Virus record (IMG/VR): IMGVR_UViG_2654587686_000004
Location: 1-11,387 of that record
Source: a virus
Lineage: Duplodnaviria > Heunggongvirae > Uroviricota > Caudoviricetes
Length of the DNA: 11,387 bases
Reading direction: 5' to 3' (one strand)
A model generated the notes under the pieces. The model had not been told where the DNA came from and ran no database searches. It saw only the letters and a list, made by a program, of their open reading frames with translations. This document shows positions 1 to 11,387 of this stretch, piece by piece (positions within the stretch are counted from its first letter, which is position 1; each line of letters starts with the position of its first letter). The position numbers and the translations under genes are program-made.

Positions 1-2
1 TG

Positions 3-2732
3 ATGGGGCAGTTTGGTGACTCCATCCAGCGAACGCAGGGGGCGATCAAAAATCTCGAGCGTCAGGCGCGATCATTTGAGCGCGCCCGCGACGCTGTCAG
101 TAAAGCGGATGCGGGTATCGTGAAAGCACGACGCCAGCTTAACGCCCTTAATCAGTTACAACGCACGGGTACAGTGCTCAGCGAAAAACAACAAAAGCTG
201 ATGCAGCAGTTAAGCACCCGGCTTGAACGCCTGAATGAATCGCGCACACGGGAAATTCAGAAAATGCGGGAACTTGGCGGAGAGCTAAAACGCCACGGCA
301 TTTCCCTGACAGGTAGCGATAACACCATCCAGCAGGCCATCAGACGCACCGAACAGTACAACAACCAGCTTGAACGCGAACGGCAGGCGCTTGCGCGTGT
401 AACGCGGGCGCGTGAGCGGTATTCGCGCGCGCAGGAAACAGCGGGAAAACTGAAAACAGGTGGTGCGCTGGCAATTGGTGCGGCAGCGGCGGGCGGCTAT
501 GCTGCCGGGCGTTTTTTGCAGCCTGCGATCGGGTTCGGCAAAGAGATGTCCCGCGTTCAGGCACTGACGCGAATCGACCAGAACAGCCCGCAGTTTAAGG
601 CGCTGCGTGAGCAGGCGTTAAAACTTGGCTCTGAAACGCAGTTCACCGCAGGCGATGCCGCCAGTGGACAGGCATTTCTTGCAATGGCTGGCTTCACTCC
701 GCAGGCCATTCAGGCTGCGCTTCCCGGCGTGCTGAGCATGGCAACGGCTGGCGGTATGGATCTCGGCGAGACGGCAGATATTGGCTCAAATATCCTGACG
801 CAGTTCGGCCTTTCTGCTGACCAGATGGACCGGGTCGGTGACACACTCACCGCAGCGTTTACCCGTACCAACACTGACCTTCGCGCACTGGGCGAAACCA
901 TGAAATATGCAGGTCCGGTGGCGGGCAAGCTGGGAATATCGCTGGAGCAGGCCGCAGCGATGGCGGGCGTGCTGGCGAATATGGGTATCAGGGGAAGTGA
1001 TGCCGGGACGGCAATGCGTGCCAGCCTGGCTCGTCTGGCATCACCGCCAAAGGCGGCAGCAGAGGCGCTGAAAGAGCTGGGCGTGTCTGTCTCGGATGCT
1101 GGGGGCAAAATGCGCCCGATGGAGGATGTGCTGGCCGACCTTTATAAAGCCACCCGCAAATACGGGGAAGTTGACCGGGTATCGTTCTTTAAGGACATTG
1201 CCGGAGAAGAGGCTTTCACATCGTTTATGGCGCTCGTTGATGCAGCGGGTGACGGTTCCTTACCCAAACTGAGAAAAGAACTTGAAGGCGCGCGCGGTGA
1301 GGCTGAACGCACAGCAAAGGTTATGGCCAACAACCTTGACGGCGATCTGAAATCACTCGGCAGTGCATGGGAAGGGGTGCGCATCCGCATTGCAGATCTG
1401 ATTGACGGTCCGCTGCGTTCTGTCACGCAGTGGCTCACGCGGGTGGTATCAAGGGTGACGGCGCTGGCGCAGGCCCATCCGGCACTGACGCGCCAGCTAC
1501 TGATAGCAGGCGGTGCGTTGCTGGCAATGACTGCAACGGTTGGCTCGTTGTCGCTGGCTATTGGTGTGCTTGCTGGTCCGCTGGCAAAACTGCGTCTTGG
1601 TTTTTCTCTCCTGACCGGATCAATGAATGCTGTCAGGGTCCTGCCAGCGCTGTGGGGAATGGTGACGGGTTCCGTTTCTTTACTGGGAGGCGCTATCGGG
1701 GCGCTGTTCAGTCCGGTTGGTCTTATCGTGGCTGCGCTTGCCGGAGCTGCCGTTCTTATCTGGAAATACTGGGATCCCATCAGGGCATTTTTTGCCGGGG
1801 TGTTCAGCGGGATTATGGAAAGGCTGACCCCGCTGCGCGAAACCTTTGAACGGTTTGGTCCTGTTTTTGACGCAATCGGAAGCGGGATCAGCCAGGTGTT
1901 TAACTGGTTTAAATCGCTGCTGTCACCGATGGAGTCCAGCAAGGAAACGCTGGATAAATGTACCAGTGCTGGCGAGATATTCGGTAACGTTCTTGGCGGT
2001 GCGTTACAGCTTGTTCTGACACCTGCAAAAATGCTACTGGATACGCTGGCGTGGATACTTGAAAAACTTGGCGTCCTTCCGGATGAAGCGGAAAAGGCGC
2101 GCAAGAAAATCGAAGACGCACAGCGTGCGGCCATTCTTCAGGACAAGGTTGCCTTGCTTCAGGGGGACCTGGCGAAAATCAATCCGCCGAAGCCTGTGGA
2201 AAATGGCAATGGCACCGGAGGTGATAAACCCAAAGACAACAAACCGCTCACAGACAGCAATACCGGGACGCTACGCAGACTCAGCAAAATTGCTGATAAC
2301 ACAGGTAAGCTGGTTGATGAGACGAAAAAACGCATTGGCCCCGGCGATATTGTCTTTAAGAACCTGCCCCGCGCACTGGCTGTTCGTGGGGAGTGGCAGG
2401 AGCGGAAGATTGCGCAGGTCAGTAAGCCTGCCCCCGCAATTAATATCACACCCGTGGTCCCGGCTCCGCTGCCTCCGGCGCTGGTCCCTGTTGTTGCGGC
2501 CAGCTCCCGCCCGGTGGCGGAGGCCATACGATCGCCAGTGGCATCAGTTCCTGCAACTTCCCGTAACCGGGAGCCGGTTGCCTCCGGATTTGGCGGTGAA
2601 ATTCATGTTCATCTGCATAACGTTGTTACACAGAATCCCCGCGAACTGGCGAAACTGGTCGGTGAAATGGTCAGGGCAGAAATGGAACGGCGCGCCCGTG
2701 CCGGGCGTGGCAGTTTTTACGATAAAGATTGA
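3..2732 (+). CDS. Phage tail tape-measure protein (P2 gpT-like), 909 aa
   Basis: Long ORF with a coiled-coil-rich N-terminus, a central core resembling TP901/P2-type tape-measure proteins, a Gly/Ala-rich hydrophobic segment and a Pro-rich C-terminus. ATG at 3-5 overlaps TGA at 1-3, so the start may be genuine and coupled to an upstream gene, but upstream sequence is not visible. Followed directly by a gpU-like gene as in P2. Identity from memory of the family, not searched. Confidence 0.88.
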   Translation: MGQFGDSIQRTQGAIKNLERQARSFERARDAVSKADAGIVKARRQLNALNQLQRTGTVLSEKQQKLMQQLSTRLERLNESRTREIQKMRELGGELKRHGISLTGSDNTIQQAIRRTEQYNNQLERERQALARVTRARERYSRAQETAGKLKTGGALAIGAAAAGGYAAGRFLQPAIGFGKEMSRVQALTRIDQNSPQFKALREQALKLGSETQFTAGDAASGQAFLAMAGFTPQAIQAALPGVLSMATAGGMDLGETADIGSNILTQFGLSADQMDRVGDTLTAAFTRTNTDLRALGETMKYAGPVAGKLGISLEQAAAMAGVLANMGIRGSDAGTAMRASLARLASPPKAAAEALKELGVSVSDAGGKMRPMEDVLADLYKATRKYGEVDRVSFFKDIAGEEAFTSFMALVDAAGDGSLPKLRKELEGARGEAERTAKVMANNLDGDLKSLGSAWEGVRIRIADLIDGPLRSVTQWLTRVVSRVTALAQAHPALTRQLLIAGGALLAMTATVGSLSLAIGVLAGPLAKLRLGFSLLTGSMNAVRVLPALWGMVTGSVSLLGGAIGALFSPVGLIVAALAGAAVLIWKYWDPIRAFFAGVFSGIMERLTPLRETFERFGPVFDAIGSGISQVFNWFKSLLSPMESSKETLDKCTSAGEIFGNVLGGALQLVLTPAKMLLDTLAWILEKLGVLPDEAEKARKKIEDAQRAAILQDKVALLQGDLAKINPPKPVENGNGTGGDKPKDNKPLTDSNTGTLRRLSKIADNTGKLVDETKKRIGPGDIVFKNLPRALAVRGEWQERKIAQVSKPAPAINITPVVPAPLPPALVPVVAASSRPVAEAIRSPVASVPATSRNREPVASGFGGEIHVHLHNVVTQNPRELAKLVGEMVRAEMERRARAGRGSFYDKD

Positions 2733-2744
2733 GGAGTCATGGCC

Positions 2745-3233
2745 ATGATGATGATCTACGGCATGTTTGTTTTTGAGCTGCGCACGCTGCCGCATCAGCA
2801 GTTACAGCAAAACAAAAGCTGGCGGCATGTGAAAAATGAACGCGTTAACCGTTCAGCAAGCTGGCAGTATATCGGTGCAGGAGATGATCGCATCGTTCTT
2901 TCTGGTGTGCTTTATCCTGAAATTACAGGTGGCGAAGTATCGCTGTCGCTGCTGACCACGCAGGCGTATACAGGACGCCCCTGGCCTCTGATTGATGGCG
3001 TCGGGCAGATTTACGGCATGTATGTGCTGACTGAAACGAATACGACCCGTTCCGAGTTTGATCGCTACGGTAAGGCGAAAAAGATAGAATTTTCACTGAC
3101 CCTTGAACGCTGTGATGAGGATTTGCGGGAGCGCCTGCAATCCTCATCGTTCAGTGATATGCTGTCCGGCTTCAAAGATAAGGTGACATCATCTCTTAAC
3201 AGCGCGGCCAGCTCCGTTAAAGGGCTGTTTTGA
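2745..3233 (+). CDS. Phage tail protein, P2 gpU-like
   Basis: ORF 2739..3233; the N-terminus MMMIYGMFVFELRTLPHQ and the internal GVLYPEITGG and WPLIDG motifs resemble P2 gpU. GAGGAG at 2731-2736 is 8 nt upstream of the ATG at 2745, which is the preferred start; the ATG at 2739 is too close to it. Stop TGA at 3231-3233. Confidence 0.85.
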   Translation: MMMIYGMFVFELRTLPHQQLQQNKSWRHVKNERVNRSASWQYIGAGDDRIVLSGVLYPEITGGEVSLSLLTTQAYTGRPWPLIDGVGQIYGMYVLTETNTTRSEFDRYGKAKKIEFSLTLERCDEDLRERLQSSSFSDMLSGFKDKVTSSLNSAASSVKGLF

Positions 3234-3240
3234 TTAACGC

Positions 3241-3270
3241 AAAACCGCTAATGGTCAGATTAGCGGTTTT
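3241..3270. terminator. Bidirectional rho-independent terminator hairpin between convergent gpU and invertase genes
   Basis: Perfect 12-bp inverted repeat AAAACCGCTAAT (3241-3252) / ATTAGCGGTTTT (3259-3270) with a 6-nt loop GGTCAG. T-runs follow the stem on both strands (CATTTTCC on +). The invertase stop codon (3260-3262) lies inside the 3' arm. Confidence 0.7.
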
Positions 3271-3859
3271 CATTTTCCTGAGTCTGCCTGGTTGTTTCTT
3301 CAGCCTGTATATCGCCTACAGGGTGATAACGATAAATCGTCGATATGCCGATGTCGTAAATGATCGCCAGTTGTTTCCTGTCATGACCGTTTTTAATCAG
3401 TCTCGCTATTTGCTCATGTTGTTCTTTTGTCAACTTCGGGCGACGTCCGCCAATGCGTCCTTGTGCGCGTGCTGCTGCCAGCCCGGCCAGTGTACGCTCT
3501 ACAATTAATTCACGTTCCATTTCGGCTAAAGCCCCCATGACGTGAAAAAAGAAACGCCCCATGGGTGTTGATGTGTCAATGCTGTCCGTCAGACTACGGA
3601 AATTAACACCTTTTTCCCGCAATTCCTCAATAAGCGTGATCAGGTGTTTCATACTTCTGCCCAGTCTGTCCAGCTTCCAGACAACCAGCGTATCTCCTTC
3701 TGATAGCGTTCTGAGCAGTTTTTTCAATCCCGGTCTGGCTGATTTCGTTCCGCTGATTTTATCTTCAAAAATCAGTTCACATCCTGCGCAGTTCAGTGCA
3801 TTGCGTTGTAAATCCGTGTTCTGGTCATTTGTTGACACACGAATATAGCCAATTTGCAT
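3260..3859 (-). CDS. Serine DNA invertase, Gin/Hin/Pin/Cin (Din) family
   Basis: Translation from the ATG at 3859-3857 starts MQIGYIRVSTNDQNTDLQRNAL and contains DTLVVWKLDRLGRS, SLTDSIDTSTPMGRFFFHVMGALAEMERELIVERT, GRIGGRRPKLT and a C-terminal helix-turn-helix (GISTIYRY). This is near-identical in motif content to Gin/Hin/Pin as recalled, with the catalytic Ser at residue 9. AAAGAGG lies 9 nt upstream of this ATG. The ORF track extends to 4045 only because there is no upstream in-frame stop. Confidence 0.95.
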   Translation of the reverse strand: MQIGYIRVSTNDQNTDLQRNALNCAGCELIFEDKISGTKSARPGLKKLLRTLSEGDTLVVWKLDRLGRSMKHLITLIEELREKGVNFRSLTDSIDTSTPMGRFFFHVMGALAEMERELIVERTLAGLAAARAQGRIGGRRPKLTKEQHEQIARLIKNGHDRKQLAIIYDIGISTIYRYHPVGDIQAEETTRQTQENENR

Positions 3860-3912
3860 AAAAAACATCCTCTTTGTTTCGTGAAAAATACATAGTTGGT
3901 ATAGGTAGGGAT

Positions 3913-3938
3913 AAAACGAAAACGTTGGTTTGGGGGAA
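3913..3938 (-). repeat. Invertase crossover site s1 (hix/gix-like, 26 bp), inverted relative to s2-s6
   Basis: Reverse complement reads TTCCCCCAAACC-AA-CGTTTTCGTTTT: a 12-bp left half identical to the other five sites, central AA dinucleotide, and imperfect right half. Resembles hixL (TTCTTGAAAACCAAGGTTTTTGATAA, from memory). Lies 53 bp upstream of the invertase start. Confidence 0.75.
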
Positions 3939-4388
3939 GGCTCTGCACTGCCCGTTGGCGTGCCCGTTCCGTGGCCTTCAGCAACACCGCCAACGGGGTG
4001 GCTGAAATGTAACGGCGCAGCATTTTCTTCTGAAATGTACCCCAATCTGGCAAAGGCTTACCCAACGTTAAAATTACCTGATTTACGCGGTGAGTTTATC
4101 CGTGGTTGGGATGATGGGCGCGGGGTGGATGCGGGAAGGGGCATCTTAAGCATACAGGGGTGGTTAACAGGAAGTCATTATCATAATATTCGGTCATGGG
4201 ACGCGTGGGATAACACGGTACTGGTGCCAAATGACAAAGGAGGGGATAGTCTGTTGTCGACAGATAACGCCGTCCGGCAAGGTGCAATTAACGGTAGATT
4301 TACCAGTCAATACAGAACGGAATCCTCAGTGGGGAATGAAACCCGCCCACGCAATATTGCCTTCAATTATATTGTGAGAACCGCATAA
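3930..4388 (+). CDS. Silent alternative tail-fibre C-terminal cassette A (collar-like receptor-binding tip); no ATG start
   Basis: Begins inside s1 with GLGEGSALPVGVPVPWPSATPPTGWLKCNGAAFSSEMYP...LPDLRGEFIRGWDDGRG and ends ETRPRNIAFNYIVRTA. An in-frame TAA lies 6 codons upstream and there is no ATG or ribosome-binding site; the tracked start is a TTG. Same architecture as the expressed H C-terminus. Confidence 0.8.
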   Translation: MGEGSALPVGVPVPWPSATPPTGWLKCNGAAFSSEMYPNLAKAYPTLKLPDLRGEFIRGWDDGRGVDAGRGILSIQGWLTGSHYHNIRSWDAWDNTVLVPNDKGGDSLLSTDNAVRQGAINGRFTSQYRTESSVGNETRPRNIAFNYIVRTA

Positions 4389-4999
4389 TGAATAACGCGA
4401 TATTAAATGATGACCTTATTGCCGTACAGGCAGGAAACATCGTCGTTTATAACTATGATGGTGAGACACGGGAATATATTTCCGAATCAACTGAATATCT
4501 TGCTGCGGGTGTCGGTATTCCGGCAAATTCCTGTTTAGATGCCCCGGGCGCACATAAAGCGGGCTATGCTATCCGCCGTTCGGAGAATTTAAATTCATGG
4601 GAGTATACGCCAGATCATCGTGGTGAAACCGTCTATAGCACTGACACGGGAAACACCGAAGAAATCACGACGCTGGGTGACTACCCGAAAAATACAACCA
4701 CTATCGCCCCGTTAACACCATACGATAAATGGGATGGTGAAAAATGGGTGACAGATACTGAGGCACAACATGGTGCCGCAGTAGAAGCGGCAGAAACCAA
4801 GCGCCAGTCACTGGCTGATGCGGCAATGGCTTCCATAAGTCTGATTCAGTTGAAGTTGCAGGCCGGGCGGAAGTTGACGCAGGCAGAAACCACCCGGCTT
4901 AACGCCGTGCTGGATTATATAGACGCACTGAACGCAATGGATATAAACATGGCACCAGATATCAACCGGCCGGAAATACCACTGGCAGCAGCCAGTTGA
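4388..4999 (+). CDS. Tail-fibre assembly chaperone (Tfa; lambda Tfa / Mu U / P2 G family)
   Basis: ATG overlaps the cassette A stop (TAATG). Sequence blocks GIPANS, DHRGETVY, KWDGEKWV, TDTEAQ, ETKRQSL and the C-terminal PDINRPEIP parallel lambda Tfa (LPANS, DHRGKTVY, KWNGTAWV, PDIEWPAVP) as recalled. Confidence 0.88.
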   Translation: MNNAILNDDLIAVQAGNIVVYNYDGETREYISESTEYLAAGVGIPANSCLDAPGAHKAGYAIRRSENLNSWEYTPDHRGETVYSTDTGNTEEITTLGDYPKNTTTIAPLTPYDKWDGEKWVTDTEAQHGAAVEAAETKRQSLADAAMASISLIQLKLQAGRKLTQAETTRLNAVLDYIDALNAMDINMAPDINRPEIPLAAAS

Positions 5000-5005
5000 A
5001 TATAA

Positions 5006-5482
5006 CTAAGCCGCCCTCACGATATAGTTAAATGCAATATTGCGGGGGCGGGTTTCACTACCACCTGTGTTACCAATACTTCCTCGTGAATGAAGCGTTG
5101 GTGATGGAATCAAACTCCCTCCTGTATTTGTGGCATCAAGCCCCCTGCCTTGTGTATATGTTTTTTTGAAAATCGTGGCCAACTCCCATTCATCCTTTGT
5201 GTCATATCCATCGTTAGCTACAACAATATGGCGGTGTTTTTCCAACATCCCGGTTTGAATGCTCAATAAAGCGCGTGCTGCATCAATTCCTCGCCCATCA
5301 TCCCAGCCGCGAATAAATTCGCCCCGTAAATCCGGTAATTTATTGGCGGGGTAGGCTTTTGCCAGTTTGGGGTAATCTTCAGAAGAAAATGCTGCACCGT
5401 TACATTTCAGCCAGCCCGTTGGTGGTGTTGCTAAGGGCCACGGAACGGGCACGCCAACGGGCAGTGCAGAGCCTTCCCCCAA
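5006..5482 (-). CDS. Silent alternative tail-fibre C-terminal cassette B; no ATG start
   Basis: Conserved 70-aa N-terminus (GEGSALPVGVPVPWP...RGWDDGRGIDAAR), unique core and conserved C-terminus SETRPRNIAFNYIVRAA. Starts inside crossover site s2. Its 3' end converges on tfa with only 6 bp between the stops. Confidence 0.8.
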   Translation of the reverse strand: MGEGSALPVGVPVPWPLATPPTGWLKCNGAAFSSEDYPKLAKAYPANKLPDLRGEFIRGWDDGRGIDAARALLSIQTGMLEKHRHIVVANDGYDTKDEWELATIFKKTYTQGRGLDATNTGGSLIPSPTLHSRGSIGNTGGSETRPRNIAFNYIVRAA

Positions 5483-5499
5483 ACCAACGTTTTCATACT
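5474..5499 (+). repeat. Invertase crossover site s2 (26 bp)
   Basis: TTCCCCCAAACC-AA-CGTTTTCATACT. The left half is the first codons (GLGE) of cassette B; the right half contains the stop codon of cassette C. Confidence 0.75.
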
Positions 5500-5999
5500 G
5501 CCCTTACGATATAATTAAAGGCAATGTTACGAGGACGGTTTTCGTTTGCAGTTGGAACAATTCTTGAAGCATCAAGGCCAATCACTTTTGGGTAAACAGA
5601 GCCATCTGTTCTTTCTATCACCATACTTCTGATTAAGGAGAAATAACTATTGTTCGTTGAGGGGTTCAAAGGCACCACTGCCCCCTTAAATGAGTCTACT
5701 GATTCCCATATTGAATAATTTTCGGTGTTTACAGTCTTGAACTCACCATAGATATTACGTATGGCATCGCCCTGAGCGGATAATATTGCTCTCCCCGCAT
5801 CCACACCACGCCCATCATCCCAGCCACGGATAAATTCACCGCGTAAATCCGGTAATTTATTGGTGGGGTAGGCTTTTGCCAGATTGGGGTACATTTCAGA
5901 AGAAAATGCTGCACCGTTACATTTCAGCCACCCCGTTGGCGGCGTGGCTGAGGGCCATGGAACGGGCACACCAACGGGCAGCGCAGAGCCTTCCCCCAA
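5493..5999 (-). CDS. Silent alternative tail-fibre C-terminal cassette C; no ATG start
   Basis: Conserved N-terminal block, unique core, C-terminus ENRPRNIAFNYIVRAV. Starts within s3; stop lies within s2. Confidence 0.8.
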   Translation of the reverse strand: MGEGSALPVGVPVPWPSATPPTGWLKCNGAAFSSEMYPNLAKAYPTNKLPDLRGEFIRGWDDGRGVDAGRAILSAQGDAIRNIYGEFKTVNTENYSIWESVDSFKGAVVPLNPSTNNSYFSLIRSMVIERTDGSVYPKVIGLDASRIVPTANENRPRNIAFNYIVRAV

Positions 6000-6016
6000 A
6001 CCAACGTTTTCATGCT
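5991..6016 (+). repeat. Invertase crossover site s3 (26 bp)
   Basis: TTCCCCCAAACC-AA-CGTTTTCATGCT. Same half-site and core as s2; overlaps the cassette D stop (TGA, 6010-6012) and the cassette C first codons. Confidence 0.75.
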
Positions 6017-6438
6017 GCCCTTACGATGTAATTAAACGCAATATTACGAGGACGAATGGTTACATAATTAACCCCATCACCTCGTGAAGGCCCTGCAAAT
6101 GAAAAACGGGAAAAGCCTGGTTGGTTAGAAACAATTTGGTCATAGTTATTGATTGAATGACCAGACCCAATGTCGAAATTACCTCCGTAATGAGAAAAAC
6201 TTGTACCATCCTGCCCTGAAAGCAGGGTACGTCCCGCATCAATCCCGCGCCCATCATCCCAGCCACGGATAAATTCACCGCGTAAATCCGGTAATTTATT
6301 GGTGGGATAAGCCCTTGCCAGTCTGGGATACATTTCAGAAGAAAATGCTGCACCGTTACATTTCAGCCAGCCCGTTGGTGGTGTTGCTGAGGACCACGGA
6401 ACGGGCACACCAACGGGCAGTGCAGAGCCTTCCCCCAA
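6010..6438 (-). CDS. Silent alternative tail-fibre C-terminal cassette D; no ATG start
   Basis: Conserved N-terminal block (one substitution, PWSSAT), unique core, C-terminus TIRPRNIAFNYIVRAA. Confidence 0.8.
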   Translation of the reverse strand: MGEGSALPVGVPVPWSSATPPTGWLKCNGAAFSSEMYPRLARAYPTNKLPDLRGEFIRGWDDGRGIDAGRTLLSGQDGTSFSHYGGNFDIGSGHSINNYDQIVSNQPGFSRFSFAGPSRGDGVNYVTIRPRNIAFNYIVRAA

Positions 6439-6455
6439 ACCAACGTTTTCATGCG
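6430..6455 (+). repeat. Invertase crossover site s4 (26 bp)
   Basis: TTCCCCCAAACC-AA-CGTTTTCATGCG. Confidence 0.75.
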
Positions 6456-6982
6456 GCTCTTACGATGTAATTGAATGCAACGTTGCGGGGGCGTGTTTCT
6501 GCTGTGCCGACAATACTGGTACTCAGTCCTGTCGCTGTTCGTTTGTTATTTTTATTCCCTTCGATAAGACAGTTGTAATCGTCATTACCAATTAACGAGT
6601 TGGTGGCATCAATACTGTCCGGGGACAAGGCATTAGTTGTGGAACTTAAAGTCAGCATCTCGTCTGAACTTGGAAGATTTTTTAATGGTGTTTCATTACG
6701 TGAAATACCCGCATAAAAAAAGGACTCATGCCTGTGCGCTTCAAAGGAGTCATCCTGAAGACTTAGCAAGGCACGCCCAGCATCCAAGCCACGTCCATCA
6801 TCCCAGCCACGGATAAATTCACCCCGTAGATCCGGTAATTTATTCGCGGGGTAAGCCTGTGCCAGTTTGGGGTAATCTTCAGAAGAAAATGCTGCGCCGT
6901 TACATTTCAGCCAGCCCGTTGGCGGTGTAGCTGAGGGCCACGGAACGGGTACACCAACGGGCAACGCAGAGCCTTCCCCCAA
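6449..6982 (-). CDS. Silent alternative tail-fibre C-terminal cassette E; no ATG start
   Basis: Conserved N-terminal block, the longest unique core (about 90 aa), C-terminus AETRPRNVAFNYIVRAA. Confidence 0.8.
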   Translation of the reverse strand: MGEGSALPVGVPVPWPSATPPTGWLKCNGAAFSSEDYPKLAQAYPANKLPDLRGEFIRGWDDGRGLDAGRALLSLQDDSFEAHRHESFFYAGISRNETPLKNLPSSDEMLTLSSTTNALSPDSIDATNSLIGNDDYNCLIEGNKNNKRTATGLSTSIVGTAETRPRNVAFNYIVRAA

Positions 6983-6999
6983 ACCAACGTTTTCATGCG
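6974..6999 (+). repeat. Invertase crossover site s5 (26 bp)
   Basis: TTCCCCCAAACC-AA-CGTTTTCATGCG; overlaps the stop codon of H (TGA, 6993-6995) and the first codons of cassette E. Confidence 0.75.
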
Positions 7000-8633
7000 G
7001 CTCTTACGATGTAATTGAATGCAACGTTGCGAGGGCGAGTTTCTGTACCTACATTTCCACTAATTTCACCAAACCGTTTTACATTACGAGAGCTAATGGC
7101 TCGTAGTGAGGAAGGCACCTTTAAACCGGGTTCGTCTGTTTTAACTATTCCCCCGTCCCCGTATGTAGCCAGTATTCCAGGGTTTACTCCTTCCCGTGCA
7201 CTTCCCGCGGCAAGTCCGCCCCCGGTCCATAATTCCATATAGTGTGCATGATCCAAAATTGTGTGTGGCTGCCAATTAAGCAAAGCGCGACCAGCATCCA
7301 CCCCGCGCCCATCATCCCAGCCGCGAATAAATTCTCCCCGTAAATCCGGTAATTTATTGGCGGGGTAGGCTTTTGCCAGTTTGGGGTACATTTCAGAAGA
7401 AAATGCTGCGCCGTTACATTTCAACCACCCCGCTGGCAGCGTGGCTGAGGGCCATGGAACGGCCACACCAACAGGCAGCGCAGAGCCTTCCCCCAAACCA
7501 AGGTAATCAAGAACTCCCTGAGTGCTGGTTTTGCCAAGAATGGCACGTCCAACACTTGTCAACGCGGTTAACGCGGCACGATCTGCCCCTGTAAAATATG
7601 GGAGTTTATCTGCTGATGTGGCAAGCTCCGCCAGCGCCGTCAGGGTGGCATCCTTCGGTTGCTTACCCGCAAGCGCGTTAGTCATGGTGGTCGCAAAATT
7701 CGGGTCATTGCCCAGCGCCGCAGCCAGTTCGTCCAGCGTGTTCAGTGCATCAGGTGACGAATCTACAAGTGCGGCAATCGCGGCCATAACGAAAGCCGTG
7801 CTTGCGATCTGGGTACTATTAGTCCCCTGTGCCGCCGTTGGTGTTGTTGGCGTTCCGGTCAGTGCCGGGCTGTTTAATGGTGCTTTCTTGTTCGTTTCAT
7901 CCATTACCGCCTTAACAGCTTTTGGTGTCGCTGCCAGCGTTTCAGACGTGCTGTTCGTGGCGCTACTGAGCTGAACAATCCCTTTTTGTGTAGTGGTGGC
8001 GTTCTGGGCGGTATATTTCCCGTTAGCCAGGTCATATGCAGCCTTAACCGCTTTCGGTGTTGCGGCCAGTGTTTCTGATTCACTGTTAATTGCACTGCTT
8101 AACTGAGTAAAACCTTTTACGGTCAGCGAGGCGTCCGGGTGACGTCGTGACTGTTCGTGCTCTGAGATTTTATCATCCACATATTTGCGGGTTGCCAGAA
8201 CCACAGACGGGTCGATTTTCAGCGTGATGGCTTCGGTGTTCGTGACAACCAGAATCATGCGGATAGTCTGGGTGCGTCCACTGCCTTCCTGCAACTGCGG
8301 TTTGTACGTTTCCGGGCAGTTTGCCACCGCAATAAGTACGCCTTCATCATCATAAAGACCAATCTCACGGATCCAGAATCCTCCCTCGTTTTCAGGGATG
8401 ATTTGTTCCGCAATAATCTGGCTCTGATTGTTAGGGTCAACACTCAGAAGATTCAGCGGTGCAATGCGTTTCTGGTTAATCAGTTTTGTTTGTGCAGGGT
8501 CTGGTGTTGGTAACACACCATTTGCATCACCAACGGCCATTTGCGTCAGATTCAGCTTACTGCCGAGCATCGTCGCGTTAGCCAGTCGTGCCGCGCCCTG
8601 ATTAGTCAGAATGGCGTAGTATTTCACTGTCAT
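6993..8633 (-). CDS. Tail-fibre protein (P2 gpH-like constant N-terminus fused to expressed C-terminal cassette F)
   Basis: 546-aa ORF whose ATG overlaps the gpI stop (ATGA). The N-terminal ~160 aa (MAVGDANG, GGFWIREIGLYDDEGVLIAVAN, KPQLQEGSGRTQT) resemble P2 gpH. Residues ~381-546, downstream of crossover site s6, have the same collar-like cassette architecture as the five silent cassettes and end ETRPRNVAFNYIVRAA. Confidence 0.93.
   Translation of the reverse strand: MTVKYYAILTNQGAARLANATMLGSKLNLTQMAVGDANGVLPTPDPAQTKLINQKRIAPLNLLSVDPNNQSQIIAEQIIPENEGGFWIREIGLYDDEGVLIAVANCPETYKPQLQEGSGRTQTIRMILVVTNTEAITLKIDPSVVLATRKYVDDKISEHEQSRRHPDASLTVKGFTQLSSAINSESETLAATPKAVKAAYDLANGKYTAQNATTTQKGIVQLSSATNSTSETLAATPKAVKAVMDETNKKAPLNSPALTGTPTTPTAAQGTNSTQIASTAFVMAAIAALVDSSPDALNTLDELAAALGNDPNFATTMTNALAGKQPKDATLTALAELATSADKLPYFTGADRAALTALTSVGRAILGKTSTQGVLDYLGLGEGSALPVGVAVPWPSATLPAGWLKCNGAAFSSEMYPKLAKAYPANKLPDLRGEFIRGWDDGRGVDAGRALLNWQPHTILDHAHYMELWTGGGLAAGSAREGVNPGILATYGDGGIVKTDEPGLKVPSSLRAISSRNVKRFGEISGNVGTETRPRNVAFNYIVRAA
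7488..7513 (+). repeat. Invertase crossover site s6 at the H constant/variable junction
   Basis: TTCCCCCAAACC-AA-GGTAATCAAGAA. The left half is identical to s1-s5 and the core is AA; the right half is the diverged H constant-region sequence (codons for VLDY). Any cassette joined here gives the same in-frame YLGLGEGS junction. Confidence 0.75.
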
Positions 8634-9238
8634 GCGTTTACTCTCAGATTATCAATTAAATGAATGGCCGGGGCAGGGAAATAATCCCCTTCGACAATAA
8701 TGGACTCCGGGGTGTAGGGATAAACCGTCAGGGCATCGCCGTGATAGCATCCCGTACCAACGAAAATCTTTCCGTTCACACTCAGGCTGATCGCCAGCCC
8801 CGTCAGATGGCGACTTACTGGTTTTGCATCCGCAATAAGGCGCTCAAGTTCCTGATACATTTCATCGGTGATGCCCTGATCAAGTACTCCGACAACAATG
8901 CGAAATGTTCCTGGCTCCTCGTTGAGTTGCCACCACTCCTTTACTTCAATCAGGTAGCCGAGAGGCTCCACGGCTCTTCGCAGTGCGCTGATGGTCCCTT
9001 TGTGTCGGTGTATCAGCCATGCATCACGAATTACCTGTCGCTTTGTCTCTTCCGGCCAGTTGCGATCCCAGCGGTCAACGGAAAACGCCCAGGCGAGATA
9101 AGGCAGCAGATGCACCGGGCAGGTATCCGGCGACCACAGCGTATTGAGGTCTACCGGAATGTCTGTAATGCGTGTTCCGACGGCTTCGGCACAACGCATG
9201 AAACTGCTGGCTGATGGTGGTAACAACGAATTACTCAT
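8630..9238 (-). CDS. Baseplate/tail protein, P2 gpI-like
   Basis: From the ATG at 9238-9236 the protein reads MSNSLLPP...NTLWSPDTCPVHLLPYLAWAFSVDRWD...RLIADAKPVSRHL, resembling P2 gpI. This ATG overlaps the last codon and stop of gpJ (ATGAGTAA); the tracked ORF start at 9271 would overlap gpJ by 41 nt and is less likely. The stop overlaps the H start. Confidence 0.85.
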   Translation of the reverse strand: MSNSLLPPSASSFMRCAEAVGTRITDIPVDLNTLWSPDTCPVHLLPYLAWAFSVDRWDRNWPEETKRQVIRDAWLIHRHKGTISALRRAVEPLGYLIEVKEWWQLNEEPGTFRIVVGVLDQGITDEMYQELERLIADAKPVSRHLTGLAISLSVNGKIFVGTGCYHGDALTVYPYTPESIIVEGDYFPAPAIHLIDNLRVNA

Positions 9239-10127
9239 TGCGTCCACCTTCGCTGATGGTGAATGACTCACAGCGCGCCGCCTGTATGTCGCTGATGGCC
9301 ATATTCTGTGTGGGTTCGATTATCTCCACGCGTTGCACGCCGTGCACATGCAGTGCGGCAGCAATGGCGGACAACGCCACGTCCTGACCGATAAGCCCCT
9401 GTTCAGCCAGCCACTTCCTGAATGACGATTCCGCCGCGGCCAGAATAGGTTCGGATTCCGGACCGGGGTAAAAGTACAGTTTTGCATTCAGCCGCCATGT
9501 CACGATTCTGGCGCTCTGTACGGTCAGGCGGTCGGCCACCGGGCGGGTATCCTCTGCATTCAGAACGGCGCGAACGGTATTAAGCAACGCCTCCGTTGCA
9601 GTGCCGTCGCCCTCAGTGGACAGGATGGAAAGCGTCACACAGGCCGGAGACGGGCTGATGGCCCGCGCATCACGCACCAGACCGCTGGCGCTGCGTGCAA
9701 AATACTCGTATGCGCCTGACGGGCCTGCAACACTCAGGCCGTCATACGCCCGTTGCGCCCGTAGTCTCAGCGAGGTGTCGCTCTCCATCACCGCGTCGGT
9801 GGTATCCGTTGCCGGAGTGATAACCAGGCGCTTTGTGTTCATATTGCCCGCGAGGTTGTCCAGGTTTGTCCCTGAACCGTGGCTTAACATACAGGCGCGT
9901 GCGCCCTCATTGACCCGCTGGCGTAACAGCATTTCACGAAACGACATGGTTTGAGCGATAACGTTAAGGGGTTCCGATTCCAGCTCCAGCGCGGCGGAAA
10001 CGGCTTCACGCTGTTCGGCGGGATAGGACGCAATCATCATGGCCTTTGTGTCAGCCAGAATTGCCTCAAAATCAGGCTCCGCGATGATGGCGGGTTCCGG
10101 TAACTGGGAAAGGTCAACAGCAGGCAT
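9231..10127 (-). CDS. Baseplate assembly protein, P2 gpJ-like (baseplate J family)
   Basis: 298 aa, MPAVDLSQLPEP..., with blocks (RQRVNEGARA, YDGLSVAGPSGAYEY, SPSPACVTLSILS, RPVADRLTVQSA, LHVHGVQRVEI) resembling P2 gpJ. ATG is 3 nt after the gpW stop. Confidence 0.9.
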   Translation of the reverse strand: MPAVDLSQLPEPAIIAEPDFEAILADTKAMMIASYPAEQREAVSAALELESEPLNVIAQTMSFREMLLRQRVNEGARACMLSHGSGTNLDNLAGNMNTKRLVITPATDTTDAVMESDTSLRLRAQRAYDGLSVAGPSGAYEYFARSASGLVRDARAISPSPACVTLSILSTEGDGTATEALLNTVRAVLNAEDTRPVADRLTVQSARIVTWRLNAKLYFYPGPESEPILAAAESSFRKWLAEQGLIGQDVALSAIAAALHVHGVQRVEIIEPTQNMAISDIQAARCESFTISEGGRNE

Positions 10128-10130
10128 GAT

Positions 10131-10481
10131 TTACTCTCTCAGCGTGATGGTTAATTCAACATTCTGCATGGTCTGCATGACAGTGCCCGACAGCGTCACC
10201 CCGGCGCGGCCTCCTGCCTTCCAGACAACGTCGATAGCGTCCAGGGCAATGCGGGGTTCCCATCGCGTCAGTGCAATCACGGCAGCACTCATGCATTGCA
10301 GACGCGTGGTGTTATTCATGGGTTCGTCAATCAAATCAGGCACAAGGCTGCCATATTCCCGTCGCATAACCCGGCTTGCCAGCGGGGTGGTCAGGATGTC
10401 CCTGACTGACTGTTTCAGGTGCTCCATATCGTTCAGGTTTCCCGTTCCGTCCGGGTTCATTCCTGTGTAGCGGGTTGTCAC
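10131..10481 (-). CDS. Baseplate wedge protein, P2 gpW-like (GPW/gp25 family)
   Basis: 116 aa, MTTRYTGMNPDG...SRVMRREYGS...LTRWEPRI, resembling P2 gpW. The start codon is GTG (10481-10479) overlapping the gpV stop (GTGA). Confidence 0.85.
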   Translation of the reverse strand: MTTRYTGMNPDGTGNLNDMEHLKQSVRDILTTPLASRVMRREYGSLVPDLIDEPMNNTTRLQCMSAAVIALTRWEPRIALDAIDVVWKAGGRAGVTLSGTVMQTMQNVELTITLRE

Positions 10482-11059
10482 TGCGGGCCTCCTGTCGAAT
10501 CGCTGCCACCTTTAACGCCACCGTGTTTATGCGTATGCACGGTAATGCCGTTTGAGGTGAAATTGCCGCCGCTGTGCGTGATATTGCCGCTCATCTTTCC
10601 CCCTTTTGTGACGTCAAGCGTCGCCGTTCTCAGAAGGTCTGTGCATTCCACGACGGGCGTATCCAGTGTCACGCTGACGGATGCCTGCAGGGTGGCTGTT
10701 TTCATGCCGCTGGCGCTCAGTGCGCCTGCGTCCGCGTCGTAGCGGAACACCGCGCCATCCGGCGCGCTGACCACGATTTCTTTCAGGCTTTTGCCGGGGG
10801 CCGGAATGGCATCACTCCACAGGCTGCCAATTATCATGGCGGTTTCCGGGTTGCCGCCAATGCAGGCAATTGCCACCTGTTCGCCTGGTGATGGCGGCAG
10901 CCACACATTGAAGGCTCCCGCGCGCGTGGTGTTCCAGCGCAACCAGCCTGTTTCCAGTTCGCCGCTGCGAACGCGCACGCGCCAGGACTTCTCATCAACT
11001 TCAGAGATGATCCCGGTGCGGATGATATTGCTCAGTAGCCGCATGAGTTCTGCGCTCAC
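10478..11059 (-). CDS. Baseplate spike/hub protein, P2 gpV-like
   Basis: 193 aa with IRTGII, WLRW, PSPGEQV, a Gly-rich middle and the C-terminal GITVHTHKH, resembling P2 gpV. GTG start overlaps the gpS stop (GTGA). Confidence 0.88.
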   Translation of the reverse strand: MSAELMRLLSNIIRTGIISEVDEKSWRVRVRSGELETGWLRWNTTRAGAFNVWLPPSPGEQVAIACIGGNPETAMIIGSLWSDAIPAPGKSLKEIVVSAPDGAVFRYDADAGALSASGMKTATLQASVSVTLDTPVVECTDLLRTATLDVTKGGKMSGNITHSGGNFTSNGITVHTHKHGGVKGGSDSTGGPQ

Positions 11060-11387
11060 CGTACAGCCTCCGCAATCCGGCCCAGCACCGTGTTATAAAT
11101 CAGGCGCTCATCTGCCTGGCTGATACCCAGCAGCTCACGTACCGGGTAATCGGTGAAAATGCCCGGCGCAACCTGATCGCGCTCACCGAACTGATGAACG
11201 CGTGCAATACGTGCGGCCACGCCGCTGTAACCCACCGTCACACCGGAAGCATCTGCACGGGCTTTCAGGTAGCGGGCGGTGCGCAGTTTTGCGAACATGG
11301 GGACGCGCTTTGTGCTGTCCTGGTTGATGCGCCGGGTGCGTATTTCCAGAAAACGGTCGATGTCATCCCGGTAAAACGTGCGGATAT
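11056..11387 (-). CDS. Tail completion protein, P2 gpS-like; 5'-truncated by window end
   Basis: The reading frame is open from the window edge (11387) to the stop at 11056-11058; the ATG at 11298 used by the ORF track is internal. Position immediately upstream of gpV and the C-terminal sequence are consistent with P2 gpS; family assignment is less certain than for the others. Confidence 0.65.
   Translation of the reverse strand, partial: IRTFYRDDIDRFLEIRTRRINQDSTKRVPMFAKLRTARYLKARADASGVTVGYSGVAARIARVHQFGERDQVAPGIFTDYPVRELLGISQADERLIYNTVLGRIAEAVR

Follow-up and report, generated by a model that had tools for sequence, protein, structure and literature searches.

Results

Organisation and identity of the tail region

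The window, by which we mean the whole 11,387-nucleotide stretch of DNA analysed, carries a P2-like contractile tail region in which the tape-measure gene T and gpU, on the + strand, run towards a serine invertase gene and the genes H-I-J-W-V-S on the − strand (Table 1). This convergence had been proposed in a preliminary description of the DNA, and is borne out by the strands of genes called from the open reading frame listing together with Pfam and PHROGs profile scans. The members of the tail set (PF06995, PF10145, PF12571, PF09684, PF04865, PF04965, PF04717/PF18715 and PF05069) all scored above the gathering score, and the homologues of gpU, gpT, the gpH N-terminal domain, gpI, gpJ, gpW, gpV and gpS by which we recognise a Peduoviridae tail module are all present. 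No Rfam family matched the window at gathering thresholds. The T gene of the window aligns with the 935-aa T of a relative, L003, from nt 77. S and V overlap by 4 nt, leaving no separate V-operon promoter region (orf30/PV) of the kind found in P2, so that R-S-V-W-J-I-H probably forms a single transcription unit, unlike in P2.

Table 1. Features of the window, in order of position.
Feature	Position	Strand	Evidence and remarks
Tape-measure gene T	3..2732	+	Pfam PhageMin_Tail 3.4e-58; first ~25 codons left of window edge
gpU, last gene of the inverted FI-U block	2739..3233	+	Pfam Phage_P2_GpU PF06995 5.5e-39; phrog_76 tail protein 5e-75
Hairpin between convergent U and invertase	3241-3270		AAAACCGCTAAT-GGTCAG-ATTAGCGGTTTT; 12-bp stem, 6-nt loop
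Serine invertase, Hin/Gin/Cin-type, 199 aa	3260..3859	−	Resolvase 1.5e-51; HTH_7 1.4e-12; phrog_125 DNA invertase 1e-98
Invertible fibre array	3905-7560	both	
Crossover site	3918..3940	+	GAAAACG-TT-GGTTTGGGGGAAGG; sole + strand copy
Silent fibre C-terminal cassette F	3930..4388	+	Pfam Collar 4.7e-15; phrog_523 tail collar fibre protein 1.5e-70
Tail-fibre assembly gene inside array, functional counterpart of P2 gpG	4388..4999	+	Caudo_TAP 3.3e-31; phrog_105 tail fibre assembly 5e-91
Four silent fibre C-terminal cassettes (region 5006..6994)	5006..5482, 5493..5999, 6010..6438, 6449..6982	−	Pfam Collar 1e-14 to 5e-15 each
Exact crossover sites preceding the four cassettes	5472-5494, 5989-6011, 6428-6450, 6972-6994	−	
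Crossover site inside H	7486-7508	−	3 mismatches
Tail-fibre gene H	6993..8633	−	Pfam Phage_tail_fib 1.7e-62, Phage_fiber_2, Collar
gpI	8630..9238	−	Pfam Tail_P2_I 3.5e-53; ATG at 9238, GAAGGTGGA upstream
gpJ	9231..10127	−	Pfam Baseplate_J 7e-19
gpW	10131..10481	−	Pfam GPW_gp25 1.4e-13
gpV spike	10478..11059	−	Pfam Phage_base_V, Phage_spike, Apex
gpS, C-terminal part	11056..11387	−	Pfam Phage_tail_S 2.6e-16; runs past window end

When compared with phage records by megablast, the window proved 93–95% identical in nucleotide sequence, across T, U, the invertase and I-J-W-V-S, to Citrobacter phage Shae_phiSM and Escherichia phages 520873, P884B11, 500465-2 and P88, all of which belong to the genus Xuanwuvirus in the family Peduoviridae. 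The share of the window that aligns to these phages is 62%, a figure that covers the window and not the whole genome, and the unaligned remainder is the variable fibre array. The ICTV demarcates genera at ~70% identity across the genome length.

The junction between U and the invertase

The stop codons of U and the invertase gene lie 26 nt apart, and the invertase stop codon (3260-3262) sits within the right arm of the hairpin found between these genes, whose folding energy is −15.6 kcal/mol as + RNA and −16.9 kcal/mol as − RNA. The bidirectional hairpin previously noted after U is thus present, and holds up as a terminator call on one strand: on the + strand the 12-bp stem is followed by TTTTCATTTT and a terminator scan called it terminator-like, while on the − strand the same stable stem is followed by just TTTT before GCG and was left uncalled. 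From these features, we take the hairpin as a probable intrinsic terminator of FI-U transcription and, more weakly, of transcription of the invertase gene. A similar stem-loop lies directly 3′ of U in most loci that share the layout described below, consistent with termination between convergent operons.

The protein identical to the window gpU was found in 645 blocks of the assembly collection, and among 5426 complete E. coli genomes 620 have the contiguous U/invertase junction. We give a negligible probability to the idea that the arrangement is an assembly artefact or a strain-specific rearrangement of one contig, which has nothing beyond the departure from P2 to recommend it; the junction recurs contiguously in those complete genomes and in independently sequenced induced phage genomes, and the artefact is refuted by the phage-record matches, the loci encoding the exact gpU and the complete E. 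coli genomes alike.

The invertase and the fibre array

As in Hin, Gin, Cin and Pin, the invertase combines an N-terminal resolvase catalytic domain with a C-terminal HTH_7 domain; its ATG, at 3859, has AAGAGGA 9 nt upstream. A pattern search of the window for crossover sites returned 6 matches, against 0 expected by chance, with 1 on the + strand and 5 on the − strand. The invertible DNA is accordingly flanked by sites in inverted orientation, 3918-3940 (+) facing the five − sites, as is also characteristic of the Hin/Gin/Cin/Pin systems. The copy inside H marks the constant/variable junction of the fibre (junction peptide ...VLDYLGLGEGSALPVG...), and the − strand cassettes contain the repeat families D1/D2 and I1-I5. 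In total, the array holds six crossover sites, six alternative Collar-domain C-termini and a single assembly gene. That last gene bears on the earlier suggestion that P2 gene G had been replaced by the array, which is not simply the case, as a gpG-type Caudo_TAP gene lies on the + strand inside it.

The fibre array of the window is a known kind of multi-inversion system. In Gin of Mu, Cin of P1 and Min of p15B, a serine invertase stands beside alternative fibre C-termini that are joined through 12-2-12 crossover sites (GAAAACG-TT-GGTTTGG...), with multiple sites in Min. The array shares the adjacent invertase, the 12-2-12 sites and, with Min, their multiplicity, but differs in having a P2-like backbone, five of its six sites in direct orientation and a chaperone gene accompanying one cassette only. 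It also differs from P88, which has an ordinary two-state H-G / G′-H′ switch. Arrays with 4–8 ‘phage tail protein’ fragments were seen in many E. coli chromosomes and in one 93-kb plasmid.

Gene order in relatives and the position of gpD

The canonical tail order of P2 and Peduovirus is not what the window presents, with T and U opposite in strand to H-I-J-W-V-S and D absent after U; the reported departure from the P2 reference layout is real. That no gpD follows U in the window was likewise confirmed, with tblastn searches using P2 and P88 gpD as queries returning nothing. Where gpD belongs is apparent from relatives. The P88 record reads R S V W J I H G (+), G′ H′ (−), invertase (+), U T E′ E FII FI (−), D ogr (+), followed beyond ogr by hok and then the integrase end; we checked this layout by tblastn, and the identities of D, FI, FII, E′ and U by Pfam. 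Shae_phiSM has the same order. The Pfam matches indicate that in its deposited record gpD is mislabelled ‘ogr’ and the sheath ‘late control gene D’. Order and orientation, including the convergent U/invertase junction and the placement of D-ogr beyond FI, are common to P88 and the other Xuanwuvirus phages (P884B11, 520873, 503458, 500465-2, Shae_phiSM). The T, U, invertase and H to S genes of the window match P88 and Shae_phiSM gene for gene, with FI and D supplied from relatives that encode the exact window gpU. We examined eight such NCBI loci, and every one has hok(−) ogr(−) D(−) and then FI FII E E′ T U (+); the invertase (−) comes directly after U in seven of them, and H I J W V S R (−) is complete in five, the rest being broken by deletion or IS insertion.

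By alignment, position 1 of the window corresponds to position 7263 of L003. Placed by this alignment rather than read here, gpD should lie ~2.5–3.6 kb to the left of the window, on the − strand and divergent from FI; in a relative, the D and FI start codons are 157 bp apart. The flank check proposed beforehand, for gpD, FI, FII and E, thus finds FI-FII-E-E′ (+) in relatives and then D (−) beyond FI, with gpD just outside the window by alignment.

Salmonella phage SEN4 (Senquatrovirus) and the Klebsiella phage Kp4860-2 (Reginaelenavirus) were found by tblastn to have the same inverted FI-U block and to retain D-ogr, but their gpU proteins are just 53–62% identical to that of the window, they have no invertase, and the gene directly convergent with U is the fibre assembly gene or H. 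Annotated reference genomes from three ICTV genera thus already show the inverted layout; what had been described as a departure is the standard arrangement of a well-described group (Xuanwuvirus, Senquatrovirus and Reginaelenavirus).

In the P2 record, V W J I H G, Z/fun and FI FII E E′ T U D ogr are all co-directional. Peduovirus magyaro, a P2-like phage from E. coli O157:H43 T22, resembles the window in having an invertible fibre segment with a serine invertase after H-G, but reads H G / G′ H′ / inv and then FI-FII-E-T-U-D-ogr, co-directional throughout and in canonical P2 order. Since P2 and Peduovirus magyaro are both co-directional, the P88 layout differs from theirs by exactly one in-place inversion of FI-U, with D and ogr untouched. 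The suggestion that the whole F operon had been inverted is essentially correct, except that the block comprises FI-FII-E-E′-T-U only, while D and ogr keep the orientation of V-H beyond FI. The region remains recognisably P2-like: S, V, W, J, I, H, T and U are shared, as are FI, FII, E, E′, D and ogr in relatives (each protein 26–64% identical), the relatives encode an Ogr-type zinc-finger activator, and D-ogr adjoins the attachment end of the prophage. Apart from the inversion, P88-like phages differ from P2 in the uncoupling of D from the F operon and in the overlap of S and V, and the invertase here takes the position of Z/fun.

Distribution of the inverted layout

A gpU match is present in 453 phage records. 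We surveyed the best 80 of 337 gpU loci in species-representative GTDB genomes, mapping P2 and P88 genes onto them by tblastn. Among loci with a gpU 54–98% identical to that of the window and with D and FI in the fetched stretch, all 41 read ogr(−) D(−) FI(+) ... U(+), followed after U, wherever downstream sequence had been fetched, by H I J W V S R or the invertase, again on the − strand. Two further, truncated loci have U(+) facing H(−) or the invertase (−). Where gpU is 41–52% identical to that of the window, every locus (36/36) keeps the P2 order, FI(+) ... U(+) D(+) ogr(+). The inverted layout spans ~20 named Enterobacterales genera (Salmonella, Serratia, Trabulsiella, Kosakonia, Enterobacter, Mixta, Izhakiella, Symbiopectobacterium, Pantoea, Erwinia, Kluyvera, Klebsiella, Edwardsiella, Providencia, Morganella, Rouxiella, Photorhabdus, Pectobacterium, Xenorhabdus and Citrobacter), and in the survey no locus of the inverted clade has FI-U in the opposite orientation. 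Most of the inverted-layout loci lack the invertase. A second, independent inversion may have arisen among more distant Peduoviridae, beyond the best 80 of the 337 loci. The xenorhabdicin locus was considered as a member of the inverted group and rejected; from its description it appears to have the P2 order, with H and the sheath gene on either side of a variable fibre region.

Origin of the inversion

Proteins encoded in the inverted block of P88 are 46% (FI), 42% (FII), 46% (U) and 33% (T) identical to those of P2, and those encoded outside it 49% (D), 47% (V), 47% (portal), 44% (terminase) and 41% (capsid). In NJ trees of FI, FII and U, which lie in the block, and of D, which does not, one branch parts all inverted from all P2-order loci; the layout is phylogenetically coherent as well as conserved. 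The trees of V, J and W show no such clean split, consistent with exchange of baseplate and fibre genes between the two layout groups.

These comparisons bear on the possibility that the FI-U block came recently from another phage lineage and was inserted backwards by chance in this prophage. Exchange has clearly taken place among the fibre and baseplate genes: I, H and G of P88 are 64–95% identical to those of P2, against ~45% for the backbone, and V, J and W do not separate the layouts. However, FI, FII and U (42–46%) are as far from P2 as D, portal, terminase and capsid are (37–49%), so the F block was not imported separately; D shows the same clean tree split as FI, FII and U despite lying outside the block, and the layout is identical in 41 loci from ~20 host genera. 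We consider a recent mosaic highly improbable. It was rejected for FI-U and D on module identities to P2 and tree splits, and is true of the fibre and baseplate genes. The earlier reading of a mosaic or rearranged tail module is accordingly sustained as to rearrangement relative to P2, and not as to mosaicism or a private arrangement, the layout being invariant in the clade and FI-U as diverged as the backbone.

One breakpoint coincides exactly with the serine invertase gene, which separates U from the fibre array, and Cin and Gin are able to use quasi-sites, so that a flip of the F block by the adjacent enzyme, programmed or accidental, could be envisaged. Yet all six crossover sites found in the window search are within 3918-7508, with none in or beyond T/U; no crossover-site-like sequence was found in the FI/D spacer of one relative, nor inverted repeats at the boundaries of the FI-U block. 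An invertase is missing altogether from most inverted-layout loci, the opposite orientation was seen at no locus in the clade, and FI-U remains co-directional in Peduovirus magyaro, whose invertase is of the same kind. An invertase-driven flip is extremely improbable on this evidence.

Within a sample made up of the best 80 of 337 loci, the data point to one old in-place inversion, as opposed to a recent mosaic or an invertase-driven flip, as the simplest reading, and a single event would account for the layout. We are highly confident that the tail region in the window belongs to a P88-like (Xuanwuvirus) prophage of an Escherichia-type host, in which FI-FII-E-E′-T-U was flipped in place in an old common ancestor.

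Candidate late promoters at the FI/D spacer

The late genes of P2 are served by four Ogr-dependent promoters with a TGT-N12-ACA-like box (PMC3931495), and the P2 GenBank record annotates three activator sites, with one box between the divergent PP and PO starts, which are 111 bp apart. As the mark of an Ogr/Delta late promoter we took an activator site resembling TGT-N12-ACA whose centre falls near −55, upstream of a late operon. A strict TGT-N12-ACA regular expression matched none of the late intergenic regions in P88 or in P2; the annotated sites of P2 are themselves imperfect, and annotated sites were thus compared directly instead. P88 has TGTTGT-N10-SSAGAAC, equivalent to TGT-N12-AGA, at two places only, the P/O spacer (14214-14236) and the FI/D spacer (33253-33275). 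Because the motif was derived from these two sites, the count of two is circular, and its weight lies in its absence elsewhere and its likeness to P2. The start codons of P and O are 74 and 81 nt, respectively, from the box in the P/O spacer, and those of FI and D are 89 and 69 nt, respectively, from the box in the FI/D spacer. Both boxes resemble the three annotated activator sites of P2 and the TGT-N12-ACA consensus, with spacings like those of P2 PP/PO. Related TGTTGT-N10-NCAGAC boxes are present in the D/FI spacer of many surveyed loci, while exact TGTTGT is absent from distant members (Providencia, Xenorhabdus, Photorhabdus and Pectobacterium). On motif and spacing, we infer that the FI/D spacer may hold a second divergent late-promoter pair with one shared activator site, and offer this as a lead.

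Discussion

The inversion suggests how the late programme of P2 may have been rearranged. Where the P2 order is V-W-J-I-H-G > FI-FII-E-T-U-D-ogr >, that of these phages is V-W-J-I-H-(G/fibre switch/inv) > < U-T-E′-E-FII-FI, D-ogr >. The FI-U and R-S-V-W-J-I-H operons converge, with a putative stem-loop terminator (here 3241-3270) between them and the invertase gene tucked in. Instead of closing the F operon as in P2, gpD heads its own D-ogr unit, divergent from FI across the 157-bp spacer, and that spacer would work in both directions as a pair of Ogr-dependent late promoters, arranged like P2 PP/PO around one central TGT-N12-AGA box. Such a second divergent pair would supply gpD-ogr with its own late transcript after the inversion. 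We regard as evenly balanced the full proposal, that a single ancient FI-U inversion both defines a large unnamed Peduoviridae clade and rewired the P2 late programme, setting gpD-ogr apart while one central Ogr box is shared with the FI operon.

We found no mention of the inversion in the papers on P88, phiSM, SEN4 and the Serratia PP4 prophage, and searching by keyword for inversion of tail genes in P2-like phages likewise returned none. The paper on the Serratia PP4 prophage compares PP4 with P88, SEN4 and KSP20. Rearranged tail operons have been noted for other P2-like phages, such as Smp131 (PMC3931495).

For the window itself, the finding has little significance: this is an ordinary P88-like prophage tail region, and its departure from P2 is the norm of its group. 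For the family, the strand of FI-U with respect to D offers a simple synteny marker, perfectly discriminating in our sample, by which a large sub-clade of P2-like prophages can be told apart, and could aid prophage typing and annotation, for which the mislabelled Shae_phiSM record provides an example. If the full proposal is true, the clade extends over at least three ICTV genera, with prophages in ~20 Enterobacterales genera and in 11% of complete E. coli genomes, and the divergent-promoter design of PP/PO would have been duplicated at FI/D. The layout predicts a second divergent Ogr-dependent promoter pair (PF/PD) in these phages, of which P88 is inducible.

Organization of P88-like prophages

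The junction between S and V distinguishes the window from P2, in which the two genes are separated by orf30, a terminator and the promoter PV; here they instead overlap by 4 nt (11056–11059), and a separate V-operon promoter is probably absent from the P88-like group. In P88-like elements ogr is separated from the end of the prophage by a hok/gef-family toxin gene, which P2 lacks at this position.

In Citrobacter phage Shae_phiSM (OR565851.1), the gpD homologue (PF05954; 2294–3403) was deposited as ‘ogr/Delta-like zinc finger’, and the tail sheath gene (Phage_sheath_1; 3561–4745) as ‘late control gene D protein’. Both labels are annotation errors that mask the divergent D/FI arrangement.

A P88-like prophage lies on a 226-kb contig assigned to the Firmicutes (NZ_JBQPOM010000071.1, ‘Vagococcus sp. 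WN89Y’), and its gpU is 98% identical to that of the window; enterobacterial DNA has probably contaminated the Vagococcus assembly. In Trabulsiella odontotermitis, U and an invertase are followed by I(+), H(+) and a second invertase rather than H(−) I(−). The region 3′ of U appears to have been rearranged further, or to belong to an element that is degenerate or arranged in tandem.

The invertible fibre array

The multi-cassette array of the window contains six alternative Collar-domain C-termini and six crossover sites of sequence GAAAACG-TT-GGTTTGGGGGAAGG, only one of which is on the + strand. Because the other five are in direct orientation, the + site is obligatory in any single inversion. 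Access to most cassettes requires several inversions in succession, like in the Min system of p15B. The switch of P88 has only two states.

Coordinates of array features and of hok/gef-family genes
Feature	Location	Position	Strand
Invertible fibre array	Window	3905–7560	
Crossover site	Window	3918–3940	+
Crossover site	Window	5472–5494	−
Crossover site	Window	5989–6011	−
Crossover site	Window	6428–6450	−
Crossover site	Window	6972–6994	−
Crossover site, within H	Window	7486–7508	−
Fibre-assembly gene (Caudo_TAP), 3′ of cassette F	Window	4388–4999	
hok/gef-family toxin gene	P88 (L001)	34928–35068	
hok/gef-family toxin gene	Relative aligned to window (L003)	3010–3150	

A fibre-assembly gene follows only one of the six cassettes, the silent cassette F (3930..4388), and all four cassettes downstream of H lack a Caudo_TAP gene of their own. 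These receptor-binding tips may need no dedicated chaperone for folding; the alternative is that the single Tfa serves them in trans.

Follow-up and report, generated by a model that had tools for sequence, protein, structure and literature searches.

One tail-fibre assembly chaperone gene beside six invertible collar-type tips in a P2/P88-like prophage of Escherichia coli

How can one tail-fibre assembly gene (tfa) serve a phage that carries six alternative fibre tips? The usual view, in phage biology as in the retargeting of phages and tailocins, is that a fibre tip cannot be separated from its chaperone. The invertible fibre genes of Mu, P1 and e14 have two sites and two tips, each tip with its own tfa. 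These G, C and P segments combine a Gin/Cin/Pin invertase and a 26-bp-type site at the constant/variable junction of the fibre gene with a tfa that comes immediately after the variable part. The latter is also the case in the stretch of 11,387 nucleotides analysed here (the window), which, unlike those switches, has six sites, six tips and one tfa. An earlier note on this DNA had drawn attention to the imbalance and offered two ways out, namely that collar-type tips fold without a dedicated chaperone, or that Tfa is made in trans from a rightward promoter of its own and recognises the conserved C-terminus.

The features of the window are collected in Table 1. Its variable region sits between H and the invertase gene. 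In a complete relative, a P2-like prophage of E. coli EC9, the FI-U tail block is convergent on the H operon, as it is in P88 and Xuanwuvirus. The hairpin between gpU and the invertase gene is likely a bidirectional terminator, which would separate the convergent tail operon from the switch.

Table 1. Features of the window (positions are those of the whole stretch).
Feature	Position	Strand	Remarks
Tape-measure gene, 3' part	3-2732	+	
gpU	2739-3233	+	Pfam Phage_P2_GpU 5.5e-39
Hairpin	3241-3270		between gpU and invertase; 12-bp stem, -15.8 kcal/mol; T-runs on both strands
Serine DNA invertase, Hin/Gin/Min type	3260-3859	-	199 aa; outside the invertible DNA; transcribed in the direction of H
Fixed interval	3860-3920		invertase start codon to first crossover site; carries the invertase SD
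Crossover site, cassette A	3921-3940	+	sole site on the + strand
Cassette A, collar-type (gp37-like) tip	3930-4388	+	Pfam Collar 4.7e-15; PHROG 'tail collar fiber protein'
tfa, single tail-fibre assembly chaperone gene	4388-4999	+	203 aa
Cassette B, collar tip	5006-5482	-	convergent with tfa, 6-nt gap between the stops
Crossover site, cassette B	5472-5491	-	
Cassette C, collar tip	5493-5999	-	
Crossover site, cassette C	5989-6008	-	
Cassette D, collar tip	6010-6438	-	
Crossover site, cassette D	6428-6447	-	
Cassette E, collar tip	6449-6982	-	
Crossover site, cassette E	6972-6991	-	
Tail-fibre gene H	6993-8633	-	intact 546-aa ORF; Pfam Phage_tail_fib, Phage_fiber_2, Collar
Fused cassette F of H	7496-6993	-	
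Crossover site inside H (cassette F)	7486-7505	-	TACCTTGGTTTGGGGGAAGG; two mismatches to the 20-mer
Constant part of H	8633 down to ~7506	-	
Baseplate genes V, W, J, I		-	followed by fibre gene H; invertase last, in the same direction

The invertase (Pfam Resolvase 1e-46 and HTH_7 1e-12; PHROG 125 'DNA invertase' 1e-98) has the build of the Hin/Gin/Cin/Pin/Min (Din) family, a small serine recombinase with a C-terminal HTH. Six copies of the 20-mer AACGTTGGTTTGGGGGAAGG are present in the window, compared with 0.01 expected by chance. All six sites end in TT-GGTTTGGGGGAA and have the form of Din-type sites of ~26 bp, with two imperfect half-sites and in inverted orientation; the half-site TTCTTGATTACC in H resembles hixL. 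With six sites and six cassettes the module has the hallmarks of multiple inversion, namely more than two sites, overlapping segments and alternative 3' ends of one gene.

The cassettes start without a start codon of their own. A repeat of ~250 nt that begins at each crossover site encodes a common N-terminal collar segment and is followed by a variable stretch and then by a conserved C-terminus, ...RPRN(I/V)AFNYIVR. Pfam Collar was matched by all six cassettes (1e-12 to 5e-15). A tip was aligned with T4 gp37 (2XGF) at 5e-18, an alignment that takes in the HxH motif and the C-terminal NIAFNYIVR, and it also matched gp12 chains; the matches to 2XGF and gp12 cover both ends of the cassette. The cassettes thus appear to have the gp37/gp12-type build, in which a variable insert lies between an N-terminal collar segment and a C-terminal strand. 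T4, which shares the collar segment and both motifs in gp37, differs from the window in having a single tip and no inversion, and its gp38 is not a Caudo_TAP protein; lambda Tfa is reported to be able to replace gp38. No Tfa-type chaperone is known for T4 gp12, another collar protein, which counts against a need for Tfa throughout the tip class.

We read the locus as a tail-fibre switch that works by multiple inversion, like Min of p15B, and is carried by a P2/P88-like E. coli prophage; such switches are already known in the Din family. Recombination among the six sites by the Hin/Gin-family invertase would join the constant part of H to any of the six gp37-like tips. The prototype of multiple-inversion systems is the six-site Min of the P1-related plasmid p15B (Sandmeier, Iida and Arber, 1990-1992), with which the module of the window may be identical. 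Like the window, p15B Min has a serine invertase beside overlapping invertible segments, six sites and alternative fibre 3' ends; the module of the window differs in its location, a P2/P88-like prophage on the chromosome, with H on one side and a convergent tail operon on the other. At 86-93% DNA identity, the invertase, the fixed interval and the A-tfa-B unit are also present in P1-like IncY plasmids. The record of the P1-like phage vB_EcoM-673R5, a virion-derived genome consulted for configurations that work, is fragmented in the fibre-switch region.

The product of tfa matched Pfam Caudo_TAP (PF02413) at 3.3e-31, with residues 78-198 aligned to positions 1-130 of the 131 of the profile, and PHROG 105 'tail fiber assembly' over its full length at 5e-91; a search of PDB sequences with Tfa gave no significant match. 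By family membership we consider Tfa a putative chaperone of fibre tips. Two traits of the family are found here: the gene lies directly downstream of a fibre tip, its ATG overlapping the stop of cassette A (TAATG) in a way that is identical across related loci, and the protein is modular, with a conserved C-domain and a variable N-domain matched to the tip. A search for a second tfa-like ORF in the window found none, in agreement with the count of one tfa for six cassettes in the earlier note. A further tfa outside the window, which would have changed that picture, was also looked for: the EC9 prophage, which is complete, has no second annotated tfa.

A site search over the whole window found no AACGTTGGTTTGGGGGAAGG-type site in 3940-5472. 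Inversion can therefore move tfa only as one block with the variable parts of A and B on either side of it, which confirms its locked position after cassette A and next to the 3' end of B. With H now fused to F, tfa runs antisense to H, as had been pointed out, because H ends on the minus strand in cassette F. The further claim that tfa can follow only cassette A in cis needs qualification. It lies directly 3' of A in every case, but it can also be found co-oriented farther downstream of an H fused to another cassette (H-X...A-tfa), as in L056, L060, L063 and L205. The geometry of the segment rules out a sense tfa for B alone.

This layout is not a peculiarity of one prophage. Counted as present at a coverage of at least 80%, the A-tfa-B unit was found in 162 of 5,426 complete E. 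coli genomes (chromosomes and plasmids), and the carriers of the module are P2/P88-like prophages and P1-like IncY plasmids. Among multi-cassette loci, gathered with Tfa or cassette C as query and required to hold at least three full collar cassettes, 26 loci had 3-9 cassettes and 24 of these contained exactly one full-length tfa; one of the other two has a duplicated unit (L048) and the other a frameshifted tfa (L064). One chaperone gene is thus the rule for the multiple-inversion module and is not unique to the window.

The same collection contains natural isomers of the switch. H is joined to A, with tfa directly behind it, in L045, L049, L053, L058 and L070, and to B in L046, L055, L153 and ETEC6335, while in other loci tfa is in sense but distal, or antisense. 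The ETEC6335 prophage is near-identical to the window, with an invertase identical at the DNA level (100%) and one mismatch in the 612 nt of tfa. Its six cassettes are those of the window, five with variable parts that are 100% identical, and they stand in the order invertase, C, D, E, F, A and tfa, all pointing away from the invertase gene, followed in the opposite direction by B fused to H. Such isomers among near-identical elements show, at the level of sequence comparison, that the inversion switch is active in nature.

The question is then whether the tips other than A make use of Tfa. Full-length relatives of Tfa (36-82% identical) were always found directly downstream of a collar cassette, in Escherichia, Shigella, Kluyvera, Photorhabdus, Pantoea, Erwinia, Mixta and Citrobacter, and also in phages and loci that have no invertase. 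A search seeded with tfa is biased towards this result, and cassette C was chosen as a query to avoid that bias: ~75 of 80 loci had a Tfa of the window type right after the collar tip. The exceptions were two loci cut off where the contig ends, L161, into which IS1 has inserted, the ambiguous L170, and L162, a P2-like contig in which a collar-tipped H is followed directly by the sheath gene, without tfa.

Two-tip loci add a comparison within one element. The P88/Xuanwuvirus switches (e.g., L090) share backbone and gene order with the window, including a gpU convergent on the invertase, and have no extra cassettes. Their collar tip is followed by a Tfa of 200 aa that is 73-80% identical to that of the window, while the second, non-collar tip has a different Tfa of its own, of 147 aa. 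The latter aligns to residues ~119-200 only, and it is thus the C-terminal domain that is common to both. This split fits the published modular model of Tfa, which assigns binding of the fibre end to a variable N-domain and oligomerisation to a conserved C-domain (North et al., 2019, summarised in PMC9608196). Within the collar class the N-domain does not follow the variable region of the tip: N-domains that are 95-100% identical stand behind tips with variable regions of only 14-33% identity (between L089 and L105, for example, identity is 100% for the N-domain but 27% for the tip).

The cassettes of the window themselves recur in simpler loci. Variable regions of B, C, E and F (91-100% identical) were found directly upstream of a Tfa of the window type, for C in L122, L126, L127 and L130, for E in L172, L181, L185 and L195, and for F in L072, L077, L078 and L090; for cassette D, no such case was found in the loci sampled. 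These pairings show that this subfamily of Tfa goes with the class of the tip, whatever the variable region. They speak against collar tips that fold with no chaperone dedicated to them, since Tfa stands beside collar tips almost everywhere, non-invertible phages included, and since B, C, E and F recur with Tfa downstream. In addition, the homologous gp37 of T4 depends on chaperones for its folding, namely gp38 and gp57A, which work in trans and do not form part of the virion (PMC9608196).

One could also propose that Tfa is dedicated to cassette A, that it is produced in no state other than H-A and that its gene survives from a two-tip ancestor, with tips B to F folding alone or on host chaperones. 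The variable region of A was found in multi-cassette loci only, where it always adjoins tfa, and L162 demonstrates a collar-tipped H without an adjacent tfa; both would fit such a dedication. We nevertheless regard it as rather unlikely, because the tips B, C, E and F have window-type Tfa directly downstream in other phages, because identical N-domains follow unrelated tips, because A shares its collar scaffold and C-terminus with the other cassettes, and because collar tips and Tfa are paired in most loci of the cassette C search. Chaperone-free collar tips and a Tfa restricted to A thus both appear as the less likely readings of the locus.

What we consider moderately probable instead is that one Tfa is enough for all tips because it recognises the collar scaffold that they share. 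Its variable N-terminal domain would match what the six cassettes have in common, the N-terminal collar segment and the ...RPRN(I/V)AFNYIVR strand, and one gene could therefore serve every tip. We infer that the tips B to F need Tfa and that Tfa acts on them in trans. Of the proposal for a Tfa made in trans, the part concerning a shared feature stands up well, given N-domains that are identical across unrelated tips and specific to the tip class in two-tip loci; the part concerning a rightward promoter of its own does not.

A conserved promoter upstream of tfa on its own strand, either sigma-70-like or Ogr-type, was searched for and not found. The candidate of the earlier note, TTGTTT (3874-3879) and TGGTATAGG (3897-3905), is present at those coordinates with a spacer of 20, but it scores only 2.95 bits in a PWM scan, 1,083 hexamer combinations in the window score equally well or better, and it thus finds no support as a promoter of tfa. 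The candidate lies in the fixed interval, which is ~89% conserved between P2-like and P1-like multi-cassette loci. This conservation is more simply explained by what overlaps there on the other strand, a leftward TTATCC-18-TATTTT (3914 to 3885, PWM scan), which is plausibly the promoter of the invertase gene, and the 5' UTR. The interval also contains a TGT-N12-ACA dyad (3875-3892), the single one in the window according to a dyad search. Its spacing does not support an Ogr-type late promoter: on neither side is there a -10-like hexamer at ~45 bp from the centre, and a leftward transcript would begin inside the invertase gene.

Inside cassette A, CTGGCA-16-TAAAAT (4047-4074) is the sole match of a consensus scan on the plus strand and the best plus-strand match of the PWM scan. 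It is polymorphic and without a tie to tfa, being present in 7 of 23 cassettes adjacent to tfa and in 11 of 95 others, and was not retained as a designed promoter of tfa. Nor did low synonymous diversity reveal an element embedded in A, whose variable region is uniformly conserved as a whole without a local signal. Read-through from the convergent FI-U tail operon cannot be the general supply of tfa transcripts, because of the hairpin terminator in the window and because P1-like carriers have no convergent operon; in these, holin genes lie on the invertase side and point in the same direction as the invertase gene.

The start of tfa gives a similar picture. If tfa were expressed independently, a stronger Shine-Dalgarno sequence might be looked for in multi-cassette loci, but the opposite was found: the SD-like sequence there is GAGA, weaker than the GAGG of single-tip loci. 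Together with the stop/start overlap this points to translation coupled to A rather than to independent expression. The coupling, the weak SD and the failure of the scans to produce a convincing promoter also count in favour of a Tfa dedicated to A. The puzzle of expression raised in the earlier note is thus a real one. From sequence, the route of tfa expression appears obvious only in the H-A state and is less certain where tfa is distal but in sense.

Coupling to A would also supply Tfa in a 1:1 ratio with the H-A fibre, and one may ask whether Tfa is a structural component or adhesin of the tip, which stays on that fibre and adds specificity instead of assisting folding in general. The Tfa proteins of Mu and Ur-lambda have been reported in mature virions (PMC9608196). 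One and the same N-domain beside many different tips fits a scaffold-binding chaperone better than a determinant of specificity, and we consider a structural role of this kind very unlikely.

The lack of a dedicated promoter raises a different possibility, which accepts that all tips need Tfa and supposes that it is made only if A-tfa is co-oriented with H. About half of the isomers, including all with H joined to B, would then be fibre-defective, a tolerated cost of a bet-hedging switch that has grown by unequal recombination among the 250-nt repeats. No promoter, no terminator and convergent transcription would be in line with this. Among the sequenced isomers tfa is in sense and antisense in a ratio of ~9 to 11, about what one would predict if lysogens were under no selection for either, and the range of cassette numbers, 3 to 9, indicates that the arrays expand and contract readily. 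Cassette B speaks against it. It could never work under these premises, yet practically all loci have an intact copy of it; it is fused to H in four of them, and is the most constrained of the cassettes, with a dN/dS of 0.03 in its variable part. Of the cassettes without a tfa of their own, 111 of 118 are intact, and their variable parts are under purifying selection with dN/dS values of 0.03-0.34. This also favours a Tfa shared by all tips, although for B to F the selection may partly stem from a past in loci with Tfa directly downstream. We therefore hold a switch with so many defective isomers to be decidedly unlikely.

If a single Tfa does serve all tips through their common scaffold, its supply could be pictured as follows. 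In isomers with A-tfa co-oriented with H, tfa would be transcribed from the H operon, coupled in H-A and distal in H-X...A-tfa. Where it is inverted, as in the window, weak transcription might enter from the invertase side, or catalytic amounts of the protein might suffice. The fuller version, a hub in which one class chaperone acts in trans on any number of shuffled gp37-like tips and is either expressed in both orientations, from a hypothetical promoter in the A-tfa unit or in the interval next to the invertase gene, or needed in catalytic amounts only, is tentative, and we remain doubtful about it as a whole.

That arrays of 3-9 tips have repeatedly been built around one chaperone gene suggests that one Tfa can service the gp37-like class. 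If this is true, the engineering of phages and tailocins for multiple hosts would become simpler, and the growth of the arrays by simple recombination among repeats would be explained. Were Tfa confirmed as a class chaperone acting in trans, this would imply that chaperones of this type recognise the conserved collar scaffold and not the receptor-binding part, and that host-range libraries can grow through the addition of bare tips without chaperones.

Other fibre and adhesin switches differ from the window in the number of variants or in the machinery. Inversion has been proven by PCR for a shufflon in a P2-like prophage of the EPEC strain E2348/69 (Goldberg et al., 2014, PMC4272514), and a fibre shufflon with gin and three isoforms has been dissected in the Enterobacter phage FR-phi (PMC13418256). 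Both have three inverted repeats or isoforms and a recombinase of the gin type, and all variants coexist in culture; both have fewer cassettes than the window, and the chaperone is not addressed in either study (PMC4272514; PMC13418256). The R64 shufflon (pilV) resembles the window in bringing many alternative C-termini onto one constant gene, but it relies on a tyrosine recombinase (Rci), targets a pilus adhesin and has no chaperone. The genome of E2348/69 (H37 in our set) matches the module of the window at 95.6%.

All six cassettes use a rare codon, AGA or AGG, for the conserved Arg of their C-terminal IVR motif, which yields the sequence GTGAGR or GTAAGR and thereby the SD-like sequence of tfa wherever this gene comes next. 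The same sequence is also retained in cassettes that are not followed by tfa, and this is consistent with a descent of these cassettes from tfa-linked tips.

Among the related loci, the one clear exception to the association of collar tips with Tfa was found in a metagenomic P2-like contig (L162, 6517-8864), where the tail-sheath gene comes immediately after a short collar-tipped H of 328 aa and no tfa separates the two. In an otherwise P88-like prophage (L161, 8503-9200) an IS1 element lies directly after the collar cassette, at the expected position of tfa. A third locus (L048, 5635-9167) carries the A-tfa-B unit twice, in copies that are 100% identical and face opposite ways (H> D> B> <tfa <A A> tfa> <B), so that one tfa would always be in sense orientation; equally, the double unit could be an assembly artefact from mixed isomers. 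In four P2-like loci of Photorhabdus (L011, L013, L019 and L024, ~6400-8600) the fusion of H with a collar tip is followed by a tandem second collar cassette and, after this, by a single tfa, and an invertase gene is located ~5 kb upstream, ahead of gpI. This represents a further layout in which tips outnumber chaperones.

Coordinates of sequence features in the window and of two compared prophages
Feature	Record	Position	Strand	Remark
TGT-N12-ACA dyad, TGTTTCGTGAAAAATACA	window	3875-3892		in the 61-bp fixed interval from the invertase gene to the first crossover site
C-terminal IVR-motif ends of the six cassettes	window	4371-4388, 5006-5025, 5493-5510, 6010-6027, 6449-6466, 6993-7010
TTCAGA-17-TACATT	window	4006-4034	-	conserved collar segment; PWM score
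TTCAGA-17-TACATT	window	5378-5406, 5895-5923, 6334-6362, 6878-6906, 7392-7420	+	conserved collar segment; PWM score
Repeated ORFs, ~51 aa	window	5359-5514, 5876-6031, 6315-6470	+
Related ORF, 73 aa	window	7373-7594	+
E. coli ETEC6335 (L206)	NZ_CP122588.1	3175715-3187805		near-identical prophage
E. coli EC9 prophage (L125)	NZ_CP060950.1	714-747 kb

A strong promoter-like motif, TTCAGA-17-TACATT, runs antisense to the coding strand of each of the six cassettes, and its copies rank in the top ten of the window by PWM score. The invertase gene is always faced by the copy of whichever cassette adjoins it, and the motif could, from its placement in the sequence, serve as a position-independent promoter of the invertase. 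Of the 129 cassettes of multi-cassette loci, 93 have both hexamers intact, as against 16 of 134 elsewhere, a contrast that mere relatedness may explain. The repeated ORFs of ~51 aa extend in antisense over the crossover sites as well as the conserved collar segment; most likely they represent a side effect of the repeat and not genes.

The TGT-N12-ACA dyad occurs only once in the 11.4-kb window and is retained as TGTTTAGTTAAAAATACA in the P1-like IncY plasmids that share the invertase, the fixed interval and the A-tfa-B unit; it could represent an operator. The dyad overlaps the putative -10 of the invertase gene. Its spacing is not that of an Ogr-type promoter.

The ETEC6335 prophage holds the same six cassettes as the window in another isomer, with B joined to H and with C, D, E and F flipped toward the invertase. 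The constant part of its H is longer (the gene measures 1,878 nt), apparently through a differing count of fibre repeats. In the EC9 prophage type, in contrast to P2, the FI-FII-E-T-U tail block is inverted and is therefore convergent with the H operon; the fibre switch lies between the two. On the far side, gpD and ogr neighbour a com/mom-like methyltransferase pair as well as a hok/gef gene.

What the first reader, a model, noticed from the sequence alone, without database searches (positions are those of the whole stretch)
3913..7513. Six-site, six-cassette invertible tail-fibre array under a Gin/Hin-family invertase in a P2-type tail module
Six copies of a 26-bp hix/gix-like site share an identical 12-bp half-site (TTCCCCCAAACC) and an AA core. 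Each sits exactly at the 5' end of a tail-fibre C-terminal cassette, and the array is flanked by a serine invertase gene and the H constant region. Classical Mu, P1 and e14 systems toggle 2 cassettes and p15B Min shuffles several; six alternative receptor-binding tips on one P2-like fibre would give an unusually broad programmed host-range repertoire.
Basis: partly seen in the sequence, partly recalled or inferred. Interest (0 to 1): 0.85.

Follow-up and report, generated by a model that had tools for sequence, protein, structure and literature searches.

The report
Invertible six-tip phage tail-fibre shufflon
A P2-type E. coli prophage carries six interchangeable tail-fibre tips that a DNA-flipping enzyme can splice one at a time onto the fibre gene; this is real, but it is a larger copy of a well-known and common host-range switch.

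Summary
Six 26-bp sites have an identical half-site TTCCCCCAAACC and an AA core. Each sits at the 5' end of an intact tail-fibre tip cassette. The array lies between an intact Gin-type serine invertase gene and the constant part of gene H.

One site is inverted relative to the other five. This allows 240 isomers, and every cassette can be fused to H within two inversions of the present state.

The system is not unusual. The invertase differs by 1 of 199 residues from that of EPEC E2348/69. Its three-site version of this locus was shown experimentally to exist as four coexisting isomers (Goldberg 2014). Near-identical prophages carry the same cassettes in other orders and orientations, with breakpoints mapped to 8 nt around the core. 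P1-like phage-plasmids of the p15B Min type carry the same module with 7-9 cassettes. Of ten sampled prophage contexts encoding this exact invertase, three have six or more sites.

The cassettes resemble the T4 gp37 tip: conserved collar-forming ends around a hypervariable middle.

Verdict: a new, larger member of the Min-type multiple-inversion system on a P88-like backbone. Still open: only one chaperone gene serves six tips, and inversion in this particular strain is untested.

The parts
3241..3270 (.). Hairpin with T-run between gpU (2739-3233, +) and the 3' end of the invertase gene. It is a terminator-like boundary of the module.
   Evidence: Terminator scan: 12-pair stem. The overall number of terminator-like hits in the region is no more than chance.
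3260..3859 (-). Serine DNA invertase gene, 199 aa, Gin/Cin/Pin/Min family.
   Evidence: Pfam Resolvase 1.5e-51 plus HTH_7. E=3e-91 to Gin structures 4m6f/3uj3 over residues 1-185, with RVSTNDQ and KLDRLGRS intact. It is 198/199 identical to the E2348/69 invertase, 94.7% to the invertase of P1-like plasmid pJMK02, 73.7% to P1 Cin and 73.3% to Mu Gin.
3770..3841 (-). Stretch equivalent to the recombinational (Fis) enhancer, coding nt 19-90 of the invertase gene. Its role is inferred.
   Evidence: It aligns with the enhancer annotated in P1 cin. It is 57/72 identical to that enhancer, against 67% for the first 540 nt of the gene, and 72/72 identical to E2348/69. Fis binding was not tested.
3913..3938 (-). 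Crossover site 1, the only site inverted relative to the others. Its outer half lies 53 nt upstream of the invertase start codon.
   Evidence: It occupies the same position relative to the start codon as Mu gixR does relative to gin.
3927..4388 (+). Cassette T1 (153 aa from GLGE), silent in this arrangement. Its stop codon overlaps the tfa start codon.
   Evidence: It is 93% identical to a cassette of the P1-like plasmids.
4388..4999 (+). The only tail-fibre assembly (chaperone) gene, tfa, 203 aa.
   Evidence: Pfam Caudo_TAP 3.3e-31. It follows T1 in every related locus examined.
5006..5485 (-). Cassette T2 (159 aa). It converges on tfa. T1-tfa-T2 together form the one double-headed invertible segment.
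5474..5499 (+). Crossover site 2.
5493..6002 (-). Cassette T3 (169 aa), of the GDAIRNI/DASR tip type.
   Evidence: E=8e-26 to short tail fibre 9cuy_c.
5991..6016 (+). Crossover site 3.
6010..6441 (-). Cassette T4 (143 aa).
   Evidence: It is 99.8% nt identical to the H-fused cassette of E2348/69.
6430..6455 (+). Crossover site 4.
6449..6985 (-). Cassette T5 (178 aa).
   Evidence: It is 100% nt identical to the copies in L013 and L014, where it sits in other positions.
6974..6999 (+). Crossover site 5. Its outer half contains the TGA stop codon of H (6993-6995).
6993..7499 (-). Cassette T6 (168 aa), currently fused in frame to H and therefore the expressed tip.
   Evidence: E=6e-18 to the T4 gp37 tip 2xgf, matching in three stretches: the N part of the collar, the HxH motif and the C-terminal NIAFNYIVR.
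7488..7513 (+). Crossover site 6, at the constant/variable junction of H (codons ...LGLGE...).
   Evidence: The junction is homologous to Mu Sc/Sv (...GLQE).
7500..8633 (-). Constant part of tail-fibre gene H (Hc).
   Evidence: Pfam Phage_tail_fib 1.7e-62 and Phage_fiber_2 repeats. It is 99% nt identical in L012-L014, where it is fused to other cassettes.

Best explanation
This is a Min-type multiple DNA-inversion system (a serine-invertase 'shufflon') that sets which receptor-binding tip a P2-type (P88-like, Xuanwuvirus) prophage puts on its tail fibre.

Only the cassette joined to the constant part of gene H at site 6 is translated. At present that is T6. The other five lack a start and stay silent.

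The invertase pairs two sites that lie in inverted orientation, cuts at the shared 2-bp AA/TT core and flips the DNA between them. By family analogy it does this in a Fis/enhancer-dependent synapse that rejects directly repeated sites.

Each internal site is made of the last codons and stop codon of one cassette (outer half) and the first codons, GLGE, of the next (inner half). Every inversion therefore recreates legal junctions.

The array consists of four single-cassette segments plus one double-headed segment (T2 <- tfa <- T1). Successive inversions reach 240 isomers, and any of the six tips can be fused to H. T1 needs one inversion from the present state; T2 to T5 need two.

Each tip has conserved ends that build a gp37-like collar. 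Its hypervariable middle (17-27% identity between cassettes) forms the distal receptor-binding part. A lysogen population would therefore release virions of up to six adsorption specificities, as a form of bet-hedging.

Shown here: the anatomy, the combinatorics, the homology, and rearrangement at these sites in relatives. Inferred: Fis dependence, activity in this particular strain, and the receptor specificities.
For: - Sites, cassettes and invertase are all intact.
- All six cores are identical, so any pair of sites is compatible.
- A breadth-first search with inversion allowed only between inverted sites gives 240 states. T3-T6 are each fused to H in 48 states and T1 and T2 in 24 each. At most 2 steps are needed to express any cassette. 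The same number, 240, is cited for p15B Min.
- There is experimental precedent. The E2348/69 locus NC_011601 1891695/1892127-1893703 coincides with the three sites I mapped in L004. Whole-genome sequencing and PCR showed four coexisting isomers there. Its invertase is 198/199 identical to this one, and the enhancer-equivalent stretch is 72/72 identical.
- Natural isomers exist. In L013 and L014 the backbone is 99-100% nt identical to the window (the invertase gene and the 65 nt upstream of it 100%, Hc 99.0%) and T4/T5/T6 are 99.8-100% identical, yet the cassettes are inverted or reordered. L014 equals the window after two legal inversions.
- The breakpoints are narrowly mapped. The inner half-site variant GGTTTAGGAGAA travels with T2 behind three different outer halves. 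This confines the crossover to an 8-nt interval that contains the core.
- The related arrays with intact junctions obey the head/tail grammar that inversion-only rearrangement predicts.
- The tip architecture is supported by sequence: the first 72 aa are 88-97% identical, the last 16 aa 81-100% and the middle 17-27%, with matches to gp37 (2xgf) and 9cuy.
- In a related Gin-type three-tip shufflon of Enterobacter phage FRphi, phage locked into each isoform differed in infectivity, and the one infective tip uses FhuA.
Against: - No read-level data exist for this strain. The window is a whole 11.4-kb contig of a draft assembly, so inversion here is inferred from relatives.
- The outer half-sites are poor matches to the gix/cix consensus.
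- Fis sites were not demonstrated. A loose Fis-like motif gives 9 hits against 5.5 expected.
- Only one tfa gene serves six tips. It lies on the strand opposite to H in the present state and in half of all states, so some isomers might give poorly assembled fibres.
- Three E2348/69 assemblies all show the same arrangement. This is uninformative about inversion.
Confidence: 0.88

Rival explanations
1. A frozen relic. The array was built by past duplications and inversions but no longer switches in this strain. The cause could be a silent or unexpressed invertase, a single-residue effect, or degenerate outer half-sites. H-T6 would then be the only tip ever made.
For: There is no read-level evidence for this strain. 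The outer half-sites are degenerate. Some relatives carry decayed cassettes: frameshifted or truncated ones in L012, L013 and L014, a pseudogenised H in L002, and an IS next to the invertase in L008.
Against: The invertase is full length. It differs by 1 of 199 residues, near the C-terminal tail, from the invertase of the experimentally switching E2348/69 locus. The enhancer-equivalent stretch and the inner half-sites are identical. All six cassettes and tfa are intact. The same kind of outer half-site works in E2348/69.
Confidence: 0.07
2. The rearrangements arise from general (RecA) homologous recombination between the 215-280-bp inverted repeats at the cassette 5' ends, and not from site-specific cleavage at the 26-bp sites.
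For: The repeats are long and 75-90% identical. Goldberg et al. described the repeats simply as 215-bp inverted repeats.
Against: Crossovers inside the repeat would produce chimeric cassette 5' ends, and none are seen. T4/T5/T6 stay 99.8-100% identical at nucleotide level along their whole length in new contexts. Cassette-specific polymorphisms beginning 6 nt into the inner half-site always travel with the cassette, and the outer half always stays with the neighbour. This maps the exchange to 8 nt around the core. An adjacent Gin homologue is conserved in all loci. In the related FRphi system a gin-deletion prophage was sequenced alongside the wild type for isomer quantification; I did not read the outcome.
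Confidence: 0.03
3. The elements are real, but the particular order shown in the window is an assembly product: a majority or chimeric path through a mixed population of isomers in a short-read draft assembly.
For: The window is an entire 11,387-bp contig of a draft assembly. Clonal cultures of E2348/69 and FRphi lysogens contain mixtures of isomers. The FRphi authors explicitly warn about assemblies made from non-clonal populations.
Against: The arrangement is one of the 240 legal states. Every junction pairs the expected outer half with the 3' end of the preceding cassette. This reading does not conflict with the main explanation. It presupposes active inversion.
Confidence: 0.1

Closest known systems
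Min multiple-inversion system of plasmid prophage p15B (E. coli 15T-; Sandmeier, Iida, Arber 1990-92) and its copies on P1-like phage-plasmids
   Same: Both have a Din-family serine invertase next to the array. Both have six crossover sites and 240 isomers. Both fuse one constant 5' fibre gene part to alternative 3' cassettes, and both have a single tfa inside a double-headed segment. Proxies for p15B share the module: L018 (pJMK02) and L021 (p160070-MCR). A different plasmid of almost the same size, pMCR_SCKP-LL83, is reported to carry a segment 99% identical to p15B min; I assumed, but did not verify, that L021 is its relative. In the proxies the invertase is 94.7% identical, the half-sites are the same, and cassettes are 93-97% aa identical to T1, T2, T4 and T6.
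   Different: Here the constant part is a P2-type H gene (546 aa) in a P88-like chromosomal prophage, not the roughly 500-875-aa S gene of a P1-like plasmid prophage. T3 and T5 have no close counterpart in the two plasmids examined. The original p15B sequence X62121 and the original papers could not be read here, so the comparison runs through proxies and citing papers.
Three-site 'shufflon' in the P2-like prophage of EPEC E2348/69 (Goldberg et al. 2014, PMC4272514)
   Same: It has the same prophage type and position. The invertase is 198/199 identical, the sites are the same, and it carries the same T1-tfa-T2 segment and T4 cassette (94-99.8% nt). Four isomers were demonstrated experimentally.
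   Different: It has three sites, three tips and 4 isomers. The window has six sites, six tips and 240 isomers.
Mu Gin/G segment, P1 Cin/C segment and the P88 invertible segment
   Same: The invertases are homologous (73% aa). The 26-bp site design is the same: gix is TTCCTGTAAACC-GA-..., cixR is TTCTCTTAAACC-AA-.... The crossover falls in the same ...GL(Q/G)E codons of the fibre gene, and the invertase gene abuts one site. P88 shares the baseplate backbone at 92.6% nt.
   Different: Those systems have two sites, one invertible segment and two large Sv cassettes, each with its own chaperone (U and U'). Here there are six small collar-type cassettes and a single chaperone gene.
Gin-dependent three-isoform tail-fibre shufflon of Enterobacter prophage FRphi (Nat Microbiol 2026, PMC13418256)
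   Same: It is a temperate-phage tail-fibre gene with alternative C-terminal cassettes and a gin-encoded recombinase. Isoforms were quantified by long reads, and one isoform was tied to a receptor, FhuA.
   Different: It has three isoforms. Its sequence relationship to this array was not tested here.
R64 shufflon (pilV; Komano)
   Same: It also uses multiple overlapping inversions that attach alternative C-termini to one constant gene.
   Different: It uses a tyrosine recombinase (Rci) with unrelated sites, and it diversifies a conjugative pilus adhesin rather than a phage fibre (from general knowledge; cited).

Membership tests
Din family of serine DNA invertases (Gin/Cin/Hin/Pin/Min) | Small serine recombinase: N-terminal resolvase catalytic domain plus C-terminal HTH, about 190 aa | tested here: met
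   PF00239 1.5e-51 (residues 3-135) and PF02796 1.4e-12 (138-180), 199 aa in all. E=3e-91 to Gin structure 4m6f.
Din family of serine DNA invertases (Gin/Cin/Hin/Pin/Min) | Catalytic Ser9 in R-V-S-T-N-D-Q, the D-R-L-G-R motif, and a wild-type E-helix | tested here: met
   The alignment to Gin shows RVSTNDQ, KLDRLGRS and GALAEMERELI all conserved. The Met that is Val in the crystallised Gin sequences is retained. My recollection, not checked here, is that this substitution is the Fis-independent M114V mutation.
Din family of serine DNA invertases (Gin/Cin/Hin/Pin/Min) | 26-bp crossover sites: two imperfect inverted 12-bp half-sites around a 2-bp asymmetric core that is identical in the partner sites | tested here: met
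   The inner half TTCCCCCAAACC matches gix TTCCTGTAAACC and cix TTCTCTTAAACC at 9/12 positions. The core is AA in all six sites, as in cix. The outer halves are degenerate (..GAAAACG or GATTACC).
Din family of serine DNA invertases (Gin/Cin/Hin/Pin/Min) | Fis-bound recombinational enhancer in the 5' part of the invertase gene | tested here: inconclusive
   The stretch equivalent to the annotated P1 cin enhancer is 79% identical (57/72), against 67% for the first 540 nt of the gene. A loose Fis motif scan is not above chance. No binding data exist.
Din family of serine DNA invertases (Gin/Cin/Hin/Pin/Min) | The enzyme actually inverts DNA between inverted sites | not testable with these tools
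   There are no reads for this strain. Indirect support comes from the E2348/69 experiment and from natural isomers with breakpoints at the core.
Min-type multiple-inversion (tail-fibre shufflon) system | More than two crossover sites, giving overlapping invertible segments. One constant 5' gene part and several promoterless 3' cassettes in frame with it | tested here: met
   There are six sites and six in-frame intact cassettes, of which only T6 is joined to Hc.
Min-type multiple-inversion (tail-fibre shufflon) system | Topology of single-headed segments plus one double-headed segment, giving 240 isomers with six sites | tested here: met
   The search finds 240 reachable states. The literature figure for p15B Min is 240.
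Min-type multiple-inversion (tail-fibre shufflon) system | Sequence homology of invertase, sites and cassettes to the Min module of P1-like plasmids | tested here: met
   The array shows about 88% nt identity to P1-like plasmids. The invertase is 94.7% identical, and four cassettes are 93-97% aa identical. These plasmids are proxies for p15B, and not p15B itself.
Min-type multiple-inversion (tail-fibre shufflon) system | Carried by a P1/p15B-type plasmid prophage and fused to the S fibre gene | tested here: not met
   The backbone is P2-type/P88-like: GpU, I, J, W and V, with 92-97% nt identity to Xuanwuvirus phages. The module works like Min, but its host element is of a different phage family.
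T4 gp37-type collar/needle receptor-binding tips | The N- and C-terminal segments jointly form the collar, and the intervening chain forms the distal tip, with HxH metal motifs | tested here: inconclusive
   The evidence is sequence only. T6 matches 2xgf in three stretches, including DHAHYMELW against EHSHYIEAW and the C-terminal NIAFNYIVR. HxH is present in T1, T2, T5 and T6 but not in T3 or T4. No structure was predicted.

The most novel reading that the evidence does not exclude
A single Tfa chaperone services all six structurally different tips by recognising their conserved collar ends. It can be made whatever its orientation because the array lies exactly where two late operons converge: sheath-tube-E-T-U on the plus strand and V-W-J-I-H on the minus strand. 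Alternatively, five of the six gp37-like mini-tips fold without any dedicated chaperone. Either reading would change the usual 'one tip, one chaperone' rule that is used when engineering P2, Mu or P1 fibres.
Probability: 0.3. Interest if true: 0.4.

Novelty: new member of a known kind. Interest (0 to 1): 0.25.

Why it matters
The finding gives a clean, fully intact six-tip example of programmed host-range bet-hedging in a P2-type prophage.

It also shows that the Min module (invertase, sites and cassettes) is shared almost unchanged between P1-like phage-plasmids and P88-like chromosomal prophages.

Practically, it warns that annotation and assembly of such loci are unreliable. RefSeq calls the silent cassettes simply 'phage tail protein', and the assembled order is only one of 240 possible.

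The six compact tips (143-178 aa) with fixed splice points could be useful parts for retargeting P2-type phages or tailocins.

It does not reveal a new mechanism.

Tried and rejected
- Original p15B Min papers and a review. Look-ups of PMC53420, PMC206102, PMC329034 and of the Johnson 2015 review (by PubMed id, and by a PMC id I guessed from memory) found nothing held. The p15B facts therefore come from citing papers and from plasmid proxies.
- A wrong region. I fetched a region of p160070-MCR using coordinates that belong to a different plasmid. It was irrelevant. I re-fetched through the hit id.
- Three assemblies of E2348/69, compared in the hope of seeing isomers. All three are identical, so they are uninformative.
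- A sigma-70 promoter scan, looking for a promoter for tfa or for the silent cassettes. Hits are no more than chance: 9 against 7.2 expected.
- A Fis-like motif scan: 9 hits against 5.5 expected, not significant.
- Three extra half-site-like matches with 2 mismatches (5364, 6864, 7064). They lie inside coding repeats or the T6 body, and the two I read (5364, 6864) lack a plausible second half-site. I rejected them as sites.
- Tyrosine-recombinase shufflon and DGR-type diversification. I considered both and dismissed them. The adjacent enzyme is a serine invertase, and the variable regions are discrete cassettes, not mutagenised repeats.
- Structure prediction and the large protein-database searches were not run, because the answer did not depend on them.

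Full report
**What is in the sequence**

The window holds a P2-type tail region. Tape measure (3-2732) and GpU (2739-3233) are on the plus strand. Baseplate genes V, W, J and I and fibre gene H (6993-8633) are on the minus strand. The two gene sets converge on a 4.3-kb block.

Reading the plus strand, the block contains, in order:
- a terminator-like hairpin (3241-3270);
- a 199-aa serine recombinase gene (3260-3859, minus strand);
- a 152-aa Collar-domain ORF, here called T1 (3930-4388, plus strand);
- a tail-fibre assembly gene, tfa, whose start overlaps the T1 stop (4388-4999, plus strand);
- four more Collar-domain ORFs on the minus strand: T2 5006-5482, T3 5493-5999, T4 6010-6438 and T5 6449-6982;
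- the 3' end of H, whose last 168 residues are a sixth such unit, T6.

**The observation**

One copy is on the minus strand (3927-3938) and five are on the plus strand. None of 200 shuffles reaches the hit count seen at up to 2 mismatches.

Extended to 26 bp, all six read half-site, AA, second half-site. Five have CGTTTTC(A/G)T... as the second half. The site at the H junction has GGTAATCAAGAA.

Mu gix, read from the Mu record, is TTCCTGTAAACC-GA-GGTTTTGGATAA. P1 cixR, as annotated, is TTCTCTTAAACC-AA-GGTATTGGATAA. The cassette-side half is therefore a good gix/cix half-site (9/12), and the core dinucleotide equals that of cix. The outer halves are degenerate.

On the coding strand the inner half encodes G-L-G-E. 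This matches the ...GLQE splice point of Mu S.

One caveat applies. The sites are the edges of 215-280-bp repeats that are 75-90% identical. Their excess over chance shows only that they are homologous copies. The case for function rests on the evidence below.

**The invertase**

- It matches the Gin crystal-structure sequences at E=3e-91 over residues 1-185.
- The catalytic RVSTNDQ and KLDRLGRS motifs and the E-helix are intact.
- It has Resolvase and HTH_7 domains.
- It is 73.3% identical to Mu Gin and 73.7% to P1 Cin. It is 94.7% identical to the invertase of a P1-like phage-plasmid, and 198/199 identical to the invertase of the E2348/69 prophage.
- The stretch aligned with the enhancer annotated in P1 cin (coding nt 19-90; window 3770-3841) is 57/72 identical to P1, against 67% for the first 540 nt of the gene. 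It is 72/72 identical to E2348/69. Whether Fis binds there is inferred, not shown.
- Site 1 lies 53 nt upstream of the invertase start codon, where gixR lies relative to gin.

**The cassettes**

All six open with GLGEGSALPVGV and close with ...RPRN(I/V)AFNYIVR(A/T)(A/V). None is interrupted.

| Cassette region | Pairwise identity between cassettes |
|---|---|
| First 72 residues | 88-97% |
| Last 16 residues | 81-100% |
| Middle 55-90 residues | 17-27% |

T6 matches the T4 gp37 tip structure 2xgf (E=6e-18) in three separate stretches: the N-terminal collar part, an HxH motif (DHAHYMELW against EHSHYIEAW) and the C-terminal NIAFNYIVR. From my knowledge of the gp37 structure, the chain leaves the collar, forms the needle and tip, and returns to the collar. 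That would explain conserved ends around a hypervariable middle. This is an inference from sequence alone.

T3 instead matches another short tail fibre (9cuy, E=8e-26) through QGDAIRNI and DASR..ENRP motifs. The six tips therefore belong to at least two architectures.

**How the array can rearrange**

Each internal site is made of the end of one cassette and the beginning of the next. For example, the TGA stop of H at 6993-6995 lies inside the outer half of site 5.

I modelled cassette starts as 'heads'. Cassette ends and the two fixed flanks are 'tails'. The array is then four head-tail segments (T6, T5, T4, T3) plus one head-head segment (T2 <- tfa <- T1).

With inversion allowed only between oppositely oriented sites, a breadth-first search gives these results:
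- The present state has five possible inversions, and all of them involve site 1.
- 240 states are reachable, with a maximum distance of six steps.
- T3 to T6 are each fused to H in 48 states. T1 and T2 are each fused in 24.
- From the present state, T1 needs one inversion and T2 to T5 need two.
- tfa lies on the H strand in 120 states.

The same figure, 240 isomeric forms, is quoted for the six-site Min system of p15B.

**Evidence that such arrays really invert**

First, experiment. Goldberg et al. 2014 found by whole-genome sequencing and PCR that a P2-like prophage locus of EPEC E2348/69 exists as four coexisting isomers in clonal cultures. They gave its coordinates as NC_011601 1891695-1893703 and 1892127-1893703. 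These coincide with the three sites I mapped in that locus: L004 positions 3729, 5287 and 5726, which are record positions 1893694, 1892136 and 1891697. Their published repeat begins ACCTTGGTTTGGGGGAAGGCTCTGCACTG, which is this site. That locus carries T1-tfa-T2 and T4 (94-99.8% nt) and the nearly identical invertase.

Second, natural isomers. The exact invertase protein is indexed in 7224 blocks of the public assembly collection. Ten contexts were shown, chosen as distinct. Two of them matter most:

| Locus | Backbone identity to window | Cassette identity | Order from Hc to invertase |
|---|---|---|---|
| Window | - | - | Hc-T6, T5, T4, T3, T2, tfa', T1' |
| L013 | invertase gene and its 65 upstream nt 100%, Hc 99.0% | T4, T5, T6 100% nt | T6 inverted and next to the invertase; T5 and T4 also inverted |
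| L014 | invertase gene and its 65 upstream nt 100%, Hc 99.0% | T5, T6 100% nt; T4 99.8% | Hc-T6, T5, T2, tfa', T1', T3', T4' |

The L014 order is exactly two legal inversions from the window.

Third, the breakpoints. In L012, L013 and L014 the inner half-site variant GGTTTAGGAGAA always accompanies T2, but it follows three different outer halves: TTCTTGATTACC, AGCATGAAAACG and CGCATGAAAACG. This confines the exchange to an 8-nt interval that includes the 2-bp core. That result argues against general homologous recombination within the 215-bp repeats.

**How common and how known**

- Pieces of the 4.5-kb region match 2259 of 5426 complete E. coli genomes and 283 plasmids, mostly about 95-kb non-mobilisable P1-like elements.
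- The conserved cassette 5' repeat alone is found at full length in 241 genomes, with up to 14 places per genome and 9 per plasmid. Megablast undercounts here.
- Among the ten sampled prophage contexts the site counts are 2, 2, 2, 4, 4, 4, 5, 6, 6 and 8.
- Two P1-like plasmids carry 7 and 9 cassettes with a single tfa. Their cassettes are 93-97% identical to T1, T2, T4 and T6. A similar plasmid is reported to carry a segment 99% identical to p15B min.
- The type phage of the backbone genus, P88, is 92.6% nt identical in the baseplate genes. It has the classical Mu-like two-cassette, two-chaperone segment instead. No phage record in the collection covers as much as 80% of the array.
- A Gin-type three-isoform fibre shufflon with an identified receptor, FhuA, was recently dissected in Enterobacter phage FRphi.
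- Invertases with adjacent inversions are noted as frequent in P2-like fibre hotspots.

**Interpretation**

The locus is a Min-type multiple-inversion host-range switch grafted onto a P88-like (Xuanwuvirus, Peduoviridae) tail module.

It meets the defining features of the Din invertase family that can be tested from sequence. It also meets the architectural features of Min. It differs from canonical Min only in the phage backbone and in the fibre gene it serves.

The claim that the system is unusual is not.

**Limits and loose ends**

- The window is the whole of contig JHQZ01000113.1 from a draft assembly. Activity in this strain is untested, and the order shown may be a majority path through a mixed population.
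- Fis dependence is inferred from family membership.
- Receptor specificities are unknown.
- The one real oddity is that six tips share a single chaperone gene. That gene is translationally coupled only to T1, and it is antisense to H in half of the states, including the present one. Because the array lies between two convergent late operons, read-through from either side might transcribe tfa in both orientations. This is speculation, and the promoter scan gave nothing above chance.

Noticed in passing
window 1-11387: The window is the complete contig JHQZ01000113.1 (11,387 bp) of draft assembly GCA_001265235.1. The tape-measure ORF is cut at the left end. The contig probably breaks where this prophage resembles other P2-like prophages in the same genome.
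   Followed up: partly
window 4388-4999: There is only one tail-fibre chaperone gene (tfa) for six tips. It is always linked to T1 and overlaps its stop codon. It lies antisense to H in the present state and in 120 of the 240 states. P88 and Mu have one chaperone per tip.
   Followed up: partly
window 6988-6999 (and the equivalent outer halves of sites 2-4): The TGA stop codon of each cassette lies inside the outer half-site of the next crossover site (..GCATGAAAACG). Cassettes are thus packed with no spacer, and each cassette 3' end doubles as recombinase-binding DNA.
   Followed up: yes
window cassettes T1-T6 (3927-7499): The tips fall into at least two sequence classes. T1, T2, T5 and T6 have an HxH motif just after the collar part, as in T4 gp37. 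T3 has QGDAIRNI...DASR motifs like PDB 9cuy. T4 has neither.
   Followed up: partly
window 2739-3270 and 6993-11059: The invertible array lies at the convergence point of two late tail operons (T-U on the plus strand, V-W-J-I-H on the minus strand). A 12-bp-stem hairpin at 3241-3270 separates gpU from the invertase gene.
   Followed up: no
L012 4994, L013 2517 and 2875, L014 6933, L002 7927-9291, L008 5587-6291: Related arrays show decay: frameshifted or truncated cassettes, an H gene annotated as a pseudogene lacking its C-terminus, and an IS-type transposase beside the invertase. Some of these may be sequencing errors rather than real lesions.
   Followed up: no
L010 5046-6968 and L016 5104-6929: The identical invertase protein also sits next to classical two-cassette segments. 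In these, one tip is Collar-type and the other is an unrelated Gp53-like_C tip (GLGEAAKR...), and each has its own chaperone gene. The same enzyme and GLGE splice point therefore serve structurally unrelated tips.
   Followed up: no
window 5364-5375, 6864-6875, 7064-7075: There are three further 2-mismatch matches to the half-site. The first two lie in the YPKLA-coding part of T2 and T5 and the third in the T6 body. The two I read (5364, 6864) have no plausible second half-site, so these are probably not crossover sites.
   Followed up: partly
Goldberg 2014 Table S1 versus window sites: The repeats reported for the K-12 e14 P segment and for the EPEC Mu prophage (AAACCTTGGTTTGGGAGAAGG) contain the same inner half-site variant, GGTTTGGGAGAA, that is seen in several arrays here. 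The same splice point is therefore shared across lambdoid, Mu-like, P1-like and P2-like elements.
   Followed up: no

Follow-up and report, generated by a model that had tools for sequence, protein, structure and literature searches.

A tail-fiber locus in which one inverted recombination site faces five direct ones raises the question of whether this lopsided layout dictates which fiber ends can be expressed, as the initial annotation of this DNA supposed, or whether it is a single state of a system that shuffles. The window analyzed here, 11,387 bp in length, is the entire draft contig JHQZ01000113.1 (assembly GCA_001265235.1), and the genes that flank the locus are of P2 type (gpU, tape measure, gpI/J/W/V). 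Taking its features together with those of its relatives, we consider it highly probable that a P2-like (P88-like) prophage of E. coli here carries, within its tail-fiber operon, a module for multiple DNA inversion of the Min type.

Crossover sites, cassettes and invertase

Six exact copies of the 22-nt core TTGGTTTGGGGGAAGGCTCTGC occur in the window, one on the plus strand and five on the minus strand (Table 1), where 200 shuffles gave an expectation of 0.00; the annotated arrangement of one inverted site (s1) against five direct ones is thus borne out. The core contributes the cassette-side half to each 26-bp crossover site, which is of Gin/Min type and centered on TT, and extension of the six copies by 12 nt upstream of the TT yields the complete sites, all of which have 12-bp halves and a 2-bp core common to all partners. 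The right half GGTTTGGGGGAA and the TT core are the same in all six sites, and this half agrees with gix GGTTTACAGGAA in 10 of its 12 positions. The left halves of s1 to s5 display weak symmetry (4-5/12), and the upstream half of s6 is closer to other Gin-family half-sites than are the upstream halves of s1 to s5. The boundaries originally assigned to the region, 3913-7513, coincide exactly with the outer edges of s1 and s6, and its quoted size of ~3.6 kb agrees with the 3,575 bp between the central dinucleotides of these two sites. The motif AGTTTGGGGTA, which is repeated inside every cassette head, was considered as an additional site and rejected, given its CC center, its location on the opposite strand and its position within coding sequence.

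Every site heads a repeat of ~214-255 nt, the one at s1 being 83-90% identical to the five others. This repeat encodes the conserved collar-domain part of a tail-fiber cassette, and each crossover site forms the 5' edge of such a cassette. The six cassettes are in frame and share the Collar domain and a common conserved C-terminal end; the six sites delimit overlapping invertible segments, served by one constant 5' part, the 377-aa constant part of H. Upstream of c1 the frame is closed by an in-frame TAG at 3903. The tfa gene sits between c1 and c2 in a head-to-head segment, antisense to H in this isomer. A sigma-70 scan for a promoter of tfa or of the invertase-proximal cassettes returned nothing relevant, its single hit scoring below the shuffle expectation, and the hairpin downstream of gpU would stop read-through from the T-U operon into s1, c1 and tfa. 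For annotation purposes, the tandem ORFs labeled 'phage tail protein' are promoterless 3' cassettes and not genes. A scan with tfa of a one-genome-per-species collection retrieved only relatives that are at most 82% identical.

Table 1. Coordinates of the features of the inversion region in the window.
Feature	Position	Strand	Description
Terminator-like hairpin	3241..3270	+	12-bp stem; separates gpU from the invertase 3' end
Serine DNA invertase	3260..3859	-	199 aa; catalytic Ser9; Resolvase and HTH_7 domains
TTGGTTTGGGGGAAGGCTCTGC core	3925-3946	+	exact match
TTGGTTTGGGGGAAGGCTCTGC core	5466-5487, 5983-6004, 6422-6443, 6966-6987, 7480-7501	-	exact matches
Site s1	3913..3938	+	AAAACGAAAACG TT GGTTTGGGGGAA; invertase-proximal fixed flank and head of c1; sole + site
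Site s2	5474..5499	-	AGTATGAAAACG TT GGTTTGGGGGAA; 3' end of c3 and head of c2
Site s3	5991..6016	-	AGCATGAAAACG TT GGTTTGGGGGAA; 3' end of c4 and head of c3
Site s4	6430..6455	-	CGCATGAAAACG TT GGTTTGGGGGAA; 3' end of c5 and head of c4
Site s5	6974..6999	-	CGCATGAAAACG TT GGTTTGGGGGAA; 3' end of c6 (with the TGA stop) and head of c5
Site s6	7488..7513	-	TTCTTGATTACC TT GGTTTGGGGGAA; constant part of H and head of c6
Cassette c1	3930..4388	+	152 aa; Collar domain; promoterless here
tfa	4388..4999	+	203 aa; Caudo_TAP; sole tail-fiber assembly gene
Cassette c2	5006..5482	-	158 aa; Collar domain
Cassette c3	5493..5999	-	168 aa; Collar domain
Cassette c4	6010..6438	-	142 aa; Collar domain
Cassette c5	6449..6982	-	177 aa; Collar domain
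Tail-fiber gene H as now assembled	6993..8633	-	546 aa; constant part 8633..7502 and c6 7496..6993, fused in frame at s6

The invertase gene adjoins s1 and its ORF is intact. Its product matches the Pfam domains Resolvase (E = 3.6e-51) and HTH_7 (E = 2.3e-12), and residues 1-185 match the Gin structures 4m6f and 3uj3 at E ~ 1e-91 (3e-91), with Ser9 in YIRVSTNDQ aligned. With 72.5% identity to Mu Gin, the protein is confirmed as the Gin-family invertase that had been annotated, and can be placed as a Gin/Min-family serine invertase. The relation to Min was assessed through the Min-like plasmid invertase of pJIE250-3, to which the protein is 92.6% identical (176/190) and which is itself reported to be 98.5% identical to Min of p15B (PMC6906374). 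These two identities point to a recombinase orthologous to Min.

The protein also carries counterparts of the Fis- and enhancer-contacting residues that distinguish the invertases, namely K46, K47 and R50 (GLK46K47LLR50) and a Q-x-x-R-L element (EQ-I-A-R-L), which correspond, at a numbering offset of -1, to Hin residues 47, 48, 51, 151, 154 and 155. In Hin, the Fis/enhancer contacts are made by K47, K/R48 and K/R51 of helix B and by Q151, R154 and L155 of the DNA-binding domain, residues reported to occur only in the Fis/enhancer-dependent invertases (PMC3798978). Centered at +101 of the invertase gene is a Fis-like 15-mer, GAAGATAAAATCAGC, which is conserved with gin. When the 5' part of the gene was scanned with a simple motif for a pair of Fis sites at a spacing of 48 bp, no convincing pair emerged, and none emerged from gin either, the motif being too crude. 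Inversion at this locus probably depends on Fis and an enhancer.

Isomers reachable by inversion

In the mechanism that we propose, the Gin-family serine invertase would recombine, at the TT center, whichever two 26-bp sites point in opposite directions. The 'tail' half of a site is supplied by the end of the constant part of H (Hc), by the 3' terminus of some cassette or by the flank next to the invertase; the 'head' half GGTTTGGGGGAA is identical in all sites and opens every cassette in one common reading frame. Four of the cassettes (c3-c6) are arranged head to tail, and the remaining two enclose tfa in a head-to-head segment (c2> <tfa <c1), so that the legal order reads Hc>, forward cassettes, the head-to-head segment either way, reversed cassettes and inv>. 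This grammar allows 5! x 2 = 240 isomers, in each of which H receives one receptor-binding tip out of six. The isomer in the window is the extreme one, with all four simple cassettes forward, and therefore displays the 5:1 orientation of sites. Mis-joining of the ~250-nt repeats is possible in a draft assembly; the arrangement here is grammatical and has no duplicated cassette.

Enumeration by breadth-first search gave 240 reachable isomers, 96 of them with a 5:1 split. The 5:1 layout, which had been read as a fixed design feature, is the recorded shuffled state of this contig and not a property of the system. Starting from this isomer, the deductions initially made about the order of events are sound: every first inversion uses s1, as only s1 is inverted; recombination between s1 and s6 fuses c1 (cassette A of the initial annotation) plus tfa to H; and a single inversion suffices for c1, while a minimum of two is required for each of c2-c5. 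The strongly skewed isoform distribution predicted from these paths is not supported, however, since the neutral equilibrium over the 240 isomers is uniform. This uniformity arises because the rate matrix is symmetric, an inversion and its reversal acting on a single pair of 26-bp sites whose positions do not change, and the same sites are reused because all cassette-side half-sites are identical. At equilibrium c3-c6 are each expected on H in 20% of cases and c1 and c2 in 10% each, leaving c1, which had been expected to be favored, under-represented. Any isoform skew is a transient founder effect. Each tip presumably gives a different host range, and the locus would then hold six host-range options of a temperate phage in 3.6 kb.

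All legal inversions flip the head-to-head segment, and tfa therefore alternates between co-directional and antisense to H with every event; the enumeration places it each way in 120 of the 240 isomers. Among 30 complete genomes its two orientations occur at 16:14, and among 12 loci at 7:5, and these ratios led us to reject the notion, true of the first four loci, that tfa is always convergent with H. If tfa were required by all six tips and had no promoter of its own, the region could double as two switches, one selecting among six specificities and the other a parity-driven ON/OFF control of functional fibers. We regard this reading as unlikely, and to our knowledge such a double tfa switch has no description for Min-type regions.

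Natural isomers and alternative explanations

Relatives were collected from metagenome, IMG/VR and E. coli collections, and many different isomers are represented among them. The close relatives in complete E. coli genomes are chromosomal, and the grammar is obeyed by all 12 complete related loci. One locus, L212, has a tfa that is 100% identical and cassettes matching c5, c1, c2 and c4 at 100%, in a different isomer whose tail halves are re-paired as predicted. Three IMG/VR loci represent three isomers of one four-cassette set. To judge from these relatives, inversion is probably active in this strain as well.

The assemblies of strain E2348/69 differ by a large inversion. The locus of this strain has an invertase that is 100% identical over 186 aa, sites identical to s1 and s6, and a third site that is one base off s2 and equals s3; it shares c1, c2 and c4 (98-100%), an Hc that is 99.5% identical and the same c2> <tfa <c1 segment. 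It agrees with the P2-like prophage shufflon of EPEC E2348/69 in the strain itself, in its P2-like context, in having three inverted repeats and in the sizes of the inversions; for that shufflon Goldberg et al. (2014; PMC4272514) verified four coexisting variants with PCR and deep sequencing. The large inversion in EPEC stood at ~90:10 and not at 50:50 (PMC4272514), and real populations therefore need not sit at the uniform equilibrium.

Cassettes might also be moved by RecA, through homologous recombination or gene conversion between the repeats, with the invertase incidental. At the lengths and identities given above the repeats are sufficient for RecA, and prophages with 99-100% identical flanks carry from 3 to 9 sites, a variation in cassette number that needs some deletion or insertion process. 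The polymorphisms of the heads, however, begin only 21-49 nt into the repeat, and in 72 of the 73 instances of a cassette they remain with the variable part that belongs to them, at H-fused, internal and invertase-proximal junctions alike. This restricts crossover to the first ~20 nt, the 26-bp site. At every junction the 26-bp Gin-type site and its TT core are intact, a Min/Gin ortholog is always adjacent, and the homologous systems invert via the invertase (PMC4134206; PMC4272514), which makes shuffling by RecA very improbable. We give still less credence to a frozen relic, in which this strain would be locked in one arrangement, with its four tandem cassettes as silent leftovers never reaching H. 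Although none of the four downstream cassettes has its own in-frame start codon, the intact invertase is present in its exact sequence on at least 1000 contigs and all six sites are perfect; moreover, different isomers are found in an assembly with identical tfa and cassettes (L212) and across the assemblies of E2348/69, which show two.

The 5:1 tandem order might instead be a short-read artefact that stitched reads from mixed isomers into one path. The window is a whole draft contig, six related loci break at the repeat heads, three others show chimeric-looking palindromic duplications, and such assembly errors have been the subject of a published warning (PMC4134206). Against these points stand a contig that is grammatical, contains each cassette once and has tail halves fitting the upstream cassettes, and repeats that differ by 10-17% and are usually resolvable at that divergence. 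We therefore hold an artefact to be quite unlikely, and a wrong order of c3-c6 would leave the system and its logic intact. More generally, an assembly of a locus of this type records a single isomer, picked arbitrarily, or else a chimera of more than one.

Relation to known inversion systems

Inversion by this mechanism has been textbook knowledge since the work on Mu, P1 and p15B. The G segment of Mu with Gin and the C segment of P1 with Cin have, as here, 26-bp sites, an in-frame fiber-gene fusion and an invertase beside the invertible DNA. The Min-type module described here, with six sites, a single tfa and TT at the site center, departs from Mu and P1, which center their sites on TC, alternate between two isomers by means of two sites and have two tfa genes, so that each orientation has its own.

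The Min region of plasmid p15B (E. coli 15T-), with its Min invertase and mix sites, was described by Sandmeier, Iida, Arber and others in 1990-1992 and reportedly gives 240 isomers, the number counted here. Both regions have six sites in ~3.5 kb and one constant 5' fiber gene with six alternative 3' ends, and both invertases are Din/Gin-family serine enzymes. They differ in genetic context, p15B being a P1-like plasmid with an S-type fiber, whereas the present locus belongs to a chromosomal P2-like/P88-like prophage with baseplate genes V-W-J-I-H and its fiber constant part is unrelated in length to the S-type fiber. The module is homologous to that of the P1-related plasmid p15B, but resides in another phage and on a fiber other than the P1 S type. 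P1-like phage-plasmids have the same site sequences as this locus and related cassettes; one of them holds a multi-cassette region with one tfa in a head-to-head segment, and two others have the same invertase-proximal site. The Min-type module of invertase, sites and cassettes is common to P1-like plasmids and P2-like chromosomal prophages.

The locus of EPEC E2348/69 has three sites and four isomers, whereas the one studied here has six sites and 240 isomers, with c3, c5 and c6 extra. Conceptually nothing is new; in 2014 this prophage locus had already been verified experimentally in a smaller form. The architecture, which the initial annotation did not mention, was already known from the p15B Min region and the EPEC P2-like prophage 'shufflon' (PMC4272514).

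The R64/IncI shufflon (Rci, sfx, pilV) follows the same logic, with overlapping segments, inversion only, one constant 5' gene and many alternative 3' ends. It employs the tyrosine recombinase Rci on unrelated sites and varies a conjugative-pilus adhesin, whereas here a serine recombinase acts on a phage fiber; this serine recombinase is the sole recombinase present, and an Rci acting on sfx repeats is not part of the locus, which operates in shufflon fashion but falls outside the R64 family. A simpler counterpart is found in EC958 Phi2, where the sites TCCTCAATTACC TT GGTTTAGGAGAA and GAGAGATAAACG TT GGTTTGGGGGAA lie in a 227-bp imperfect inverted repeat encoding the collar domain and PacBio contigs caught the inverted alternative allele (Forde et al., 2014; PMC4134206). 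The Phi2 site ending in AAACG TT GGTTTGGGGGAA is nearly the same as the sites described here, and Phi2 itself is a simple two-site, two-isomer switch.

Gene layout, crossover sites and recombinase

The window corresponds to the whole of an 11,387-bp contig from an E. coli draft genome (JHQZ01000113.1, GCA_001265235.1) and holds the tail module of a P2-like prophage; both of its ends fall within prophage genes. The 3.6-kb region singled out by the initial annotation comes after the recombinase gene, and its limits coincide with the outer edges of s1 and s6, the outermost of six 26-bp crossover sites.

Features of the tail module and its inversion region
Feature	Position	Strand	Remark
Tape-measure gene	3-2732	+	
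gpU	2739-3233	+	
Terminator-like hairpin	3241-3270		between gpU and H
Serine recombinase (inv)	3859..3260	-	199 aa; Resolvase + HTH_7
s1	3913-3938	+	
Cassette c1	3930-4388	+	
tfa	4388-4999	+	between c1 and c2; sole tail-fibre assembly gene
s2	5474-5499	-	
s3	5991-6016	-	
s4	6430-6455	-	
s5	6974-6999	-	
s6	7488-7513	-	
Cassettes c2 to c6		-	c6 is the current C-terminus of H
Tail-fibre gene H	8633..6993	-	546 aa
gpV, W, J, I		-	

The 22-mer TTGGTTTGGGGGAAGGCTCTGC occurs in six exact copies in the window (+ at 3925; - at 5466, 5983, 6422, 6966 and 7480), with zero matches in any shuffle of it, and together with 12 nt upstream it makes up the six sites, which share the form variable half, TT, GGTTTGGGGGAA. 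Since the TT core is non-palindromic, each site has polarity. The conserved half-site and the Mu gix half GGTTTACAGGAA agree at 10/12 positions, and the sites are close to those of the invertible segment of E. coli EC958 prophage Phi2 (...ATTACC TT GGTTTAGGAGAA and ...ATAAACG TT GGTTTGGGGGAA), for which the alternative inverted allele was captured in PacBio contigs (PMC4134206). In each tail-fibre cassette the collar-domain head is followed by a variable stretch and a conserved C-terminal end (...RPRN(I/V)AFNYIVR..). Cassette spacing is only ~10 nt, and the TGA stop of the preceding cassette sits within the upstream half of the next site (..ATGAAAACG; 5486-5499, 6003-6016, 6442-6455 and 6986-6999), so that the 'tail' half-sites, opposite the cassette-side 'heads', in part encode the cassette before them and move along with it. 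The c6 head (7424-7438) and the gpW gene (10377-10391) share a perfect 15-nt inverted repeat, ACCACCCCGCTGGCA / TGCCAGCGGGGTGGT, probably by chance.

The recombinase aligns with Gin crystal structures over residues 1-185 (E ~ 1e-91), has the catalytic Ser9, is 72.5% identical to Mu Gin and shares 92.6% identity with the invertase encoded by pJIE250-3, a P1-like plasmid; that enzyme and Min of p15B are reportedly 98.5% identical (PMC6906374). McLean et al. list the basic helix-B residues and the Q-x-x-R-L motif as features unique to invertases that depend on Fis and an enhancer (PMC3798978), and the window's protein has both; a simple motif scan of its gene did not demonstrate a two-Fis-site enhancer. 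The invertase start codon is separated from s1 by a spacer of 65 nt (3860-3925) that is conserved in P1-like plasmids. The promoter of the invertase presumably lies in this spacer, next to the invertase-proximal site or overlapping it. The placement of this putative promoter hints at autoregulation, of the sort described for cin.

Inversion logic and isomer distribution

At every junction one tail half meets one head half. The six tails are the end of the constant part of H (Hc), the 3' ends of c3, c4, c5 and c6, and the invertase flank, and the six heads are all identical. There are four head-to-tail segments (c3-c6) and one head-to-head segment (c2> <tfa <c1). Exchange that is conservative at the TT core keeps the tail|head junctions, so every reachable arrangement follows one grammar, written here from H onwards: Hc> (k forward cassettes) {head-to-head segment, either way} (4-k reversed cassettes) inv>. 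Breadth-first enumeration with the window's arrangement as starting point gave 240 reachable isomers, at most six inversions apart, with a 5:1 split of site orientations in 96, 4:2 in 96 and 3:3 in 48. H is fused to each of c3-c6 in 48 isomers and to each of c1 and c2 in 24, and exactly 120 have tfa and H co-directional.

The initial annotation had argued that s1, opposed to five direct sites, imposes sequential inversions and hence a strongly skewed isoform distribution. Its step logic is right for the window's isomer: all first events need s1 as the sole inverted site, s1 x s6 yields H-c1 followed by tfa, and in the enumeration c2-c5 reach H in at least two inversions. The skew, however, does not follow. 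The heads are identical across their first ~20 nt, so the identity of a 26-bp site rests with its tail half, which stays put. One and the same pair of sites, unmoved with respect to the invertase gene, thus serves both an inversion and its reversal, which makes the rate matrix symmetric whatever the pair-specific rates. Absent selection, all 240 isomers are equally frequent at stationarity, with 20% for each of c3-c6 and 10% for each of c1 and c2. A population that starts from the window's isomer loses its skew to c6 and then c1 on the time scale on which each site pair inverts once. Laboratory populations need not have reached that uniform equilibrium: in EPEC the ratio for the large inversion was near 90:10 (PMC4272514).

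The single tfa, one gene against six cassettes, lies in the head-to-head segment and is flipped by every inversion. It is antisense to H in the window's isomer, as in half of all isomers. The terminator-like hairpin separates it from the T-U operon, and no promoter-like site for tfa was found.

Relatives in other isomers

We compared the window with 30 relatives from metagenomes, IMG/VR and E. coli genomes (31 loci, tfa at least 90% identical). Across these loci c1-c6 (90-100%) recur fused to H, internal or adjacent to the invertase, in both strand orientations and never outside the predicted grammar, which is obeyed in 12/12 complete loci (tfa antisense in 7, co-directional in 5). Of 30 complete E. 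coli chromosomes, 16 carry tfa antisense to H and 14 carry it co-directional with H. Loci L126, L136 and L137 hold one four-cassette set in three isomeric forms. Another E. coli assembly, L212, has a 100% identical tfa and 100% matches to c5, c1, c2 and c4 in the order Hc> c5> c1> tfa> <c2 <c4; this arrangement is five inversions away from the window's form, and its c4 tail is now joined to the c2 head, matching the prediction.

Independent assemblies of EPEC strain E2348/69 differ by a large inversion. Its locus shares with the window the invertase (100% over 186 aa), the s1 and s6 sequences and cassettes c1, c2 and c4, and its third site is one base off s2 and equal to s3. Using PCR and deep sequencing, Goldberg et al. 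verified a four-variant 'shufflon' with inversions of ~2.2 kb and ~1.8 kb (PMC4272514), sizes that agree with the site spacing at this locus once the repeats are added. Across the loci, polymorphisms of the 228-nt head are linked to their own variable part in 72/73 cassette instances, in any junction context. This linkage places the crossover in the first ~20 nt, inside the 26-bp site, and argues against homologous recombination of the general kind along the repeat.

Relation to known systems and cassette turnover

The locus is a Min-type multiple inversion region, and we rate it as a system of known type to which the window adds another example. The six-site Min region of p15B, the subject of work by Sandmeier et al. 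in 1990-92, reportedly has 240 isomers, the same topology and count as enumerated here, and the window's invertase is orthologous to Min. The R64 shufflon works similarly, but the window's system is not a member of that type, because its recombinase is a serine enzyme. Present-day P1-like phage-plasmids have the same site sequences as the window. Their intact invertases in pJIE250-3 (L209) and pAVS0068-B (L210) are 93% identical to the window's, while that of phage vB_EcoM-673R5 (L208) is frameshifted, with aligned fragments 91-97% identical. The invertase-proximal flank and site are the same in L208 and L210, and L209 differs at 2/12 flank bases. The multi-cassette region of L208 likewise has a single tfa in a head-to-head segment, together with an H-type site (TTCTTAATTACC TT GG) and collar cassettes. 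In the window the module belongs to a P2-like prophage on the chromosome, where its fusion partner is a P2-type H gene. The inversion module as a whole appears to have passed between P1-like and P2-like phages.

Six short-read contigs with identical tfa (L213-L218) measure just 0.9-1.5 kb and break off inside c1 and c2, a typical picture when an assembly collapses at repeats that shuffle; L213 and L214, whose ends were checked, stop at or before the repeat heads. Palindromic duplications in three IMG/VR loci (L129, L138 and L140), with two back-to-back tfa copies in L129 and c3 and c6 on both sides in L140, could be read as real duplications, but they have the look of chimeras assembled from a mixture of isomers, an artefact of which PMC4134206 warns.

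Site number ranges from 3 to 9 among the prophages (L206 3, L001 4, window 6, L050 9), and further cassette types (~153, 155, 165 and 167 aa) occur outside the window. The constant H, gpI, gpU and invertase remain 92-100% identical among prophages differing in site number; cassettes are therefore gained and lost by a process other than inversion.

Follow-up and report, generated by a model that had tools for sequence, protein, structure and literature searches.

Gene H and its array of silent tips

The window (the whole 11,387-nt stretch of DNA analyzed in this study) carries six tail-fibre tips, one fused to gene H and five present as start-less silent cassettes (A-E). They lie in a P2-like chromosomal prophage, in which the genes gpV-W-J-I-H converge on the tape measure gene and gpU. 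The features of the array are as follows.

3241-3270, no strand: putative bidirectional hairpin terminator, with gpU (+) on one side and the invertase gene (-) on the other; 12-pair stem, T runs on both strands
3260-3859, -: gene for a serine DNA invertase of the Gin/Hin/Cin/Min family (199 aa), pointing away from the invertible region
3913-3938, +: crossover site A, the only inverted site; AAAACGAAAACG TT GGTTTGGGGGAA
3927-4388, +: cassette A, silent tip (153 aa plus stop) in the orientation opposite to H; Collar domain, E 4.7e-15
4388-4999, +: tfa, tail-fibre assembly (chaperone) gene (203 aa); Pfam Caudo_TAP, E 3.3e-31
5006-5485, -: cassette B, silent tip (159 aa plus stop)
5474-5499, -: crossover site B, AGTATGAAAACG TT GGTTTGGGGGAA; holds the TGA of cassette C (5493-5495)
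5493-6002, -: cassette C, silent tip (169 aa plus stop)
5991-6016, -: crossover site C; holds the TGA of cassette D (6010-6012)
6010-6441, -: cassette D, silent tip (143 aa plus stop)
6430-6455, -: crossover site D; holds the TGA of cassette E (6449-6451)
6449-6985, -: cassette E, silent tip (178 aa plus stop)
6974-6999, -: crossover site E; holds the TGA of H (6993-6995)
6993-7499, -: Hc, the currently expressed tip (168 aa plus stop), joined in frame to the constant part of H
7488-7513, -: crossover site H, inside gene H; TTCTTGATTACC TT GGTTTGGGGGAA
7500-8633, -: constant 5' part of H (residues 1-378), comprising the baseplate-binding N-terminal domain and fibre repeats

Gene H as a whole occupies 6993-8633 (-). 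Its constant part matched Pfam Phage_tail_fib (E 1.7e-62) and Phage_fiber_2 repeats, and its Collar domain lies at residues 389-436.

The invertase contains Pfam Resolvase (E 1.7e-51) and HTH_7 domains and the catalytic RVST motif; over residues 1-183 it matched the Mu Gin structures 4M6F/3UJ3 (E 1e-90, about 80% identical). Its ATG lies at 3859-3857, with AAAGAGGA just upstream. Residues 1-179 are 97% identical to the invertases on IMG/VR viral contigs L036-L043 (up to ~97 kb), which are taken to be P1-like. The 5' part of the gene contains a single Fis-like 15-mer (3752-3766), and synonymous-site variation shows a modest dip at nt 50-110; Fis-like patterns were not enriched in the window (9 vs 5.9 +/- 2.7 expected). 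The reaction may depend on Fis and an enhancer, and the terminator probably shields the array from the converging tail operon.

Crossover sites and natural isomers

A search for the pattern GAWWACSTTGGTTTRGGRGAA, with up to 2 mismatches allowed, found exactly six places in the window, whereas 0 were expected from 200 shuffles. Five of these 26-bp sites are direct and one is inverted, and all six agree with the published invertase consensus and with the Phi2 sites of EC958, TCCTCAATTACCTT GGTTTAGGAGAA and GAGAGATAAACGTT GGTTTGGGGGAA (PMC4134206). The first-pass annotation had described cassettes B-E as lying head-to-tail on the - strand directly after H, each starting at GLGEGS inside a crossover site, with the stop of the preceding cassette inside the next site. 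This was borne out over 5006-6985: the right half-site, GGTTTGGGGGAA, forms the codons G-L-G-E of GLGEGS, and the TGA occupies positions 5-7 of one half-site (junction GCA TGA AAACG / TT / GGTTTG...). The stop-bearing half-site is the "right" one in + strand coordinates and the "left" one in gene sense. At site H the TGA is out of frame, and the site is translated as ..L D Y L G L G E... In 77 related loci, 63 of 65 head-to-tail junctions have the stop beginning exactly 10 nt ahead of the first G of the next cassette, and 163 of 174 sites have TT as their core.

The constant 5' part of H ends at a 26-bp crossover site, and the six alternative 3' cassettes open with the same right half-site. 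Each single cassette closes with the left half-site, doubling as ..Ala-stop, and tandem cassettes therefore rebuild a full site at each junction. This anatomy is consistent with the following mechanism. Invertases of the Hin/Gin family recombine only sites in inverted orientation. The adjacent serine invertase would do the same, so the five direct sites would be safe from deletion. The single inverted site, at cassette A, would open access to the array; successive inversions would permute the cassettes, and any one of them could be fused in frame to H. A breadth-first search over all inversion products reached 240 configurations, and any cassette reaches H in 2 inversions or fewer, starting from the arrangement in the window. 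The window holds one arrangement only, and this particular prophage copy is presumably active in inversion.

Among near-identical prophages the same cassettes are arranged differently, and the breakpoints lie no more than about 4 nt from the TT core. For example, the flanks of loci L045 and L049 are 99.9% identical, while the 439-nt D cassette has been moved and flipped, as expected from two inversions. Between L002 (E2348/69) and L012 the whole 2-kb segment is inverted, and the alignment blocks stop within about 4 nt of the cores. The survey turned up 31 loci with 2-8 cassettes each, arranged in many ways and together representing a pool of 40 types; 172 of the 178 cassettes have intact reading frames. 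Matching cassette types were also found in arrays on 255 plasmids (about 92-102 kb among the matches listed). Plasmid L008 has 7 cassettes, and viral contigs L039 and L041, also taken to be P1-like, have 8 each. A study of E2348/69 reported three inverted repeats, with inversions of about 2,200 and 1,800 bp, and confirmed four variants by PCR (PMC4272514); these sizes fit the L002 sites at 3715, 5301 and 5740.

Because the natural isomers break at the sites and the E2348/69 relative shuffles, the array is best read as a multiple-inversion system of the Min type, as in p15B; the first-pass annotation had mentioned neither this known type nor the single tfa. Very probably, a Min/Gin-type system in a P2-like (Peduoviridae) E. 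coli prophage uses this region to store its silent cassettes. The earlier view that the silent cassettes sit at crossover sites is supported by the junction anatomy, the adjacent Gin-like invertase and the isomers broken near the TT core.

Tip architecture, the single tfa and other readings

The six cassettes share an N-terminal block of 77 aa (90% protein and 85% DNA identity) and a C-terminal block of 16 aa (87% protein identity), separated by a core with 19% protein identity. In the collar block the six copies have 276 synonymous vs 119 non-synonymous differences, which points to purifying selection on the protein instead of recent DNA homogenization. The three-block structure is as first described, except that the core measures 50-85 aa, not 55-90 aa. 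A profile of the six cassettes matched the T4 gp37 tip (2XGF, E 3.6e-20), a phage short tail fibre (9CUY, E 6.4e-22) and T4 gp12 (1OCY), and the matches fall in two pieces, one on the N-terminal block and one on the final ~16 residues. The C-terminal ends read ...NIAFNYIVRL in T4 gp37 and ...NIAFNYIVRAA in the cassettes. If the 242-residue 2XGF chain is gp37 785-1026, the two pieces coincide with the two segments (811-881 and 1010-1026) that make up D10, the collar domain of gp37. D11, the needle/tip domain, is described as an insertion into D10 (PMC6957217). At the level of sequence, this supports the view that the variable core corresponds to the needle/tip inserted in the gp37/gp12 collar domain. 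The proposal of a fixed scaffold with a swappable receptor-binding insert gains from this homology: the Collar domain was detected in cassette A and in H, and the conserved blocks match the two halves of the split T4 collar domain. Since an AlphaFold monomer model of a cassette reached a pLDDT of 41.5, we infer from the solved homologues that the core forms a surface-exposed tip. The two conserved blocks together would make a collar domain docking onto the shaft, and the unrelated 50-85-aa core between them would be the distal, receptor-binding part; a cassette swap would therefore change host range. Each core may have its own receptor specificity.

The array contains only one tfa gene, whose start overlaps the stop of cassette A (TAATG) and which lies tail-to-tail with cassette B across a 6-nt gap. 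This generic tfa serves six tips, and the same Tfa type sits behind about 20 different cassette types elsewhere. It is antisense to H in the window arrangement and in half of the isomers, which fits poorly with a simple picture in which every isomer is productive. Inversions might then switch the chaperone together with the tip: tfa-antisense isomers would make Tfa-less fibres or no functional fibres, and the array would act as tip selector and ON/OFF (or capped/uncapped) switch in one, not as a pure six-way selector. The coupling of the sole tfa to cassette A and its position tail-to-tail with B favour such a switch, as does its co-orientation with H in only 120 of the 240 isomers and never when B is expressed. 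Furthermore, no above-chance promoter lies upstream of tfa, the hairpin terminator blocks the converging gpU operon, and Mu Tfa is described as staying on the virion fibre tip and aiding host-receptor recognition in a passage of PMC9608196 citing a Mu Tfa study. However, types B, C and Hc each directly precede the same Tfa type in simpler two-allele prophages and therefore look like ordinary Tfa clients. Tfa-less isomers might also be mere dead ends, and leaky read-through or a weak promoter would suffice for a chaperone. We consider a chaperone switch unlikely and prefer a selector of tips.

The collar repeats, 83-89% identical over 231 nt, could themselves serve as substrates for RecA-dependent recombination, which would make the array a fossil of tandem duplications rearranged between ~230-bp repeats. 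Cassette counts in relatives range from 2 to 8, which does suggest that unequal crossing-over or deletion happens now and then. However, the breakpoints of the isomer pairs lie at the 26-bp sites, and therefore each collar moves with its own core; the invertase is intact and Gin-like, and so are the open frames of nearly all surveyed cassettes (the 172 of 178 given above). [quoted passage not shown] A RecA origin of the rearrangements is very improbable beside site-specific inversion.

The silent cassettes had been described as lacking an ATG and a ribosome-binding site, with an in-frame stop a few codons upstream, and this proved correct. Five codons before the Gly codon opening GLGEGS, the fusion frame contains a TAA (ATC GTA AGA -> TCG TAA GAG), and the silent-cassette starts have no in-frame ATG or GTG. 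The sole mechanical start is a TTG (the Leu of GLGEGS) inside the crossover site, with no Shine-Dalgarno motif found at a usable distance; promoter-like matches in the region (5 vs 6.6 +/- 2.3 expected from shuffles) were not in excess. Every cassette is an intact ORF with that possible TTG start, RefSeq/PGAP annotates cassettes as CDSs ("phage tail protein", 140-180 aa), and 449 sequences in the Hc-type cluster P0001 bear the name "tail fiber protein"; but translation as independent small genes for separate tail components is scarcely credible, as the TTG codes for Leu of ..YLGLGEGS.. in full-length H, start and promoter signals are as just described, the products would be without the baseplate-binding domain and shaft, the same cassette types occur fused to H in other genomes, and the EC958 authors call such annotations of alternate 3' fragments artefacts (PMC4134206).

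Comparison with known systems

Invertible multi-cassette tail-fibre tips are already known as a kind of system; what is new is this array as a further member. For plasmid p15B of E. coli 15T-, Sandmeier, Iida and Arber reportedly described six crossover sites and 240 isomers in 1992; these figures equal those computed here. The likeness, which rests on descriptions of p15B (sequence X62121), also includes a serine invertase and multiple inversions. Min of p15B belongs to the Gin/Cin/Hin family, and its multiple inversions yield variable tail-fibre types (PMC6109161). However, the present array lies in a P2-like chromosomal prophage and not on a plasmid, and its constant part is a 378-aa P2-H-type fibre instead of a long P1-S-type fibre.

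Also close is the "shufflon" of E2348/69 (Goldberg et al. 2014, PMC4272514), a P2-like EPEC prophage of the same lineage (97.5% DNA identity over the backbone) with the same invertase, A-tfa-B element and site type, in which inversion was detected by read mapping and PCR. It has three sites, three tips and 4 isomers, whereas the present array has six, six and 240.

The Mu G segment (Gin), P1 C segment (Cin) and e14 P segment (Pin) likewise have 26-bp sites inside a fibre gene with a constant 5' part and alternative 3' parts, and the present invertase is close to Gin. They have two sites and two mirror-image alleles, each with its own tfa, whereas the present array has several start-less cassettes in tandem and one common tfa. 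The surveyed relative L028 has the Mu-type layout, with a B-type cassette and tfa opposite a non-collar cassette with its own, different tfa.

T4 gp37 and gp12 share the split collar domain with an inserted distal domain, the near-identical C-terminal motif NIAFNYIV and, in 4 of 6 cassettes, an HxH motif right behind the collar. The gp37 insert is longer (128 aa vs 50-85 aa) and has seven HxH motifs, against at most one per cassette insert, and T4 tips are not switched by inversion. The R64 shufflon (Rci/sfx, pilV) and the Bifidobacterium prophage Rin shufflon also combine a constant 5' gene with alternative 3' segments and short sites between them, and favour inversion over deletion; the variable genes of Rin are likewise in tandem orientation. 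Both use tyrosine recombinases and other sites (11-bp repeats in Rin), and are thus analogous, not homologous, to the present array.

Layout of the array and anatomy of the junctions

The array lies in the tail module of a P2-like Escherichia coli prophage. The tail-fibre gene H now ends in the tip Hc, and five further tip cassettes, A to E, are silent.

Features of the window (coordinates, strand, description)
3-2732, +, tape-measure gene of the P2-like tail module
2739-3233, +, gpU of the P2-like tail module
3241-3270, hairpin (12-pair stem, T runs on each strand) at the meeting point of gpU and the invertase gene, which converge
3260-3859, -, serine invertase gene
3927-4388, +, tip cassette A, inverted
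4388-4999, +, tfa, the tail-fibre assembly (chaperone) gene, overlapping the stop of cassette A
5006-6985, -, tip cassettes B, C, D and E
6993-8633, -, H, preceded in its operon by gpV, gpW, gpJ and gpI (all -)

H encodes a Phage_tail_fib N-terminal domain, fibre repeats and a Collar domain at residues 389-436. The hairpin at 3241-3270 is probably a bidirectional terminator that shields the invertible region from the operon of the tape measure and gpU. Prophages in many E. coli strains, EPEC E2348/69 among them, share 97-99% identity with the backbone, and similar sequence occurs in 2,130 complete E. coli genomes out of 5,426.

A pattern built from the junctions found exactly six crossover sites in the window, five on the - strand and one on the + strand, with 0 expected by chance. 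In each site (26 bp in total), a 2-bp TT core separates two 12-bp halves that are imperfect inverted repeats of each other, in the form xxxxTGAAAACG or TTCTTGATTACC, then TT, then GGTTTGGGGGAA. Read in the sense of H, the right half GGTTTGGGGGAA is invariant across sites and encodes the G-L-G-E of the motif GLGEGS, so that all cassettes begin within a site. The 12-nt left half at the four tandem junctions is xGCA TGA AAACG, in which the TGA at half-site positions 5-7 is the stop of the preceding cassette. The site inside H has the left half TTCTTGATTACC, in which the TGA is present out of frame and which is translated as L-D-Y-L. The sites agree with the 26-bp Gin/Cin/Pin/Min consensus, and they closely match the crossover sites of prophage Phi2 of E. 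coli EC958, which were obtained by PacBio mapping and are tabulated in PMC4134206.

The first-pass annotation had described start-less cassettes packed head-to-tail, each beginning at GLGEGS within a site with no ribosome-binding site, preceded by an in-frame stop and closed by a stop inside the next site. This description held at all four tandem junctions. The sole formal start of the cassettes is a TTG (the Leu of GLGEGS), without a Shine-Dalgarno motif at a usable distance, and a TAA lies in the fusion frame five codons upstream of the opening Gly. Promoter-like matches were not commoner than in shuffled sequence, and none stood above chance for the silent cassettes or tfa. The packing is also precise elsewhere: among 77 related loci, 63 of the 65 head-to-tail junctions have the first base of the stop, which may be TGA, TAA or TAG, exactly 10 nt ahead of the next cassette.

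An ATG overlaps the junction TGA (as ATGA) at 6994-6996, 6450-6452, 6011-6013 and 5494-5496, and opens a third-frame ORF of ~30 codons across the collar region. The preceding cassette, the next cassette and this ATG occupy three different frames, an arrangement that provides for neither read-through nor coupling. Translational coupling through the ATGA was rejected because relatives with TAA or TAG as the junction stop lack the ATG; the short ORFs are probably meaningless.

The packing may be understood as an economy. A tandem cassette would require a complete site before it, and the cheapest solution would be for the cassette before it to supply the outer half-site at its 3' end. Since the family half-site, in either form, has TGA at positions 5-7, using this triplet as the cassette stop costs nothing; a stop placed there would also ensure that silent cassettes are unreachable by read-through. 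Hin/Gin-type invertases are known to recombine inverted sites, without efficient deletion between direct sites (summarized in PMC11850598), and a head-to-tail stack should thus be stable. The cassette number varies from 2 to 8 among strains, indicating that occasional gain or loss happens. A 26-bp recombination site is here overprinted on coding sequence, with one half forming the start of a tip (G-L-G-E) and the other the stop of the previous tip, and this packing keeps six host-range variants in 3.6 kb.

Invertase and inversion isomers

The invertase carries the Pfam domains Resolvase (N-terminal and catalytic, with the Ser nucleophile) and HTH_7 (a C-terminal helix-turn-helix). Mu Gin (4M6F/3UJ3) matches it with E 1e-90 and ~80% identity, and the RVST motif is conserved. 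Over residues 1-179 it is 97% identical to invertases encoded by viral contigs in IMG/VR that reach ~97 kb and are taken to be P1-like; an identity of 98.5% to Min is given for the invertase of a P1-like plasmid (PMC6906374). A Fis-like 15-mer occurs once in the 5' part of the invertase gene, at 3752-3766 (nt 94-108 of the gene); the Fis-site pattern is not enriched in the window, where its matches are not above chance. Among 60 diverged homologues, synonymous-site entropy is 0.5 in the first ~50 nt of the gene, 0.66-0.71 at nt ~50-110 and 0.8-0.9 over most of the rest. This entropy scan is weakly suggestive, and the low synonymous variation together with the 15-mer (3752-3859) may mark an embedded recombinational enhancer.

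The five direct sites and the one inverted site delimit four single cassettes (Hc, E, D and C) and a double-headed unit, A-tfa-B, whose cassettes converge. Enumeration of all inversion products between inverted sites gave 240 reachable arrangements. Any cassette can be fused to H, and from the present state this takes one inversion for A and two for each of B to E.

For the survey, 160 loci were fetched through their invertase; H, tips, tfa and invertase were mapped, and the tip cores were clustered. In 31 loci, 2-8 collar-type cassettes were found, drawn from 40 core types, and 172 of the 178 surveyed cassettes have intact ORFs. Identical cassette sets occur in different signed orders among these loci, and two pairs are decisive. 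L045 and L049 have flanks that are 99.9% identical, and between them the 439-nt D cassette is relocated and flipped, exactly as two inversions predict. Between L002 (the E2348/69 locus) and L012, the 2-kb segment between the outer sites is inverted. In both pairs the alignment blocks stop within ~4 nt of the TT cores. This means that the collar travels with its own core, which favours site-specific exchange and counts against homologous recombination.

Experiments on a close relative point the same way. The P2-like prophage of E2348/69 has three inverted repeats and undergoes inversions of ~2,200 and ~1,800 bp, and its cultures held all four predicted variants together (Goldberg et al., PMC4272514). 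This geometry fits L002, which shares 97.5% backbone identity with the window; the three fetched assemblies of E2348/69 derivatives have one shared arrangement. Inversion between inverted sites is thus supported by the isomer pairs and by experiments on relatives, and by comparison would also apply to the present copy. In a separate viral record (L010, IMGVR_UViG_2541047915_000010), the region ~5400-9000 maps as H D B <tfa A> <A tfa> <B invertase, with A-tfa-B duplicated as a palindrome. Most likely a mixture of isomers was mis-assembled here, an error of the kind that the EC958 authors warned of.

Tip architecture and the single chaperone gene

The cassettes had been read from the sequence as a fixed scaffold, conserved at both ends, around a swappable insert, and the alignment bears this out: identity among the six is 90% over the N-terminal 77 aa, 19% in the core (50-85 aa) and 87% over the last 16 aa. 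The tail collar suspected in the first-pass annotation is also present, as the Collar domain (PF07484) matches all six cassettes with E 1e-12 to 5e-15. Differences between copies of the collar block are synonymous in 276 cases and non-synonymous in 119, indicating that the block is kept for its protein and not by recent gene conversion.

A profile of the six cassettes matches solved fibres, namely 9CUY (a phage short tail fibre, E 6e-22), 2XGF (the T4 gp37 tip, E 4e-20) and 1OCY (T4 gp12). Both gp37 and gp12 are matched in two pieces, an N-terminal block and the extreme C-terminus; for 2XGF, query 6-94 aligns with chain 27-109 and query 144-163 with chain 210-241. The C-terminal ends read ...ENTVKNIAFNYIVRL in gp37 and ...ETRPRNIAFNYIVRAA in the cassettes. 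The 242-residue 2XGF chain presumably corresponds to gp37 785-1026 (chain 1 being gp37 785). With this offset, the matched pieces correspond to gp37 811-893 and roughly 1011-1025. Residues 811-881 and 1010-1026 make up the gp37 collar domain D10, and the needle/tip domain D11 is inserted into it (PMC6957217; see also PMC12609058). Since the two pieces fall on D10, with D11 inserted between them, the scaffold-plus-insert reading appears right at the level of sequence: the conserved blocks would form one collar domain that docks on the shaft, and the unrelated core would be the distal, exposed part. An AlphaFold2 monomer model of Hc from a 12-sequence alignment was unusable (mean pLDDT 41.5, pTM 0.23), and the statement on the exposed tip thus rests on homology; the poor model is likely due to an obligate intertwined trimer and the shallow alignment. 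An HxH motif opens the core in Hc (HAH, about 7242-7250), E and B (both HRH) and A (HYH), is absent from C and D, and lines up with the first of the metal-binding HxH motifs in the gp37 needle.

The array holds a single tfa, an ORF immediately downstream of tip A whose product matches Caudo_TAP (PF02413) over residues 78-198 with E 3.3e-31. The gene is translationally coupled to A, the stop of A and the ATG of tfa sharing a base (TAATG). It lies tail-to-tail with cassette B, their stops 6 nt apart and with no terminator between them (4386-5008); the converging gpU operon is probably closed by the 12-pair-stem hairpin. In the window, tfa is antisense to the expressed fibre gene; only 120 of the 240 isomers have it in the same orientation as H, and none of those expresses B. 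No promoter above chance was found upstream of tfa; the best sigma-70-like match (CTGGCA-16-TAAAAT, 9/12, at 4047-4074 on the + strand, in the collar region of A) is within chance. At this position, A has T-L-K-L-P and the other five cassettes have A/T-N-K-L-P.

The same Tfa type (at least 80% identity, both domains) directly follows ~20 core types, and cassettes of types B, C and Hc directly precede it in other prophages. The tips other than A thus resemble usual clients of Tfa. Tfa looks generic from this distribution, and a generic Tfa could serve six tips from one copy. A PDB sequence search with Tfa gave nothing significant. In one locus (L028), the whole invertible segment has a mirror layout: B and tfa stand on one side, and a non-collar cassette stands on the other with a different tfa of its own. 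Both tfa orientations are common among the surveyed prophages, as is expected if lysogens are not selected for fibre function.

Because the single tfa flips with A and B, inversions could jointly set the choice of tip and the co-transcription of the chaperone, and Tfa may cap the tip; we consider this joint control improbable. Capping of the fibre tip by Tfa is reported for Mu. If fibres lacking Tfa work but bind differently, up to ~11 fibre phenotypes could arise from six cassettes; if such fibres are non-functional, about half of the lysogens would be pre-set to release fibre-defective particles. Either outcome, if true, would constitute a control layer not described for Gin/Min-type systems.

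Distribution and relation to known systems

Matching arrays of the same cassette types were found on 255 plasmids, with sizes of ~92-102 kb among the matches listed (H91-H102). A 98.5-kb E. coli plasmid (L008) and two viral contigs (L039 and L041) carry arrays of 7-8 cassettes, with core types B, D, Hc, A and others. Tips have evidently been exchanged between P2-like prophages and P1-like phage-plasmids, as these shared core types suggest. In another viral contig, L040, which is taken to be P1-like, a reverse-oriented stretch at ~2400-3450 resembles the constant part of H and lies between two cassettes of an array; it may be a longer cassette with fibre repeats.

In RefSeq/PGAP, the silent cassettes of the window and of loci L001-L008 are entered as CDSs of their own, named 'phage tail protein' or 'tail fiber protein' and starting at the in-site TTG, and one 'tail fiber protein' cluster (P0001) has 449 member sequences. 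Free-standing cassette CDSs are an annotation artefact. The present analysis corrects this widespread artefact, in that silent 3' cassettes account for hundreds of 'phage tail protein' CDSs in RefSeq. It also yields a catalogue of ~40 interchangeable tip types that P2-like prophages and P1-size plasmids have in common, for use in host-range prediction or fibre engineering.

Apart from the enhancer, for which the signs are weakly suggestive, the system shows those hallmarks of the Gin/Hin/Cin/Min family that were tested. It resembles Min of p15B in its multi-site architecture: both have more than two sites, overlapping invertible segments and many isomers, and both combine one constant 5' fibre ORF with alternative 3' segments that have no expression signals of their own. 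Min of p15B is said to have six sites and 240 isomers, the same arithmetic as in the window. PMC6109161 describes Min as a serine-invertase system in which multiple inversions yield variable tail-fibre types. In the R64 shufflon (Rci/sfx), a tyrosine recombinase acts on sfx sites in pilV, whereas here a serine invertase acts on a tail-fibre gene; the system is shufflon-like in its working without belonging to that class, since its recombinase is not Rci. In T4 gp37 and gp12, an N-terminal segment and the very end of the chain together make up the collar, and the distal domain is inserted between the two; the cassettes are alike in sequence. In sum, the first-pass description was accurate and well interpreted, and conceptually nothing is added beyond the precedents of Min/p15B and E2348/69. 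The array draws attention to the arrangement of one chaperone for many tips, and it is in this single tfa alone that something new may lie.
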